Shown here: positions 1 to 46,386 of the stretch, in pieces
Layout of the letters: every line of letters starts with the position of its first letter
Position numbering within the stretch: position 1 is the first letter of the stretch
Source of the DNA: an uncultured Clostridia bacterium
Lineage (GTDB): Bacteria > Bacillota > Clostridia > Oscillospirales > Oscillospiraceae
Length of the DNA stretch: 46,386 nt
Direction: 5' to 3'
Assembly (NCBI GenBank): GCA_947177115.1
Contig: CAMWTG010000001.1
Coordinates: 1 to 46,386, forward strand
Program-made: the position numbers and the translations under genes
Notes under the pieces: model-generated
Database searches by the model: none
Told to the model about the DNA's origin: nothing
What the model saw: the letters and a program-made list of their open reading frames with translations, nothing else

Positions 1-41
1 CGTTTGTCCAAAACTGTCTCCGTCCCGTTAGTGTAATTATA

Positions 42-581
42 CTAACGGCGCACTTGGTCTTTGCTTATACCAGCCTCGTCCCCAACACGCTCAACAGATA
101 ACTTCTGTGCAACTTGCGTAGAAGTTAAATCCGTTCGTGCGCCCTGCCGTTTGATGGCCTCCAACTTCATTTTGAGGGCTTTCGCCTTTTCGATAGGCGA
201 GATATTCTCCCGCTGAATATTGGTGTCCACCATAATGATGATTGCGGCATCCCTGTCCAAATCCCGGACAATGACCGGCATGGTTTCCAAACCTACCAAT
301 TCACAGGCTCTTTTGCGCCGGTGTCCAGCCACTATCTCATAGCCGCCCTCATCCCTCGGGCGGGCAATGGCAGGGATAAGCACGCCACGCTCTTTCACAC
401 TGTCCACCGTTTCTTGCATGATTTCATCATCCCGGACAGAGAAGGGATGATCGGGAAAGGGATGCAGTTCTGCCAGAGGAATATTTTGTACCCGCTCTAA
501 TGCGGCGTCCTGTCGGCTTTCCTCCGTGGAGAACAGGTCATCTACTGATGCCAGCTCTACTTTTCTCGCGCTGCTTTTCAA
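42..581 (-). CDS. parB: ParB/Spo0J-family partition protein (ParB N-terminal domain), mobile-element type
   Basis: 179-aa ORF with ParB N-domain signatures (LHPFPDHPFSVRDD; arginine box YEIVAGHRRKRACEL). Its start overlaps the 3' end of parA by 44 nt. It ends at TAG (42-44), only 41 nt from the window edge, and the frame stays open to the edge, so it may be a shortened copy of a longer ParB. Confidence 0.8.
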   Translation of the reverse strand: MKSSARKVELASVDDLFSTEESRQDAALERVQNIPLAELHPFPDHPFSVRDDEIMQETVDSVKERGVLIPAIARPRDEGGYEIVAGHRRKRACELVGLETMPVIVRDLDRDAAIIIMVDTNIQRENISPIEKAKALKMKLEAIKRQGARTDLTSTQVAQKLSVERVGDEAGISKDQVRR

Positions 582-1359
582 TCTTCATCACCTCCTGCGT
601 CAGGCTTTTGTACGCAGCAGCTACTTTCCCTCCGGGGTCATGCGCGAAGATGCTCTTGCCCTCGGCGCTGGTTTCCTTCGCCCGGACAGAGTGAGGGATT
701 TCCGAAGAAAAGACCCTGATCTTGCTGCCATAGGTATCCCGCAGCAAGGCGGCGATTTCTTTTGCAAAGTTCGTCCGGCTGTCCACCATAGCCAGCAGGA
801 TGCCGTCTATCTGGAGTTTCGGATTGATTTGCCGCCGTACCTTTGCCACAGTCTGCAACAGCTGCTCCAGACCCTTCGCCGGAAGGTACTCCGCCTGGAC
901 AGGAATGATGATACGGTTAGCCGCAGCCAGAGCGTTGACGGTAAGCATCCCCAGGGGCGGCTGGCAGTCCAGCAGAATGTGGGTGTACTGGTTCTTCACT
1001 GTGTCCAGATATTGCCGCAGGATGGTTTCCCGGCTCATGGCGTTCACCAGAGATACCTCCATACCGGAGAGCTGGATGTCAGCGGGCATGAGGTCGATAC
1101 CCTCCGGGTGGTGCAGGATGCCCTCGCCCGGAGTGATGGGCTGGTCGTTCAGCACCTTGCCCATCATGTCCGAGAGGGTGACAGGCAGACGGTCCGGCTG
1201 GGGATTGCCCAGGCTGATGGTAAGGCTGGCCTGGGGGTCGCAATCCACCACCAGCACCTTCTTTCCGGCCTGGGCCAGACCAGCAGCCAGATTGACGCAG
1301 CTGGTGGTTTTCGTCACGCCGCCCTTCTGGTTCACAAGGGCGATTACTTGTGCGTTCAT
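538..1359 (-). CDS. parA: ParA/Soj-family partition ATPase
   Basis: 273-aa ORF with deviant Walker A VNQKGGVTKTT and VLVVDCDPQAS. SD GGAGGTG lies 7 nt upstream of the ATG at 1359. Confidence 0.92.
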   Translation of the reverse strand: MNAQVIALVNQKGGVTKTTSCVNLAAGLAQAGKKVLVVDCDPQASLTISLGNPQPDRLPVTLSDMMGKVLNDQPITPGEGILHHPEGIDLMPADIQLSGMEVSLVNAMSRETILRQYLDTVKNQYTHILLDCQPPLGMLTVNALAAANRIIIPVQAEYLPAKGLEQLLQTVAKVRRQINPKLQIDGILLAMVDSRTNFAKEIAALLRDTYGSKIRVFSSEIPHSVRAKETSAEGKSIFAHDPGGKVAAAYKSLTQEVMKIEKQREKSRAGISR

Positions 1360-1428
1360 TTCGGTTCACCTCCGATCTCATAAATCCTGTCAAGGATGTG
1401 ATTTTGCACTCTCCTAAAACTGGGCATG

Positions 1429-1570
1429 AAAAAAGGACGCTCCATCGCTGGAACGCCCTCAAAACTCTGCTTCAGTATTCAGTTCTGAGTGTAAATACTG
1501 TTGTCCAGATGCCCGCAAACCGTTGGTATCACTGGGTTTTTCGGTAAATCCTATATCGCCACTCGGACCA
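1429..1570. repeat. Direct repeat copy A (element terminus or leader upstream of parA)
   Basis: Manual alignment with 10803-10930. The last 34 nt are identical (tttttcggtaaatcctatatcgccactcggacca), about 70 of the last 80 nt match, and there is one ~13-nt indel. Similarity stops abruptly at 1570/10930. A 14-nt palindrome atcctgtcaaggat (1384-1397) recurs as atccttgtcaggat at 10713-10726. Confidence 0.85.
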
Positions 1571-1610
1571 CGAGCAGATTTATCGCATTTGATAAATCTG
1601 CTCGTTTTTC
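1571..1610 (+). terminator. Rho-independent terminator-like hairpin at the island's left edge
   Basis: Perfect 14-bp stem cgagcagatttatc/gataaatctgctcg (1571-1584/1591-1604), 6-nt loop, then TTTTT on the plus strand. It begins exactly where repeat copy A ends. There is no plus-strand CDS upstream. Confidence 0.55.
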
Positions 1611-1692
1611 TTCTGTTTTCTCTCGTATACTCTCGTATTCTCACTTTCATATCGGGCAAATGCTATAAGAACACTCGCAGTCAATTATAGGT

Positions 1693-2640
1693 TTATAGGA
1701 TTTTCTCAATCTTCCCGATGAAGTGATAATGGATTTCGATTTTCTGTGTATATAGCCGGCCACTCCTATTTGCTGGATAAACTGCGATCCAGTCGATGAA
1801 TTGCCCGACAATATCCCGCGTTAAAAACTTGATATCAGATGACCTTCCGCCTCCTTCTTAAAATGTGCGAGACCTTCCTGGAACTTCTGGGTGCCTCAAA
1901 TTCTGTCCGGATTTTTTGTTGCGCTTCTTTTAGTTGATCACGCTCCTTAAATAGAAATAGATTGCTGGCAGGACAAATTGCTCGCCATCCATCAACCCCT
2001 TTCACCTTGTCTTCATAAGCTGTAGCCAGACATAATCTGAGCTTGCTCTTGCACTTATCGATGTTCTGTTGCTGCTCTATTAGTTTCTGAATGATTACCT
2101 GCAATTCTATTGACTTTACAATTAAAAATGATAGCAAAGGCTGCTTTCACAATCTCCACAAGAAAGAACTCTGAAAAACAGTAACTGTCTCCCAGAGTTC
2201 TTCCTTGCTTTGTGCAGACCCTATCTGTATTAGATGTGTACTCAGAAAGAGCTTTCGATAATCGTTTCATATATGTCCTGTAAAATAACCATATTTTCAA
2301 CAGCAATCAGCTTGGCTTTGCCAACCAATACTTCGGGGTGAAAGGCAGTATGTACAGAAAGTCCCGAAAATTTTCTAGAAGAGAAAGCAAAAGGCATTCT
2401 CTCCGTCCAGTCCTTTTCCTATCCCAATTCTTGACCGAACAATGCCTCTTAGTCAATTTTTCGACACTCTCCGACAGGCCAATCTTTCGGCCCGTGGCTC
2501 TTTCAGAGGGGAGAACGGAGGCTCTGATAAAATCCCCCCCTACAGACGCAGCACAATGTTTTCGACCTCAGTTCAAAGCTTTTGAACGGTTCTAATCACT
2601 TTTGGCCCATAATATGCAGTCTTCAAGCGGTCACGATAAC
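1693..2640 (-). pseudogene. Decayed large serine recombinase (C-terminal part, multiple frameshifts, catalytic N-domain missing)
   Basis: Successive recombinase-like pieces lie in different minus-strand frames. They are YRDRLKTAYYG (about 2590-2640); a Zn-ribbon-like VCTKQGRTLGDSYCFSEFFLVEIV (ORF 2055-2306); a coiled-coil LATAYEDKVKG...ERDQLKEAQQKI (ORF 1835-2137); and the family-typical C-terminus KFLTRDIVGQFIDWIAVYPANRSGRLYTQKIEIHYHFIGKIEKIL-stop (1693-1857). Recognition is from memory of the family, not a search. Confidence 0.5.
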
Positions 2641-2674
2641 AGGAAGGATATCTCAGCCCAGCCCTCTCCACCTG

Positions 2675-3520
2675 TCAGCCCGACTTCTTCAACGCGAATA
2701 GGTTAACGTTCTGCCGGATATCCGGGCTGTCAAAAAGGTCAATATAGATTTTGCAGCCATAGGCAAGCTTGACTTTGCTTTTTTCCAAAGTCCACAGCAT
2801 GATTTCTAGCAGCTCCATATAAGGGATAAACTGTTGTGGACCAATTCGGGTGATTCCCGCACCCATGAGCGGTATTGCAATTGAGCATCCATTATACTGC
2901 ATTCCAATTTCCCGCCACAAATTGAGAAGACATCCAACATAATCCTCAATCGAGAGACATGCCTGATTATCCTCGTCAAACCGAGAAAACGCCACCAGCA
3001 AATAATCGTTGTATTTAAACGCAGTACCGAGCTTATACTGAACTTTTTTCCCCACCGGTCGCTGGGAATTTTGTTTTGAAATACATCTTTGAAGGTGAGG
3101 ATCGTTTTCCAGCACGGAATCTAGTTTGCTGACTGACCCGTCCAGTTGCTTGAGGAACTTTCCGTTTATGGTATTGGAGGAAATCAGCTTATCATCGACC
3201 AGCGTGTCAAAATATTCGTTGAACGCAATTACCTTCAGAGATGATTTGTCCGCAAAAAGATCTGCATACCGGATGACTACCTCAGTTCCGCATAGGCTGA
3301 ACGACACCTCCTCTGTCTGGTTGGCTCCCCTGTAAACTCCGCAATGGAACGCCAGCAATCCCAGTACAATCACAACCAGAATCCAGCATGGCGGCGTAAC
3401 AAACGGAGATACAATGGTTACGACCAGCCCAACGCCGCCTGCAACTGCATAAACCTGGTTTAGGATTCTGCGATCAAATGGGCCAAGCCTCATATTTTGC
3501 TTTGGGTTTACAGTTCTCAT
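2675..3520 (-). CDS. 2-TM membrane protein with C-terminal ThsA-type Macro domain (Thoeris type II ThsA-like effector candidate)
   Basis: 281 aa. Two hydrophobic helices: VYAVAGGVGLVVTIVSPFV (res 23-41) and CWILVVIVLGLLAFHCGVY (res 45-63). Then a ~200-aa domain with Macro-like landmarks: IRYADLFADKSSLKVIAFNEYFDTLVDDKLISSNTINGKF and CSIAIPLMGAGITRIG (compare the macro motif SIAFPxxGxG). SD GAGGGG lies 9 nt upstream of the ATG at 3520, which is 13 nt after the stop of the upstream gene. Confidence 0.6.
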   Translation of the reverse strand: MRTVNPKQNMRLGPFDRRILNQVYAVAGGVGLVVTIVSPFVTPPCWILVVIVLGLLAFHCGVYRGANQTEEVSFSLCGTEVVIRYADLFADKSSLKVIAFNEYFDTLVDDKLISSNTINGKFLKQLDGSVSKLDSVLENDPHLQRCISKQNSQRPVGKKVQYKLGTAFKYNDYLLVAFSRFDEDNQACLSIEDYVGCLLNLWREIGMQYNGCSIAIPLMGAGITRIGPQQFIPYMELLEIMLWTLEKSKVKLAYGCKIYIDLFDSPDIRQNVNLFALKKSG

Positions 3521-3533
3521 ATATTACAGCCCC

Positions 3534-6500
3534 TCACATTGCAGCCGCTTTTTCGTGATCCGTTTTCACAGCATACTGCTTAATGGCCTTATCAATATTT
3601 TTCTGGAAAATTTGGAACGCCTTTTCTAACTCTTCATCCGCTCGCTTTTCCTCCTCCCCGCTCGCTGCCACTGCTTTATTCGTATAAAACTCCACTGTCC
3701 CATCCTGTTTTACATCAATAGCTGCGAAATTCTCCGGATCATTCAATCTTTCCAACATGAGATAGCCAATCTGATCGTCATGCAGATGGTTAATTCCTCG
3801 GTACTCATTTTTATGCCAGCCGCTTCCATCGTAGTCGTTCGTAATGCCAATAATGGTAAAGCAACATTCTGTGCGGAACAACATTTCCACATCCGAACCG
3901 GCACCTTTGGTGGAAAACAGGTCCTCATGGAATCCGTCGAACAATATTCGTTCCTCTCCATAGCGCTCCTTCAGCTTTTCGGCCAACAGCGCAACACGAG
4001 GGTCGTTGTCATGATGCTTGTAAGAGATGCCCACGTAGTACTTTCGTATTCTTCCCGTTTGAAGCGCCTCCAACTGCTCTAAAATCAGGTTGACCGCTTT
4101 CTCCGCGTCGGAGCACACGTTACCCCGAAGCGCAAGGCCCTCCTTTTGTGAAGACTCTCTGTCCTCTTGGAACTGCCACAGAGCAAACGAATTTTTGTTG
4201 TATTTCTTGGACAGTTCCCAGATACCCTTGCTACAATTGATATATCTGCCGTTGAGCAGATAGACAATCAAGCCCTCAGGCTGTTCCAGCCGAGTGAGTT
4301 GCCCCCAGGTATAGATTTGTACGGTTTTCCCCTGAATTCTCAATCCGCTCACAATCTCTGAAGCGTAGCTTGTGTGGGGAGCACTCAGATCACGGACAAG
4401 GATGACGTCCACAGGTCCGCTGGCATCCATTTTTGCAGACCTGGAGATATAATTCATCATCAGTGGCTGCAAATTTTTGCCCGCATAACCGCTTATCACC
4501 CCGTACTGATCATTCAGCAGGTTCAACAACTCCCGTCCCCACGTGATGTGCCTCTTGCCAGAACCGGTGCCCGATGTTTCAGCTAGGTATTGGGCAATAA
4601 TTCCGCAGAAATTGAACAGGCTTAAATGCAGAACGTTCTTTTCGATGGGAATGCTGGGCTTATATTTGCCCACGATAATTAACTTGATGATTGTGTCATC
4701 GTTCTGACACGCCTCATAAACATTGATGAAGTCCTGGCCCTCTTTCGTGTCCGTATCGCTAAAGTAAATCATAAGTGAACGTGCTTTGTCCTGGGTGTTG
4801 TCAAATTGGAGCAGATAGCAACTGGCACTGGTGCCTCTGTACCTGCGGCAGGTCAGATTGACTACCTTGTTCATAATGTTTTCAAATGCTCTTTCCCATG
4901 CTGCTTTGTTTTCTATCCCATCTTCAAACTGGTACATGGTCAAGAAGACATCTCGCTCATCCTGTTCCAATATCTGATCCTCACAGAGCCTCTCGAGTAG
5001 ATTTGTGAAGCTGTTTTGCAGATAGCGCTGGTCGATGGTACTGACAATCTGATCCCTCATCTCCATGGTGATCGCCTTCTCAAACTCCTCTTCCCGCGCC
5101 TCTTTCAAAAACACAATCGCATTTTCATAATCGTCCGAATGCTTCTTAGCCAACCGCCCAATTTTTAGGATGGTTTTTCGGTCCAGTGTAATAATATGAC
5201 GGTTTGCAATTGGCACTAACTCCCGCCCCATGCCGTATTTAACGCGGGTAGACAGATAGTAAAACTCGTTGGACAGTTTAGTTCCTAAACGATTCTTCGA
5301 GACGTTGATTGCTTTTGACAGTGCTTCAATCTGATAGCTACACACCTCCGCAAGTCGCTCCACATCACCAGTGATGATTACAGCCTTTGACAAGCCCGTC
5401 TCCTTTTTAATTTCTTTGACCGTCTGCCCCTTGGTCCAGTGGAGTAAGATCACAGCCCGGATGAGTGCATTGAGATTTGATGTTGTTGGGGTATCATTGC
5501 CGTTAAAAAACTCCTCCAGCGGGGAGTTTTTCCATACACCATGCTCCTTTTTATACTTGTCAAGGTATCCTAAAAGGGCGCTGACTGTATTGGTAAAACG
5601 GTCGACCCTGTACAGATTGTCCTCCGGTGCGTTGAGGTTTACACCTATTTCAACCTCTGAAGTCAGGCAGATTCGGAATAGGATGTCAAGCAGATATTTG
5701 TCGTTTTGGATCTCTTTCGCAGTCACATCGTATGGTAGACCACCATCTCCTGGAGAGGAAAGGCCATCGCACACCAGATATGTATAGATATCGAAGCATG
5801 TGTGACAAGAGAGAGCATAGGGGGACATACACTCCCCATATTTTCTCAGTTCAGCGGTCTCTGTTTGGGTAAAAGGGTTTTTTCTCAGATTCAACAACTG
5901 AGCCCGTTCCAGCCATTTCAGCATCTCTCTGACACGATCCGTAGAGCGACTTCCTTTTTCACCGGATCGGTCGTTGAGCAACGCATCTTTGGCGTTGCTC
6001 TCTGCGATTGCCTCTATCTTGCAACAATTTCCAAAGGAATGTGCCTCCACCTCTGCAAGCCGGTCGATCAATACCATATTTTGTCCGACCGCACTGAAGC
6101 GGAGATTGGTCATGATATTCAAATAATATGGTGCATGTTGCAACGCGACATCGCTATTATCTGCCTCGTAGCTTGGCAAGGACGATACGATTTCCACCTG
6201 CTCCGGAAAGACATAATAGTGCCAGCAATTGCTGATTTCTTTGGGCGAAACCAGTAAATAACTCTGACCATACGCCTTATCAAATCCAAGTCTACCCGCA
6301 CGACCGATAAAATTTTTATATTCCTGCGGCAACAGTTCATGCTCTGTGTGATCCCCGCGATAGACCGTCTTGTCATAAAGCACCATGATATCGGTAGGCA
6401 TATTCATGCCGATGGTCAAAGTCTCAGTAGCAACGATGATATTGATTGCGCCGTTGGTGTCGGAAAAGTCATTCTCAATCACCTGCCGCAAACTAACGGG

Positions 6501-7610
6501 GAGCGCGGAATTGTGAAACGCGATGCCGTAGGGCAGCATATTTTCCAGCAACTCCATCTGAAACTCATCGTTATCGACCTTCTCTACCTGTTCATAAAGA
6601 GACTTAGGCAGTTCCCGGCGCTCATACAGACCGCTTTGACACAACAGCTTTGCCAGGAATCTTGTCTTATTCCGGCTGTTGGCAAAAATAATAATTTTGC
6701 TTTGCCGGAGCTTTCCTGTGTCCTTGCGCTGGATATCCCTCATAAGACTAACAAGTAGATTGTTTTTATGCTCTGGAACAGAAGCCTGGTCGGGCAACTT
6801 ACTGTCAAGTTCGATATACGCCTCTATAGGATCGTCGACGCCATTGACGGGGGCAAGATTGGCGCTTCCACTATCCCCATGCTCCACATGCTTCCAGCCC
6901 TTCCCGTTTGTGGCAATGATATACTCCTCCAGCGCGACAGGACGCTTCGAATTGCCCAAAACATAACTGACGTTCATCCATTTTCTGAGACTGTTGACCT
7001 TCGTATGATTGGTTGTCAGCCCCATAATGCGGATGTCCTGATACCACTCCAGCACACGTTGAAGCGAGAATTCAAGCTTGGGGCCGCGACCGTTGGTGGA
7101 AAGCATCTGGATTTCGTCCACAATCAATAGTCCACACTTGTCCAATAGGCGGCTTCCATACTGGGCAATTAGTGCAAAAAACTTCTCATACACGATGATT
7201 GCAACGTCATATTCTCCCTGCACCAGATCGCCATCATGGTCTTGATAGTCCGCCGATGCGGCGAAGACCCGCTTTTCGTCCAAATCCCCGCTGAACACCT
7301 TCCAGCGCTCATGGACCATTGCCTTGAGGGGAACCAAGACAATCACTTGACTGCGATGGCCCTGATTGTGGGAAAGGCACGAGATGGCGGCAATTTCCGA
7401 TAGTAGGGTCTTACCGGAAGAGGTGGCACCCTGGATCACGATATTGGAGGTGGTATCGGACCAAAAGTTTGGGTCGTTCAGCACTTCTTTCTGCAGCGCA
7501 GTCAGTTCAAATTTTCGTGTTCCGTTATTTGAAAGACGCTGCTCAACCCGCTGCAGAGTTTCACGCGGAAGCTGGTGTGCGGTCACTAACGCTTCGAACT
7601 CAGTAATCAT
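3534..7610 (-). CDS. Ski2/Hel308-like SF2 helicase fused to a C-terminal TIR-like domain
   Basis: 1358 aa.
- Helicase motifs: I GATSSGKT (7407-7430), II LLIVDEIQ, Ski2-type block GIAFHNSALPVSLRQVIENDFSDTNGAINIIVATETLTIGMNMP, VI NFIGRAGRLG.
- Hel308 ratchet-like LNALIRAVILLHWTKGQTVKEIKKETGLSKAVIITGDVERLAEV.
- C-terminal residues ~1189-1310 (nt ~3684-4046) read as a TIR fold: YYVGISYKHHD / RVALLAEKLKERYG / ILFDGF / GAGSDVEMLFRT / CCFTIIGITNDYDGSGWHKNEYRGI.
- The ATG at 7610 overlaps the upstream stop (ATGA). Confidence 0.85.
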   Translation of the reverse strand: MITEFEALVTAHQLPRETLQRVEQRLSNNGTRKFELTALQKEVLNDPNFWSDTTSNIVIQGATSSGKTLLSEIAAISCLSHNQGHRSQVIVLVPLKAMVHERWKVFSGDLDEKRVFAASADYQDHDGDLVQGEYDVAIIVYEKFFALIAQYGSRLLDKCGLLIVDEIQMLSTNGRGPKLEFSLQRVLEWYQDIRIMGLTTNHTKVNSLRKWMNVSYVLGNSKRPVALEEYIIATNGKGWKHVEHGDSGSANLAPVNGVDDPIEAYIELDSKLPDQASVPEHKNNLLVSLMRDIQRKDTGKLRQSKIIIFANSRNKTRFLAKLLCQSGLYERRELPKSLYEQVEKVDNDEFQMELLENMLPYGIAFHNSALPVSLRQVIENDFSDTNGAINIIVATETLTIGMNMPTDIMVLYDKTVYRGDHTEHELLPQEYKNFIGRAGRLGFDKAYGQSYLLVSPKEISNCWHYYVFPEQVEIVSSLPSYEADNSDVALQHAPYYLNIMTNLRFSAVGQNMVLIDRLAEVEAHSFGNCCKIEAIAESNAKDALLNDRSGEKGSRSTDRVREMLKWLERAQLLNLRKNPFTQTETAELRKYGECMSPYALSCHTCFDIYTYLVCDGLSSPGDGGLPYDVTAKEIQNDKYLLDILFRICLTSEVEIGVNLNAPEDNLYRVDRFTNTVSALLGYLDKYKKEHGVWKNSPLEEFFNGNDTPTTSNLNALIRAVILLHWTKGQTVKEIKKETGLSKAVIITGDVERLAEVCSYQIEALSKAINVSKNRLGTKLSNEFYYLSTRVKYGMGRELVPIANRHIITLDRKTILKIGRLAKKHSDDYENAIVFLKEAREEEFEKAITMEMRDQIVSTIDQRYLQNSFTNLLERLCEDQILEQDERDVFLTMYQFEDGIENKAAWERAFENIMNKVVNLTCRRYRGTSASCYLLQFDNTQDKARSLMIYFSDTDTKEGQDFINVYEACQNDDTIIKLIIVGKYKPSIPIEKNVLHLSLFNFCGIIAQYLAETSGTGSGKRHITWGRELLNLLNDQYGVISGYAGKNLQPLMMNYISRSAKMDASGPVDVILVRDLSAPHTSYASEIVSGLRIQGKTVQIYTWGQLTRLEQPEGLIVYLLNGRYINCSKGIWELSKKYNKNSFALWQFQEDRESSQKEGLALRGNVCSDAEKAVNLILEQLEALQTGRIRKYYVGISYKHHDNDPRVALLAEKLKERYGEERILFDGFHEDLFSTKGAGSDVEMLFRTECCFTIIGITNDYDGSGWHKNEYRGINHLHDDQIGYLMLERLNDPENFAAIDVKQDGTVEFYTNKAVAASGEEEKRADEELEKAFQIFQKNIDKAIKQYAVKTDHEKAAAM

Positions 7611-10351
7611 GTGGATTCCTCATTTCCTTTTTGCATATTGTGGAGAAAGGGCTTCGCCATTTTGTCAATTTTACTTTTCCAATGCGCCGGAAGTACGGGA
7701 AGCTCTTGTAAAATGGCCCACAACTCACGTCGCTCACGCTTGGTAAGGGGCGGTTCATGACTTCGGACAAATTGGGAAAATGGAACTAATGCTGCCAAGA
7801 TGTGGCGGGTACCCGCCGGAGCCGCCTCTAGCTCCAGCAGTTGGAGAACATCCGCTGGAACTCCGTAAAAAAAGCTCTTTGACCAGTGCGTCAACGTGAC
7901 GCAGAACCCCATCGTATTCACGTTCGTATATGCGATGGCTGAGACCACCCCCAAATAGTAACTGAGCTGTTCACATAGCTTTTTGAGCAGTCCATAAGGA
8001 ATTTTAAACGCGTTATAGAGCGTTCGAATCGGAATTCCGGATGAGAAGCAGATGGACACAGCTGCCGTTGTAACCCCTCGCCGCATTATCTTATTGTGTA
8101 CATCCCAACTAGAGTTCAATTTACAATACAACGAATCAGACAAAAGTCCATTGCTTAAAAGCCCCGAGCCAAACAGTTCGTTTTCGTTCGAGGTCCAATC
8201 CCAGAACGTTGATTTTGATGCCACACAGTACTGGGAGCCGTCAAATATAGTGTTAATAATTTCTGCGATTTTACTCAGCCGACAAAGGTGATAAATCAAA
8301 TCAAACAGATAAATGCGCCCGGAGTTGACGCTGGAATCCAGACTCACTTGAACCAAGTCATATGTCTGTAAGGATTCTCCATAGCCTTTGACTACCTCGC
8401 CCGCCGTGTCCAACCGGTAGATTGGCTGGTCAGAAAGAAACAGGTCACACTCTTGCCGTAAAAGATTACGCTTCATCAGCTGATTTAGCATTTCGTCCAA
8501 ATGTTCCAAGCTCCAAGCTCCGCCGGAAAAAATCAACGCCGGCATCGCCTTCACTTCCTGCTCCAGCATTTCACGTGTTTTCTTTGCTCCCGTGCTGAAC
8601 ATATTCAGAAAATACAGTCCACATTGGTCAACATCAATTTGGCGAAGTTGACTTTGCGCCAATGGAATTTCCCTACGATTGGAAATCTTCCTCCATTCCT
8701 TAAGATGGTTTGTATTCATAATCGGATAAATATATCCTCTCTGCTCCCCACTAACACTGTTTGGCCGTAGCCTACCTGCCCGTCCAGCGCAGTTATTATA
8801 TTCATTCATCGTCATATAGCTACCGCCGTTCATCATATCCGCAATAACAACCACGTCAACGCTACTATTGATCCCGAACGCCAGCGTTTCTGTGCAGACG
8901 ACCACCTTGAACTGCCCATCCTCCTGATACAGTAATTCTTCCTCCACATATTCTCGAAACTCCTGGGGCAGGGATGCGCTGTGTATTCCGATTCCGCTTA
9001 AAATGGCCCTACAGGTGTCTTCACTGAGCACCCCATATAATTCATCCGCCATTCCGACCAAATTCATCTGTTCTAATAGCATATCCATATATGTCCGGCC
9101 CGCCGAGGGCGCAGGCGGAATCTTAAGAAGCCCGGAGTTATACAAAGAATCACACAAATTAGCGGCGATTTCATGGACTTCCGTCCGATTATTAATAAAA
9201 ATCAGAATTTTCTGACTGGACTTCAAATGTATCGCACAGATTTCAGCAATTATCTGATTTCTCCGCACCCCCAACGCAAGTGCGGTGTACGCGTCATCTC
9301 TGGCATAATAGAAGAAATCGTGCGTACAGACAACTGCTTTCAGCTGCCCTTCCGGCTTGCTCAGCTCATTCAGCACAAATTCCCGCACAATGGTCGGTAG
9401 ACAGGGGTCTAGGATGCCAATTCCCCTGCAGAGAAAGCGACTAATGGCTGGAGTAAGGGCCCGGTGCAGTTGCGAATCGTGTCCGATGCCAGCCCGAATC
9501 ATAAACTGTTCAAGGGAAATGGGAGGAAAATGCCCAGAAAATTCTGGATTCTCCAATAAAGCTCCGGCAATCTGATCCGGAGCCTCTCCGCCAAAATCGC
9601 AGATGAAAAGACGTGCTTTCCCTTCCAAATGCGCACTGCAGATTTTAGGGAATACATCATGATACCAAAATATATTACCATCTTCTTGGTATAAATAGGA
9701 TTTATTTTTGGCCCGTGCTATGGGCAACGTACTCAGAGGTACAGGACGTTTTTTGTGTTCGACATATGTAAAACCAAACTGCTGGACATAGTTCTGCCAG
9801 TCATAATATGGAGTGGAGAGGACGATGACTCGTTTTTTTGCAGAGAGTGCCGAAATCAGAAGCAGATCGATTTTTATCCCGCGCTCATTGCTGTTTACCA
9901 GCCCAACTTCATCAAAAACAATATAGTCGAAGTACTTCAAAAACGTGTCACTGCCATCAAATAAATATGCCTTTTCATAAATCATTATTACCGCATCAAA
10001 CCCACCTCGGATGACGCTGGCATCATTTTCCCTGTATTCACCTGTGGAAACCGCAATACGCTGTGAACTGTCTATCATGATATTCAGGTCATGCTGCAAC
10101 TCCCTCCCTTTCTGTGCGGCAAGGGCCCGGTACGGCACCAAATACAGCATACGCTTTGAATAATTCGACCTGTTCTGCTCCCACGCGAACAACAACAACG
10201 GGACTAGGGTCTTTCCGGACGATGTGTCGCCGCAAATCCAAAGATTTTTTTGGAGATATGCTTCTTCGCGGGAAAAAATCGCTTCCTGGAGATCTGTAAA
10301 ACGGTCATACCGCAACCGCTGGATCAAGCTAAGTATTTCACAATAACTCAT
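7607..10351 (-). CDS. Ski2/Hel308-like SF2 helicase (first gene of the operon)
   Basis: Motif I ICGDTSSGKT (10208-10231), motif II IVFDEVG, GIGIHSASLPQEFREYVEEELLYQEDGQFKVVVCTETLAFGINSSVDVVVI, and motif VI NCAGRAGR. An upstream degenerate copy of the same block is present (GIGILDPCLPTIVREFVLNELSKPEGQLKAVVCTHDF). I prefer the ATG at 10351 (MSYCEIL..., GGGGA SD-like 6-7 nt upstream). The track ORF extends to a TTG at 10603 that has no SD, and the 84 extra residues look non-protein-like. Confidence 0.85.
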   Translation of the reverse strand: MSYCEILSLIQRLRYDRFTDLQEAIFSREEAYLQKNLWICGDTSSGKTLVPLLLFAWEQNRSNYSKRMLYLVPYRALAAQKGRELQHDLNIMIDSSQRIAVSTGEYRENDASVIRGGFDAVIMIYEKAYLFDGSDTFLKYFDYIVFDEVGLVNSNERGIKIDLLLISALSAKKRVIVLSTPYYDWQNYVQQFGFTYVEHKKRPVPLSTLPIARAKNKSYLYQEDGNIFWYHDVFPKICSAHLEGKARLFICDFGGEAPDQIAGALLENPEFSGHFPPISLEQFMIRAGIGHDSQLHRALTPAISRFLCRGIGILDPCLPTIVREFVLNELSKPEGQLKAVVCTHDFFYYARDDAYTALALGVRRNQIIAEICAIHLKSSQKILIFINNRTEVHEIAANLCDSLYNSGLLKIPPAPSAGRTYMDMLLEQMNLVGMADELYGVLSEDTCRAILSGIGIHSASLPQEFREYVEEELLYQEDGQFKVVVCTETLAFGINSSVDVVVIADMMNGGSYMTMNEYNNCAGRAGRLRPNSVSGEQRGYIYPIMNTNHLKEWRKISNRREIPLAQSQLRQIDVDQCGLYFLNMFSTGAKKTREMLEQEVKAMPALIFSGGAWSLEHLDEMLNQLMKRNLLRQECDLFLSDQPIYRLDTAGEVVKGYGESLQTYDLVQVSLDSSVNSGRIYLFDLIYHLCRLSKIAEIINTIFDGSQYCVASKSTFWDWTSNENELFGSGLLSNGLLSDSLYCKLNSSWDVHNKIMRRGVTTAAVSICFSSGIPIRTLYNAFKIPYGLLKKLCEQLSYYLGVVSAIAYTNVNTMGFCVTLTHWSKSFFYGVPADVLQLLELEAAPAGTRHILAALVPFSQFVRSHEPPLTKRERRELWAILQELPVLPAHWKSKIDKMAKPFLHNMQKGNEEST

Positions 10352-10626
10352 ACAAACATCCCCAATCAAGTGCAGGATAAGCAATGGAGTGCAAGGAGGA
10401 TTTGGACCTGTTTGAATCTTAGCAATATGCTCAACTGAGAGATTTTTTTGCCGAATGACGCAGTTTGATGCAAAAATATCATGTATATTTCCAGTCAAAA
10501 CATCGAAATGTTGAGGAAGAAGGACTGCGGATTGAGCTTGTTGACATTTAAACAAGCCATGGAACTTGTTGATTAGTATATACCCAATTTCAACAAATTT
10601 CAACTAAAACGATGCAAAATTTTGGT

Positions 10627-10635
10627 ATTATAGCA
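10627..10635 (-). promoter_or_regulatory. Candidate extended -10 promoter (TGcTATAAT) for the helicase operon
   Basis: Plus-strand attatagca is TGCTATAAT on the minus strand, lying between repeat copy B and the helicase gene. No good -35 was seen. Confidence 0.3.
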
Positions 10636-10802
10636 AATGTCAAATTGGAATCGCCTCAGGAAGAAAACTATGGGCACAGACTTTTTAGGAATGGAAGGTA
10701 AAACTGGAATGAATCCTTGTCAGGATGGAGAAAACTGCTGTCCAATGAATTTCCATCTTTTTTGTCAATGATGCAGGTTAACTGCCCCCGCTCTGGAATA
10801 TG

Positions 10803-10930
10803 AGAAAAAGCACTCTATCGTTGGAACATTCTCAAAATTCAGTTTTTGGTGTAAATACTGCTGCTTGACTGCCCGCAAACCGTTGATATCACTGAATTTT
10901 TCGGTAAATCCTATATCGCCACTCGGACCA
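10803..10930. repeat. Direct repeat copy B (same orientation as copy A, upstream of the helicase operon)
   Basis: See copy A. It ends at 10930 with the identical 34-nt terminus and is directly fused to the integrase 3' fragment. Confidence 0.85.
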
Positions 10931-11179
10931 TTGGCGATGACAGTAAATCTCCACAAGAAGATCCTGCAGGATGCCGGACTGGAGCACATCCCCTTCCATG
11001 CGTTGAGACACACCTTCGCCACCACCGCCCTCCAAACCAGTATAGATGTGAAAACAGTCTCCAGTATGCTGGGCTACTACTCCGCAGGCTTCACATTGAC
11101 CACTTACGCCCACGCCACCGCCCGGATGCAGGAGGAAGCCGCCAGCAGGATGGGCAGCTACATGGCGCAGAATCTGTAG
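10931..11179 (+). pseudogene. Tyrosine recombinase/integrase, C-terminal ~80-aa fragment only
   Basis: ...LHKKILQDAGLEHIPFHALRHTFATTALQTSIDVKTVSSMLGYYSAGFTLTTYAHATARMQEEAA... carries the HxLRH box and the catalytic Tyr context (TYAH). Everything N-terminal to this is replaced by repeat copy B at 10930. The track ORF 10865-11179 begins at a TTG inside the repeat. Confidence 0.75.
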
Positions 11180-11182
11180 ATG

Positions 11183-11224
11183 TCCTATCCCATCCTATCC
11201 CCGTATGGGTCAGCAATGGGTCAG
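11183..11224. repeat. Two pairs of short tandem direct repeats (possible recombinase arm-type sites)
   Basis: tcctatcc at 11183-11190 and 11193-11200; atgggtcag at 11205-11213 and 11216-11224. Spacing is 10-11 bp. They sit between the integrase stop and the tRNA. Confidence 0.35.
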
Positions 11225-11265
11225 ATAAATCCCACGCTTGATAAATAGGCAGACAAAACAACAAA

Positions 11266-11296
11266 ATCCCCGGAAAACTCGAAGTTTTCCGGGGAT
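11266..11296 (-). terminator. Terminator downstream of tRNA-Thr
   Basis: 13-bp stem atccccggaaaac/gttttccggggat with a 5-nt loop. On the minus strand it is followed by TTTGTTGTTTTG. Confidence 0.7.
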
Positions 11297-11298
11297 CT

Positions 11299-11374
11299 TG
11301 GAGCTGGAAATCAGACTCGAACTGACGACCTGCTGATTACGAATCAGCTGCTCTACCAACTGAGCTATTCCAGC
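11299..11374 (-). tRNA. tRNA-Thr (anticodon CGU), CCA encoded
   Basis: Hand-folded cloverleaf: acceptor GCTGGAA/TTCCAGC, D arm GCTC-AGTTGGTA-GAGC, anticodon arm GCTGA-TTCGTAA-TCAGC (CGT), variable AGGTC, T arm GTCAG-TTCGAGT-CTGAT, discriminator T plus CCA. 76 nt. Confidence 0.9.
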
Positions 11375-11549
11375 GCGTCAACGGACACACCATACCGCAG
11401 CAGATTTAGAATACCACATGTTTCGCCGTCCGTCAAGACTGTTTCCCCGGCAGAGGGAAAACTTTTTTCGCTGCCTCCAAATTTTATGCAATTCCGCTCC
11501 CTCCGGCGCATATACTGGGAAAATCCTGTCTTGCAAAGGAGGCGTATCA

Positions 11550-11624
11550 ATGGAGCCTGAATTTACCCGCGGCGATGTGGACGATCTGATCTATCAGGAG
11601 GAGTGGACGGCCAGCGAGCGGTGA
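11550..11624 (+). CDS. Candidate 24-aa acidic small protein (MEPEFTRGDVDDLIYQEEWTASER)
   Basis: ATG preceded by AAAGGAGG with 7-nt spacing. The stop is followed by the short hairpin gagcgg-tga-ccgctc. No homology was recognised. Confidence 0.25.
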   Translation: MEPEFTRGDVDDLIYQEEWTASER

Positions 11625-11645
11625 CCGCTCCCGCCGGGGGGTGTA

Positions 11646-12734
11646 CTATTCCTCCGCCCGGGTGATGATCCCACCGCCGGTTACCAGTTCCCCCTGATAG
11701 CACACCAGAGACTGCCCCGCCGTTACGGCCCGCTGGGGAGCGTCAAACTCCACCCGCACCATACCGTCCGCCTCCGGGTACAGCGTGCCCGAGGCTTCGG
11801 TCTGGCTGTAGCGGGTTTTCGCGGAGATGGGCAGCGGCCCGTCCTGGGGCGGCAAGGACACCCAGTTGAAATCCTCCGCCCATATGGTCCGGCTGTAGAG
11901 CCGGGCCTCGTCCCCTAAAACGATCTGATTGCGGGATTCATCCTTCCGCAGTACATATAAAGGCCGGTCCGCGCTGACGCCTAGGCCCCGCCGCTGGCCG
12001 GTGGTGTAGCAGGGCAGGCCCCTGTGGCGGCCCAGCGTCCGGCCCTCCTCGTCCACAAAGTCGCCGGGGACGAGCTCCACGCCGCCGTACCGCCGCAAAA
12101 AGCCGGTGTAGTCCCCATCGGGGACAAAACAGATATCCTGGCTGTCCGGCCGGCCTGCGCTGGCAAAGCCCGCGGCGGCGGCTATGGCGCGGATAGAGGG
12201 CTTGTCATACTCCCCAACCGGCAGCAGCAGGCGGCTCAGGACCTTTTGGGACAGGGGGTACAGAAAATAGCTCTGGTCCTTCCGCCGGTCCATCCCCCGC
12301 AGCAGACGCCAGCGGCCTGATGCCTCATCATAGTCTGTACGGGCGTAATGTCCCGTAGCAATGTGGCCAATGTCCAGTTCCTCTCCGCGGCGCAGCAGGG
12401 CATCGAACTTAACGGTCCGGTTGCATTGGACGCAGGGATTGGGAGTGCGCCCCTCCCGATAGGCGGAGACGAAATCGTCCAGCACGCAGCGGCGGAACTG
12501 GCGGGTGAAATTAAAGGTATGGTGGTCGATCCCCAGCCTTCTGGCGGCGTTCCGGGCGTCCTCCACCGCCTCCAGGGAGCAGCAGGTCCCTTCCTGGGGC
12601 TCTCCGATGTCCTCATTGTCATACAGCCGCAGGGTGCAGCCAACGGGCTCCCAGCCCGCCTCCCGCAGCAGCAGGGCGGCGGCGGCGCTGTCCACGCCGC
12701 CGCTCATGCCCACAAGAACCTTTCTGTTTTCCAT
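11646..12734 (-). CDS. mnmA: tRNA 2-thiouridine(34) synthase MnmA
   Basis: MENRKVLVGMSGGVDSAAAALLL (PP-loop SGGxDS) plus family-typical downstream sequence. The ATG at 12734 has SD AGGAGA. The longer track ORF (to 12965) overlaps the upstream gene and is rejected. Confidence 0.9.
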   Translation of the reverse strand: MENRKVLVGMSGGVDSAAAALLLREAGWEPVGCTLRLYDNEDIGEPQEGTCCSLEAVEDARNAARRLGIDHHTFNFTRQFRRCVLDDFVSAYREGRTPNPCVQCNRTVKFDALLRRGEELDIGHIATGHYARTDYDEASGRWRLLRGMDRRKDQSYFLYPLSQKVLSRLLLPVGEYDKPSIRAIAAAAGFASAGRPDSQDICFVPDGDYTGFLRRYGGVELVPGDFVDEEGRTLGRHRGLPCYTTGQRRGLGVSADRPLYVLRKDESRNQIVLGDEARLYSRTIWAEDFNWVSLPPQDGPLPISAKTRYSQTEASGTLYPEADGMVRVEFDAPQRAVTAGQSLVCYQGELVTGGGIITRAEE

Positions 12735-12748
12735 GGCCGTCTCCTGTC

Positions 12749-13576
12749 TCAGTCCAGATACTTCTGGGTAAACGCCTGCTTGGGCAGGGCATCGGACAAT
12801 TCCACCAGAGTCTGGTTGAAACCGCCGGTCAGATCCATCAGCATGGGGCTTTTCAGCATCTGGGGGACCCGGCGGTTGGGCAGGGATACGGTCACTGCGG
12901 CGCCCTTCCCCTCCTGGGAGGTCAAGATCAGGCTGCCGCCATGCTCCCGGGCAATCCGCCGGCAAATCGGCAGGCCCAGCCCCAGGCCGTGGGGGGGCGG
13001 GTCCAGCCGCCTGCTCTGGCGGCAGCGGTCAAAGACCGTATCCAGCTGGCCGGCAGGGATGCCCCGGCCGGTGTCGGAAAGGGTAAGATAGACATAGTCC
13101 GGCTCCGGCCGGACCTCCAGAGTCACCCGCTTTTCTCCGTTTCCTATGAATTTGAACGCATTGGACAGCAGGTTCAGCAGCAGCCGCTCGATGCGCTCGC
13201 TGTCCATGGCGATGATTTGGCTGGCTTTGGCGCTGCGGAACTCCAGGCGGATGCCCAGCAGCTCGGCGGGGACCGCCGCCCGGTCCATCACCGACCGGCA
13301 CACGCCCACGATGTCATCATTGGACAGCCCCTGCCCCTCGGGCCTCTCCGGCTCGGAGGCATCGGACAGGTTGTTGGTCAGGCGGAGGATGCGGTAATAG
13401 CTCTGGCACAGTACCGCCGCGTCCAGGTCGATCCCCTTCTGTTCGTCCCGCAGATCCGGCGGGGCCAGGCGGCTGAGGGCGTTATGAATGTTTCCCAGGG
13501 AGAGGCGCAGCTGGCTGGACACCTGCTGAAGCACCTCGCTGAGCGGTTCGTCCTGATGAAAAAGTTCTTCTGACAT
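12749..13576 (-). CDS. Soluble histidine-kinase-like protein (HisKA-like helix plus HATPase_c)
   Basis: 275 aa, no TM segment. H-box-like LSLGNIHNALSRL. N/G boxes LLLNLLSNAFKF, LSDTGRGIP and GLGLGLPICRRIAREHGG. SD GGGAGGT. Confidence 0.75.
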   Translation of the reverse strand: MSEELFHQDEPLSEVLQQVSSQLRLSLGNIHNALSRLAPPDLRDEQKGIDLDAAVLCQSYYRILRLTNNLSDASEPERPEGQGLSNDDIVGVCRSVMDRAAVPAELLGIRLEFRSAKASQIIAMDSERIERLLLNLLSNAFKFIGNGEKRVTLEVRPEPDYVYLTLSDTGRGIPAGQLDTVFDRCRQSRRLDPPPHGLGLGLPICRRIAREHGGSLILTSQEGKGAAVTVSLPNRRVPQMLKSPMLMDLTGGFNQTLVELSDALPKQAFTQKYLD

Positions 13577-13854
13577 GGGTTACCTCCCTGCGGGGTCATG
13601 ATTATAAGCTTTAGTGTGCGCGTCCGGAGGAAAAATCACACGGTAAATTTCCCCAAACTGCCGTTCGCGAAGCGGGGGCATATCAAAATTCCAAGAATCG
13701 CAGGAGTATCATACCAAAATTTTGTCGAAATTACAAGAAAATTTTAACTCTGTCAAAAATTCCACAAAAAACACTTTTCTTTTGAAAACCTCCGGTGTAT
13801 AATACTCCCAGAATACCATATGATCTATTTAACGGAATTCCAACAAAATTTTGA

Positions 13855-14880
<1,026 letters not shown>

Positions 14881-14936
14881 TTGAGCCTGATTGAGTAAAA
14901 CCTGCGGCTTTTTCCGCAGATTGATCCGTTTTGAAA

Positions 14937-14990
14937 AATACGCTCCCTTTCGGTTGACGCAAGTCATGAAAGGGAGCGTATTTTATATTG
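14937..14990 (+). terminator. gap terminator
   Basis: 14-bp stem aatacgctcccttt/aaagggagcgtatt (14937-14950/14969-14982) followed by a T-rich tract. Confidence 0.7.
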
Positions 14991-15092
14991 CAGCCAGCAA
15001 AAAGCGCGGAGCGCGCTGCGAGACCGTGCGTTTTCCAGCGGTCAGCAAAGCGGTTGGATAATCAACCGCCGTTTTAGAATAACGGTCAGAGC

Positions 15093-15815
15093 TTACAGGA
15101 CCTTTGCCAGGAAGGACTGCAATCTCTCGCTTTTGGGGTGGCCGAACAGCTCCGCGGGCTCGTTCTCCTCCACGATCACGCCGCCGTCCATAAAGAGCAC
15201 CCGGCTGCCTACCTCCCGGGCGAAGCCCATCTCGTGGGTGACAACCACCATGGTCATGCCTTCCCGTGCTAGGTCCTTCATGACCTCCAGCACCTCCCCC
15301 ACCATCTCCGGGTCAAGGGCGGAGGTGGGTTCGTCAAAGAGCATCACTTTAGGCCGCATAGCCAGGGCCCGGACGATGGCTACCCGCTGCTTCTGTCCGC
15401 CGGAGAGCTGGTTGGGATAGGCGTCCGCTTTCTCCTCCAGCCCTACCCGGCGTAGAAGGGCAATGGCGGCTTCGTCAGCCTCAGCCTGCTTCATCAGGCC
15501 CGTACGCACCGGGGCCAGAGTGATGTTTTTCCGGATGGTCATATTGGGGAACAGATTGAAATGCTGGAACACCATGCCCATCTGCTGGCGGATCTTGTCG
15601 ATCTCCACCTTGGGGCCGGTGATCTCCTGCCCCTGGAAGGTGATGGTCCCTCCGGTGGGCGTCTCCAGCAGGTTGAGGCACCGCAGGAAGGTGGATTTCC
15701 CGGACCCGGAGGGCCCGATAATGACCACTTTCTCCCCAGGGGAGATATGCTGGTCGATGCCGCTGAGCACCTGATGGTCCCCGAAGGACTTCGATAAATT
15801 CTTAACGTCTATCAC
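15093..15815 (-). CDS. Polar amino-acid ABC transporter, ATP-binding protein
   Basis: Walker [10 protein letters not shown], signature LSGGQKQRV, Walker [15 protein letters not shown] start with AAGGAGG upstream. Overlaps the permease gene by 14 nt. Confidence 0.93.
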
Positions 15816-16527
15816 TCTGCCGCAGCCTCCTTTCCAGCTTGCTCTGGAGCCAGGTGAAGATGATCACCACCACCAGATACATCAGCGCGATGCCGATGAG
15901 GGGCGGCATGTAGTCAAAGGTCCTGCCGCCAATGGTGAAGGCGTAGTAGGTCAGCTCGGCGGCGCCAATGGCCTGGACCAGGGAGGTGTCCTTGAAGAGG
16001 GTGATGAACTCATTGCCCAGGGAAGGTAGGATGTTCTTGAACGCCTGGGGGATGACAATAAAACGCATGGTGTCGAAGTAATTGAGACCCAGAGAGCGTC
16101 CCGCCTCGCTCTGACCGGCGTCCACGCTCATGAGCCCGCCCCGGATGATCTCCGCCACGTAAGCGCCGGAGTTGATGCCCAGGCCGATGATGCCTACCAG
16201 GACCTTATTCCGGCTGGTCTTGAAGATGACGAAGCTCCAGATGAGCAGCTGCACCATCATGGGCGTGCCCCGGATGACGGTGGTATAGAGGTTGCACAGG
16301 GCGTTGAAAAAGCCCAGCAGGGGATTGCGGCGTCCCGGACGCTGCTGGTCGTGGGCAGTGCGGACCACTGCTACTATCAGGCCCAGGAGCACGCCGAAGA
16401 TCAGGGCGATCACCGTCATTTCCAAGGTGGTGCCCAGCCCCTGGAGGTAGAGCTTCCAGCGGCTGCCCTCAATGAAGGCGCGGTGCAGCCGGGGGACCAG
16501 ATCGCCGAGCCAGTCAATCAATGCCAT
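15802..16527 (-). CDS. Polar amino-acid ABC transporter permease (HisM/GlnP type)
   Basis: 241 aa, multi-TM, with the EAA-like loop [29 protein letters not shown]. Confidence 0.9.
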
Positions 16528-16547
16528 AAGGGACTCCTTTCTTTCTA

Positions 16548-16578
16548 TAGAGAGAAAGGACGGCCTCCTGGCCGCCCT
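16548..16578 (-). terminator. Intercistronic hairpin between the binding-protein and permease genes
   Basis: On the minus-strand RNA this is a 9-bp stem (one G-U) with a 4-nt loop, followed by TTCTCTCT. This placement is typical of attenuating hairpins after ABC binding-protein genes. Confidence 0.4.
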
Positions 16579-16592
16579 TCTCAGATCTCAAC

Positions 16593-17375
16593 TCACTCGG
16601 CGGTGATATACTTGTCCACGATCCTCTGGAAGGTGCCGTCCGCTTTCAGCTCAGCCATGGCGCTGTTCACGGCGTCCTTCAGGGTATCATTGCCCTTGGC
16701 GAAGCCAATGGCGTAGTCCTCCACGGCGAACTCGGTGTCCAGGATCTCCAGGCCGGGATTCTCGGCCACGAAAGCCTTGGCGGGTTCGTTGTCAATGACC
16801 ACGCAGTCCACCTGGCCGTTGACCAGGGCCATGACGGCCAGAGCGCCGGTATCAAAGGCAATGACGTGGTCCTCGCCGTAGCCGCCGTTCTCCGGGGTGT
16901 CGGAGCAGTAGATGTAGCCGGTAGTGGCCTTCTGGGTGCCGATCAGGGCGGCGCTGTCCAGATCATCAATGCTCTGGACGGCGGGGGAGTCCTTTTTAAC
17001 AATGATAACCTGGATGCCGGTGGCGTAGCTGTCGGAGAAGTCCATGACCTCCAGCCGGTCTTCGGTGACGGTGATGCCCGCCATGGCGATGTCGCTCTGG
17101 CCGGTCTGTACGGCGGTGAGGGCGGCGTCAAAGCCCATATCGTCTACCACCAGCTCCAGGCCCAGCTTCTTGGCGATGGCCTCGGCCACCTCCACATCAA
17201 TGCCCTCGAAGCCGCCGTCATCGGTCATCATCTCATAGGGCGGGAAGGCCGCGTTGGTGGACATGTGGAGCTTGCCGGCCTCTACGGTGTTCAGATCGCC
17301 GCCGGCCTTGCTGCCGCAGGCGGCCAGGCTCAGGACCATGGTCAGAGCCAGAACCAGTGATACAAACTTTTTCAT
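16593..17375 (-). CDS. Amino-acid ABC transporter substrate-binding lipoprotein
   Basis: Signal peptide with lipobox LSLAAC, a family 3 SBP-like body, SD AAAGGAG. Confidence 0.9.
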   Translation of the reverse strand: MKKFVSLVLALTMVLSLAACGSKAGGDLNTVEAGKLHMSTNAAFPPYEMMTDDGGFEGIDVEVAEAIAKKLGLELVVDDMGFDAALTAVQTGQSDIAMAGITVTEDRLEVMDFSDSYATGIQVIIVKKDSPAVQSIDDLDSAALIGTQKATTGYIYCSDTPENGGYGEDHVIAFDTGALAVMALVNGQVDCVVIDNEPAKAFVAENPGLEILDTEFAVEDYAIGFAKGNDTLKDAVNSAMAELKADGTFQRIVDKYITAE

Positions 17376-17657
17376 CTTGATTACTCCTTTTCTTCTATCA
17401 ATAACAATTCATCCGGTCTCTTTTCTTCGATCTTTGCGGGGTGATAGGGAGCATACTACGATTTCCGGGAATTGTCAATAGATTTTCGCCAAAAATGTAT
17501 AAATATCAAGACGAAAATGTAAAAATCCGCTGAATTGCCAAAACAGGAATAGAAATGCCGCTGTATTTTGCATGTTTTGACGGATGATTTTTTGCAAGCT
17601 TTTATGAATATACACAATGCTGCCGTGTTGTATATAGATATTTCCTGCCATATGCAG

Positions 17658-17702
17658 ATCCCCCCTGATGCAGTACTTTCATTTTCCTGCATCAGGGGGG
17701 AT
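17658..17702. terminator. 16-bp hairpin downstream of nifJ
   Basis: atcccccctgatgcag/ctgcatcaggggggat with a 13-nt loop. The T-rich tract is only on the plus side, so strand assignment is uncertain. Confidence 0.45.
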
Positions 17703-17753
17703 TTGTTTGTTATGCTATTTTACCGGAACGGCTCGTGATGCACGTATGAAAGA

Positions 17754-20700
17754 TCAGTCAGCCTTGTACAGGTCGATCAGCTTCATCAGGTGCGCATAAC
17801 GCTCCTTGGCGGCCTCTTCGTTCCGGGCGAACAGCACCTCGGCGCGCTCGGGGAACTCGCGGGTCAGCCGGGCATAGCGGGCCTCGTTGAGCAGGAACTC
17901 CTGGTAACCGCCGGCGGGAGCCTTGCTGTCCAGGGTGAAGGGGTTCTTGCCCTCAGCGGCCAGAGCGGGATTGAAGCGGAACAGGTTCCAGTAGCCGCAG
18001 TCAACGGCCTTCTTCATTTCCTTCTGGCAGTTCATCATGCCGCCCTTGATGGAGTGCATCTCGCAGGGAGCGTAGCCGATGATGAGGGACGGGCCATGAT
18101 AGGCCTCGGCCTCGGCAATGGCCTTGAGGGTCTGGGCGGTGTTGGCGCCCATAGCCACCTGGGCCACGTATACATAGCCGTACTGCATGGCGATCTCGCT
18201 GAGGCTCTTCTTCTTCATCTCCTTACCGGCGGCGGCGAACTGAGCCACCTGGCCAATGTTGGAGGCCTTGGAGGCCTGACCGCCGGTGTTGGAGTACACC
18301 TCGGTGTCGAAGACGAACACGTTGACATCCTCGCCGGAGGCCAGGATGTGGTCCAGTCCGCCGTAGCCGATATCGTAGGCCCAGCCATCGCCGCCGAAGA
18401 TCCACACGGACTTCTTGTTCAGGTATTCCTTCTTGTCCAGGATGGACTTGGCCAGCTTGCAGGCGTCGCAGTCGCAGTACTTCTCGCCCTTGGCCTTCAG
18501 CTCCTTCACATGGGCCAGCATGGCATCGCGCTTGTCGCCGAAGACTTCCGCACCCTTGGGGCTGGAGATGAACGCCTCGTTCTCGTCCAGCGTCATCAGG
18601 CTCTCCTCCAGCAGGGCGATATACTCCTTGGCGGCGGCCTGGTTGGCCTCGCCGTCCTCCATGGTATCCAGCCACTTCTGAGCGGCTTCCTTCAGAGGCG
18701 CATAGGCCCACTCAATGGCAATGAGCTGCTTGGTCTCCTCAGCCAGAGCGTTGCGGATGGCCTTCTGGCCGATGTACATGCCCAGGCCGTGCTCGGCGTT
18801 GTCCTCGAACAGGGAGTTGCACCATGCGGGGCCCTTGCCCTCGGCGTTGGTGCAGTAGGGGGAGGTAGCGGCCGGTCCGCCCCAGATGGAGGAGCAGCCG
18901 GTGGCGTTGGAGATATACATCCGGTCGCCGAAGAGCTGGGTGACGAGACGGGCATAGCTGGTCTCGGCGCAGCCAGCGCAGGAGCCGGAGAACTCCAGGT
19001 AGGGCTGCTTGAACTGGCTGCCCTTGACGGTGTTGTCCTGCATGTCGGCCTTGGGAGCGGTCTTCACCAGGTAATCCCAGACCTTGGCCTGCTCGGCCTG
19101 GCTCTCCTGGGGCACCATCTTGATGGCGCGCTTCTCGGGATCCTTAGCCCCGGCAAGGCAGGCCTCGACGCAGACGCCGCAGCCCATGCAGTCCAGGGGG
19201 CTCACGCCGATGGCGTAGGTGTAAACGCCCTTGCCCTTACCGGCCTTGATGGCGGCAGTCTTGAGGCCCTCGGGGGCGTTCTTGACCTCGTCCTCGGTGA
19301 GGGCGAAGGTACGGATGGTGGCGTGGGGGCAGACATAGGCGCAGGTGTTGCACTGGATGCACTTGTCGGGATCCCACACGGGGACGCTGACGGCAACGCC
19401 GCGCTTTTCATAGGCGGCGGCGCCCAGCTCGAACTGGCCGTCCACATGGGGCATGAACACGGAAACAGGCAGGCTGTCGCCGTCCATCTTGCCCACGGGG
19501 TTGAGGATGTCCTTGACCATGGTGACCAGCTCGCCCTTGCCCTCCAGGTTGTGCTCGACCTTCTCATCGGCGGCGTTGGCCCACTCGGCGGGGATGTCGA
19601 TCTTGGTGAAGGCGGTAGCACCCTTGTCGATGGCATTGTGGTTCTTCTCCACCACGTCCATGCCCTTCTTGGAGTAGGACTTGGTGGCGGCGTCCTTCAT
19701 GTACTGGATGGCTTCCGCCTCGGGCAGGACCTTGGCCAGAGCGAAGAACGCGGACTGGAGGATGGTGTTGGTGCGCTTGCCCATGCCCACCTCAGCGGCC
19801 AGGTCGATGGCGTTGATGGTGTAGACATTGATGTTGTTCTGGGCGATGTAGCGCTTGGCAACAGCGGGCAGGTGCTTATCCAGCTCCTCAAAGCTCCACT
19901 GGCAGTTGATGAGGAAGGTGCCGCCGGGCTTGACATCGCGGACCATGGGGAAGCCCTTGACAATGTAAGCGGGTACATGGCAGGCCACGAAGTCGGCCTT
20001 GTTGATGTAGTAGGGGGACTTGATGGGCTTGTCGCCGAAGCGCAGGTGGCTGATGGTCACGCCGCCGGTCTTCTTGGAGTCGTACTGGAAGTACGCCTGA
20101 ATGTACTTGTCGGTGTGGTCGCCGATGATCTTGATGGAGTTCTTGTTGGCGCCCACGGTGCCATCGCCGCCCAGACCCCAGAACTTGCACTCGATGGTGC
20201 CTTCCGCAGCGGTGTTGGGAGCGGGCTCCTCGGGCAGGGACAGATTGGTAACATCGTCCACGATGCCGATGGTGAACTGACGGCGGGGCTCAGCGGCGTT
20301 CAGCTCCTTGTAGACAGCGAACACGCTGGCGGGAGGCGTATCCTTGGAGCCCAGGCCGTAACGGCCGCCGATGACCTTCACATCGTTCTTGCCGGCGTTG
20401 GCCAGAGCGGAAACCACATCCAGATACAGGGGCTCGCCCAGAGCGCCGGGTTCCTTGGTGCGGTCCAGGACGGCAATCTTCTTGGCGGTGGCGGGAATGG
20501 CCTCGATGAGCTTGTCGGCGGCGAAGGGGCGGTACAGGCGGACCTTCACCAGACCCACCTTCTCGCCGTGGGCGTTCATGTAGTCGATGACTTCCTCGGC
20601 CACATCGCAGATGGAACCCATGGCGATGATGACGCGGTCGGCATCGGGAGCGCCGTAGTAGTTGAACAGCTTGTAATCGGTGCCCAGCTTCTCATTGATC

Positions 20701-21446
20701 TTGCCCATGTACTTCTCGACCACTGCGGGCAGCTCATCGTAGTACTTGTTGCAGGCCTCACGGTGCTGGAAGAAGATGTCGCCGTTCTCGTGGGAGCCGC
20801 GGGTGGCGGGATGCTCGGGATTGAGGGCGTGCTTGCGGAAGGCCTCGACAGCCTCCATGTCGCACATGTCCTTCAGATCCTCGTAATCCCACACGGCCAC
20901 CTTCTGGATCTCGTGGGAGGTGCGGAAACCATCGAAGAAGTTGATGAAGGGCACCTTGCCGGAGATAGCGGCCAGATGGGCCACGGGGGACAGGTCCATG
21001 ACCTCCTGCACGTTGCCCTCGGCCAGCATGGCGAAGCCGGTCTGGCGGCAGGCCATGACGTCGGAGTGATCGCCGAAGATGTTCAGGGCGTGGGTGGACA
21101 CGGTACGGGCGGAGACGTGGAATACGGTGGGCAGCTGCTCGGCTGCGATCTTGTACATATTGGGGATCATCAGCAGCAGGCCCTGAGAGGCGGTGTAGGT
21201 GCTGGTGAGGGCGCCCGCGCCCAGGGAGCCGTGGACGGCGCCGGCGGCGCCGGCCTCGGACTGCATCTCGACCACCTTGACCTGGGTGCCGAAGATGTTC
21301 TTCAGGCCGTTGGCGGACCACTGGTCAACCAGGTCGGCCATGGGGCTGGACGGGGTGATCGGGTAGATCGCCGCAACCTCGGAAAACGCATAGGAGACAT
21401 GCGCCGCCGCGTTGTTGCCGTCCATGGACTTGAACTTTCTAGCCAT
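17754..21446 (-). CDS. nifJ: Pyruvate:ferredoxin (flavodoxin) oxidoreductase
   Basis: MARKFKSMDGNNAAAHVSYAF N-terminus, two 4Fe-4S motifs (CIQCNTCAYVCP, CMGCGVCVEAC), and a TPP region GGDGWAYDIG. The ATG at 21446 has SD AGGAGGAG. The 105-codon upstream extension in the track is rejected. Confidence 0.95.
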   Translation of the reverse strand: MARKFKSMDGNNAAAHVSYAFSEVAAIYPITPSSPMADLVDQWSANGLKNIFGTQVKVVEMQSEAGAAGAVHGSLGAGALTSTYTASQGLLLMIPNMYKIAAEQLPTVFHVSARTVSTHALNIFGDHSDVMACRQTGFAMLAEGNVQEVMDLSPVAHLAAISGKVPFINFFDGFRTSHEIQKVAVWDYEDLKDMCDMEAVEAFRKHALNPEHPATRGSHENGDIFFQHREACNKYYDELPAVVEKYMGKINEKLGTDYKLFNYYGAPDADRVIIAMGSICDVAEEVIDYMNAHGEKVGLVKVRLYRPFAADKLIEAIPATAKKIAVLDRTKEPGALGEPLYLDVVSALANAGKNDVKVIGGRYGLGSKDTPPASVFAVYKELNAAEPRRQFTIGIVDDVTNLSLPEEPAPNTAAEGTIECKFWGLGGDGTVGANKNSIKIIGDHTDKYIQAYFQYDSKKTGGVTISHLRFGDKPIKSPYYINKADFVACHVPAYIVKGFPMVRDVKPGGTFLINCQWSFEELDKHLPAVAKRYIAQNNINVYTINAIDLAAEVGMGKRTNTILQSAFFALAKVLPEAEAIQYMKDAATKSYSKKGMDVVEKNHNAIDKGATAFTKIDIPAEWANAADEKVEHNLEGKGELVTMVKDILNPVGKMDGDSLPVSVFMPHVDGQFELGAAAYEKRGVAVSVPVWDPDKCIQCNTCAYVCPHATIRTFALTEDEVKNAPEGLKTAAIKAGKGKGVYTYAIGVSPLDCMGCGVCVEACLAGAKDPEKRAIKMVPQESQAEQAKVWDYLVKTAPKADMQDNTVKGSQFKQPYLEFSGSCAGCAETSYARLVTQLFGDRMYISNATGCSSIWGGPAATSPYCTNAEGKGPAWCNSLFEDNAEHGLGMYIGQKAIRNALAEETKQLIAIEWAYAPLKEAAQKWLDTMEDGEANQAAAKEYIALLEESLMTLDENEAFISSPKGAEVFGDKRDAMLAHVKELKAKGEKYCDCDACKLAKSILDKKEYLNKKSVWIFGGDGWAYDIGYGGLDHILASGEDVNVFVFDTEVYSNTGGQASKASNIGQVAQFAAAGKEMKKKSLSEIAMQYGYVYVAQVAMGANTAQTLKAIAEAEAYHGPSLIIGYAPCEMHSIKGGMMNCQKEMKKAVDCGYWNLFRFNPALAAEGKNPFTLDSKAPAGGYQEFLLNEARYARLTREFPERAEVLFARNEEAAKERYAHLMKLIDLYKAD

Positions 21447-21709
21447 AGTTTTTTGCTCCTCCTGAATATTTGATACTGCTATGGTGTGAATACACAGCAA
21501 GGTACTCATACAGCATTTACTATACCACTTTTTCTTCTCTGTGTAAATGTTATGTTCGCTCCATTTCCGGAAATTTTTCTTTTTCTCCGGAATGGTAAAA
21601 TTTCTTTCTTCTTTTTTGGCAATTTTTGCAAATTGGTGGAGGGGGATTCCTATGGTATAATTTAGAAAAATGTTCGTTTGCCGCCCCTGCGGGGCGGCGC
21701 CTGCTGCTG

Positions 21710-22427
21710 ATCTTATCTTAGATTCGCGTCTCGTTGGCGCGGGGGCCTTCTTTTCGCGCACGCGAAAAGAAGCAAAAGCGTGCTCAAGGGGCCCTAGCCC
21801 CTTGAGAATCCCTAAATGTGTCGTTGTGTTTTTGCGCGGATCCTGGAGTCTGTCCGGTCTGAACCGGGCTGCGGGTGTAATTTCGGCTGTGCTGCGTCTA
21901 TTTTAGAATATTGCCGGGAGTCCCTACCATATCACGCGAGAGGAGCTCCCGGGGTGCTGAAATGAAGAATATTCCCGTAGGGGCCGATGTCCCCATCGGC
22001 CCGCCGTCAATTGGCAGGGTATCGTCAAAACGGGCCGATGAGGACATCGGCCCCTACGGGGGTGAGTAGCAGAAGTGCCTGCGAGAGGCGCACCGGGGTC
22101 GTTGCGCCCTACGGGATGCAGGTTTCCGATTGTGGATAGACAGGGAAATCATCGATCGTCCACCCCGGGAGATCCAGCGTGTATAACGGTAGGGTCTGCC
22201 GTTTACATCCTCAAACAGACGCAAAGCAGCAGAAATTACACCAAAAGTCCGGTTTAGACCAGACAGACCACAGGATCAGCGTAAAAAACAAATTCCTCCG
22301 TAATAAGGTGTCACGCTCCGCGTGACGCCCCGAGGGATTCTTAAACCGTAGGTTTAAGCCCGCTTTTGCCTACTTTTCGCGGGCGCGAAAAGTAGGCGCG
22401 GAGTCCGGGGCCGCGCAGGTCCCGGGC
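21710..22427. repeat. Structured inverted-repeat element, locus 1 (~700-bp imperfect palindrome)
   Basis: The left arm (about 21716-21900) is the reverse complement of the right arm (about 22215-22427) by manual alignment. Each arm carries two small perfect hairpins. The same arm family recurs at 35276-35806. Confidence 0.8.
21974..22060. repeat. Inverted pair of REP-like GC-rich hairpins
   Basis: cccgtaggggccgatgtccccatcggcccg (21974-22003) and cgggccgatgaggacatcggcccctacggg (22031-22060). Further copies lie at 33395-33421 and, degenerate, at 33337-33363. Confidence 0.85.
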
Positions 22428-22484
22428 TATCGAATAGAAATCATTTGGAGCGGCCCGCAGGGCCGCAGAAGAAAGGAACGATTA

Positions 22485-24002
22485 ATGGTTGTAACGATCC
22501 GATCCCTTGGCCTCCAAGGGATCAAAGGCTATGAAGTATCCGTGGAGTGCGCCCTCTCGGGGGGCCTCCCCGCCTTCGATGTGGTGGGCCTCCCCGATGC
22601 CGCCGTCAAGGAATCAAGAGAAAGAGTCCGTGCCGCGATAAAAGGCTGCGGGGCCAAATTCCCCGTCTCCCGCATCACCATCAACCTGGCCCCTGCCGCC
22701 CTGCGGAAGGAGGGCACCGTCTACGACCTGCCAATCCTTTTGGGCATCCTGGCCGCTCAGGGCGATATCGACCCGCCGCCGGAGCAAACCGCCTTTCTGG
22801 GAGAATTATCCCTGACGGGAGCTCTCCGCCCCATCACCGGCATCCTCCCCATGGCCATGGCCGCCGCCCGGACGGGCGTAGAGGAACTCTACGTCCCGGC
22901 GGAGAACGCCGCCGAAGCCACCCTGGCCGAGGGCCTTGCCGTCTACCCGGTGGAAAATGTGGAAGAACTCCTGTCCCATCTTCGGGGCCGGAAGAAAATC
23001 CCCCCTGCCGCTCCCTGGACGCCGGAGGCGGGGAGTGAGAAAGGCCCCGACTTCTCCGAAGTTATGGGCCAGGAAAACGTAAAACGCGCTCTGGAGATCG
23101 CCGCCGCCGGAGGCCACAACATTTTGCTGATTGGTTCGCCCGGCGCGGGCAAATCCATGCTGGCCCGCCGCCTGCCCTCCATCCTGCCGGACATGACCCG
23201 GCGGGAGGCCCTGGAGGCTACGGAAATCTGGTCCGTGGCGGGTATGATGGACCGGAAACATCCCCTTCTGCTGCGCCGCCCCTTCCGCAGCCCCCACCAT
23301 ACCGTCTCCGCCGTGGCCCTGGCGGGGGGCGGGGCTTTTCCCAGGCCGGGGGAGATTTCCCTGGCCCACAACGGGGTGCTGTTCCTGGATGAGCTGCCGG
23401 AGTTCAGCAAGGACGCCATGGAAGTCCTCCGCCAGCCTATCGAGGACGGCGAGGTTACCATCACCCGCACCGCAGGCAGTATCTGCCTGCCCAGCCGGTT
23501 CATGCTGGTATGCGCCATGAACCCCTGCCGCTGCGGCTGGCGGGGGCATCCATCGGGGCGGTGTACCTGCACTGATGCTATGGTGGAGAAATATGTAGCG
23601 AAAATCTCCGGTCCTATGCTGGACCGGATGGATCTGCATGTAGAGGTCCCATCAGTGGAGTTTGAGGCCATGCGCCGCCGGGAGGCTCCGGAGAGCTCCG
23701 CCGTGGTCAAGTCCCGGGTCAACGCCGCCCGCTCCCGGCAGGCGGAACGCTTTGCCGGAACAGGCGTCAGCTGCAACGCCCACATGGTCCCTGCCATGGT
23801 GGGAGAATACTGCAAACTGGACGGCGCCGGGGAGCGCATCCTGAAAGCCGCCTTCGACCGCATGGGCTTGACGGCCAGGAGCCACGACAGGATCTTGCGG
23901 GTAGCCCGGACCATCGCCGACCTGGACGGAGAGGCCAGCATCTCCGCCGCCCACCTGGCGGAGGCCATTCAATATCGGAATACGGAGATCTTGCGAAAAT
24001 AG
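22485..24002 (+). CDS. comM: YifB/ComM-family Mg-chelatase-like AAA+ ATPase
   Basis: Family-typical N-terminus (LGLQGIKGYEVSVECALSGGLPAFDVVGLPDAAVKESRERV), Walker A GSPGAGKSM, and VLFLDELPEF. Confidence 0.93.
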   Translation: MVVTIRSLGLQGIKGYEVSVECALSGGLPAFDVVGLPDAAVKESRERVRAAIKGCGAKFPVSRITINLAPAALRKEGTVYDLPILLGILAAQGDIDPPPEQTAFLGELSLTGALRPITGILPMAMAAARTGVEELYVPAENAAEATLAEGLAVYPVENVEELLSHLRGRKKIPPAAPWTPEAGSEKGPDFSEVMGQENVKRALEIAAAGGHNILLIGSPGAGKSMLARRLPSILPDMTRREALEATEIWSVAGMMDRKHPLLLRRPFRSPHHTVSAVALAGGGAFPRPGEISLAHNGVLFLDELPEFSKDAMEVLRQPIEDGEVTITRTAGSICLPSRFMLVCAMNPCRCGWRGHPSGRCTCTDAMVEKYVAKISGPMLDRMDLHVEVPSVEFEAMRRREAPESSAVVKSRVNAARSRQAERFAGTGVSCNAHMVPAMVGEYCKLDGAGERILKAAFDRMGLTARSHDRILRVARTIADLDGEASISAAHLAEAIQYRNTEILRK

Positions 24003-24039
24003 CCCGGCAGCTTCCAGTTTACCGGCTCTCTGCTCATAA

Positions 24040-24077
24040 CAGAAAAACGGCCCTCCGGTGTTAGCCGGAGGGCCGTT
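24040..24077 (-). terminator. pheT terminator
   Basis: 13-bp stem aacggccctccgg/ccggagggccgtt (24046-24058/24065-24077), followed on the minus strand by TTTTTCTGTT. Confidence 0.75.
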
Positions 24078-24111
24078 CATTATGCCGCAGATGCAGGGGA
24101 CCGTAAAAAAC

Positions 24112-26808
24112 TTACCGCAGCGTTGCGCCCAGCTCCTTCTCCAGGGCGGTGAGAACATCCTGGATCTCCTCATCGGCCTCGGCGGCGGTGATGCTGCGCT
24201 CATCGGAGCGGAGGGTCAGACTGAAGGCCACGCTCTTGCTCCCCTCGGCCACGCCCTGGCCTTTATAGATGTCGAAGAGCGCGATGTCCCGCAGCAGCTT
24301 GCCGCCCGCCTTGCGGATGCAGGCCTCCAGTGCGCCCACGGTGACCTCATCCCTGCACACCACCGCGATGTCCCGGCTGACCGCCGGGAACCGGGGCAGG
24401 GGGCTGTATTCTACGCCGGGGCCCTGGGCCTCCAGCAGCGCCTCGAAGCTCAGCTCCGCGCAGTACAGCTCGCAGTCTACATCGTAGTTGGCCGCTACGG
24501 CGGGATGGATCTGTCCCATGACGCCCAGCAGCTTCCCGCCCGCATACACACCGGCGCAGCGGCCGGGATGGTAGGAGGGATCGTCCTGGCAGGCGGCAAA
24601 GGTCACGTCCTCCATCCGCAGATCCCGCAGCAGGGCCTCCACAGCGCCCTTCATGGTAAAGAAGGTATAGCCCTCGCCGTAAGCGCCCAGGGTCAGCATC
24701 TTCGGCTCATCGGCCAGTCCATCCGGCCCGCCGGGGAGATAGATGCGTCCGATCTCATACAGCCGCGCGCTCTTGTTGCGGTAGCTGTAGTTCCGGGCGA
24801 GGATGTCCAGCATGGAGGGCAGTGTGGTGGTGCGCATAATGGAGGTGTCCTCTCCAAGCGGGTTCAGGATCTTGAAGGAATTGCGCAGGGGTTCGTCAGG
24901 AGCCCAGCCAATCTTGTCATAGCAGGAAGGGGAAATGAAGGAGTAGGTGATGATCTCGTTGTACCCGCAGGCGCGGCAGAGGCTGCCGATGCGCCGCTCC
25001 GCCTGCTGGACGGGGCTGTAGCCGCCCTGGGTAGTCTCGCCCCGCTGGAGGGTGACGGGAATGTTGTTGTAGCCGTAGAACCGGGCCACCTCCTCCGCCA
25101 GGTCCGCCATGCGCTGCACATCGCCCCGCCAGGAGGGGACCTTGATCATGCCCCGCTCCATGGTGGTCTCAAAGCCCAGCTTCTGGAGGATGGTATACAT
25201 CACATTCTCCGCCACGCCGGTGCCCAGCAGAGCGTTGATCTTCTCCGGCTCCAGCTTCAGAATTGTGGGCTGAGGCACATGGTTGAGCACGTCAATAACG
25301 CCGTCCAGCACCTCGCCGGCTCCCAGCATTTCCACCAGCTCGCAGGCCCGGTTGACGGCGGGCAGGGTATTCAGCGGGTCGAGGCCCTTCTCGAACTTGG
25401 CGGACGCCTCGGTCCGCATGCCCAGAGCCAGGGCGGTCTTGCGGATGCAGGTGCCATCAAAGTTGGCGGACTCAAAGACCACGTCCACGGTGTCATCCAC
25501 GATCTCGCTGTTTTCGCCGCCCATGATGCCCGCCAGACCTACGGCGCGGGTGTCGTCCGCGATGACCAGCATGTTCTCCGTCAGCTTGCGGATATTGCCA
25601 TCCAGGGTGGTCAGCTCCTCGCCTTCCTGGGCCCGGCGGACGATGATCTTGCCGCCCTTCACGTAGCGGTAGTCGAAAGCGTGCATGGGCTGGCCGTACT
25701 CCAGCATGACGTAGTTGGTGATGTCCACGATGTTATTGATGGGCCGCACGCCCATGGACCGCAGGCGCTCCCGCATCCATTTGGGGGAGGGGGCGATCTT
25801 TACATTACGCACCATGCGGGCGGTGTACCGGGGGCACAGCTCGGGGTCCGGGGTCTCCACGTCCAGCAGCTCCGCCAGATCGCCGTCCCCGCCGCCCTTG
25901 ACCTCCGGCTGATGGAAGTAGCAGGGCTTGTCGAAAGTGGCGGAGACCTCCCGGGCCAGACCGATGATGGACAGGCAGTCGGGACGGTTGGGGGTGATCT
26001 CGAACTCCACTACGTGGTCATCGGCATTGATGACGGGCTTAATATCATCGCCGGGTTTGCAGTCCTCGTGAAGGACGAAGATGCCGTCAGGGATGCAGTG
26101 GGGGAACTCCCGCTGCTCCGCGTGGAGGTCCGCCAGGGTGCAGATGGTGTCAGTCTTGGTGTTATAGGCTACCATATCGCCCACATGGACGTTGTTACAG
26201 CGGATGTCGGGGCATACCGTGGCATCTTTTATATTCATGCAGGTGTGGTAGCTGCCATCGCCCAGGGGCATGCACTCCAGCACCTGAGCGGCTACCACCG
26301 GGCCAAAAATCTTGTGTCCAGGCTGGATGTCCGCCGGGATGGAGGGTTTTTCCGGGTCGATGGGTTTGTAGTCGTTTAACAGTGCGGCGGCGGTAATCAC
26401 GGCGTAGGGGAAGTCCCGCTCGTCCAGGCCCAGCTCGCTGAGAGAGCAGAGCATACCGTTGGACAGGATGCCCCGCAGCTTGCCTTTCTCGATCTTCTTC
26501 CCGCCGGGGAGGGTGGACTTGTGGAGCGCCACGGGGACCAGATCGCCCTCGTGGATGTTCCACGCGCCGGTAACGATCTGGACGGGCTCCTCTTTGCCCA
26601 CGTCCAGCTGGCAGACCCACATGTGGTCGCTGTCAGGATGGCGCTCCATCTTCTCAATGCGGCCCACCACTACGTTTTTGATCTCTGCGCCCAGGTCCTC
26701 GGTGGTCTCCACCTTGGAGCCGGAGAGGGTCATGGCCTCGGCAAAGTCCCGGTCGCTGACCGCGGCGATATCTACAAATTCCTGTAACCATTTACGGGAT
26801 AGTTTCAT
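24112..26808 (-). CDS. pheT: Phenylalanine--tRNA ligase beta subunit
   Basis: MKLSRKWLQEFVDI N-terminus, OB/tRNA-binding domain, TPNRPDCLS, B3/4 and B5 regions. At 898 aa it is about 100 aa longer than usual. SD AGAGGTG. Confidence 0.95.
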   Translation of the reverse strand: MKLSRKWLQEFVDIAAVSDRDFAEAMTLSGSKVETTEDLGAEIKNVVVGRIEKMERHPDSDHMWVCQLDVGKEEPVQIVTGAWNIHEGDLVPVALHKSTLPGGKKIEKGKLRGILSNGMLCSLSELGLDERDFPYAVITAAALLNDYKPIDPEKPSIPADIQPGHKIFGPVVAAQVLECMPLGDGSYHTCMNIKDATVCPDIRCNNVHVGDMVAYNTKTDTICTLADLHAEQREFPHCIPDGIFVLHEDCKPGDDIKPVINADDHVVEFEITPNRPDCLSIIGLAREVSATFDKPCYFHQPEVKGGGDGDLAELLDVETPDPELCPRYTARMVRNVKIAPSPKWMRERLRSMGVRPINNIVDITNYVMLEYGQPMHAFDYRYVKGGKIIVRRAQEGEELTTLDGNIRKLTENMLVIADDTRAVGLAGIMGGENSEIVDDTVDVVFESANFDGTCIRKTALALGMRTEASAKFEKGLDPLNTLPAVNRACELVEMLGAGEVLDGVIDVLNHVPQPTILKLEPEKINALLGTGVAENVMYTILQKLGFETTMERGMIKVPSWRGDVQRMADLAEEVARFYGYNNIPVTLQRGETTQGGYSPVQQAERRIGSLCRACGYNEIITYSFISPSCYDKIGWAPDEPLRNSFKILNPLGEDTSIMRTTTLPSMLDILARNYSYRNKSARLYEIGRIYLPGGPDGLADEPKMLTLGAYGEGYTFFTMKGAVEALLRDLRMEDVTFAACQDDPSYHPGRCAGVYAGGKLLGVMGQIHPAVAANYDVDCELYCAELSFEALLEAQGPGVEYSPLPRFPAVSRDIAVVCRDEVTVGALEACIRKAGGKLLRDIALFDIYKGQGVAEGSKSVAFSLTLRSDERSITAAEADEEIQDVLTALEKELGATLR

Positions 26809-26841
26809 AATATAACACCTCTTTCAAATGGAAGTAAGTGG

Positions 26842-27201
26842 TCAGTCCCACTCGATTTCCCCGCCGTTCTCCTCAACGAGGCGGCAGAGCGTTTCCTCCC
26901 CCTCGATCAGGGAGCGGATGATCTCCTCAAAGCGTCTTGCCCGGGCCTCGTTCTCCGGCGAGAGGGGCCAGTGGACCACGCAGGAACCCGCCTCCGGGTC
27001 CGGGTCCAGGCCCTCCAGGACATCGGGATCATATTCCTCCAGGTAGTACCGGAACAAAACGTCCCAGTTGTATCCGTTCATATAGGCGTCCGGGCAGAGG
27101 GCCTCCAGCTTTTCCCCCAGGGCCATGATCTTCGGATCCTCCACCGCAAAGGAAACGGACACATCGTTTTGATAGGTATAAAGCGATACATAATCTGCCA
27201 T
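26842..27201 (-). CDS. Small acidic protein, Imm51-like (polymorphic-toxin immunity family) by recollection
   Basis: 119 aa with a strong SD (AAGGAG). The core NGYNWDVLFRYYLEEYDPDVLEGLDPDPEAGSCVV resembles the NGYDW...FDPEAG core I recall for Imm51 proteins. Same GC content as its neighbours. Confidence 0.4.
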   Translation of the reverse strand: MADYVSLYTYQNDVSVSFAVEDPKIMALGEKLEALCPDAYMNGYNWDVLFRYYLEEYDPDVLEGLDPDPEAGSCVVHWPLSPENEARARRFEEIIRSLIEGEETLCRLVEENGGEIEWD

Positions 27202-27301
27202 GTTGAAACTCCTTCTTTCTGGCTGTCCCTTATCGGATCATCTTTTATATATCCCACAGCCGGACCGGTGCGGTCCTCTGCCAGCGTTTTGGGGAGCCGC
27301 G

Positions 27302-28327
27302 TCAGAACTGCTCCAGGAAGCGGACATCGTTCTCAAAGATCAGCCGCAGATCATCGATCCTGAACCGGCGCAGGGCCAGCCGCTCCAGTCCAAGGCCGAA
27401 AGCCCAGCCGGAGTATACCTCCGGGTCGATGCCGCTCATCTCCAGCACCCGGGGATGGATCACGCCCGCGCCCAGCAGCTCGATCCAGCCCTCTCCCTTG
27501 CAGGTGGGGCAGCCCGCGCCGTTGCACTTGTGGCACTGGATGTCCATTTCGCAGCTGGGCTCGGTGAAGGGGAAGTGGTGGGGACGGAAACGGGTCTTGG
27601 TGCCCTCGCCGAACAGCTTCTCCGCCACCGTGTTCAGGGTGCCTTTAAGGTCCGCCATCGTCACGCCCTTGTCGATGACCATGCCCTCCACCTGGTGGAA
27701 CATGGGGGAGTGGGTGGCGTCCACCTCGTCCTTCCGGTATACCCGGCCGGGGGCCACGATGCGGATGGGCAGGGTCATGGAATCCATGGCCCGGACCTGC
27801 ATGGGGCTGGTCTGGGAGCGGAGCATCACCCGGCTGTCCTCATCGAAATAGAAGGTGTCGGACCAGTCCCGGGAGGGGTGGCCTTCCTCGGCGTTGAGGC
27901 GGTCGAAGTTGTAGACGGCCAGCTCGATCTCCGGGCCGTCCAGGACGGTGAAGCCCATGCCGATGAAGATGTCCTTCAGCTCGTCCAGGGCGATGTTCAT
28001 GGGGTGCTGGTGGCCCAGGGACACGGCCTCGCCGGGGATGGTCACATCCACGGCCTCGGCCTTCAGCCGCAGCTCCAGGGTGGCGGCTTCCAGCTTCTGG
28101 GAGCACTCCGTCAGGGCGTTTTCCAGGGCGGCGCGGACATCGTTGGCCAGCTGGCCCATGACAGGGCGCTCCTCGGGAGAGAGCTTGCCCATCATCTTCA
28201 GCACAGCGGTCAGCTCGCCCTTTTTGCCCAGGTACTTCACCCGCAGGGCGTCCAGCCGGTTGGCGTCCTTTGCGCCTTCGAAGGCGGCAAGCGCCTCGGC
28301 GCGGATCTTTGCTAGTTGGTCTTTCAT
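27302..28327 (-). CDS. pheS: Phenylalanine--tRNA ligase alpha subunit
   Basis: Class II aaRS motifs (HPMN..., FRPHHFPFTEPS, GAGVIHPRVL). The ATG at 28327 (MKDQLAKI) has SD AAGGAG. The track's 27-codon extension is rejected. Confidence 0.95.
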   Translation of the reverse strand: MKDQLAKIRAEALAAFEGAKDANRLDALRVKYLGKKGELTAVLKMMGKLSPEERPVMGQLANDVRAALENALTECSQKLEAATLELRLKAEAVDVTIPGEAVSLGHQHPMNIALDELKDIFIGMGFTVLDGPEIELAVYNFDRLNAEEGHPSRDWSDTFYFDEDSRVMLRSQTSPMQVRAMDSMTLPIRIVAPGRVYRKDEVDATHSPMFHQVEGMVIDKGVTMADLKGTLNTVAEKLFGEGTKTRFRPHHFPFTEPSCEMDIQCHKCNGAGCPTCKGEGWIELLGAGVIHPRVLEMSGIDPEVYSGWAFGLGLERLALRRFRIDDLRLIFENDVRFLEQF

Positions 28328-28364
28328 ATTCGGTAACTCCTTTGCATAGATGAGATTTTCAGGA

Positions 28365-28820
28365 TTAGTCCAGCCGGAGGACATGGCAGGTGACTGGAAA
28401 TGCTTCATTACCCGGCATCCGGCCAGAAACGGTTTCGATCAGGTGAAAGCCGCAGCGCTCATAGAGCCGTCGGGCCGGATCATTGCCGGCCAGCACCTCT
28501 ACGGTAACGGGATGCTCCAAGCGCTCTAGGGCATCCCGCACAAGCCGGGTCCCCACGCCCCGGCGGGACAGGGCCGGGTCTACATACAGCCAGGCCAGCT
28601 CGTTCTCAGCGAAAGCGGAAAATCCTGCAGCAGTCCCCTCCAGGCAGGCTACCCGCAAGGTATAATCAAATAATCCCTCGTTCTCCGCAACAATTGCCAG
28701 GGGGAGAAACGCGCTTTCCAGTCCCGCCAGACGCAGCTCGTTCTGCCGGGCGGTATCGTGGATGGTCTGGAGCCTGGGCCAATCTCCTTTGCGATAATCG
28801 CGAACAGCGATTGCCTCCAT
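28365..28820 (-). CDS. GNAT-family N-acetyltransferase
   Basis: 151 aa from the ATG at 28820 (MEAIAVRDY). Acetyl-CoA motif LYVDPALSRRGVGTRLVRDAL. It lies between the T-box terminator and pheS. Confidence 0.8.
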   Translation of the reverse strand: MEAIAVRDYRKGDWPRLQTIHDTARQNELRLAGLESAFLPLAIVAENEGLFDYTLRVACLEGTAAGFSAFAENELAWLYVDPALSRRGVGTRLVRDALERLEHPVTVEVLAGNDPARRLYERCGFHLIETVSGRMPGNEAFPVTCHVLRLD

Positions 28821-28836
28821 TTCGTATCCTTTCCAT

Positions 28837-29072
28837 AAAAAACGCCCTCCGTCCCACAACTTGGGGACGAAAGGCCTCACCTTCCGCGGTACCACCCGCA
28901 TTCGCGCCCGATGGCGCGCACTTGAAAACCCCTGTAACGGTGGGCTTCCGTCCCGCTCTCGCGGGCCGCTCCCGGGCGAACCAAGCGGCACGCGCCGGGG
29001 CGGCTCTCAGCCGGTGGCCGCCCCTCTCTTAGACTTCGCAAACCCGCTATTTTCCCGTTCCTCGCATTTTGC
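28837..29072 (-). promoter_or_regulatory. T-box riboswitch leader, probable Phe specifier (UUC)
   Basis: Read on the minus strand: AGAGA box; distal loop CCGGCUGAGAG; UUC followed by G at 28978-28980; T-box sequence GCGGGTGGTACCGCG (28885-28899); and a terminator CCTTTCGTCCCCAAGTTGTGGGACGGAGGG plus TTTTTT (28837-28875). Confidence 0.85.
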
Positions 29073-29079
29073 TCTTTCC

Positions 29080-29108
29080 TTTATAGCATACCAAAACGCT
29101 TTTGACAA
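29080..29108 (-). promoter_or_regulatory. Sigma-A-type promoter for the T-box/pheST operon
   Basis: Minus strand: TTGTCA (29103-29108), 17-nt spacer, TATAAA (29080-29085). Confidence 0.55.
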
Positions 29109-29407
29109 GCCCTTTTTTAGAAAATACAGAAGGAAATTCTGGTCTACATAGACCTGCACGCGCCATTACCGTATCATTGCCGTCCGAAGCTCCATGCGGT
29201 CTCCGGCCCTGCCGCCGTCCGTCCGGAGGGGGCCTCCCCGGGAAGACTTCCGGGGAGGTCATTGTACCGGTCCGCGCCGCGGCAGAGTTCATTTTGGAAG
29301 ACCGCTCTTGCAATTTCCCCTGATTCGTGATACTGTTTTTCCATCCTGTTATTTGCAAGACGCCGTTGGCTTCTGTCCGGCGGCGGGGACGGAAGGGAGA
29401 CAGAGAC

Positions 29408-30352
29408 ATGAACCTGTTTTTTATTTTGGGCTGCGTTGGGCTGGCGGGATGCCTGATCGCGATCCTTCTGACGCTGCTTTTTCACGCAATGGGCAGATCC
29501 AAGATCATCCCGCTGCTTGTATACCTGCTGAGTTTTGCGCTGTTTATCGGCGGCGGGTTCCTGTATGCCCACCCCGATGCCGTCCCGGTACTGGGCGGGT
29601 CCGATGAGCAGCAGGCCGATGCCCCGGCGGAGCCGGACAAGGCCGGTGATGAGGACGGACAGGCCGGCTGCGGGGAGGAACAAACCGGCGGTGAAGAGTC
29701 CCAGACCGGGGATGAAGACCGGCCCCAGGACGAGGCCGCAGCCTCCGGCGAAGGGTATGCTGTCACATATACCAATGCCGAGATATTTACCGATAGCATC
29801 GGGACCATATGGTGTCAGGTGATTGCGGAGATCGAAAACACGGGGGATACCGATCTGTATCTGTCCTCCGGCAGCTACGATCTGGAGGACGGGAACGGAA
29901 AACTGATCGCCAGCAAGTCCCTGGTCCCCGCCTACCCCCAGGTGATCAGCCCCGGCGAGAAGGCCTACATGTACGAGGAGACGACTCTGGACAATGAAGT
30001 GAGCGGAAAGGCCACGGTGATCCCCCGGCCCTCCGCGGCTCCCGCCTCCGTGGCAAACATCCGGTTCATCACCACGGATGTGGAGCTCTCCTCCGACAGG
30101 TACGGCTCCCTGAAAGCCCTGGGCCGCGTGGAGAACAACACCGGCGAGGACAGCGAACTGACCTATGTGGTGGTGATCCTGAAAAACGGGGAGGGCACGC
30201 CTATTGGGCAGATGTCCACCATCATCAACGGTCTGGCGGCCGGAGAGAAGGTGGGGTTCCAGGCGTCCGCCTTTTCCCTCCCGGAGGACATCACCCTTGA
30301 TGACGTTGCCGGTTATGATGTTTATGCCTATCCCCTGCAGATGCAGTTCTAA
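29408..30352 (+). CDS. Membrane-anchored secreted protein with an acidic linker and two Ig-like (DUF4352-like) repeats
   Basis: From the ATG at 29408 (MNLFFILGCVGLAGCLIAILL) there are two N-terminal TM segments and a D/E/Q/G-rich linker. Two similar modules then follow (ENTGDTDLYLSSGSYDLEDGNGKLI / ENNTGEDSELTYVVVILKNGEGTPI). Confidence 0.6.
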   Translation: MNLFFILGCVGLAGCLIAILLTLLFHAMGRSKIIPLLVYLLSFALFIGGGFLYAHPDAVPVLGGSDEQQADAPAEPDKAGDEDGQAGCGEEQTGGEESQTGDEDRPQDEAAASGEGYAVTYTNAEIFTDSIGTIWCQVIAEIENTGDTDLYLSSGSYDLEDGNGKLIASKSLVPAYPQVISPGEKAYMYEETTLDNEVSGKATVIPRPSAAPASVANIRFITTDVELSSDRYGSLKALGRVENNTGEDSELTYVVVILKNGEGTPIGQMSTIINGLAAGEKVGFQASAFSLPEDITLDDVAGYDVYAYPLQMQF

Positions 30353-30471
30353 GAACGGGCCGTGCCGCCGCTTTTTGCCCGAGAAGTCTTTTCATTTTTC
30401 GGCATATGTGTTATACTGGTCAGCGGATGATGCAAAAGACACTATATTTTTGAAGAAAGAAGGAAAACGAC

Positions 30472-31188
30472 ATGCCTACTCCCCACAATTCAGCCAATCC
30501 CGGTGATTTCGCCAAGACCGTCCTGATGCCCGGCGATCCCCTCCGGTCCAAGTTCATTGCCAACACCTTTCTGGATGATGCCAGACTGGTCAACAACGTC
30601 CGGGGCGTCCAGGGGTACACCGGGACCTATAAGGGCGTGCCCGTCTCCGTCATGGCCTCCGGCATGGGGATGCCCTCCATGGGCATTTACGCCTATGAGC
30701 TGTTCCATGACTACGGCGTAGAGAACATCCTGCGCATCGGTTCCGCCGGGGCCATCAGCAAGAAGCTGAAGCTCCGGGACGTGGTGGCCGGGCAGGCGTC
30801 CTGCACCGATTCCAATTTTGCCCACCAGTACGGCCTCCCCGGCCAGTTCGCGCCCATCGCCGACTTCACGCTGCTGGAGACCGCCGTGGCCGCCGCCCGG
30901 GAGATCGGGGTGGAGATGCCTGTGGGCAGCCTGCTCTCCTCCGATGTCTTCTACGATGCATCCAATTCCACGCTGAAATGGGCGGAGATGGGGGTGCTGG
31001 CGGTGGAGATGGAGTCCGCCGCCCTGTATATGACCGCTGCCAAGCTGGGCAAGCGGGCCCTGGCCATCTGCTCTATCTCCGACAGCATCGTCACCGGCGA
31101 GGCACTGGACGCCGACCAGCGGCAGACCAGCTTCACCACCATGATGAAGATCGCCCTGGAGACCGCCGTAAAGATGGCGGAGAAGTGA
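30472..31188 (+). CDS. deoD: Purine nucleoside phosphorylase, DeoD type
   Basis: MPTPHNSANPGDFAKTVLMPGDPLRSKFIA...GVPVSVMASGMGMPSMGIY, the typical DeoD sequence; 238 aa. Confidence 0.93.
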   Translation: MPTPHNSANPGDFAKTVLMPGDPLRSKFIANTFLDDARLVNNVRGVQGYTGTYKGVPVSVMASGMGMPSMGIYAYELFHDYGVENILRIGSAGAISKKLKLRDVVAGQASCTDSNFAHQYGLPGQFAPIADFTLLETAVAAAREIGVEMPVGSLLSSDVFYDASNSTLKWAEMGVLAVEMESAALYMTAAKLGKRALAICSISDSIVTGEALDADQRQTSFTTMMKIALETAVKMAEK

Positions 31189-31216
31189 GATTTATGCAAT
31201 AAGGAGGATCTCTGCT

Positions 31217-31831
31217 ATGACCATCACCTGGTTGGGACATTCGTGCTTTATACTGGAGAGCGGCGGCTTCCGGGCGCTGCTGGACCCCTACCATGAGGTC
31301 CAGGGCCTGCCCGATGTGGAGGCGGAGGCGGACGCCGTCTATTGCAGTCACGACCATTTTGATCACGGCTATACCGAGAAAGTCCGCCTGACCTCCGGTA
31401 AGGAAAATCCCTTTGCCGTCAGGGAGATCCAGACCTTCCACGATGACCAGGGCGGCGCCCTGCGGGGAGGCAATGTGATCCGTACCTTCACCGCCGAAGG
31501 GCTTACCGTGGCTCACCTGGGGGATCTGGGCCACCCGCTCAGCCCCGCGCAGCTGGCGGAGCTGGGCCGCTGCGATGCGGCGCTGATCCCGGTGGGCGGC
31601 TTCTACACCATCGATGCCGCCGGGGCCAAGGCGGCGGCGGACGCCATCGGCGCGCGGGTCGTGATCCCCATGCACTACCGGAAGGGGGAAGTTGGTTTCG
31701 ATGTACTCTCTGCACTGGAGGACTTCACCGGGCTGTATCCCGGGGAGCTGGTAAAGGAGTATCCCTCTAACACCCTGACCTTGACCGGAGACACGCCACG
31801 GCAGGTGGCCGTGCTGGCGCTGGCGGAATAA
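31217..31831 (+). CDS. MBL-fold metallo-hydrolase
   Basis: ITWLGHSCFILE and SHDHFDH (HxHxDH-type motif); 204 aa. Confidence 0.8.
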   Translation: MTITWLGHSCFILESGGFRALLDPYHEVQGLPDVEAEADAVYCSHDHFDHGYTEKVRLTSGKENPFAVREIQTFHDDQGGALRGGNVIRTFTAEGLTVAHLGDLGHPLSPAQLAELGRCDAALIPVGGFYTIDAAGAKAAADAIGARVVIPMHYRKGEVGFDVLSALEDFTGLYPGELVKEYPSNTLTLTGDTPRQVAVLALAE

Positions 31832-31842
31832 GAAAAACAAGG

Positions 31843-31876
31843 AGGAGAGCCGGAATTGGTCCGGCTCTCCTTTCTG
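31843..31876 (+). terminator. Terminator between convergent genes
   Basis: 11-bp stem aggagagccgg/ccggctctcct with a 7-nt loop, followed by TTCTG. Confidence 0.6.
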
Positions 31877-31877
31877 C

Positions 31878-33167
31878 TCAGCGGCCTGCAGGGGCAGTGC
31901 GGAGCTTTTTCTCCTCCCGCTTGATCTTATATAACTCCTCGGTGGCAAAGCTCAGCTTTGTCACCACATTCTGCTTAGTGGGATAACAATAAAGGCTGTC
32001 GTTGCCGGTGGAGATATCCACGCAGTCATCGGGCCGGACATAGCAGTAGTCGTACTCGATATGCAGCCCGTACATCCCCAGCGGCGGCCGGTGGATCCGG
32101 TAGGGGGTCCCGTTGTGCTCCCCTTCCACCACGAAGCCGTCTTCCATGTCGTGGATCAGCCGCGCCTTCCCCAGTTTCTGAAACCGCCAGGCGTTGGGCA
32201 GGGAGAACACCTCCACCTCGTCCTCAAACCGGTACGTTCCCGCCTCCAGCTGGGCCCGGACCTGGGCGCGCTCCCACTCGAACCAGTCCGGCGGGTAAGC
32301 AAACTCCGTTTCCCCCTCTCTGGCGTGGAGGATCCCCAGCTCGTCCAGCTCCCACTCTTTGCCGCAGGCGGCGCAGCGCAGGACGGTCCCGCGGCTCTCC
32401 ATCCGGCTCTCCGTCAGGCAGCGGGGGCACTGATAAAGGACCTTGTGCAGGCCCTCCGCCCGGAAAGGCTCGGTAATGCGGATATTGTTCTCCCGCTGCC
32501 AGCGGTATTCATCGTAATCCATGGCCTGCCGGATAACCTCGCCGATCTCGGAGGCGGACTTCTCCGCTACGTCTCCGGCAGTGAGCACCTGGGTCATGGT
32601 GGTGTAAAGAGGGACTTTCCGCGGTTTGCGGTAGTTCCAGAAGGGGGTATGAAGATAATTGCCGTGGTGGAGCAGCACTACTACAGGGACCCCCTGCTTT
32701 TTCACCAGTTTTTCCAGGGAATCCGGCAGGATAGCCGTGGTGCCGATGGGGGAATACCGGGCTTCCGGATACATACACAGAATGTCGCCATAGTCGTGCA
32801 AAACCTTTTTCACCGAACGCAGCAGGGACATATCCGTGGTGAACTTCCTCTTGCACAGGCAGCCCAGCCACTCCATGATAAAGGGCCTGCGGTAGTAGCC
32901 ATCGATGGTGGCGATATTGTTGACGGAATGGGGCCAGGTGGCGATGGAGCAGAGGTGAAAGTCCACGAAATACATGTGGTTGCTCAACAGGATGTAGGGA
33001 GGCTTCAGCCCCTCCATATTGATCTTCTCGATTTTATATGCCTGTCCCATCATGCTCATGCCACACAGGGCCCGGAGGACAGCGGTGAAAATTTTCCGCT
33101 GGCGCAGGGGCGGCCTGGCGGTATCATAGCGCTTGAGATTGCCGTAGTTGACATCAATGCTCTCCAT
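31878..33167 (-). CDS. Lysophospholipid (PlsC-family) acyltransferase with a C-terminal Zn-ribbon-containing extension
   Basis: HX4D motif LLSNHMYFVDF, and CPRC...CAAC in the C-terminal half; 429 aa. Confidence 0.7.
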   Translation of the reverse strand: MESIDVNYGNLKRYDTARPPLRQRKIFTAVLRALCGMSMMGQAYKIEKINMEGLKPPYILLSNHMYFVDFHLCSIATWPHSVNNIATIDGYYRRPFIMEWLGCLCKRKFTTDMSLLRSVKKVLHDYGDILCMYPEARYSPIGTTAILPDSLEKLVKKQGVPVVVLLHHGNYLHTPFWNYRKPRKVPLYTTMTQVLTAGDVAEKSASEIGEVIRQAMDYDEYRWQRENNIRITEPFRAEGLHKVLYQCPRCLTESRMESRGTVLRCAACGKEWELDELGILHAREGETEFAYPPDWFEWERAQVRAQLEAGTYRFEDEVEVFSLPNAWRFQKLGKARLIHDMEDGFVVEGEHNGTPYRIHRPPLGMYGLHIEYDYCYVRPDDCVDISTGNDSLYCYPTKQNVVTKLSFATEELYKIKREEKKLRTAPAGR

Positions 33168-33291
33168 AATGGTTCTCCCTCCCGCCGAAACACACCTCCG
33201 GCAGCTGTTTTTGTCTTTTCTACCAGTTTACCATAGAAATAACCGGAAAGCAAACCCGGTTTTTGGTAATTTCCTTCTGTATTTTTTAAAA

Positions 33292-33461
33292 GGCCCGGGA
33301 CAGGGAAATCAATTTTCAGGAAATAATACCCTATTTGTAGGGCCAGATGTCCTCATCAGGCCGTTTTAAGGGAAGAGCGGCAGTTCCAGCAAGACGGGCC
33401 GATGGGGACATCGGCCCCTACAACACCGTTCTCTGCAAAAATTGATTTCCGTTGGCCCGGG
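33292..33461. repeat. Composite palindromic repeat (inverted arms flanking an inverted REP pair)
   Basis: Arms ggcccgggacagggaaatcaattttcagg (33292-33320) and ctgcaaaaattgatttccgttggcccggg (33433-33461). Inner REPs lie at 33337-33363 (degenerate) and 33395-33421. Confidence 0.75.
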
Positions 33462-33470
33462 AAAAAATTC

Positions 33471-33500
33471 TTGACACAGACGAGCAGGACGTGCTATAAT
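33471..33500 (+). promoter_or_regulatory. Sigma-A promoter
   Basis: TTGACA (33471-33476), 18-nt spacer, TATAAT (33495-33500). Confidence 0.7.
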
Positions 33501-33506
33501 GCGAAC

Positions 33507-33790
33507 CAAGCAATTTTCTCAAACGCATGGAAGGCGTTAAGTCAATGCGGGCCCCTCTCAGAGAACCGGCGGATGGTGCGAGCCGGGGAGGGCTGGATTG
33601 GCGGCTGGCGCCGGAGCGGGACGTCCCAAAGAGCTTTTCCGGTAGGGCGTCACGGGCCTGCCTCCGTTATACGGGCAGGGGCTTGCTGGAGCCCTTTAAG
33701 TGCGCGTCTGTACAGGCGCGAAACCGGGTGGTACCGCGGTGAGAAGTCATCGTCCCGGGAGCAGGTTCTGCTCCCGGGACGTTTTATTTT
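33507..33790 (+). promoter_or_regulatory. T-box riboswitch leader (specifier possibly CUG/Leu)
   Basis: AGAGA box at 33559-33563; distal loop with GGAUGGUGCGA; T-box sequence GGGTGGTACCGCG (33726-33738); terminator cgtcccgggagcaggttctgctcccgggacg plus TTTTATTTT (33751-33790). The CUG+G at 33605-33608 sits just 5' of the closing helix, as UUC+G does in the Phe leader. This specifier assignment is tentative. Confidence 0.8.
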
Positions 33791-33834
33791 GCCCGGCAGG
33801 ACCGGAAAACCATTGCAAAAAGGAGAACAAAGCT

Positions 33835-35241
33835 ATGAGAACCATTGAAATTTCCGATGTGACCCTCCGCCTGGCCGAAGGCGTTGGCGTCCTCAGCTTC
33901 AAAGAGCGGGTGGAGGCCGCCCGGACTCTGGACCGCCTGGGGGTGGATCAGATCGAGCTGCCTGTCCTGAAGGACGGCAAGGGGGATGTACTGCGCAACA
34001 AGACCATCGCCTCTGTGGTATCCTCCGCCCGGCTTTCCGCCGCAGTGGGACTGACGGAGGAGAGCATAGAGGCGGCCTGGGAGAGCATCAAGTCCGCCCG
34101 CCAGCCGGTTTTGCACATTATGCTCCCCGCCTCCTCGGTGCAGATGGAGTACCTGTGCCACAAAAAGGCTCCGGCCATTCTGGAGCTGGCCAAGACGCTG
34201 GCGGCCAGGGCCCGGTATTTCACGGAGCATGTGGAATTTTCCATTCTGGACGCCACCCGGGCGGAGAAGGACTTCCTCCATCAGCTGACCGCCGCCGCTC
34301 TGGAGGCCGGCGCGGAGGCGGTAACGGTCTGCGACTCCGCCGGGATCATGACGCCGGATGAGTGCGCGGCCTTTGTCCGTGAGCTGCTGGAGGCGGTCCC
34401 CGGCCTGGAGAAAGTCCGGCTTGGGATGGAGCTCAGCAATGGGATGAAGATGGCGGCGGCCTGCGCCGCTGCCGCCGTGGACGCGGGCGCGGCGGTTATT
34501 AAGGCCGCCATAACTCCCCTGGACGTACCCTCCACTTTGGATCTGGCGGCATACCTGTCCGCCCGGGGAGAGAGCAAGGGCCTGCGGTGGAATCTGCGGG
34601 GAACGGAGCTGACGAGAGCTGCGGGCCAGCTGCAGTGGATGATGCAGACCCAGCGCAGCGGCGGCTCCCCCTTTGACAGCGGCGTGGACGACACGGGGAG
34701 CACGATCTGCCTTACCGCCGGGGACGGCATTGAGGAGATGGTAAAGGTGGTGCGCCATCTGGGGTATGACCTGACCGAGGAGGACCACGCCAAGATTTAC
34801 GAATCCTTCCAGCGCATTGCGGCAAAGAAGCACTTTGTCAGCGCCCGGGAGCTGGACGCCATTGTAGCCAGCGCGGCCATGCAGGTTCCGTCCACTTATC
34901 GGATCGTGAATTATGTGATCACCTGCGGGAACATGACCTCCGCCATGGCAAACCTGACCCTGGAGAAGGACGGGGAGAAGCAGCAGGGCGTGTGCGCGGG
35001 GGACGGCCCTATCGATGCGGCGTTTCTGGCTATCGAGCAGATCATCGGCCATCACTACGAGCTGGCGGACTATCAGATCCAGACGGTCACCGAGGGCCGG
35101 GAGGCTATGGGCTCCGCCCTGGTGAAGCTTCGCTCCAATGGGAAATTGTATTCCGGGAATGGGATTTCCACCGATGTGATCGGGGCAAGTATCCGGGCCT
35201 ATATCAGCGCCCTCAATAAAATCGTATACGAGGGGAACTGA
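33835..35241 (+). CDS. LeuA/2-isopropylmalate-synthase-family protein lacking the canonical catalytic motifs
   Basis: 468 aa from the ATG at 33835 (SD AAAGGAGA). It has a TIM-barrel-like N-half and a clear LeuA-dimer-type C-terminal domain (DGPIDAAFLAIEQIIGHHYELADYQIQTVTEGREAMGSALVKL...GISTDVIGASIRAYISALNKI). However, DVTLRLAEG replaces DTTLRDGEQ, and MELSNG sits where HxHND is expected. Confidence 0.7.
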   Translation: MRTIEISDVTLRLAEGVGVLSFKERVEAARTLDRLGVDQIELPVLKDGKGDVLRNKTIASVVSSARLSAAVGLTEESIEAAWESIKSARQPVLHIMLPASSVQMEYLCHKKAPAILELAKTLAARARYFTEHVEFSILDATRAEKDFLHQLTAAALEAGAEAVTVCDSAGIMTPDECAAFVRELLEAVPGLEKVRLGMELSNGMKMAAACAAAAVDAGAAVIKAAITPLDVPSTLDLAAYLSARGESKGLRWNLRGTELTRAAGQLQWMMQTQRSGGSPFDSGVDDTGSTICLTAGDGIEEMVKVVRHLGYDLTEEDHAKIYESFQRIAAKKHFVSARELDAIVASAAMQVPSTYRIVNYVITCGNMTSAMANLTLEKDGEKQQGVCAGDGPIDAAFLAIEQIIGHHYELADYQIQTVTEGREAMGSALVKLRSNGKLYSGNGISTDVIGASIRAYISALNKIVYEGN

Positions 35242-35244
35242 GCT

Positions 35245-35267
35245 CTGCCGCCGCCTGGCGGCGGCAG
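35245..35267 (+). terminator. GC-rich hairpin after the LeuA-like gene
   Basis: 10-bp stem ctgccgccgc/gcggcggcag with a 3-nt loop. The T tract is weak and displaced. Confidence 0.4.
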
Positions 35268-35275
35268 GAGCTGCT

Positions 35276-35806
35276 AATCTTGTTTTAGCATTTCGCCTCG
35301 CCGGCGCGGGGGCGTTCTTTTCCCTTGTAGGAAAAGAACCAAAAGCACCCTCAAGGGACTGAAAGTCCCTTGAGAATCCCTGGCATGTGTTTTTTATTTA
35401 CGCTACGACCTGGCTGGTTTGTTCTGATGGCGGTGCGCACCCAGATGCGCCGGACTTCTGCGGCTACCCACGGGTCCTATCGGAAGTCCCTGCCGCTGCG
35501 CCGGAGGTGCGGCTGCCCGTTAACCGGTAATCTGGTTCAGCGGCCCCCCTTGCAGGGCAGTCTCTCTTTAACAGGGTGTCAGCCGGAGTCCTTCAAGTAC
35601 CAAGCCACCAGAAGAAGAACCCTTCATTCGGCGGCTTCGCCTATCCAAGCCACCACCGCACTGCGTAAACACCCCCGTATAGGGCGAAGGCGCGCATGCG
35701 CCTGCCCGTCAAGGGATTCTTAAACCGTAGGTTTAAGTGACTTTTTGCCTACTTTTTGTTCACACAAAAAGTAGGCGCGGAGTCCGGGGCCGCGCAGGTC
35801 CCGGGC
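35276..35806. repeat. Structured inverted-repeat element, locus 2
   Basis: Left arm 35276 to ~35420 and right arm ~35700-35806 belong to the same family as 21710-22427. They have the same two hairpins per arm but different, mutually compensating stem sequences. Confidence 0.8.
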
Positions 35807-35868
35807 CGGTATGAGAACAATTCACCCCTTGCCGCACCGGAGGCGCGGCAAAGAAAGAGGCATCAACT

Positions 35869-38334
35869 ATGAAACTCTCTTTTTCTATAAAGTATTGGAC
35901 CCAAATGGACTGGCCGGCGGCCTGTCAGGCCGCCTCCGATGCCAAGCTCAATGGTCTGGAGATCGACAGTATAAGAAATCCCCTTCTGACCGTTAGAAAC
36001 AGCCCCACCAACCCGGAAATGGCCGTTGCGGCCCGCCGCCGGCTGGCGGCGGCGGACCTGACCATCCCCTGTGTGGGGACCTCCGCCGATTTGACGGCCC
36101 CGGAGGCCGGGGATGAGATCCCCGCCGCCATTGAGGCGGCGGCTAACCTCCTGGTCCCCTATGTGGTCCTCCACACTGTCTGCGAGGACGAAAAAACCGT
36201 GATTGACGCGCTGGTTCCTTTTATCGCCGGGGCAGAAGCAAATAACGTGACCCTCCTGCTGGAAAGCACAGGGGCCATGGCCGGCACGAAACGATTAGTG
36301 GGCGTTTTGGACCACTTTGCCTGCGACCACCTGGCTGCCTGCTGGAACGCCCACAGCACCTGCCTGATGCAGAAGGAATCTCCGGAGCAGACCATTACCA
36401 ACCTGGGGGCCTATGTCCGCCATGTGCGTCTTACGGACGGCGCGGCCACCGGCGCTCCGGAGCTCACCGGCGAGGGCGCCATGCCTATGCGGGAGCTGAT
36501 GAACGCCCTGCGCAGCGTCAACTACGATGGTTTTATTTCCCTCCTCTGGGATCCCGCCTGGGTGGAGGGCTTGGACGATGCGGAGATGATCCTGACCCAC
36601 TACGCCGTCTATATGTCCCGCTTTGAACGGGAAGGCCGGAAGAGCCATCTCTATTACAACACTGCCGGCACCGGACAGTACGTGTGGAAGAAGGACATTG
36701 TCATTGACTGTACCTTCCCCCAGGTCCTGGACCGGATGGTGGAGGAGTTTCCGGACCAATACGCCTTTAAATACACCACCCTGGACTATACCCGGACCTA
36801 CAGCCAGTTCCGGGATGATGTGGACCAGTTTGCCCGGTCCCTTATCGCGCTTGGCGTCAAGCCCGGCGACAAGGTGGCCGTCTGGGCCACCAACGTGCCC
36901 GCCTGGTTCATTACCTTCTGGGCCGCTACCAAGATCGGCGCGGTGCTGGTGACGGTGAACACTGCCTATAAGATCCACGAGGCGGAATATCTGCTGCGCC
37001 AGTCCGATACCCACACCCTGGTGATGATCGACAGCTACCGGGACAGCAATTACGCCGGGATCATCGCCGAGCTGTGCCCTGAGCTGGCCTCCACCCAGCC
37101 CGGCAAACCCCTCCACTGCAAGCGGCTTCCCTTCCTGCGCAATGTGATCACCGTGGGCTACCGGCAGGCCGGGTGCCTGACCTGGGAGGAGGCCGCCGCC
37201 CTGGCGGGGAAGACCTCTCCCCAGGAGGTCCGCCGCCGCGCCGCCGCCGTGCGGCCCCATGATGTAGCCAACATGCAGTATACCTCCGGCACCACCGGGT
37301 TCCCCAAGGGGGTCATGCTGACCCACTATAACGTGGTCAACAACGGCAAGTATATCGGCGACCACATGGATCTCTCCACGGCGGACCGGATGATGATCCA
37401 GGTGCCCATGTTCCACTGCTTCGGCATGGTGCTGTCCATGACGGCCTCCATGACCCATGGGACTACCATGTGTCCTCTGCCCTACTTCTCTCCCAAGCCG
37501 GCCCTGGCCTGCGTCCATCAGGAGCGGATCACCACCTTCAACGGCGTGCCCACCATGTTCATTGCTATGATGAACCATCCGGATTTCGCCTCCACCGACT
37601 TCTCCCATATCCGTACCGGCATCATGGCCGGGGCCAACTGTCCGCCGGAGCTGATGCGGAAGGCGGCGGATGTGATGAATATGAAGCAGATCATCTCCGT
37701 ATTTGGTCAGACGGAGGCGTCCCCCGGCTGCACCATGAGCAGCTTTGACGATCCTCTGGATGTCCGCACGGAGACGGTGGGCAGCCGCTTTGCCAACGTG
37801 GAGTGCAAGATCATCGACCCGGACACCGGGGAGGAGTGCCCTCGGGGGGTCAGCGGCGAGTTTGTGGCCCGGGGCTATAACATCATGAAGGGCTACTACA
37901 AGATGCCCGCCGCTACCGCCGCCGCTATTGATGCGGAGGGCTGGCTTCACAGTGGAGATCTGTGCTGTGAGGATGAAAACGGCAACTTCAAGGTCACAGG
38001 CCGTTTGAAAGATATGATTATCCGGGGCGGCGAGAACATTTATCCCCGGGAGATCGAGGAGTTTCTGTACACCCACCCCAAGGTGAAGGATGTCCAGGTC
38101 ATTGGCGTCCCCGATGAGCAGTACGGGGAGGAGATCATGGCCTGCATCATCCTCAAGGAGGGGGAGACTTCTTCCGTGGAGGAGATCAAGGCGTTCGTTC
38201 TTTCCCACATGGCCAAGCATAAGGTGCCCCGGTATATCGACTTTGTGGATGCATTCCCCATGAACGCGGCAGGGAAGATCCTCAAATATAAGATGCGGGA
38301 AGAGGCGGAGAAGAAACTGGGTTTATCAAAATAA
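35869..38334 (+). CDS. Fusion protein: xylose-isomerase-like TIM barrel (sugar-phosphate isomerase/epimerase family) plus AMP-dependent acyl-CoA synthetase/ligase
   Basis: 821 aa. The N-terminal ~260 aa carry TIM-barrel landmarks (LLLESTG, HVRLTD, YDGFISLLWDP). The C-terminal ~550 aa carry adenylation motifs (MQYTSGTTGFPKGVMLTH, GEFVARGYNIMKGYY, SGDL, IIRGGENIYP, GKILK). Confidence 0.85.
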   Translation: MKLSFSIKYWTQMDWPAACQAASDAKLNGLEIDSIRNPLLTVRNSPTNPEMAVAARRRLAAADLTIPCVGTSADLTAPEAGDEIPAAIEAAANLLVPYVVLHTVCEDEKTVIDALVPFIAGAEANNVTLLLESTGAMAGTKRLVGVLDHFACDHLAACWNAHSTCLMQKESPEQTITNLGAYVRHVRLTDGAATGAPELTGEGAMPMRELMNALRSVNYDGFISLLWDPAWVEGLDDAEMILTHYAVYMSRFEREGRKSHLYYNTAGTGQYVWKKDIVIDCTFPQVLDRMVEEFPDQYAFKYTTLDYTRTYSQFRDDVDQFARSLIALGVKPGDKVAVWATNVPAWFITFWAATKIGAVLVTVNTAYKIHEAEYLLRQSDTHTLVMIDSYRDSNYAGIIAELCPELASTQPGKPLHCKRLPFLRNVITVGYRQAGCLTWEEAAALAGKTSPQEVRRRAAAVRPHDVANMQYTSGTTGFPKGVMLTHYNVVNNGKYIGDHMDLSTADRMMIQVPMFHCFGMVLSMTASMTHGTTMCPLPYFSPKPALACVHQERITTFNGVPTMFIAMMNHPDFASTDFSHIRTGIMAGANCPPELMRKAADVMNMKQIISVFGQTEASPGCTMSSFDDPLDVRTETVGSRFANVECKIIDPDTGEECPRGVSGEFVARGYNIMKGYYKMPAATAAAIDAEGWLHSGDLCCEDENGNFKVTGRLKDMIIRGGENIYPREIEEFLYTHPKVKDVQVIGVPDEQYGEEIMACIILKEGETSSVEEIKAFVLSHMAKHKVPRYIDFVDAFPMNAAGKILKYKMREEAEKKLGLSK

Positions 38335-38341
38335 GCAAGTT

Positions 38342-38375
38342 GGGCCGGGGACATTGCCCCCGGCCCTTCTAGCTG
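38342..38375 (+). terminator. Terminator
   Basis: 9-bp GC stem gggccgggg/ccccggccc followed by a T-rich tract (ttctagctgtttatt). Confidence 0.6.
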
Positions 38376-38515
38376 TTTATTAAAAAGTGATAATGCTTTA
38401 TACGATTCCTCGATTAAAAATGCAATAGCGTTATCGGGCAGGAATTTAGGAACAGCAGTGGTTTTAGGCTCGAGGTTAAAGTTCTTTTTGATACTTTTTC
38501 TTTCAAGAAAAAGTA

Positions 38516-39607
38516 TTATACGTTAAACCGGAACAGGATGATATCCCCGTCCTTCACCACGTACTCCTTGCCCTCGGAACGGATCATGCCCTTCTCCTTG
38601 GCCGCCGCCATGGTGCCTACGGCCATCAGATCGTCATAGGCAATGACCTCCGCCCGGATAAAGCCACGCTCGAAGTCGGAGTGGATCTTGCCCGCCGCCT
38701 GGGGGGCCTTGGTGCCCCGGGTGATGGTCCAGGCCCGGCACTCATCCTCGCCGCTGGTGAGGTAGGAGATAAGGCCCAGCAGGGTATAGCTGGCCTTTAC
38801 CAGCCGGTCCAGGCCGCTCTCGCTGACCCCCAGATCCTCCAGGAACATAGCCTTCTCCTCGCCGTCCAGCTCGGCGATCTCCGCCTCCAGCTTGGCGCAC
38901 ACGGGGATCACCTGCGCTCCCTCATTGGCGGCCCGCTCCGCTACCTGCCGGTAGTAAGCCGTCTCCTCCGGATGGGCAAAGCCGTCCTCGTCCAGGTTGG
39001 CGGCGTAGATCACCGGCTTGAGGGTCAGCAGGTCGCTGGTGGCGATCACGGCCCTGGTATCCTCATCGCAGTCATAGCTCCGGGCGGCGTTGCCATCGTT
39101 GAGCCAGGCCAGCAGGCCCTGGAAGATATCAACCTCTTTGAGAAACTTCTTGTCGCCCTTGGCGGCCTTCTGGGCCTTGTCGATCCGCCGCTCCACCATT
39201 TCCACATCGGCCATGACCAGCTCCAGGTCGATGATCTCAATGTCCCGGATGGGGTCCGCGCCGCCCTCCACATGGATGACGTTCTCATCGTCAAAGCAGC
39301 GGACCACATGGACGATGGCGTCCGTCATGCGGATGTTGGAGAGGAACTTGTTGCCCAGGCCCTCGCCCTTGGACGCGCCCTTGACCAGTCCTGCAATGTC
39401 CACGAACTCAATGACGGCGGGGGTGGTTTTCTTGGGATTGTACATCTCGCTGAGCTTGTCCAGTCGGGTGTCCGGCACGGCTACCATGCCCACGTTGGGG
39501 TCAATGGTGCAGAAGGGGTAGTTGGCGCTCTCCGCGCCGGCGTTGGTGATAGCGTTGAACAGGGTCGATTTACCTACGTTGGGCAAACCCACGATTCCTA
39601 ATTTCAT
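38516..39607 (-). CDS. ychF: Redox-regulated ribosome-binding ATPase YchF
   Basis: MKLGIVGLPNVGKSTLFNAIT plus a C-terminal TGS-like domain. The ATG at 39607 has SD AGGAGG; the track extension is rejected. Confidence 0.95.
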   Translation of the reverse strand: MKLGIVGLPNVGKSTLFNAITNAGAESANYPFCTIDPNVGMVAVPDTRLDKLSEMYNPKKTTPAVIEFVDIAGLVKGASKGEGLGNKFLSNIRMTDAIVHVVRCFDDENVIHVEGGADPIRDIEIIDLELVMADVEMVERRIDKAQKAAKGDKKFLKEVDIFQGLLAWLNDGNAARSYDCDEDTRAVIATSDLLTLKPVIYAANLDEDGFAHPEETAYYRQVAERAANEGAQVIPVCAKLEAEIAELDGEEKAMFLEDLGVSESGLDRLVKASYTLLGLISYLTSGEDECRAWTITRGTKAPQAAGKIHSDFERGFIRAEVIAYDDLMAVGTMAAAKEKGMIRSEGKEYVVKDGDIILFRFNV

Positions 39608-39999
39608 AGTTTTCTGTACCTCCTGATTTTTCAAGGGTTTCCGGCGTTTGAATGATGCTTGCCACACCATTTATACACCATTTTGCCGTCTTACTTCATA
39701 GAGTTATGCCTGCCCGGCGATTCGGGTAAAAAGCGCCAATGCAACAGGCTTATTCTATCCTTTTTTTGCAGTGTATGCGGCCAGGGCTCTATTGAACATG
39801 GGGATAGATCTGGTTCAAATCCTCCCCTGCAAAAGGCGATGTTCAGCTCTGTCCGGCTCCTGCCGGTGTTGGCCGCGGAAAACGATCTGTTGCTGTGCCG
39901 GAGATCGTGCCCCCATGGAGACCGCCGCCTTTCTTCCGCTGCGCTGCTATATCCCATGTTACCATACCCGGCCGGTCGATGCAACCTCTTTGTTGCTTT

Positions 40000-40070
40000 C
40001 CCCACGGAAATCAATTTTTGAGGCAGACAGCCACTGGAATGGCAGGATCCGTGTAGGGGCGATTGAGGGG
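40000..40070. repeat. Degenerate member of the ggaaatcaatttt...gtagggg repeat family
   Basis: ccccacggaaatcaatttttgagg...gtgtaggggcgattgagggg resembles 33296-33345 (gggacagggaaatcaattttcagg...tgtagggcc). Confidence 0.5.
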
Positions 40071-40253
40071 ATTGTCAGGCTAAAAATGGATTTCCCTGGA
40101 CATCAAGCGCAATACCTTGACGCAAGATAGGATCTGTGGTATATATTGAACACGGAACAACGCCGGTTCCAAAAAAATGATACGCCACGGAAAACATAGC
40201 CATGATAAAAATTGGGGCGTAAAATTACCCCGCGATCTCTGAAGGAGGCGGCC

Positions 40254-40289
40254 ATGAAAAGATTAAAGCGGAGCAATGAACAGCCGTGA
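40254..40289 (+). CDS. 11-codon upstream ORF (MKRLKRSNEQP) overlapping the start of the next gene
   Basis: The only strong SD in the region (GAAGGAGG, 5-6 nt spacing) serves this ATG. Its TGA (40287-40289) overlaps the GTG start at 40286 (GTGA). Confidence 0.3.
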   Translation: MKRLKRSNEQP

Positions 40290-40969
40290 AACGTTTTGAT
40301 ATCCTGGATGCTTGGCGCACCCTGGCCATTGTGCTGATGGCAGCCTATCACTTTCTATACGATCTGTATATTTTTGGCATTATATCCGCAAATCAACTGT
40401 TTTCCACACCGCTGAATGTTTTGGAGCGGTTTATCTGCTGCTCATTTATCCTACTGGCCGGGGCCTCCGCACGGTTCTCACGAAACAATCTGCGCCATGG
40501 GCTGATTGTCCTGGCGGCGGGGCTTGTAGTGGAGATCGGGGCCGCTGTAGGCGGACAGACCATCCGCTGGGGCGTGCTGATGCTGCTGGGGGCATCGATG
40601 GTGCTGTATCATTTCCTGGGAAAAGATCTGCAAAGGATCCCGCCCGCCGTTTTGGGCTGCGGCGGCTTTGTACTGTTTTTCGCAGCAAGGGCGTGGACGG
40701 AAGTCACACAGGTATCCGCGAAATGGTTATACCCGCTGGGCTTCACCTACCCGGGGTTCCGTAGCGCGGATTATTTTCCGCTGCTGCCCTGGTTTTTTCT
40801 GTTCCTTCTGGGGACTGTGCTGGGCGGGTGGTGCCTGGCGAACCGGGACAACCCCCTGCTCACCAAGCCCCTGCCGAAAGCTTTGACCTGGCCGGGGCGG
40901 CACAGCCTCATTATTTACGTCCTGCACCAGCCGGTGCTGTACGGCATCAGCTATCTTATTTGGGGGTGA
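40286..40969 (+). CDS. DUF1624-family integral membrane (acyltransferase-like) protein
   Basis: 227 aa, multi-TM. N-terminus KRFDILDAWRTLAIVLMAAYHF is typical of the heparan-alpha-glucosaminide N-acetyltransferase-like family. GTG start. Confidence 0.7.
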   Translation: MKRFDILDAWRTLAIVLMAAYHFLYDLYIFGIISANQLFSTPLNVLERFICCSFILLAGASARFSRNNLRHGLIVLAAGLVVEIGAAVGGQTIRWGVLMLLGASMVLYHFLGKDLQRIPPAVLGCGGFVLFFAARAWTEVTQVSAKWLYPLGFTYPGFRSADYFPLLPWFFLFLLGTVLGGWCLANRDNPLLTKPLPKALTWPGRHSLIIYVLHQPVLYGISYLIWG

Positions 40970-41457
40970 ACGCATTGCATGTCAACAGTACCTTAATCTA
41001 CCTGGAAAACGAAAAAGGGGAGTACCTGATGCTCCACCGGGTGAAGAAGAAAAATGACATCAACCATGATAAGTGGATCGGCGTAGGCGGCGGTTTTGAG
41101 TACGGAGAAAGCCCGGAGGAGTGCGCCGTCCGTGAAACCTTGGAAGAAACGGGCCTGACCCTGACGGATTACCGCTTCCGGGGCATTGTCACCTTTGACT
41201 GCGAGGGACAGAAGTGTACCCAATATATGCATTTGTTTACTGCCGCTGCCTGGACAGGAGAGTTGATCGAATGCAGCGAGGGCGATCTGGAGTGGGTGCC
41301 CAAGGAGAAGGTCTATGACCTGCCTATCTGGGAGGGGGACAAGATCTTTTTCCGCCTGCTGGAGGAGGAGCGGCCGTTTTTCTCCCTGAAACTGAGCTAT
41401 GACGCGAAAGACGTCCTGCTCCGGGCCGTTTTGGATGGAAAGGAACTGCCGCTGTGA
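40966..41457 (+). CDS. NUDIX hydrolase (MutT-like)
   Basis: Nudix box GGGFEYGESPEECAVRETLEETGL. The start is placed at the GTG at 40966 (GTGA overlap with the upstream stop), because the beta strand TLIYLENEKGEYLML precedes the first ATG. The track start at 40828 lies inside the upstream gene. Confidence 0.75.
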   Translation: MNALHVNSTLIYLENEKGEYLMLHRVKKKNDINHDKWIGVGGGFEYGESPEECAVRETLEETGLTLTDYRFRGIVTFDCEGQKCTQYMHLFTAAAWTGELIECSEGDLEWVPKEKVYDLPIWEGDKIFFRLLEEERPFFSLKLSYDAKDVLLRAVLDGKELPL

Positions 41458-41906
41458 GGGAAAAACTGCTGGTTTCCGCCTGCCTACTGGGGGAGAACTG
41501 CAAGTACAACGGCGGGAACAACTACAGCCCCGCCGTGGAGGCCCTGCGGGAGCGGTACGAGCTGATCCCCGTCTGCCCGGAGCAGCTGGGGGGCTTGCCC
41601 ACGCCCCGGATCCCCGCCGAGCGGGTGGGGGAGAAGGTGCTGACCCGGGAGGGCCAGGATGTAACGGAGGCTTTCCGCCAAGGAGCGGAGAAAACCCTGA
41701 CCATCGCCCAAACGGAGGGCGTTGCCAGAGCCGTCTTCCAGGTCCGTAGCCCCTCCTGCGGCTGCGGTACGATCTACGATGGCATGTTCTCCGGCAAGTT
41801 GGTCCCCGGAAAGGGCGTGACGGCCCAGTTGCTGGAAGAGAGCGGAATCAAAATATACGGCGGGGACCACATAGAGGCTCTGCTGGATGAAATAGGAGGG
41901 AAATAG
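41454..41906 (+). CDS. DUF523-family protein (TudS-like 2-thiouracil desulfurase family)
   Basis: LLVSACLLGENCKYNGG...PVCPEQLGGLPTPR. GTG start with a GTGA overlap onto the NUDIX stop. Confidence 0.75.
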   Translation: MREKLLVSACLLGENCKYNGGNNYSPAVEALRERYELIPVCPEQLGGLPTPRIPAERVGEKVLTREGQDVTEAFRQGAEKTLTIAQTEGVARAVFQVRSPSCGCGTIYDGMFSGKLVPGKGVTAQLLEESGIKIYGGDHIEALLDEIGGK

Positions 41907-41907
41907 A

Positions 41908-42265
41908 ATGGGCTTTTTCTTTGGTAGTGGACTTGAGGTCATATTTTTTCTGTTTTTTCTGATATTAGGAATCGTTATCTTCACTAGCGCCTAAGGGTAT
42001 CGGACAGTGGCACAAGAACAACAACTCGCCCCGGCTGACAGTACAGGCTGCGGTGGTGTCAAAACGGAGCGAGGTCAGCCGCCGCCATAATGCCGGTACG
42101 CACACCTCCCACACCTCCACCTCCTACTACGTCACCTTCCAGGTAGCCAGCGGGGACCGGATGGAGCTGCCTGTCAGCGGAAGCGAGTACGGGATGCTGG
42201 CGGAGGGGGACTATGGGGACCTGACCTTCCAGGGGACCCGGTATCTGAGGTTTGAGAGAAAATAG
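41908..42265 (+). pseudogene. DUF2500-family protein split by a frameshift
   Basis: The TM segment MGFFFGSGLEVIFFLFFLILGIVIFTSA-stop (41908-41994) is in one frame. The rest, ...KGIGQWHKNNNSPRLTVQAAVVSKRSEV...YYVTFQVASGDRMELPVSGSEYGMLAEGDYGDLTFQGTRYLRFERK, is open from 41969 in another frame. Confidence 0.6.
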
Positions 42266-42269
42266 AGAC

Positions 42270-42306
42270 CGGCAGGCGCCGCGGCAGATTGCCGCGGCGC
42301 CTGCCG
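42270..42306. terminator. Bidirectional terminator-like hairpin between convergent genes
   Basis: Perfect 16-bp GC-rich stem cggcaggcgccgcggc/gccgcggcgcctgccg with a 5-nt loop. Confidence 0.6.
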
Positions 42307-42328
42307 CTTCTGTGATGGAATATACAGC

Positions 42329-43408
42329 TTATTTCCGAACCAGATATTTCCGCATATCCAGCGCTACGGCGGCCAAAATAATGCCGCCCTTAATGATAAA
42401 CTGCAGGTTGGGGTCGATGCCCAGCATATTCAGCGCCACGAAGATGATGCGCAGCACGAATACGCCCAGAACGATGCCGCTGATCTTGCCGGTACCGCCA
42501 ACGAAGGAAACGCCGCCGATGACGCAGGCCGCAATGGCATCGCACTCGTTATTCAGACCGGTCGCCGCCGTGATGGAGCCCAGACGCGCCGCCTCCACAT
42601 AGCCCGCGAAGCCGTACATGGCGCCGGCCAGGGTGTGGACGAGGACGGTGGTCATGAAAACGTTGACGCCGGAAACCTTGGCCGCCTCGGCATTGGAGCC
42701 AACGGCAAACATATTCTTGCCGAAGGTGGTCTTGTTCCAGATAAACCACATCACCACCACCAGAATAAAGGCGTAAATGACATACCAGGGGATGGAGACG
42801 TTCCACGCCGCGATCTTGAAGGCCGGGCCGGAAACGGCATCCTTGAACTCCTGGGCCACGTTGCTGATGGGGCCGCCGCCGTTTCCGTTGATCTGGAAGA
42901 ACATCAGGATGATGCCGTATGTAATCAGCTGGGTCGCCAGGGTGACAATAAAGGGGTGCAGGCTGAACTTGGCAACGAAGAAGCCGTTGACCAGGCCAAT
43001 CACCGCACCGACCAGCATGACGATCAGCAGCACCCCAATGATCCAGGCGCCGCTGGTCCGGGGCAGGTTTTCAAACAGCAGCTTGCTGGCGGCGCGGTTT
43101 TGCAGCAGCGCCGCCGCCATGGCCGCCGTCAGGCCGAACACACGGCCGCCGGACAGGTCGGTACCGGTGAGGACGATACATCCGCCGATACCCAGGGCCA
43201 TGGGCAGCGAGGCCGCCGCCAGCGTGATGATATTGGCGATGGAGCTGGGACTGACAAAGTTTTTATTGACGATAGCCGTGAAAATGATGAAGGCGGCCAT
43301 CAGGATGTAAAGCGCGTTGTTCAGCAGGCCGTCTGTCCAGAACCGGCGGCGGTCGATGCTGTCAAGTGCGCGGTATTCCTCCGCTTTTCTGTTAATAAGA
43401 CCCATCAT
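42329..43408 (-). CDS. mglC: Galactose/methyl-galactoside ABC transporter permease
   Basis: Multi-TM, ribose/galactose-type permease. The ATG at 43408 is preceded by GAGGAGGAG; the track's TTG at 43429 lies within that SD. Confidence 0.88.
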   Translation of the reverse strand: MMGLINRKAEEYRALDSIDRRRFWTDGLLNNALYILMAAFIIFTAIVNKNFVSPSSIANIITLAAASLPMALGIGGCIVLTGTDLSGGRVFGLTAAMAAALLQNRAASKLLFENLPRTSGAWIIGVLLIVMLVGAVIGLVNGFFVAKFSLHPFIVTLATQLITYGIILMFFQINGNGGGPISNVAQEFKDAVSGPAFKIAAWNVSIPWYVIYAFILVVVMWFIWNKTTFGKNMFAVGSNAEAAKVSGVNVFMTTVLVHTLAGAMYGFAGYVEAARLGSITAATGLNNECDAIAACVIGGVSFVGGTGKISGIVLGVFVLRIIFVALNMLGIDPNLQFIIKGGIILAAVALDMRKYLVRK

Positions 43409-43425
43409 GTCTGATTCTCTCCTCC

Positions 43426-44925
43426 TCAAACGTATTTGGCTGCCAGCGTCATGATCTCCTCCTGGGTGGTGGTTCCGGCATCCACCTCTCCGGCCAAGCG
43501 GCCGCCGGACATCACGAGGATCCTGTCGCAGATCCCCAGAAGCTCCGGCATCTCAGAGGAGACCACCAGCACCGTCTTGCCCTGATTGGCCAGATCCAGG
43601 ATCAGCTGATAAATTTCGTACTTCGCGCCGACATCGATGCCGCGGGTGGGCTCATCCAGAAGGAGCACCTCCGGCTCGGTCAGCAGCCAGCGGCCGATGA
43701 TGACCTTCTGTTGGTTGCCGCCGGAAAGGCTTCGTATTTTAGTCTCCTGGGACGGCGTCTTGGTGTGCATGGAGTCGATGGACCACTGGGTGTCCTTCTT
43801 CATGGAGGCGCTGTTGAGATAGACGCCGCAGCGCAGATGCTTTTTCAGGCTGGAGATGACCGTGTTTTCCCGGATATCCAGAATGCCGAAAATACCGGTG
43901 GCCCGGCGCTCCTCCGTCAGGAGGGCGAAGCCGTTTTTGATGGACTCCCGCGCGTTGCGGTTCCTGCAAAGTTTCCCGCCCAGAGTAACCGTGCCGGACT
44001 TGCGGGTCGCCACGCCGAAAATGCTCTCCAGCGTCTCCGTACGGCCGCTGCCATCCAGGCCGGCCAGTCCCAGGATCTCGCCGCGATGGGCTTCGAAGGA
44101 GACATCGTGCAGCAGGGAGTACTGGCCGCTCAGATGCTCCACCTTTAGATAGACCTCGCCGGGTTCATTGGTCTTGGGCGGGAACTGATTGGTCAGCTCA
44201 CGCCCCACCATCAGCCGGATGATGTCGTTCATTTCCAGCTCACCGGCAGGCCTGGTAGCCACATGGGTGCCATCACGCATGACCGTGATATAATCTGAAA
44301 TCCGCTTGATCTCCGCCATCTTGTGGGAAATATAGATGATGCCCATGCCCCGGTCCCGGAGCATGTTGATGATCTGGAACAGATGCTCCACTTCTTCCTC
44401 CGTCAGGGAGGAGGTGGGCTCATCGAAGACAATGACCTTTGAGTTGTAGGAGACCGCCTTGGCAATCTCCACCATCTGGCGCTGGGACACCGGCATTGTG
44501 CTCATGACCCGGCGGGGGTCCACGTTGATCTCCAGCTCCCGGAAGACCGCCATGGTATCCTGGTACATCTTTTTCTCATCCACCATCACGCCGCCCTTCA
44601 GCGGATAGCGGCCCAGCCAGATGTTGTCCATCACGGTGCGCTTCAGCGCCTGGTTCAGCTCCTGGTGTACCATAGCAACGCCGTTGTCCAGCGCCTCGCG
44701 GCTGTTCTTGAAATTGACCTCTTTTCCCTCCAGGAGAATGGTCCCGCTGTCCTTGCTGTAAATGCCGAAAAGGCATTTCATCAGCGTGGATTTTCCCGCG
44801 CCGTTTTCGCCCATCAGGGCGTGGACTGTGCCCGCCTGCACCTCAAGGGAGACCCGGTCCAGCGCCTTGACGCCCGGAAAGGTCTTGGTGATGTCCGTCA
44901 TTTTCAGGAGGATATCCTGAGCCAT
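43426..44925 (-). CDS. mglA: Galactose/methyl-galactoside ABC transporter ATP-binding protein (duplicated ABC domains)
   Basis: [57 protein letters not shown] is close to enterobacterial MglA. A second ABC domain carries LSGGNQQK. Confidence 0.92.
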
Positions 44926-44962
44926 TATGTTTCCCTCCCATACAATTCATAAAATTTCAAGG

Positions 44963-44992
44963 AAGGGGCAGCTGCTTGAACAGCTGCCCCTT
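44963..44992. terminator. Intercistronic hairpin between mglB and mglA
   Basis: 12-bp stem aaggggcagctg/cagctgcccctt with a 6-nt loop. This position is typical for attenuation or stabilisation after the binding-protein gene. Confidence 0.5.
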
Positions 44993-45011
44993 TTCAGGCT
45001 TTGCGGATAGA

Positions 45012-46196
45012 TCAGGCAGTGAAGGGGGCGTAGGCAACAAACAGCTTCGTGGTGAACCCATCGGCAACGGAGTACATATCCGCGGAGCCGGCCACGCCGG
45101 ATACGGCGTCAGCCATGCCGGAACCGCCATCAATGGCCTGAACCACAGAGGTAATGGCGGTAGCCATGCCCTCGGCATCCTGCTTGACGGTGCCGGTCAT
45201 CTGGTCAGCGGCAATGAGGTCCTGCGCGGTCTGGGTAGCGTCCACGCCGAAAACGGGGATCTTGGTGCTGGAGCCATCGCCCAGGTTGTAACCGGCGTTC
45301 TGCAGGGCGGAGATGGCGCCGGCGGCCATGTCATCGTTGTTGGCGATGATGAGCTCGATCATGTTGCCGTTGGCCTCGCTGTACTCAGCCAGGTTGACGC
45401 TCATGAAGTCGAAGGCAGCGCTGGAAGACCACGCGCCGTTGGGGTCCAGCTGATACTTGTCGCTGTTGCTGGGGTTGAAGTAGGACAGCTCGGGCTTGCC
45501 ATTCGCCGTCAGGACGGCATTGGCGTCCTCTACGCCGTACTGGGTGCGGTAAATGGCCTCCACATTGGCGGCATCGCCCATGAACATGGCATAGGAGATC
45601 TCTCCATCGCCGTTCAGGTCAATGCTGTCATAGTTGGCTACCAGGAAATCACCGATCATCTGGCCCTGCAGATGGCCGGCCTCGGGGGCATCGGTACCGA
45701 TGAAGCAGACATTGTCATAGGCGCCGAGGATCGTGCCCTCCTCGCCATCGCCCTCGGGGGCGCGGTTGAAGAACACCACAGGCAGGCCATTAGCGGCCTG
45801 GATGATCTGCTGGGCGGCATCAGCGGAGCCGGAGGTGACCAGATTGACCACCAGGACGTTGACGCCGTTGGTGATAGCGGTCTGGACCTGCTCCAGCTGG
45901 GAGGCCTGGTTGTTGTTTGCATCATAATCCTGATAAGTGATGCCGGCGGCGGCCAGGTCGGCATCCAGCGCGGTGCGCACGGTGGACAGGAAGGCATCGC
46001 TGTAGGCGTACCAGAACACGCCCACATTCAGGCTGCTCCCGGTGCTCGGAGCCGGGGCGGCATCATCGCCGCCGGAAGTGCTGGGCTCGCTGGTCTGCGC
46101 ATCGTTGCCGCCGCTCTGAGGGGCATCGCCGCCGCCGCAGGCGGCCAGCGCAAGCACCATGGTCAGCGCCAGAAGCAGTGCAAGGATCTTCTTCAT
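45012..46196 (-). CDS. mglB: Galactose/glucose ABC transporter substrate-binding lipoprotein
   Basis: Lipobox LALAAC, followed by an MglB-like body (VVFFNRAPEG, IANNDDMAAGAISAL, IPVFGVDATQ). The start is placed at the ATG at 46196, which lies 8 nt after GGAGGA. Confidence 0.88.
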   Translation of the reverse strand: MKKILALLLALTMVLALAACGGGDAPQSGGNDAQTSEPSTSGGDDAAPAPSTGSSLNVGVFWYAYSDAFLSTVRTALDADLAAAGITYQDYDANNNQASQLEQVQTAITNGVNVLVVNLVTSGSADAAQQIIQAANGLPVVFFNRAPEGDGEEGTILGAYDNVCFIGTDAPEAGHLQGQMIGDFLVANYDSIDLNGDGEISYAMFMGDAANVEAIYRTQYGVEDANAVLTANGKPELSYFNPSNSDKYQLDPNGAWSSSAAFDFMSVNLAEYSEANGNMIELIIANNDDMAAGAISALQNAGYNLGDGSSTKIPVFGVDATQTAQDLIAADQMTGTVKQDAEGMATAITSVVQAIDGGSGMADAVSGVAGSADMYSVADGFTTKLFVAYAPFTA

Positions 46197-46386
46197 TTTC
46201 ATTTCCTCCAAACAAATTTTTCACAGGGGACAAACTCCTGTAATATGGATTCTATCAAATCAAATTGTGAAAAACAATGGGAATCTTTCTTCAAAAAGGG
46301 TAATTTTTTATAACTCCCATTCATCTCTGCCAAAAACAGGGGGCGGGGGTTGGTTGTTTTGTGCGCAAAAAACACCCCACCCCCCC

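Follow-up and report, generated by a model that had tools for sequence, protein, structure and literature searches.

In a stretch of 46,386 nucleotides from an uncultured Clostridia bacterium (the whole of which is referred to as the window), we found two Hel308-like helicases, one of them with a TIR domain as its tail, joined to a type II Thoeris effector on a mobile island, a combination that is therefore probably an undescribed anti-phage system, by predicted function a Thoeris variant with a helicase sensor. On balance, we favor reading the three genes as one system that couples this sensor to signaling of the Thoeris type. The architecture is absent from the PADLOC v2 system models and from the searchable literature, in keeping with the original prediction, which knew of no named system with this trio. 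Of the conditions under which that prediction would have failed, all those open to computation were decided in its favor.

The three genes are co-directional and all lie on the minus strand, namely helA (7607-10351, 914 aa), helB (3534-7610, 1358 aa), which encodes a Ski2/Hel308-like helicase with a C-terminal TIR domain, and a thsA-like gene (2675-3520, 281 aa), which encodes an effector with two transmembrane (TM) helices and a Macro domain. The first helicase had been given as either 914 or 998 aa. Both forms are contained in the reading frame, which reaches 10603 from an upstream TTG, and the start can be refined to the ATG at 10351 as the most likely one, judging from homologs of 744-907 aa and from the conserved Q-motif, whose first residue is number 21 in the 914-aa form. 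Upstream of helA there is a promoter-like site (TTGAAA-17-TATACT, 10575-10603, minus strand), which is weak, with site counts not above those of shuffled controls. The helA stop and the helB start share an ATGA overlap (7607-7610, minus strand), i.e. a configuration of translational coupling. After the helB stop codon TGA follows a 13-nt spacer (3521-3533, minus strand), ggggctgtaatat, and then the ATG of the thsA-like gene, the Shine-Dalgarno sequence of which, GAGGGG, spans the helB stop codon. The predicted layout, with three minus-strand reading frames (2675-3520, 3534-7610 and 7607-10603), the ATGA overlap and a 13-nt gap with its GAGGGG before the third gene, was thereby confirmed in the sequence.

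Both large proteins have the marks of Ski2/Hel308-like helicases, i.e. DEAD/DEAH and Helicase_C domains in which Walker A, DExx and motif VI are intact, the match to domain 4 being weak (Pfam Helicase_dom4_arc, HelB residues 705-793, E=0.0037). Judged by its sequence, HelA is a Ski2/Hel308-like SF2 helicase (Pfam DEAD 2.6e-15, Helicase_C 4.6e-8) which in the PDB matched Hel308 and Ski2 best. Its Q-motif, Walker A (G41..K47 T48), DE (147-148) and GRAGR (523-527) show a conservation of at least 95% among 60 homologs. The RecA1/RecA2 core of HelB (residues 34-480, 6171-7511, minus strand) matched Pfam DEAD (8.9e-18), Helicase_C (1e-8) and ResIII, and it holds the Walker A K67 (codon 7410-7412). 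Across 120 homologs the ATPase motifs of HelB are invariant, as are G61, T63, G66, K67 and T68 in the motif GATSSGKT. The helicase assignment of both proteins in the original prediction, including GATSSGKT with K67, was thus upheld by Pfam, PDB matches and conserved ATPase motifs alike. HelA and HelB are 23% identical, with the ATPase motifs kept in both, and helA was found directly upstream of helB at every locus examined. As their genes always lie side by side and are coupled in translation, the two proteins probably form a heterodimer. In using two Hel308-type cassettes together, they resemble Brr2, ASCC3, Slh1 and Hel308, from which HelB also draws its best solved-structure matches (ASCC3 2e-32, Hel308 about 1e-30, Brr2 1e-28). 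Unlike in Brr2, ASCC3 and Slh1, however, the cassettes are here separate genes in a bacterial, mobile-element context, with HelB fused to a TIR or, in relatives, to a kinase.

The core of HelB is followed by a Hel308-type accessory region (residues 481-880, 4971-6170, minus strand), with many nearly invariant positions as far as L871 in the 120 homologs, which probably comprises winged-helix and ratchet domains. Next comes a middle alpha/beta region (residues 881-1186, 4053-4970, minus strand), a candidate regulatory or linker module that is kept in the TIR-tailed relatives, as identified with a 'mid' HMM. An AF2 model of residues 975-1358 (pLDDT 84) displays alpha/beta domains, and hhalign gave no profile similarity between the middle region and the TIR domain.

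The C-terminal ~170 residues of HelB are, by sequence and by structural model, a TIR domain (residues about 1187-1320, 3651-4052, minus strand), ending in a long C-terminal helix (residues about 1321-1358, 3537-3650, minus strand; AF2 helix at fragment residues 140-179). When the AF2 model of residues 1179-1358 (pLDDT 82) was compared to the PDB using Foldseek, TIR domains made up nearly all of the top ~44 matches, e.g. those of TLR10 (TM 0.71), AbTir, MyD88, RUN1, SPARTA and B. cereus, with E-values that were modest (4e-4 at best) though the matches were consistent. With a family profile, the TIR domains of RUN1 (E=0.0038), SNC1 and RPV1 come first in the PDB, and the C..E motif with E1269 is placed on the catalytic Glu motif WCLDE of the RUN1 TIR. 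In an exhaustive phmmer search of 1.84 billion proteins, the ten best matches from outside the family were all Pfam TIR_2 (E down to 3e-8); HelB itself reached only E=0.089 with Pfam TIR_2, i.e. it is missed by Pfam. Residues G1194 and S1196 of the beta-A motif GISY and the predicted catalytic Glu1269 (GWHKNEY, codon 3804-3806) are invariant in 89 homologs. The structural model, the profile, the phmmer matches and the invariant residues agree with the TIR-like C-terminus that had been proposed, in which GWHKNEY and E1269 had already been pointed out.

As for the third gene, its 281-aa product is, from its sequence, a canonical type II Thoeris effector with full-length 2TM and ThsA Macro parts. 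The TM-Macro ThsA of type II Thoeris was renamed ThsC in 2025. The protein matched Pfam ThsA_Macro (PF20016, 1.3e-48), PADLOC ThsA (PDLC00413, 1.1e-74, with residues 12-279 covered) and the EcThsA Macro structure 8v6q (E=1e-44), which together with its hydropathy bears out the two TM helices and ThsA-type Macro first suggested for it. In a hydropathy scan with 19-residue windows, values above 1.6 were obtained for windows starting at residues 19-48, and two hydrophobic segments, the predicted TM helices, therefore lie within residues about 19-66 (3323-3466, minus strand). The Macro domain covers residues 81-259 (2744-3280, minus strand). For a comparison of the clefts, we mapped the 8v6q alignment onto the EcThsA numbering of PMC11204291, by which seven out of ten ADPR-cleft or structural residues are identical to EcThsA (D87, D105, N119, S179, G222 and T224, plus I118 for L113) and three are altered (S217 to A221, H259 to F263 and K262 to I268).

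The operon is situated in an island with a GC content of 0.43-0.50 across 2-11 kb, as compared to about 0.55-0.65 (~60%) over most of the remaining window. A 99-nt direct repeat brackets the cassette, with its left copy at 1472-1570 and its right copy at 10832-10930 (both plus strand, 85% identical, last 34 nt identical), and no further intact open reading frame was found between the two copies. On one side, parB (42-581) and parA (538-1359), together covering 42-1359 on the minus strand, belong to the surrounding mobile element. A DUF4368 fragment (about 1693-1833, minus strand) is the C-terminal remnant of a large serine recombinase, as determined from a precomputed Pfam match to the 46-aa gene of locus L173, the coordinates of which were converted. 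On the other side, a C-terminal tyrosine integrase fragment (10865-11179, plus strand; Pfam Phage_integrase positions 115-170 of 172, E=3.8e-10) adjoins a tRNA-Thr (CGU) gene (11299-11374, minus strand), at which the mobile element probably integrated. The AT-richer island with mobile-element debris at its edges, as originally described, is accordingly recovered in GC content, integrase and DUF4368 remnants, ParA/ParB and the direct repeat; the low-GC island, the tRNA and the integrase and recombinase remnants characterize the cassette as mobile and patchily distributed.

Pairs of helA and helB were identified in about 60 loci in gut and rumen Clostridia and Negativicutes, a patchy distribution over scattered gut and rumen Firmicutes only. 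In a neighbor-joining (NJ) tree, helB-TIR is joined by the TM-Macro gene in no fewer than four deep clades and in two gene orders, i.e. downstream in the window and in loci L001-6, L017, L022, L039, L040 and L107, and upstream of helA in L093 and L097. Lack of co-conservation elsewhere would have refuted the original prediction. The trio is, instead, shared by relatives that are divergent (34-49% identity) and whose genomic contexts are unrelated; their insertions lie beside a serine recombinase, or have a ribose operon on one side and UDG on the other. In L001-L006, a separate TIR gene was not found. In the helA/helB-TIR loci of a sister lineage (L015, L032, L094 and L095), a TIR_2 plus SLOG protein replaces the Macro effector. 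The SLOG/STALD domain of this partner resembles the type I ThsA SLOG (8wc0, E=1.3e-3), which would imply a cADPR-type messenger in that lineage. The likeness to type I Thoeris (ThsB plus SIR2-SLOG ThsA) extends to the SLOG/STALD partner of these four loci; the partner differs in having TIR_2 instead of SIR2, and it is absent from the window.

Among known systems, type II Thoeris comes closest in its effector, of which ours is a true member, and in having a TIR with a conserved catalytic Glu encoded directly upstream in the same operon. Here, however, the TIR is the tail of a 1358-aa Hel308-like helicase (~1180 aa ahead of it) and not a stand-alone ThsB, and it matches no ThsB HMM (PADLOC ThsB models with whole HelB or the isolated tail; Pfam ThsB_TIR). 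Furthermore, type II Thoeris consists of two components, ThsB(s) and effector, whereas a second helicase gene, helA, is always present upstream of helB in our case. Hachiman shares a Ski2/Hel308-like helicase as the presumed infection sensor, tied to a toxic output, but it employs one helicase and a nuclease, as opposed to two helicases and a TIR plus Macro membrane output. The best PADLOC matches of our helicases were HamB models and PDC-M23B (E about 1e-24). Neither identity was accepted, as the HamB models cover RecA core segments only (E about 1e-24) and PDC-M23B was, in the same manner, matched at model positions 276-736 out of 1060 only (E=4e-25), and none of the three proteins matched HamA (DUF1837). 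SPARTA TIR-APAZ/pAgo, Avs/STAND-TIR and CBASS TIR effectors also link a nucleic-acid or NTPase sensor, covalently or tightly, to a TIR, which in them is the NADase effector; unlike them, the present operon has a dedicated Macro (or, in relatives, SLOG) receptor-effector linked to it, and we know of no downstream signal receptor in any of the three.

Known Thoeris systems have no described helicase, and the trigger of type II is unknown (bioRxiv 10.64898/2026.06.04.730250); its signaling logic is that the TIR makes His-ADPR, which is bound by the Macro domain and leads to a membrane pore (bioRxiv 10.64898/2025.12.03.692087). With domain identities, catalytic-motif conservation, operon coupling and recurrent gene linkage directly supported, we infer helicase-gated signaling and abortive infection. 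HelA and HelB, as a heterodimer of two Hel308/Ski2-like ATPases, would survey nucleic acid and bind to a DNA or RNA structure specific to infection, and this engagement would free or cluster the C-terminal TIR of HelB; both the physical interaction of the two helicases and this gating step we infer purely. Using NAD+ as its substrate, the TIR would then, via the invariant Glu1269, produce a messenger derived from ADP-ribose. As in type II Thoeris, this would most likely be His-ADPR or ADPR/IAD. Once its Macro domain has bound the messenger, the 2-TM effector would oligomerize and damage the membrane, and the cell would be arrested or killed before phage release. The three altered Macro-cleft residues, the lack of a match between the TIR and any ThsB model, and the modest Foldseek E-values count against this reading.

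Rather unlikely, yet the most serious of the alternatives, is that the helicase pair is the sensor and the TIR itself the terminal effector, depleting NAD+ in the manner of a SPARTA- or Avs-TIR-like sensor-NADase fusion, with the TM-Macro protein as a dispensable accessory that reacts to ADPR formed as a by-product. Most helB-TIR loci are without the Macro gene, and at least nine with complete flanks have no recognizable receptor or effector gene. In other helA/helB clades, there is instead a C-terminal kinase on the helicase or a split, stand-alone TIR_2 without receptor, i.e. an effector-like modularity, so that the C-terminal domain may act as a terminal effector and not generate a signal. 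ThsA Macro domains are also known to bind plain ADPR (PMC11204291), as this alternative would have it. What speaks for a signal is that the TM-Macro gene has been kept or gained in its several deep clades and both gene orders, that it is tightly coupled to helB by the 13-nt spacer in the window, and that another lineage has the TIR-SLOG partner. To our knowledge, TM-Macro and SLOG partners are both known solely as receptors of TIR-made signals, which likewise goes against the TIR as the final effector.

A non-immune role is improbable. Under it, the helicases would act in DNA repair, replication restart or element upkeep, and TIR and Macro would regulate NAD/ADP-ribose metabolism or constitute an addiction module. 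Members of the Hel308 family, to which NCBIfam finds similarity, are repair helicases, and the locus is carried by a mobile element in which ParAB and remnants of recombinases are found. The identity with the NCBIfam Hel308 equivalog was nevertheless rejected at 143 bits, far under the 1200-bit cut-off, the family is patchy, and TIR or kinase fusion and Thoeris-effector linkage are hallmarks of defense. Slightly less credible still are chance neighbors, i.e. a HelA/HelB helicase system beside a type II Thoeris effector orphaned by the loss of its ThsB, since the adjacency recurs across several divergent clades and unrelated contexts with no stand-alone TIR gene nearby, the spacing is operon-like and HelB has its own TIR, even though defense genes cluster in islands and this TIR is unseen by ThsB models.

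Lastly, while the operon in the window is best read as Thoeris-type signaling with a helicase sensor, the wider helA/helB family is modular, and effector swapping is typical of signaling systems. Many members of the family are without the Macro gene, and the TIR may therefore be a direct NADase in these.

All three genes of the operon lie co-directionally on the minus strand, as predicted: a TM-Macro gene of 281 aa (2675-3520), helB of 1358 aa (3534-7610) and helA, whose ORF spans 7607-10603 when read from a TTG (998 aa) or 7607-10351 when read from an ATG (914 aa). An ATGA overlap at 7607-7610 joins the two large genes, and a 13-nt gap (ggggctgtaatat) separates the helB stop from the ATG of the TM-Macro gene, with the motif GAGGGG spanning the helB stop codon. 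The original prediction had named both lengths for the first helicase; the ORF itself stands, and of the two starts the ATG at 10351 is most likely the correct one, since homologues measure 744-907 aa and counting from this ATG (914-aa form) puts the start of the conserved Q-motif at residue 21. The frame is open for another 84 codons 5' of this ATG, back to the TTG (10352-10603), but as a promoter-like site, TTGAAA-17-TATACT, is found upstream of helA at 10575-10603, this stretch is probably 5' UTR and not coding.

The two large proteins were both found to carry DEAD and Helicase_C domains by Pfam, and their closest solved structures are Hel308, Ski2, ASCC3 and Brr2, so that domain content and solved relatives agree with the predicted pair of Hel308/Ski2-like helicases. 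With NCBIfam giving only a sub-threshold match to the Hel308 equivalog (143 bits vs a cut-off of 1200 bits), HelA and HelB are classed as Hel308-like proteins, not as Hel308 orthologues. They share 23% identity over the core. Among 120 homologues of HelB the ATPase motifs do not vary, and among 60 of HelA they are conserved to at least 95%; both helicases are probably active enzymes.

Four independent lines of evidence, i.e. structure prediction with Foldseek, profile comparison, phmmer and conservation together with a split relative, establish that the C-terminus of HelB is a TIR domain, which had previously been proposed as TIR-like. When the isolated tail was searched, Pfam returned only TIR_2 at E=0.089, i.e. 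no TIR was called, and PADLOC gave no match. Residues 1179-1358 were modelled with AF2 from an alignment of 29 trimmed tails of homologues, with a pLDDT of 82, and nearly all of the top ~44 Foldseek matches of this isolated domain in the PDB are TIR domains, including TLR10 (TM 0.71, E=4e-4), AbTir, MyD88, RUN1, the SPARTA TIR and a B. cereus TIR; with a 384-residue multi-domain model these were diluted by two-domain matches of sugar-isomerase-like and carbamoyltransferase type. Comparison of the family profile with solved structures ranked plant TIR domains first (RUN1, E=0.0038) and aligned the C..E motif of the HelB family with WCLDE, the motif of the catalytic glutamate. An exhaustive phmmer search with residues 880-1358 as query, covering 1.84 billion representative sequences, yielded 24 non-family proteins that match only residues ~1186-1314, with E-values down to 3e-8, the ten best of which are all Pfam TIR_2 proteins aligned within their TIR domain. 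Furthermore, G1194 and S1196 of the beta-A motif GISY, as well as E1269, are invariant in 89 homologues, and in one related clade HelB is ~1159 aa long and the next gene encodes a 145-aa Pfam TIR_2 protein on its own. A local HMM of the 89 tails placed its motifs in register with those of the stand-alone TIR at a related locus (L011), with insignificant scores. The middle region of HelB, residues 881-1186, forms alpha/beta domains in the AF2 model; a tandem-TIR arrangement was considered for it and dropped because hhalign found no profile similarity between its two alpha/beta domains and TIR.

The 281-aa protein, predicted to combine two TM helices with a ThsA-type Macro domain, is by every measure tried assigned to the effector family of type II Thoeris. 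It matches Pfam ThsA_Macro (1.3e-48), the PADLOC ThsA model PDLC00413 (1.1e-74, residues 12-279) and the solved Macro domain of E. coli ThsA (8v6q, 1e-44), and has two N-terminal hydrophobic segments within residues ~19-66. When the 8v6q alignment was transferred to the numbering that Shi et al. 2024 (PMC11204291) use for ThsA, we found six cleft or structural residues unchanged (D83, D100, N114, S175, G218 and T220), one conservatively replaced (L113 by Ile) and three altered (S217 to Ala, H259 to Phe and K262 to Ile), so that the predicted ADPR cleft is largely, not wholly, conserved.

Relatives of helA and helB were collected in a scan of species-representative genomes and metagenomes and annotated with local HMMs. 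Out of the 120 best HelB homologues, 89 have a TIR tail, 15 a C-terminal protein kinase, 12 are tail-less (~1159 aa) and four are truncated or unclassified. At ~60 loci helA is found directly upstream of helB. The family is concentrated in gut and rumen anaerobes, and wherever a genome record names the host, it belongs either to the Clostridia (Lachnospiraceae, Oscillospiraceae, Ruminococcus, Faecalibacterium, Gemmiger) or to the Negativicutes (Selenomonadaceae, Quinella). The three genes recur together: besides the window, the TM-Macro gene accompanies HelB-TIR in two groups of homologous loci, P0002 (49% identity), whose loci adjoin a serine recombinase, and P0004 (34%), whose loci are flanked by a ribose ABC operon and UDG. 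It is situated downstream at five further loci (L017, L022, L039, L040, L107) and upstream of helA at two (L093, L097), and in a neighbour-joining tree the loci with both genes fall into at least four deep clades. No stand-alone TIR gene was found in L001-L006.

Lineages with other third genes interleave among the TM-Macro lineages in the tree. In one lineage, a 611-aa protein with TIR_2 and SLOG/STALD domains (Pfam, 1.5e-9 and 7e-5 to 8e-5) is encoded directly upstream of helA (L015:495-2330, L032:3521-5356, also L094 and L095); the C-terminal part is similar to the SLOG domain found in type I ThsA (8wc0, E=1.3e-3), which suggests a cADPR-type version of the same helicase-TIR sensor. A distinct clade carries a 507-aa protein immediately upstream or downstream of helA/helB-TIR (L028:7245-8768, also L030, L105, L108 and L112), a candidate new effector or receptor, and a 616-aa protein is yet another third gene. 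In a sister clade, a C-terminal Ser/Thr kinase resembling PADLOC PD-T4-6 replaces the TIR of HelB (L007:4190-12155, L013, L014, L016, L096), in all cases with a 530-aa gene upstream in addition to helA. Neither the 507-aa, the 616-aa nor the 530-aa protein gave anything usable against Pfam and the PDB. At least nine HelB-TIR loci with complete flanks have no third gene.

Large proteins of 1119-1429 aa were also observed just upstream of helA/helB-TIR at L020:2326-6297, L030:3635-7924 and L051:707-4066. All three contain a protein-kinase domain, accompanied in L020 and L051 by a Card1-like endonuclease domain, and kinase-like matches occur near L099, L108 and L112 as well. They could represent an additional partner or a neighboring defence gene.

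The most economical reading of the operon, and one that we regard as reasonably probable, is a Thoeris-type signalling pathway with a helicase sensor. HelA and HelB would recognise an infection-specific nucleic-acid structure, which would switch on the HelB TIR; this would convert NAD+ into an ADPR-derived messenger, to which the 2-TM effector would bind through its Macro domain, and the effector would then oligomerise and damage the membrane. The last three steps follow the logic of type II Thoeris (bioRxiv 10.64898/2025.12.03.692087; PMC11204291), and the model for sensing is taken from Hachiman, in which the Ski2-like HamB is reported to sense DNA damage and free HamA (PMC12278908). The idea of a helicase-coupled TIR acting through a Macro/TM protein is thus supported as far as computation reaches, and we infer all of its steps, the gating included. 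Counted in its favor are the operon-like spacing, a linkage that persists across altered gene order, and the Macro and SLOG proteins, which are recurrent and interchangeable partners. To our knowledge, proteins of these two kinds are known solely as receptors of TIR products. The main rival, to which we give a rather low probability, makes the TIR a terminal NADase, as in SPARTA and Avs-TIR, and the Macro protein an accessory; it draws on the many relatives that lack any receptor and on the kinase and split-TIR variants, which look like plain effector swaps. Coincidental adjacency and a role outside defence share the probability left by the signalling and NADase readings.

In comparison with known systems, the window effector tests as a member of type II Thoeris, but the TIR does not belong to the ThsB family and the window system has an obligatory extra helicase gene; the effector alone qualifies, and the system as a whole falls outside type II. 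Hachiman was rejected because the resemblance to HamB is confined to the helicase core, HamA being absent, and PADLOC PDC-M23 because its partial match likewise covers only this core. PADLOC v2.0.0, Pfam and NCBIfam hold no model for the three-gene assembly, which may nonetheless have been named very recently. Nor did full-text searches to September 2026 find a helicase-linked Thoeris, also in a systematic survey of TIR proteins in which Thoeris types I-XI and a further 29 putative types are defined, and searches for helicase-TIR fusions, for STALD with helicases and for Hel308/Ski2 defence turned up no description of the architecture, in line with the earlier statement that no named system has it. 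The window operon is classified as putative Thoeris-like signalling with a paired-helicase sensor, part of a broader undescribed modular helA/helB family.

The operon is housed in an integrative element that has decayed and continues beyond the left edge of the window, as concluded from a tRNA-Thr(CGU) (11299-11374) and the adjoining C-terminal fragment of a truncated tyrosine integrase (Phage_integrase, 10865-11179) on one side, and ParA and ParB (42-1359) and a DUF4368 serine-recombinase fragment (~1693-1833) on the other. Both the AT-richer island (GC 0.43-0.50 over 2-11 kb vs ~0.55-0.65 for most of the remaining window) and the presence of mobile-element debris at its borders had been anticipated. 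A 99-nt direct repeat (1472-1570 and 10832-10930) brackets the low-GC cassette, its copies being 85% identical overall and fully so in the final 34 nt; the right copy ends ~25 nt before the Phage_integrase-matching part (from ~10955) of ORF 10865-11179. An Rfam scan of 1-12 kb gave the tRNA-Thr alone, so the repeat is no known RNA, and a same-strain contig (L173) was the only other locus found to contain it. It may be the footprint of cassette insertion or recombination within an integrase gene. Searches of the cassette against a plasmid collection (megablast) and of helB residues 704-1358 against annotated plasmids and phages (tblastn) gave no matches. In relatives, large serine recombinases that are still intact lie beside the helicase cassettes, in L001-L003 upstream of helA and also in L011, which agrees with the DUF4368 remnant and with a 2025 paper (PMC12632615) reporting that defence loci are marked by serine recombinases; helicases, Thoeris and the present system are all unmentioned there.

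With more reservation, HelA and HelB can be seen as paired immune helicases of Hel308-like type that make up an undescribed, modular family in gut Firmicutes, possibly sensing phage nucleic acid and driving swappable outputs, i.e. a TIR-made messenger together with a TM-Macro, TIR-SLOG, 507-aa or 616-aa partner, a fused protein kinase, or a split TIR. If this is true, no earlier Thoeris system would share the helicase-read trigger of the window version, which would open a direct experimental route to the activation of a TIR signal generator; the feature sensed by the TIR proteins of type II Thoeris is stated to be unknown (bioRxiv 10.64898/2026.06.04.730250). As the TIR is part of the same polypeptide as an ATP-dependent Hel308-like helicase, with a second helicase as partner, the predicted trigger is a nucleic acid, testable in vitro with DNA or RNA and ATP and NAD+ turnover as readout. 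Divergent TIR domains inside large proteins escape HMM-based surveys, and given the marginal Pfam score and the lack of a PADLOC ThsB match, Thoeris-like signalling may be under-counted. Lastly, the helA/helB family, with its TIR and kinase tails and its Macro, SLOG and other partners, offers a compact natural experiment on the modularity of sensors and effectors, situated in poorly studied anaerobes of the gut and rumen.

Follow-up and report, generated by a model that had tools for sequence, protein, structure and literature searches.

In type II Thoeris, a transmembrane Macro effector (ThsA) and a TIR protein (ThsB) are coupled by His-ADPR signaling (Sabonis et al., bioRxiv 10.1101/2024.01.03.573942; Shi et al., Sci Adv 2024, PMC11204291). 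An open reading frame near the left end of a stretch of DNA from an uncultured Clostridia bacterium (contig CAMWTG010000001.1, positions 1 to 46,386; the whole of this stretch is referred to here as the window) had been read, from its letters alone, as a membrane effector of the ThsA kind that lies beside a TIR-bearing gene. This raises the question of whether the product is indeed a Thoeris effector and, if so, which of its neighbors would generate the signal to which it responds. The effector gene and its parts are the following.

2675-3520, minus strand: thsA-like effector gene, 281 aa, ATG start, encoding an N-terminal hairpin of two transmembrane (TM) helices and a C-terminal ThsA-type Macro domain (ORF call, Pfam, PADLOC, PDB, AF2, Foldseek)
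3332-3454, minus strand: the two TM helices of ThsA (residues 23-41 and 45-63) with a TPP turn between them (hydropathy, AF2)
2684-3310, minus strand: Macro domain of ThsA (residues 71-279), with ligand-contact residues D87, N119, K121, S179, R225, and F263 (mapping onto B. amyloliquefaciens ThsA)

Both hydrophobic helices proposed by the sequence-only reading were recovered at the same residues. Kyte-Doolittle hydropathy in 19-residue windows peaks at residues 23-41 (2.03) and 40-58/45-63 (2.3 to 2.4), and an AF2 model built with 35 homologues (pLDDT 86.7) places helices at residues 17-37 and 45-67 ahead of an alpha/beta/alpha domain. Since the first 22 residues hold five K/R against one D/E, the predicted topology that fits is a hairpin with its N terminus inside and a cytoplasmic Macro domain. 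The family assignment was borne out as well. Residues 81-259 match the Pfam family ThsA_Macro (PF20016) with E=1.3e-48 and 165.6 bits, a significant score against the cut-off of 25, and residues 12-279 match the PADLOC ThsA1 model PDLC00413 with E=1.1e-74. Four distinct sequences of solved ThsA Macro chains (8v6q, 9uuz, 8r66, and 8v6s) are matched at E values of about 1e-44. In Foldseek, the model superimposes on 8v6r, 8v6q, 8r66, and 8v6s with target TM scores of 0.89 to 0.92, an rmsd of about 2 A, and 36 to 41% identity; EcThsA, B. amyloliquefaciens ThsA, and PcThsA rank first (E values of 1e-20 to 1e-23), generic macrodomains rank far lower, and the best structural match of all is EcThsA complexed with ADPR. 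The two short motifs that had been taken as typical of ThsA-type Macro proteins correspond to the most conserved stretches of the family, FNEYFDT and [LI]P[LVI][LM]GSGITR, which were picked automatically as patterns for the locus search; the window protein reads GAGITR in the second of these, and T224 and R225 are among the family-invariant columns. Its best relatives are about 40% identical. We conclude that the 2675-3520 frame does encode a membrane effector in the style of type II Thoeris, with two membrane helices and a Macro domain predicted to sense ADP-ribose, and that the product is a divergent yet ordinary member of a known family.

The ligand pocket can be compared residue by residue, as B. 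amyloliquefaciens ThsA is reported to contact His-ADPR through D100, N133, Q135, S194, R240, and Y277 (Sabonis et al., bioRxiv 10.1101/2024.01.03.573942). These positions were transferred via a HMMER alignment to 8r66, and the numbering offset can be taken as valid, since each of the six positions recovers the expected residue type. Four of the six are identical in the window protein (D87=D100, N119=N133, S179=S194, and R225=R240), such that the Asp that binds adenine, the two ribose contacts, and the Arg by which the carboxylate of the histidine in His-ADPR is held (R225) are all kept. The replacement of Y277 by F263 is conservative and retains the aromatic ring. The sixth position, Q135, has become K121, which may alter ligand preference. 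Judged by these residues, the pocket would be consistent with His-ADPR, or another derivative of ADPR related to it, as the ligand.

Upstream of the effector gene lie two large genes that are transcribed in the same direction, which gives, from right to left, the order helicase A (10351/10603-7607), helicase B-TIR (7610-3534), and ThsA (3520-2675).

7607-10603, minus strand: helicase A gene, a mechanical ORF of 998 aa from TTG 10603 (Pfam DEAD and Helicase_C)
3534-7610, minus strand: helicase B-TIR gene, 1358 aa, a Hel308/Ski2-like SF2 helicase with a middle region of about 700 aa and a C-terminal TIR (Pfam, NCBIfam, motifs)
3521-3533, minus strand: 13-nt spacer with a Shine-Dalgarno-like GAGGGG, from the helicase-TIR stop to the thsA start (sequence read directly)
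10575-10603, minus strand: candidate sigma-70-like promoter, TTGAAA-17-TATACT, 10/12, upstream of the likely helicase A start (consensus scan, best in the region)
3681-4049, minus strand: TIR domain of helicase B (about residues 1188-1310, some 125 aa), with the catalytic-type Glu E1269 encoded by codon 3804-3806 (alignment, profile, AF2, Foldseek)

Helicases A and B are paralogous SF2 DEAD/DEAH proteins by Pfam, and both keep the ATPase motifs Walker A, DExx, and GRAGR. In helicase B these are Walker A with K67, DEIQ at 165-168, and GRAGR at 436-440, and the Pfam matches are DEAD, Helicase_C, and ResIII, with a weak one to Hel308 domain 4; in helicase A they are Walker A with K131, DEVG, and GRAGR at 607, in the numbering of the 998-aa frame. 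The true start of helicase A is likely ATG 10351, giving 914 aa, because the homologue alignment begins at residue 85 of the 998-aa ORF. The promoter listed above is regarded as a candidate only, since sigma-70-like sites are, in total, no more numerous in the region than expected from shuffled sequence. The stop of helicase A overlaps the start of helicase B (ATGA). As for the claim that the effector gene is translationally linked to the TIR-bearing gene, the linkage is tight, and in this sense the claim holds, but it was slightly overstated: the helicase B-TIR stop (TGA, 3534-3536) and the thsA start at 3520 do not overlap and are separated by the 13-nt gap with its Shine-Dalgarno-like sequence.

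Matches of the helicases to NCBIfam Hel308-type models are partial and reach 143 bits against an equivalog cut-off of 1200, and we therefore speak of a Hel308/Ski2-like core and not of Hel308 orthologues. The best PADLOC matches are the defense helicases HamB and PDC-M23B (E values of about 1e-25), over the helicase core only. Membership in Hachiman was likewise rejected, as the HamB models match nothing beyond this core and the other genes of the operon are a second helicase and ThsA, with no HamA/DUF1837.

The TIR domain itself emerges only from alignment, profile, and structure comparisons. Searched as a single sequence, the C terminus of helicase B reached just E=0.089 with Pfam TIR_2, below threshold, and gave no match to the PADLOC ThsB models and no significant match to a TIR in the PDB. 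The domain is common to 43 of the best 120 helicase homologues, whereas 11 of the best 120 matches belong to a helicase B class of roughly 1130 to 1160 aa with no TIR. In an alignment of 24 sequences G1194, S1196, C1249, and E1269 are invariant. A profile of this family retrieves weak matches from the PDB that are the TIR domains of SNC1, RUN1, and SIGIRR (SNC1 TIR at E=0.078), and in the profile match E1269 aligns with the catalytic Glu of the WCxxE motif in the SNC1 TIR. The AF2 model (pLDDT 80.7, pTM 0.77) has the order betaA-alphaA-betaB-alphaB-betaC-alphaC-betaD-alphaD-betaE of the flavodoxin-like TIR fold, and 12 of its best 14 Foldseek matches in the PDB are TIR domains, at a probability of about 1.0; the target-normalized TM scores are 0.55 to 0.66 for isolated TIR-domain entries, at modest E values of 1e-3 to 1e-1, and the leading matches are the TIRs of TLR, MyD88, SPARTA, TIR-STING, and EcThsB2. 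A profile search of 1.84 billion representatives returned 1086 proteins at E<=1e-3, among them about 60 helicase-TIR representatives. Eight of 10 sampled non-helicase proteins from this set (E<=1e-10) carry Pfam TIR_2 on the same stretch as the profile match, four of them above the 28-bit cut-off, and it is on this ground that we assign the helicase B C terminus, from profile and model, to the TIR_2-type TIRs. With its catalytic-type Glu, the domain is predicted to process NAD+.

The neighbor is thus TIR-bearing, as had been claimed, with a conserved catalytic-type Glu; the TIR is the C terminus of a 1358-aa helicase, however, and not a ThsB. With an HMM that had been iterated on the ThsBs of canonical loci, no free-standing ThsB was found in the whole window; the PADLOC ThsB models give no match, and the helicase C terminus is the sole TIR there. 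BLAST and HMM comparisons detected no similarity between the helicase-borne TIRs and the ThsBs encoded next to ThsA at 80 canonical loci. We therefore reject orthology with the ThsB of type II Thoeris, and production of His-ADPR can accordingly not be inferred from it. The membrane-effector assignment was right, but the system is a noncanonical Thoeris variant.

How unusual this arrangement is can be gauged from a background sample of 80 metagenomic ThsA_Macro loci found with the ThsA alignment. A small ThsB-like TIR ORF (about 165 to 210 aa) lies on the same strand within 1.5 kb of ThsA in 57 of the 80, in line with the expectation that homologues of the effector adjoin TIR genes. Nine of the other 18 loci with adequate flanks were inspected, and eight of these have a ThsB-like ORF of about 206 to 216 aa with the motif MxHKCFISxKKED directly downstream; judged by eye, these ORFs seem to form a second ThsB family. 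One ThsA relative (P0034) pairs with a 653-aa TIR-TPR protein, and at locus L104 a ThsA_Macro stands with a TIR-TPR. A helicase of the present family was found beside ThsA in none of the 80. The helicase arrangement is a rare variant among ThsA loci.

Rare as it is, the cassette of two helicases, TIR, and ThsA also occurs in three other divergent lineages. Two of these hold the nearest helicase-TIR relatives. In one (L002 to L004), a helicase and a helicase-TIR (P0122, 49% identical to helicase B) precede a 270-aa ThsA_Macro that overlaps P0122 by 1 nt, in three contigs and with a serine recombinase adjoining. In another (L005 to L007), a helicase and a helicase-TIR (P0124, 34% identical to helicase B) are joined to a 274-aa ThsA_Macro by an 11-nt overlap, in a chromosomal sugar-utilization context. 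The third (L105) is split: helicase A, a helicase B of 1133 aa with no TIR (P0157), a separate TIR of 191 aa (P0288), and a ThsA_Macro of 284 aa all overlap, and BLAST with the P0124 TIR finds its best match in P0288. The window and L105 are a fusion/fission pair, classic evidence of a functional link. Across the four lineages the gene order is the same and gaps or overlaps measure at most 13 nt, with the helicases 32 to 49% and the ThsAs 26 to 44% identical. The helicase-linked ThsAs of the window, L002, and L005 are not one another's closest relatives.

The helicase pair is also found with other partners. Paralogous pairs that carry a C-terminal PD-T4-6-like Ser/Thr kinase come without ThsA, and one helicase-TIR clade has, in place of ThsA, a downstream gene for a 974-aa Card1-type nuclease (at L015, this protein has no sequence relative in the PDB). 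The latter substitution points to the helicase-TIR family as a signaling module with exchangeable effectors. Helicase-TIR homologues at L011 (a single genome locus from a narrower TIR alignment scan), L097, L099, and L101 have no ThsA downstream, and at such loci the TIR may work by itself as an NADase; the locus of a further protein, P0123, ends too early to read whether ThsA follows. The helicase TIRs that are linked to ThsA fall into two small clusters of their own and are closer to free-standing TIR proteins than the remaining helicase TIRs are. Some other helicase-TIR loci lie in TIR-rich islands, and at L012 a canonical ThsA-ThsB pair is located a few kb from a helicase-TIR pair.

In the window, the segment that holds the cassette has a GC content of about 45%, against about 60% on either side, and direct repeats bracket the cassette.

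1472-1570, no strand: left copy of the 99-nt direct repeat bracketing the low-GC cassette (alignment, 85% identity to 10832-10930)
10832-10930, no strand: right copy of the 99-nt direct repeat (alignment, 85% identity to the left copy)
10865-11179, plus strand: truncated tyrosine-integrase fragment, into which the right repeat runs (Phage_integrase match on the 80-aa called gene in L001)
11299-11374, minus strand: tRNA-Thr, adjoining the integrase fragment

The gene mnmA is also near the right repeat, the integrase fragment, and the tRNA, and the left repeat adjoins ParA/ParB and a DUF4368 fragment. These features mark the low-GC segment as an island gained by horizontal transfer. Only generic helicase cores came up when the island was compared with plasmids by megablast, when helicase B was compared with plasmids and phages by tblastn, and when viral contigs were scanned, so that the plasmid, phage, and viral-contig collections hold no close DNA or protein relative of the island.

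Compared with known systems, the operon is nearest to type II Thoeris, with which it shares the architecture and fold of the effector at 36 to 41% identity to solved ThsA Macro domains, the two TM helices, most His-ADPR contacts, and tight linkage to a TIR gene with a catalytic-type Glu. It differs from type II Thoeris in that the window has no stand-alone ThsB (about 170 to 210 aa) and instead a TIR_2-type TIR fused to a 1358-aa Hel308-like helicase, in the addition of a second helicase gene, in the lack of similarity of its TIR to the ThsBs of the 80 canonical loci, and in the exchange of Q135 for K121. Thoeris with a sensor-fused TIR (ThsA_Macro with TIR-TPR, as at L104) and the expanded Thoeris types share with it a TIR signal generator, a ligand-gated effector, and modular exchange. 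In the systematic TIR survey of Yirmiya et al. 2025 (bioRxiv 10.64898/2025.12.03.692087), it is the effector that varies around small TIR genes, whereas the new part in the window is the sensor side, the helicase pair.

Hachiman (HamA nuclease and HamB helicase) and PDC-M23 resemble the operon in their SF2 helicase core and in the use of a helicase as a sensor of infection or genome integrity that controls an effector, but the window lacks HamA/DUF1837, matches these systems in the core only, has two paralogous helicases, and has a TIR and a membrane effector as its output. In SPARTA (TIR-APAZ/pAgo), TIR-STING, and TIR-SAVED, the TIR is likewise fused or bound to a module that senses nucleic acid or a ligand and is activated by oligomerization; there, the TIR itself is the terminal, NAD+-depleting effector, whereas in a subset of the present family a Macro-TM effector follows downstream. 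By analogy, the two paralogous Ski2/Hel308-like cassettes may be likened to the dual-cassette Ski2-like helicases Brr2 and ASCC3, which hold both in one polypeptide, in contrast to the two translationally coupled bacterial genes, in an apparent immune context, considered here. Helicases are not mentioned in the text of Yirmiya et al. 2025 (bioRxiv 10.64898/2025.12.03.692087) or in two type II Thoeris structure papers, and searches for Thoeris with a helicase, for Hel308/Ski2, and for tandem-helicase defense found no description in a literature that was incompletely covered, where absence is no proof. The operon is a variant of Thoeris that is new to the literature searched, in which the effector is combined with a helicase-fused TIR and a second helicase.

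We propose that the three genes form an anti-phage defense operon that is sensed by helicases, signaled by TIR, and executed by the Macro-TM protein, and we put the probability of this reading at roughly 0.65. It builds on what is observed at these loci, namely the domain identities, the order and coupling of the genes, their recurrence in divergent lineages, the version with split genes, and the setting in an island. In this model, the two Hel308/Ski2-like SF2 helicases would jointly sense infection, probably as a heterodimer on a phage nucleic-acid structure or replication intermediate. Sensing would free or cluster the TIR, and this domain, through E1269, would by homology use NAD+ to make a messenger derived from ADP-ribose, for which His-ADPR or a molecule much like it is the most plausible candidate. 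The messenger could then bind the cytoplasmic Macro domain of ThsA, where the His-ADPR contacts are largely conserved. Oligomerization of the Macro domain would in turn cluster the TM hairpins and lead to membrane damage or growth arrest, as published work on type II Thoeris suggests.

An alternative that deserves attention, though we think it unlikely, is that the helicase-TIR pair is a self-contained abortive infection system in which the TIR depletes NAD+ and ThsA, as a secondary amplifier, responds to the plain ADPR released by hydrolysis. The helicase-TIR loci L011, L097, and L099, with neither ThsA nor another obvious effector, would suit such a system, as would the fact that the best structural match of ThsA is EcThsA with ADPR. 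Yet conservation extends to R225, the counterpart of the Arg to which the histidine carboxylate of His-ADPR binds, and the split TIR and ThsA of L105 look like a standard ThsB-ThsA pair joined to helicases. Moreover, the ThsA-linked TIRs cluster separately and nearer to free-standing TIRs, which fits a distinct signaling chemistry.

Two further explanations agree badly with the data. ThsA might be the orphan of a degraded canonical type II Thoeris system that came to lie beside an unrelated helicase system by chance; defense genes do cluster, L012 has its canonical ThsA-ThsB pair close to a helicase-TIR pair, and no helicase was seen in the 80 sampled ThsA loci. We find this hardly credible, given that the same order with gaps or overlaps of at most 13 nt recurs in four lineages as divergent as those described, that no remnant of ThsB is detectable in the window, and that the kinase-type helicase paralogues go without ThsA. 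It is also improbable, if less so, that the cassette is not immune at all, with helicases that act in replication, repair, or mobile-element upkeep and with TIR and Macro domains that serve NAD/ADPR-linked regulation or as interaction scaffolds. This would agree with the adjoining ParA/ParB and recombinase fragments and with the role of Hel308-type helicases, to which the NCBIfam models give partial matches, as repair enzymes. The helicases fall far short of the Hel308 equivalog cut-off, however, and find their best PADLOC matches among defense helicases; their partner domains (TIR, 2TM-Macro, PD-T4-6-like kinase, and Card1-type nuclease) are typical of immune effectors, and the loci lie in islands rich in TIR, SLATT, and RM genes.

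Returning to the helicase-sensed, TIR-signaled operon, we would extend it, at about even odds, to a more general proposal. The Hel308-like helicase pair would be the sensor of an undescribed Thoeris type, in which engagement of nucleic acid licenses the TIR, fused or separate as in L105, to make an ADPR-derived messenger, which would in turn open a membrane effector gated by its Macro domain. In wider terms, a helicase pair with an exchangeable output (TIR and ThsA, TIR and a Card1-type nuclease, TIR alone, or a Ser/Thr kinase) would constitute an unnamed modular defense superfamily that current tools miss, its TIR being below Pfam and PADLOC thresholds.

The operon also exposes a blind spot in detection. 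Because the helicase-borne TIR is not called by Pfam or PADLOC models, ThsA might score as an orphan and the helicase pair might stay unclassified. The three well-defined active sites make the helicase-TIR-ThsA model directly testable by point mutants. For staphylococcal ThsB, capsid sensing is reported as the trigger (PMC12578639). If the present model is true, a helicase-borne TIR with a Thoeris-type effector adds a nucleic-acid-sensing input to TIR/ADPR signaling, and the fused and split versions, as in the window and L105, together with the kinase and Card1-type outputs, would offer a natural series for following the recombination of sensors and effectors in bacterial immunity.

The low-GC cassette of 9.3 kb that carries helicase A, the TIR-bearing helicase B and thsA is flanked on both sides by copies of a direct repeat, and the window contains the following features in and around it.

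1472-1570 and 10832-10930: 99-nt direct repeat, copies 85% identical
1835-2306 (minus strand) and about 1693-1833: pair of small ORFs (100 and 83 aa) that overlap each other and lie in the interval from thsA to ParA
10603, minus strand: TTG start of the mechanical ORF of helicase A, 998 aa
10865-11179, plus strand: truncated tyrosine-integrase fragment, into which the right repeat copy runs on
11299-11374, minus strand: tRNA-Thr (CGU), within 11262-11374

Upon translation, both repeat copies encode '...FSVNPISPLGP...', and the repeat may delimit an inserted module or represent a duplicated integrase segment. The tRNA-Thr gene, followed by a terminator with an 18-bp stem (11262-11374), has mnmA on one side and the integrase fragment on the other, which is a spot typical of island integration sites. 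At the other end, neither of the small ORFs between thsA and ParA matched Pfam, and the public record annotates in this stretch a DUF4368 fragment of 46 aa, which belongs to the C-terminal domain of a serine recombinase. Probably, the small ORFs and this fragment are decayed mobile-element genes. Within the cassette, the mechanical helicase A ORF opens with 84 codons (10351-10603) that lack a counterpart in its homologues and in which the best promoter-like match is located. Translation probably begins at the ATG at 10351, yielding a protein of 914 aa, and the public annotation of 998 aa may be over-extended.

A split form of the system is found at comparison locus L105 (1-6427), where helicase A, a helicase B of 1133 aa without TIR, a separate 191-aa TIR protein and a 284-aa ThsA_Macro protein are encoded by genes that all overlap. 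Among the top 120 helicase hits, 11 have a length of ~1130-1160 aa and may be of the same type. A further sensor-fused TIR partner of a Macro-TM effector is encoded at L104 (9001-11827), where the ThsA homologue P0034, which shares 42% identity with the window ThsA, has a TIR-TPR protein of 653 aa as its partner instead of a small ThsB. A tandem pair of ThsA_Macro genes was observed at a single metagenomic locus (L026, 8444-10205). The helicase-TIR family co-localizes with TIR-signaling systems. In the islands of L012 and L099/L100, helicase-TIR pairs occur together with canonical ThsA-ThsB pairs, genes with a SLATT domain and several further TIR genes.

Other outputs were also encountered. 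At L015 (7292-10216) and L016, a helicase-TIR gene of another clade has the gene for a 974-aa protein 10 nt downstream. Only the C-terminal part of this protein is recognizable, as a Card1/CARF-type PD-(D/E)xK nuclease; the N-terminal 800 aa could constitute a new sensor for a TIR product. In the paralogous helicase pairs of L008-L010, which are preceded by a 530-aa protein and have no ThsA at these loci, the TIR is replaced by a C-terminal Ser/Thr kinase that is PD-T4-6-like and also matches the mad6 and MkoA models. These kinase-type pairs point to a modular family, for which PADLOC 2.0 has no system name, in which a helicase pair is combined with an output domain.

What the first reader, a model, noticed from the sequence alone, without database searches (positions are those of the whole stretch)
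3684..4046. TIR-like domain appended to the C-terminus of a 1358-aa helicase
Residues ~1189-1310 follow the TIR/flavodoxin-like strand-helix pattern:
- beta-A YYVGISYKHHD
- alpha-A RVALLAEKLKERYG
- beta-B ILFDGF
- GAGSDVEMLFRT
- CCFTIIGITNDYDGSGWHKNEYRGI, with a Glu (E1269) where bacterial TIR NADases carry the catalytic Glu

A charged helical tail follows. TIR domains in defence systems usually pair with NLR/STAND, SIR2 or SLOG partners, or stand alone (ThsB). A fusion to a Ski2/Hel308-type helicase is unusual. It would place signal production under direct control of ATP-dependent nucleic-acid tracking.
Basis: partly seen in the sequence, partly recalled or inferred. Interest (0 to 1): 0.8.

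Follow-up and report, generated by a model that had tools for sequence, protein, structure and literature searches.

The report
Helicase-fused TIR domain driving a Thoeris effector
The last ~170 residues of a 1358-aa Hel308/Ski2-type helicase are a real TIR domain with an invariant catalytic glutamate, and the next gene encodes a type II Thoeris membrane/Macro effector, so this looks like an undescribed anti-phage system in which a helicase pair, not a small stand-alone TIR protein, controls production of the NAD-derived alarm signal.

Summary
Residues 1189-1309 of the 1358-aa ORF (window 3534..7610, minus strand) fold as a TIR domain. In the AF2 model (pLDDT 85), the top 48 Foldseek PDB hits are all TIR domains. 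A profile of 25 homologous tails reaches Pfam TIR_2 proteins at E~1e-13 in a search of 1.84 billion proteins. E1269 is invariant in 89 of 89 homologous tails and sits in a canonical WxxxE motif.

The helicase gene lies in a three-gene, translationally coupled operon inside a low-GC island:
- a second Hel308-like helicase (helA)
- the helicase-TIR gene (helB)
- a two-TM + Macro protein, ThsA of type II Thoeris (E=1e-44 to solved ThsA Macro domains; four of six His-ADPR contact residues identical, one more conservative)

This gene order recurs in three separate clades of gut and rumen Firmicutes. Other clades pair the same helicase-TIR module with a TIR-STALD(SLOG) protein or with a RyR-domain protein. 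Both domains bind NAD-derived ligands.

Best reading: a helicase-pair sensor gates TIR synthesis of a His-ADPR-like signal, which activates the membrane effector. I found no paper describing this architecture. I rate it a new variant of a known kind. Biochemistry is untested.

The parts
7607..10351 (-). helA: first Hel308/Ski2-like SF2 helicase, 914 aa counted from ATG 10351. The mechanical ORF runs on to TTG 10603.
   Evidence: Pfam DEAD 2.9e-15 and Helicase_C 5.9e-8. NCBIfam Hel308 3e-22. Motifs GDTSSGKT, FDEVG and GRAGRL are present. ATG 10351 is preceded by GGGGA. Partner genes in relatives are 744-907 aa. Its stop overlaps the helB start as ATGA.
10575..10603 (-). Promoter-like site TTGAAA-17-TATACT upstream of helA
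   Evidence: Consensus scan, 10 of 12 matches. This is a pattern match only. The number of such sites in the region is no higher than in shuffled sequence.
3534..7610 (-). helB: 1358-aa helicase-TIR fusion protein (the whole ORF)
   Evidence: The database holds 635 relatives at E<=1e-3, most of them 1320-1400 aa.
4971..7610 (-). helB helicase core, residues 1-880: RecA1, RecA2, and a winged-helix/ratchet-like part
   Evidence: DEAD 8.9e-18, Helicase_C 1e-8, archaeal helicase domain 4 E=0.0037. PDB matches: ASCC3, Hel308, Brr2 and Ski2 at 5e-31 to 1e-14; HamB at 4e-9. Motifs GATSSGKT, VDEIQ and GRAGRLG are present.
4056..4958 (-). helB middle region, residues 885-1185: two small domains. M1 (~920-1013) has alpha-beta-beta-beta-alpha-beta order. 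M2 (~1069-1166) is a flavodoxin-like alpha/beta domain. The function of both is unknown.
   Evidence: AF2 on alignment A3, pLDDT 78. M1 has no conserved acidic or Lys residues. M2 shows no profile similarity to the TIR (hhalign prob <1%). Foldseek on the multi-domain model was uninformative.
3684..4046 (-). TIR domain of helB, residues 1189-1309 (the finding)
3804..3818 (-). W1265-H-K-N-E1269: the WxxxE motif carrying the putative catalytic glutamate
   Evidence: Translation. The Glu is invariant in 89 of 89 tails; the Trp is kept only in the window's own clade, 4 of 89. It aligns with the WCLNE motif of the SNC1 TIR.
3540..3659 (-). Long charged C-terminal helix, residues 1318-1357. It acts as alpha-E or an extension of the TIR.
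   Evidence: AF2 helix H143-182, block pLDDT 77-95. It is poorly conserved and partly absent in relatives.
2675..3520 (-). thsA (ThsC in the 2025 nomenclature): type II Thoeris effector, 281 aa
   Evidence: Pfam ThsA_Macro 1.3e-48. PADLOC ThsA1 1.1e-74 over the full length. PDB ThsA Macro domains 8v6q, 9uuz and 8r66 at 1e-44 to 1e-43. A 13-nt spacer with a GAGGGG RBS follows the helB stop.
3332..3463 (-). Two predicted transmembrane helices of ThsA, residues ~20-63
   Evidence: Read directly from the sequence: VYAVAGGVGLVVTIVSPFV and CWILVVIVLGLLAFHCGVY. This matches the two-TM N-terminus described for type II ThsA (paper 10.1101/2024.01.03.573942).
2744..3280 (-). Macro domain of ThsA, residues 81-259
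   Evidence: The His-ADPR contacts of ThsA_amylo (D100, N133, S194, R240) are identical here, Y277 is Phe, and Q135 is Lys. Mapping uses the alignment to 8r66 and the residue list from the paper.
10832..10930 (.). Copy 2 of a 99-nt direct repeat that brackets the cassette (copy 1 is at 1472-1570)
   Evidence: 85% identity, spacing 9360 nt. No Rfam family matches.
1472..1570 (.). Copy 1 of the 99-nt direct repeat

Best explanation
This is a three-gene abortive-infection cassette (helA, helB-TIR, thsA) on a decayed mobile element. It works like a Thoeris system whose small ThsB sensor has been replaced by a pair of Hel308/Ski2-type helicases.

Proposed sequence of events:
1. HelA and HelB, made in fixed proportion from overlapping genes, form a complex. 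The complex uses ATP to load on or track a phage-specific nucleic-acid structure (inferred).
2. That engagement releases or clusters the C-terminal TIR domain of HelB (inferred, by analogy with SPARTA).
3. The TIR, using E1269, cleaves NAD+ and makes an ADPR-derived messenger, most likely His-ADPR or something close to it (inferred from the receptor).
4. The messenger binds the Macro domain of the two-TM ThsA. ThsA then damages the membrane or arrests growth (by homology to characterised type II Thoeris).

Shown here: the folds, the conserved catalytic residues, operon coupling, conserved synteny, and conservation of receptor-pocket residues.
Not shown here: enzymatic activity, the ligand, the trigger, and the anti-phage phenotype.
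For: TIR identity:
- The AF2 model (pLDDT 85) returns only TIR domains among its 48 best PDB hits.
- The family profile reaches Pfam TIR_2 proteins at E~1e-13.
- 9 of 25 tails hit TIR_2 on their own.

Catalytic competence:
- E1269 is invariant in 89 of 89 tails. The G and S of GISY are also 89 of 89, and the D of ILFD is 88 of 89.
- The WxxxE motif is present in the window and aligns with the catalytic WCLNE of plant TIRs.

Receptor:
- The downstream gene is a full-length type II ThsA.
- D, N, S and R of its His-ADPR pocket are conserved, including the Arg that holds the histidine carboxylate.

Coupling:
- helA and helB overlap as ATGA. The helB-thsA spacer is 13 nt with an RBS.
- The order helA, helB-TIR, thsA recurs in relatives of 34-49% identity sitting in unrelated genomic contexts, and in L014, L035, L019 and L033.
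- These loci form three separate clades on a TIR tree.

Swappable receptors:
- L013 and L027 carry a TIR_2+STALD(SLOG) protein next to helA.
- L010, L017 and L050 carry a RyR-domain protein (E~1e-33) plus a Gly-zipper membrane protein.
- A RyR-like protein is reported to bind cADPR-type molecules (preprint 10.64898/2026.06.04.730250).

Swappable output:
- 15 of the 120 closest helB relatives carry a Ser/Thr kinase in place of the TIR. This fits a sensor-plus-output design.
Against: - There is no biochemical or phage-challenge evidence.
- Many helicase-TIR loci have no recognisable receptor gene next to them: L015, L016, L020-L022, L031, and P0003/L057. In at least part of the family the TIR may therefore be a terminal NAD+-depleting effector.
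- The tail shows no detectable similarity to the one ThsB_TIR (PF08937) protein tested. It does not derive from that ThsB lineage, so His-ADPR synthesis cannot be inferred from TIR ancestry.
- The Trp of WxxxE is absent from most of the family.
- Physical interaction between HelA and HelB, and any role for nucleic acid, are inferred only from gene overlap and family membership.
- The DExH histidine is replaced in both helicases (DEIQ in helB, DEVG in helA).
Confidence: 0.62

Rival explanations
1. The TIR is the terminal effector. Helicase activation clusters the TIR domains, which simply deplete NAD+, as in SPARTA or TIR-STING. ThsA would be an accessory or a separately triggered module.
For: Roughly two thirds of the sampled helicase-TIR loci lack an adjacent ThsA, and several have no obvious partner at all. 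SPARTA TIR-APAZ chains are among the structural matches. Yirmiya et al. themselves warn that some TIRs in Thoeris-like operons may be NAD+ depleters.
Against: In the window, thsA is translationally coupled to helB. The same three-gene order was acquired or retained in three separate clades. Other clades carry other ligand-binding partners, STALD/SLOG and RyR. That pattern is what a diffusible signal predicts. A Macro receptor has no role if NAD+ is only destroyed.
Confidence: 0.2
2. Two unrelated systems lie side by side: a Hachiman-like helicase system, and the remnant of a type II Thoeris that has lost its thsB. In this view the TIR-like tail is a non-catalytic oligomerisation or scaffold domain.
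For: PADLOC's best hits for both helicases are HamB and PDC-M23B models. No stand-alone thsB is present in the island. Animal TIR domains such as TLR and MyD88 top the fold search.
Against: The HamB similarity is limited to the helicase core (E~1e-24 for a 1358-aa protein), and there is no HamA/DUF1837 gene. An orphan ThsA would not stay overlapped with, or 13 nt from, helB across relatives of 34-49% identity in different genomic sites. An invariant Glu in 89 of 89 tails argues for catalysis rather than scaffolding.
Confidence: 0.08
3. The cassette is not anti-phage immunity. It would be a mobile-element maintenance or addiction module, or a DNA-repair helicase pair with a regulatory NAD-binding tail.
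For: It sits between parAB and recombinase remnants on an integrative element at tRNA-Thr. Hel308-type enzymes are repair helicases.
Against: The ThsA Macro/TM protein is a characterised cell-killing immune effector family. One relative (L008) lies in a defence island next to a canonical type II Thoeris and a SLATT gene. The cassette has a low GC content against its host and a patchy distribution typical of defence genes. NCBIfam Hel308 scores are far below the equivalog cutoffs: 143 against 1200 bits.
Confidence: 0.06

Closest known systems
Type II Thoeris (ThsB TIR + ThsA/ThsC two-TM Macro effector; His-ADPR signal)
   Same: The effector family is the same: E=1e-44 to solved ThsA Macro domains, two N-terminal TM helices, and a largely conserved His-ADPR pocket. 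A TIR with a catalytic Glu is encoded immediately upstream.
   Different: The TIR is not a small stand-alone ThsB. It is the last ~170 aa of a 1358-aa SF2 helicase that is co-transcribed with a second helicase. It resembles TIR_2 and showed no similarity to the one ThsB_TIR/PF08937 protein tested. The system has three genes, not two. The 2025 systematic survey of Thoeris architectures does not mention helicases at all.
SPARTA / short pAgo TIR-APAZ systems
   Same: A nucleic-acid-recognising machine is physically coupled to a TIR domain, and its activity is switched on by target engagement. SPARTA TIR chains are among the structural matches.
   Different: In SPARTA the sensor is a guide-loaded Argonaute and the TIR is the terminal NAD+ depleter. 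Here the sensor is an ATP-driven helicase pair, and a dedicated signal receptor (Macro-TM) follows.
Hachiman (HamA nuclease + HamB Ski2-like helicase)
   Same: A Ski2/Hel308-like helicase acts as the presumed sensor of DNA state. HamB models are the best PADLOC hits, and the HamB structure 8vx9 matches at 4e-9.
   Different: There is no HamA/DUF1837 nuclease. There are two helicases. The output is a fused TIR, or a kinase in sister proteins. Similarity is restricted to the helicase core.
SIR2-HerA (Nezha) and related ATPase-NADase systems
   Same: An ATP-dependent nucleic-acid motor is coupled to an NAD+-consuming enzyme (concept; paper PMC11472057, listed).
   Different: HerA is a hexameric FtsK/HerA ATPase, not an SF2 helicase. 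The NADase there is SIR2, encoded on a separate polypeptide. No downstream signal receptor is involved.

Membership tests
TIR domain superfamily | Flavodoxin-like five-strand parallel beta-sheet with alpha-A to alpha-E, closest in fold to solved TIR domains | tested here: met
   AF2 pLDDT 85, pTM 0.83. Foldseek PDB ranks 1-48 are all TIR domains, prob 0.72-1.0, TM (normalised to target) up to 0.65.
TIR domain superfamily | Sequence-profile membership (Pfam TIR_2 / TIR above the gathering score) | tested here: inconclusive
   The window tail alone scores TIR_2 E=0.13, 13 bits against a cutoff of 28. 9 of 25 homologous tails hit TIR_2, best 0.0019. The family profile, however, retrieves TIR_2 proteins at E~1e-13 from 1.84e9 sequences.
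Enzymatic (NADase / signal-producing) TIRs | Catalytic glutamate at the start of alpha-C, in a WxxxE context | tested here: met
   W1265-x-x-x-E1269. The Glu is invariant in 89 of 89 tails. It aligns with the Glu of SNC1 and RPPT WCLNE/WCLDE. That this Glu is the catalytic one in those proteins is from my own knowledge of the field.
Enzymatic (NADase / signal-producing) TIRs | NAD+ cleavage or ADPR-derivative synthesis | not testable with these tools
   This requires an enzyme assay and LC-MS.
Type II Thoeris | Effector with two N-terminal TM helices and a C-terminal ThsA-type Macro domain | tested here: met
   ThsA_Macro 1.3e-48, PADLOC ThsA1 1.1e-74, PDB ThsA 1e-44. Two hydrophobic helices at residues ~23-63.
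Type II Thoeris | His-ADPR-binding residues of the Macro pocket (D100, N133, Q135, S194, R240, Y277 in ThsA_amylo) | tested here: met
   D, N, S and R are identical, Tyr is replaced by Phe, and Gln by Lys. Q135 makes only water-mediated contacts, and in the homologue 8v6q that position is Leu.
Type II Thoeris | Signal generator is a stand-alone ThsB TIR protein in a two-gene operon | tested here: not met
   The TIR is fused to a 1358-aa helicase, and a second helicase gene belongs to the operon. No separate TIR ORF exists in the island. hhalign of the tail profile against one ThsB_TIR protein gives prob 0.25%.
Type II Thoeris | Protects against phage by producing a signal upon infection | not testable with these tools
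   This needs phage challenge and metabolite analysis.
Hel308/Ski2-like SF2 helicases | RecA1/RecA2 core with motifs I, II and VI, and best similarity to Hel308, Ski2 and Brr2 | tested here: met
   GATSSGKT, DEIQ and GRAGRLG in helB; GDTSSGKT, DEVG and GRAGRL in helA. Neither is an equivalog of Hel308: 143 and 78 bits against a 1200-bit cutoff.
Hachiman | HamA (DUF1837 nuclease) gene paired with HamB | tested here: not met
   No such gene in the operon or island.

The most novel reading that the evidence does not exclude
The helA/helB-TIR pair defines a large, unannotated family of sensor-explicit TIR signalling systems. A two-helicase nucleic-acid tracker directly gates TIR messenger synthesis. 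Different lineages plug in different receptors: Macro-TM, TIR-STALD/SLOG, or RyR plus a glycine-zipper membrane protein. Some lineages replace the TIR output with a protein kinase. If correct, this would be the first Thoeris-type pathway in which the infection sensor, and therefore the class of trigger (a nucleic-acid structure), can be read from the sequence. It may also make messengers not yet described.
Probability: 0.45. Interest if true: 0.82.

Novelty: new variant of a known kind. Interest (0 to 1): 0.72.

Why it matters
How TIR proteins of Thoeris systems sense infection is still largely open. [quoted passage not shown] The late-2025 systematic survey catalogues 29 effector types without mentioning any helicase. 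Here the TIR is covalently attached to an ATP-driven helicase pair, so the sensing module is explicit and can be tested biochemically with defined DNA or RNA substrates.

The family is common in human-gut and rumen Firmicutes. It is invisible to current annotation: Pfam, PADLOC and NCBIfam all call only "DEAD/DEAH helicase". Defence-system censuses therefore probably score these loci as orphan ThsA genes or miss them altogether.

The same helicase scaffold appears with Macro, SLOG and RyR partners, and with a kinase in place of the TIR. This offers a natural experiment on how sensor, messenger and receptor modules are exchanged.

Tried and rejected
1. Searching with the tail alone found nothing: no word-level homologues, and only chance calmodulin/MAF1 matches in the PDB. 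The domain became tractable only after homologous tails were collected through the full-length helicase.

2. A profile search of PDB sequences gave only sub-threshold TIR hits (SNC1 E=0.078). I used these only for the register of the Glu.

3. The search for related loci with the tail alignment failed because it had no conserved 7-mer. I replaced it with a four-sequence full-length alignment.

4. Tandem-TIR idea: the middle domain M2 has a TIR-like strand/helix rhythm, but hhalign against the TIR profile gives prob <1%. Rejected on present evidence.

5. PD-(D/E)xK nuclease idea for M1: the topology is compatible, but no acidic or Lys column is conserved. Rejected as an active nuclease.

6. Foldseek on the 474-residue multi-domain model was dominated by spurious two-domain matches.

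7. hhalign of the tail profile against one canonical ThsB_TIR protein showed no similarity. Descent from that ThsB lineage is not supported.

8. A second word-indexed search with the tail alignment returned only gene fragments. I could therefore not examine the genomic contexts of the nearest stand-alone TIR relatives.

9. Rfam found no family for the 99-nt flanking repeat.

10. Literature searches for helicase-TIR fusions, Hel308+TIR, or ThsA+helicase operons found nothing relevant. The held library is incomplete, so earlier mention elsewhere cannot be excluded.
Full report
**1. What is at the coordinates**

The finding (3684..4046) lies on the minus strand inside a 1358-aa ORF, 3534..7610. 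The coordinates map exactly to residues 1189-1309, which begin RKYYVGISYKHHD.

The ORF sits in a block of about 9 kb with 43-50% G+C, inside a contig that is otherwise about 55-65% G+C.

**2. Is it a TIR domain?**

On its own the tail is nearly silent:
- Pfam TIR_2 E=0.13, 13 bits against a cutoff of 28.
- No PADLOC hit.
- No word-level homologues.
- Only chance PDB matches.

The full-length protein has 635 relatives, mostly 1320-1400 aa. All of them are annotated only as DEAD/Helicase_C/ResIII. A BLAST of the tail against the 120 best relatives showed that many share it.

An alignment of 25 tails (A1) has invariant G and S (the GISY motif of beta-A), L, C, and E94, which is E1269. With this alignment:
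- 9 of 25 members hit TIR_2 individually, and no other family recurs.
- The profile's best meaningful PDB sequence hits are the plant TIRs SNC1 and RPPT. The family Glu aligns with the Glu of WCLNE/WCLDE.
- AlphaFold2 gives a confident model, pLDDT 85.3 and pTM 0.83, with the beta-alpha order of a TIR.
- Foldseek against the PDB returns TIR domains at ranks 1-48: TLR10, TLR15, MyD88, AbTir, SNC1, RUN1, SPARTA TIR-APAZ, SARM1, TIR-STING and a B. cereus TIR. The first non-TIR hit has probability 0.33.
- An exhaustive HMMER search of 1.84 billion representatives finds 915 proteins at E<=1e-3. The top ~60 are helicase tails. Below them comes a continuum of other architectures.
- Of ten of those other proteins at E~1e-13 to 1e-12, eight match TIR_2 over the same residues at E<=1e-3, four of them above its gathering score. 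A ninth (P0164) matches TIR_2 at E=0.004.

Across the 120 nearest helicase relatives:
- 89 carry this tail.
- The Glu is present in 89 of 89.
- The G and S of GISY are present in 89 of 89.
- The D of ILFD is present in 88 of 89.
- The Trp of WxxxE is kept only in the window's own clade, 4 of 89.

Conclusion: the tail is a divergent but genuine TIR of the TIR_2 type, with the catalytic glutamate under strict conservation. It shows no similarity to the one ThsB_TIR (PF08937) protein I tested.

**3. The carrier and its partner**

Residues 1-880 are an SF2 helicase. Its closest solved and curated relatives are ASCC3, Hel308, Brr2 and Ski2. Motifs I (GATSSGKT), II (DEIQ) and VI (GRAGRLG) are present.

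Between the helicase and the TIR, AF2 (pLDDT 78) predicts two small domains:
- M1 (~920-1013) has an alpha-beta-beta-beta-alpha-beta order but no conserved catalytic residues.
- M2 (~1069-1166) is a flavodoxin-like alpha/beta domain with conserved WG and SxSL motifs. It has no profile similarity to the TIR.
Their roles are unknown. They are candidates for holding the TIR in check.

Immediately upstream is a second Hel308-like helicase, helA:
- Its mechanical ORF runs to 10603. The likely start is ATG 10351, which gives 914 aa. It follows a GGGGA and matches the 744-907 aa partners in relatives.
- Its stop overlaps the helB start as ATGA.

**4.

Thirteen nucleotides after the helB stop, behind a GAGGGG ribosome-binding site, starts a 281-aa protein with two N-terminal hydrophobic helices and a ThsA-type Macro domain:
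- Pfam 1.3e-48.
- PADLOC ThsA1 1.1e-74 over the full length.
- Solved ThsA Macro domains 8v6q, 9uuz and 8r66 at about 1e-44.

This is the effector of type II Thoeris. It is activated by His-ADPR made by the system's TIR protein and then damages the membrane (papers read).

Using the alignment to 8r66 and the residue list in the paper, the ligand contacts compare as follows:
- D100, N133, S194 and R240 are identical in the window protein.
- Y277 is Phe.
- The water-mediated Q135 is Lys.
R240, which grips the histidine carboxylate, is among the conserved residues.

**5. Conservation of the arrangement**

The order helA, helB-TIR, thsA, with overlapping or abutting genes, recurs in several places:
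- The 49%-identical relative P0002, next to a serine recombinase.
- The 34%-identical P0004, inserted between a ribose operon and a UDG gene.
- Genome loci L014, L035, L019 and L033.
On a neighbour-joining tree of TIR tails these loci form three separate clades.

Other clades carry different partners:
- L013 and L027 have a 611-aa TIR_2+STALD(SLOG) protein just upstream of helA.
- L010, L017 and L050 have a conserved 276-aa protein with a Gly/Ala-rich hydrophobic C-terminus, followed by a ~93-103-aa RyR-domain protein at E~1e-33.
- Several loci show no partner.

Macro and SLOG are established receptors of TIR-made ADPR derivatives. A RyR-like phage protein was recently reported to sequester cADPR-type molecules. 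Three different ADPR-ligand-binding partners around one helicase-TIR core is the pattern expected of a diffusible TIR product.

Fifteen of the 120 closest helB relatives replace the TIR with a Ser/Thr kinase, and 16 lack a tail. This marks the C-terminus as an exchangeable output position.

Hosts are gut and rumen Clostridia (Lachnospiraceae, Oscillospiraceae, Ruminococcus, Faecalibacterium, Gemmiger) and Selenomonadaceae.

**6. Mechanism proposed**

- Shown: fold, catalytic residues, operon coupling, synteny, receptor pocket.
- Inferred: HelA and HelB form a complex that recognises a phage nucleic-acid structure in an ATP-dependent way. This frees or pairs the TIR domains. The TIR converts NAD+ (plus histidine, if the chemistry matches the receptor) into a His-ADPR-like messenger. 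The Macro domain of ThsA binds the messenger, and the two-TM effector stops the cell.

The main rival is that the TIR simply burns NAD+, as in SPARTA. That may be true for the partner-less loci. It does not explain the tightly coupled Macro receptor here.

**7. Comparison with the known**

By effector, the system works like type II Thoeris. It fails that system's defining architecture, a stand-alone ThsB in a two-gene operon.

It resembles SPARTA in wiring a nucleic-acid sensor to a TIR. It resembles Hachiman in using a Ski2-like helicase, but it lacks HamA.

The late-2025 systematic survey of TIR signalling systems lists 29 effector types and never mentions a helicase. Targeted literature searches found no description of this fusion. 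The searchable library is incomplete, so this is absence of evidence.

**8. Verdict**

- It is a new variant of a known kind: TIR/Thoeris-type signalling immunity with a fused two-helicase sensor.
- Interest is about 0.7. It makes the sensing step of a TIR pathway directly testable, and it uncovers a sizeable unannotated family in gut bacteria.
- Every functional step still needs experiments.

Noticed in passing
window 10865-11374 and 42-1359: The cassette lies in a decayed integrative element. Its landmarks are tRNA-Thr(CGT) at 11299-11374 (-) with a strong terminator; a truncated tyrosine integrase keeping only the last ~56 aa of PF00589 (10865-11179, +); and parA (538-1359, -) and parB (42-581, -) on the other side. 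An identical cassette occurs in NCBI assembly GCA_029067425.1 (L058), where a 46-aa DUF4368 (serine-recombinase C-terminus) remnant lies between thsA and parA.
   Followed up: partly
window 1472-1570 and 10832-10930: A 99-nt direct repeat (85% identity, 9360 nt apart) brackets the three-gene cassette. Each copy lies upstream of a minus-strand operon (parAB and helA). No Rfam family matches. It could be a duplicated promoter/leader or a recombination scar.
   Followed up: partly
L013:441-2327 and L027:5467-7353: In a sister clade, the gene just upstream of helA encodes a 611-aa protein with a TIR_2 domain (1.5e-9) and a STALD/SLOG domain (Pfam 7e-4; PADLOC ThsA STALD models ~1e-5). This looks like a ThsA-like receptor-effector in which SIR2 is replaced by TIR. 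Downstream lie a 560-aa coiled-coil protein and a 451-aa protein.
   Followed up: partly
L010:4374-5522, L017:8424-9943, L050:4044-5298: Another clade has a four-gene layout. A conserved 276-aa protein (68-74% identical between loci) with a long Gly/Ala-rich hydrophobic C-terminus comes first, then a small RyR-domain protein (E~1e-33), then helA and helB-TIR. RyR-like proteins were recently reported to bind cADPR-type molecules.
   Followed up: partly
L011 and L012 (P0005), and 15 of the 120 helB relatives: Sister helicases of the same length carry a C-terminal Ser/Thr protein kinase (PF00069/PF07714) in place of the TIR. They are preceded by a 530-aa protein with no family match. This is a possible kinase-output version of the same two-helicase sensor.
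   Followed up: partly
L008:1-1278 and 2457-3032: One helicase-TIR locus lies about 4 kb from a canonical type II Thoeris (ThsA_Macro + ThsB_TIR) and a SLATT-domain gene, which is defence-island context. That contig ends right after helB, so its own partner gene is unknown.
   Followed up: no
window 4056-4958 (helB residues 885-1185): Two unassigned domains lie between the helicase and the TIR. M2 has nearly invariant WG and SxSL motifs and a flavodoxin-like fold. D1034 and G1037 in the linker before it are invariant. No family was found for either domain.
   Followed up: partly
window 7607-10603: The mechanical helA ORF starts at TTG 10603, but a promoter-like TTGAAA-17-TATACT lies inside that extension (10603-10575). 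The likely start is ATG 10351. Both helicases have a non-canonical motif II: DEVG in helA and DEIQ in helB, instead of DExH.
   Followed up: partly
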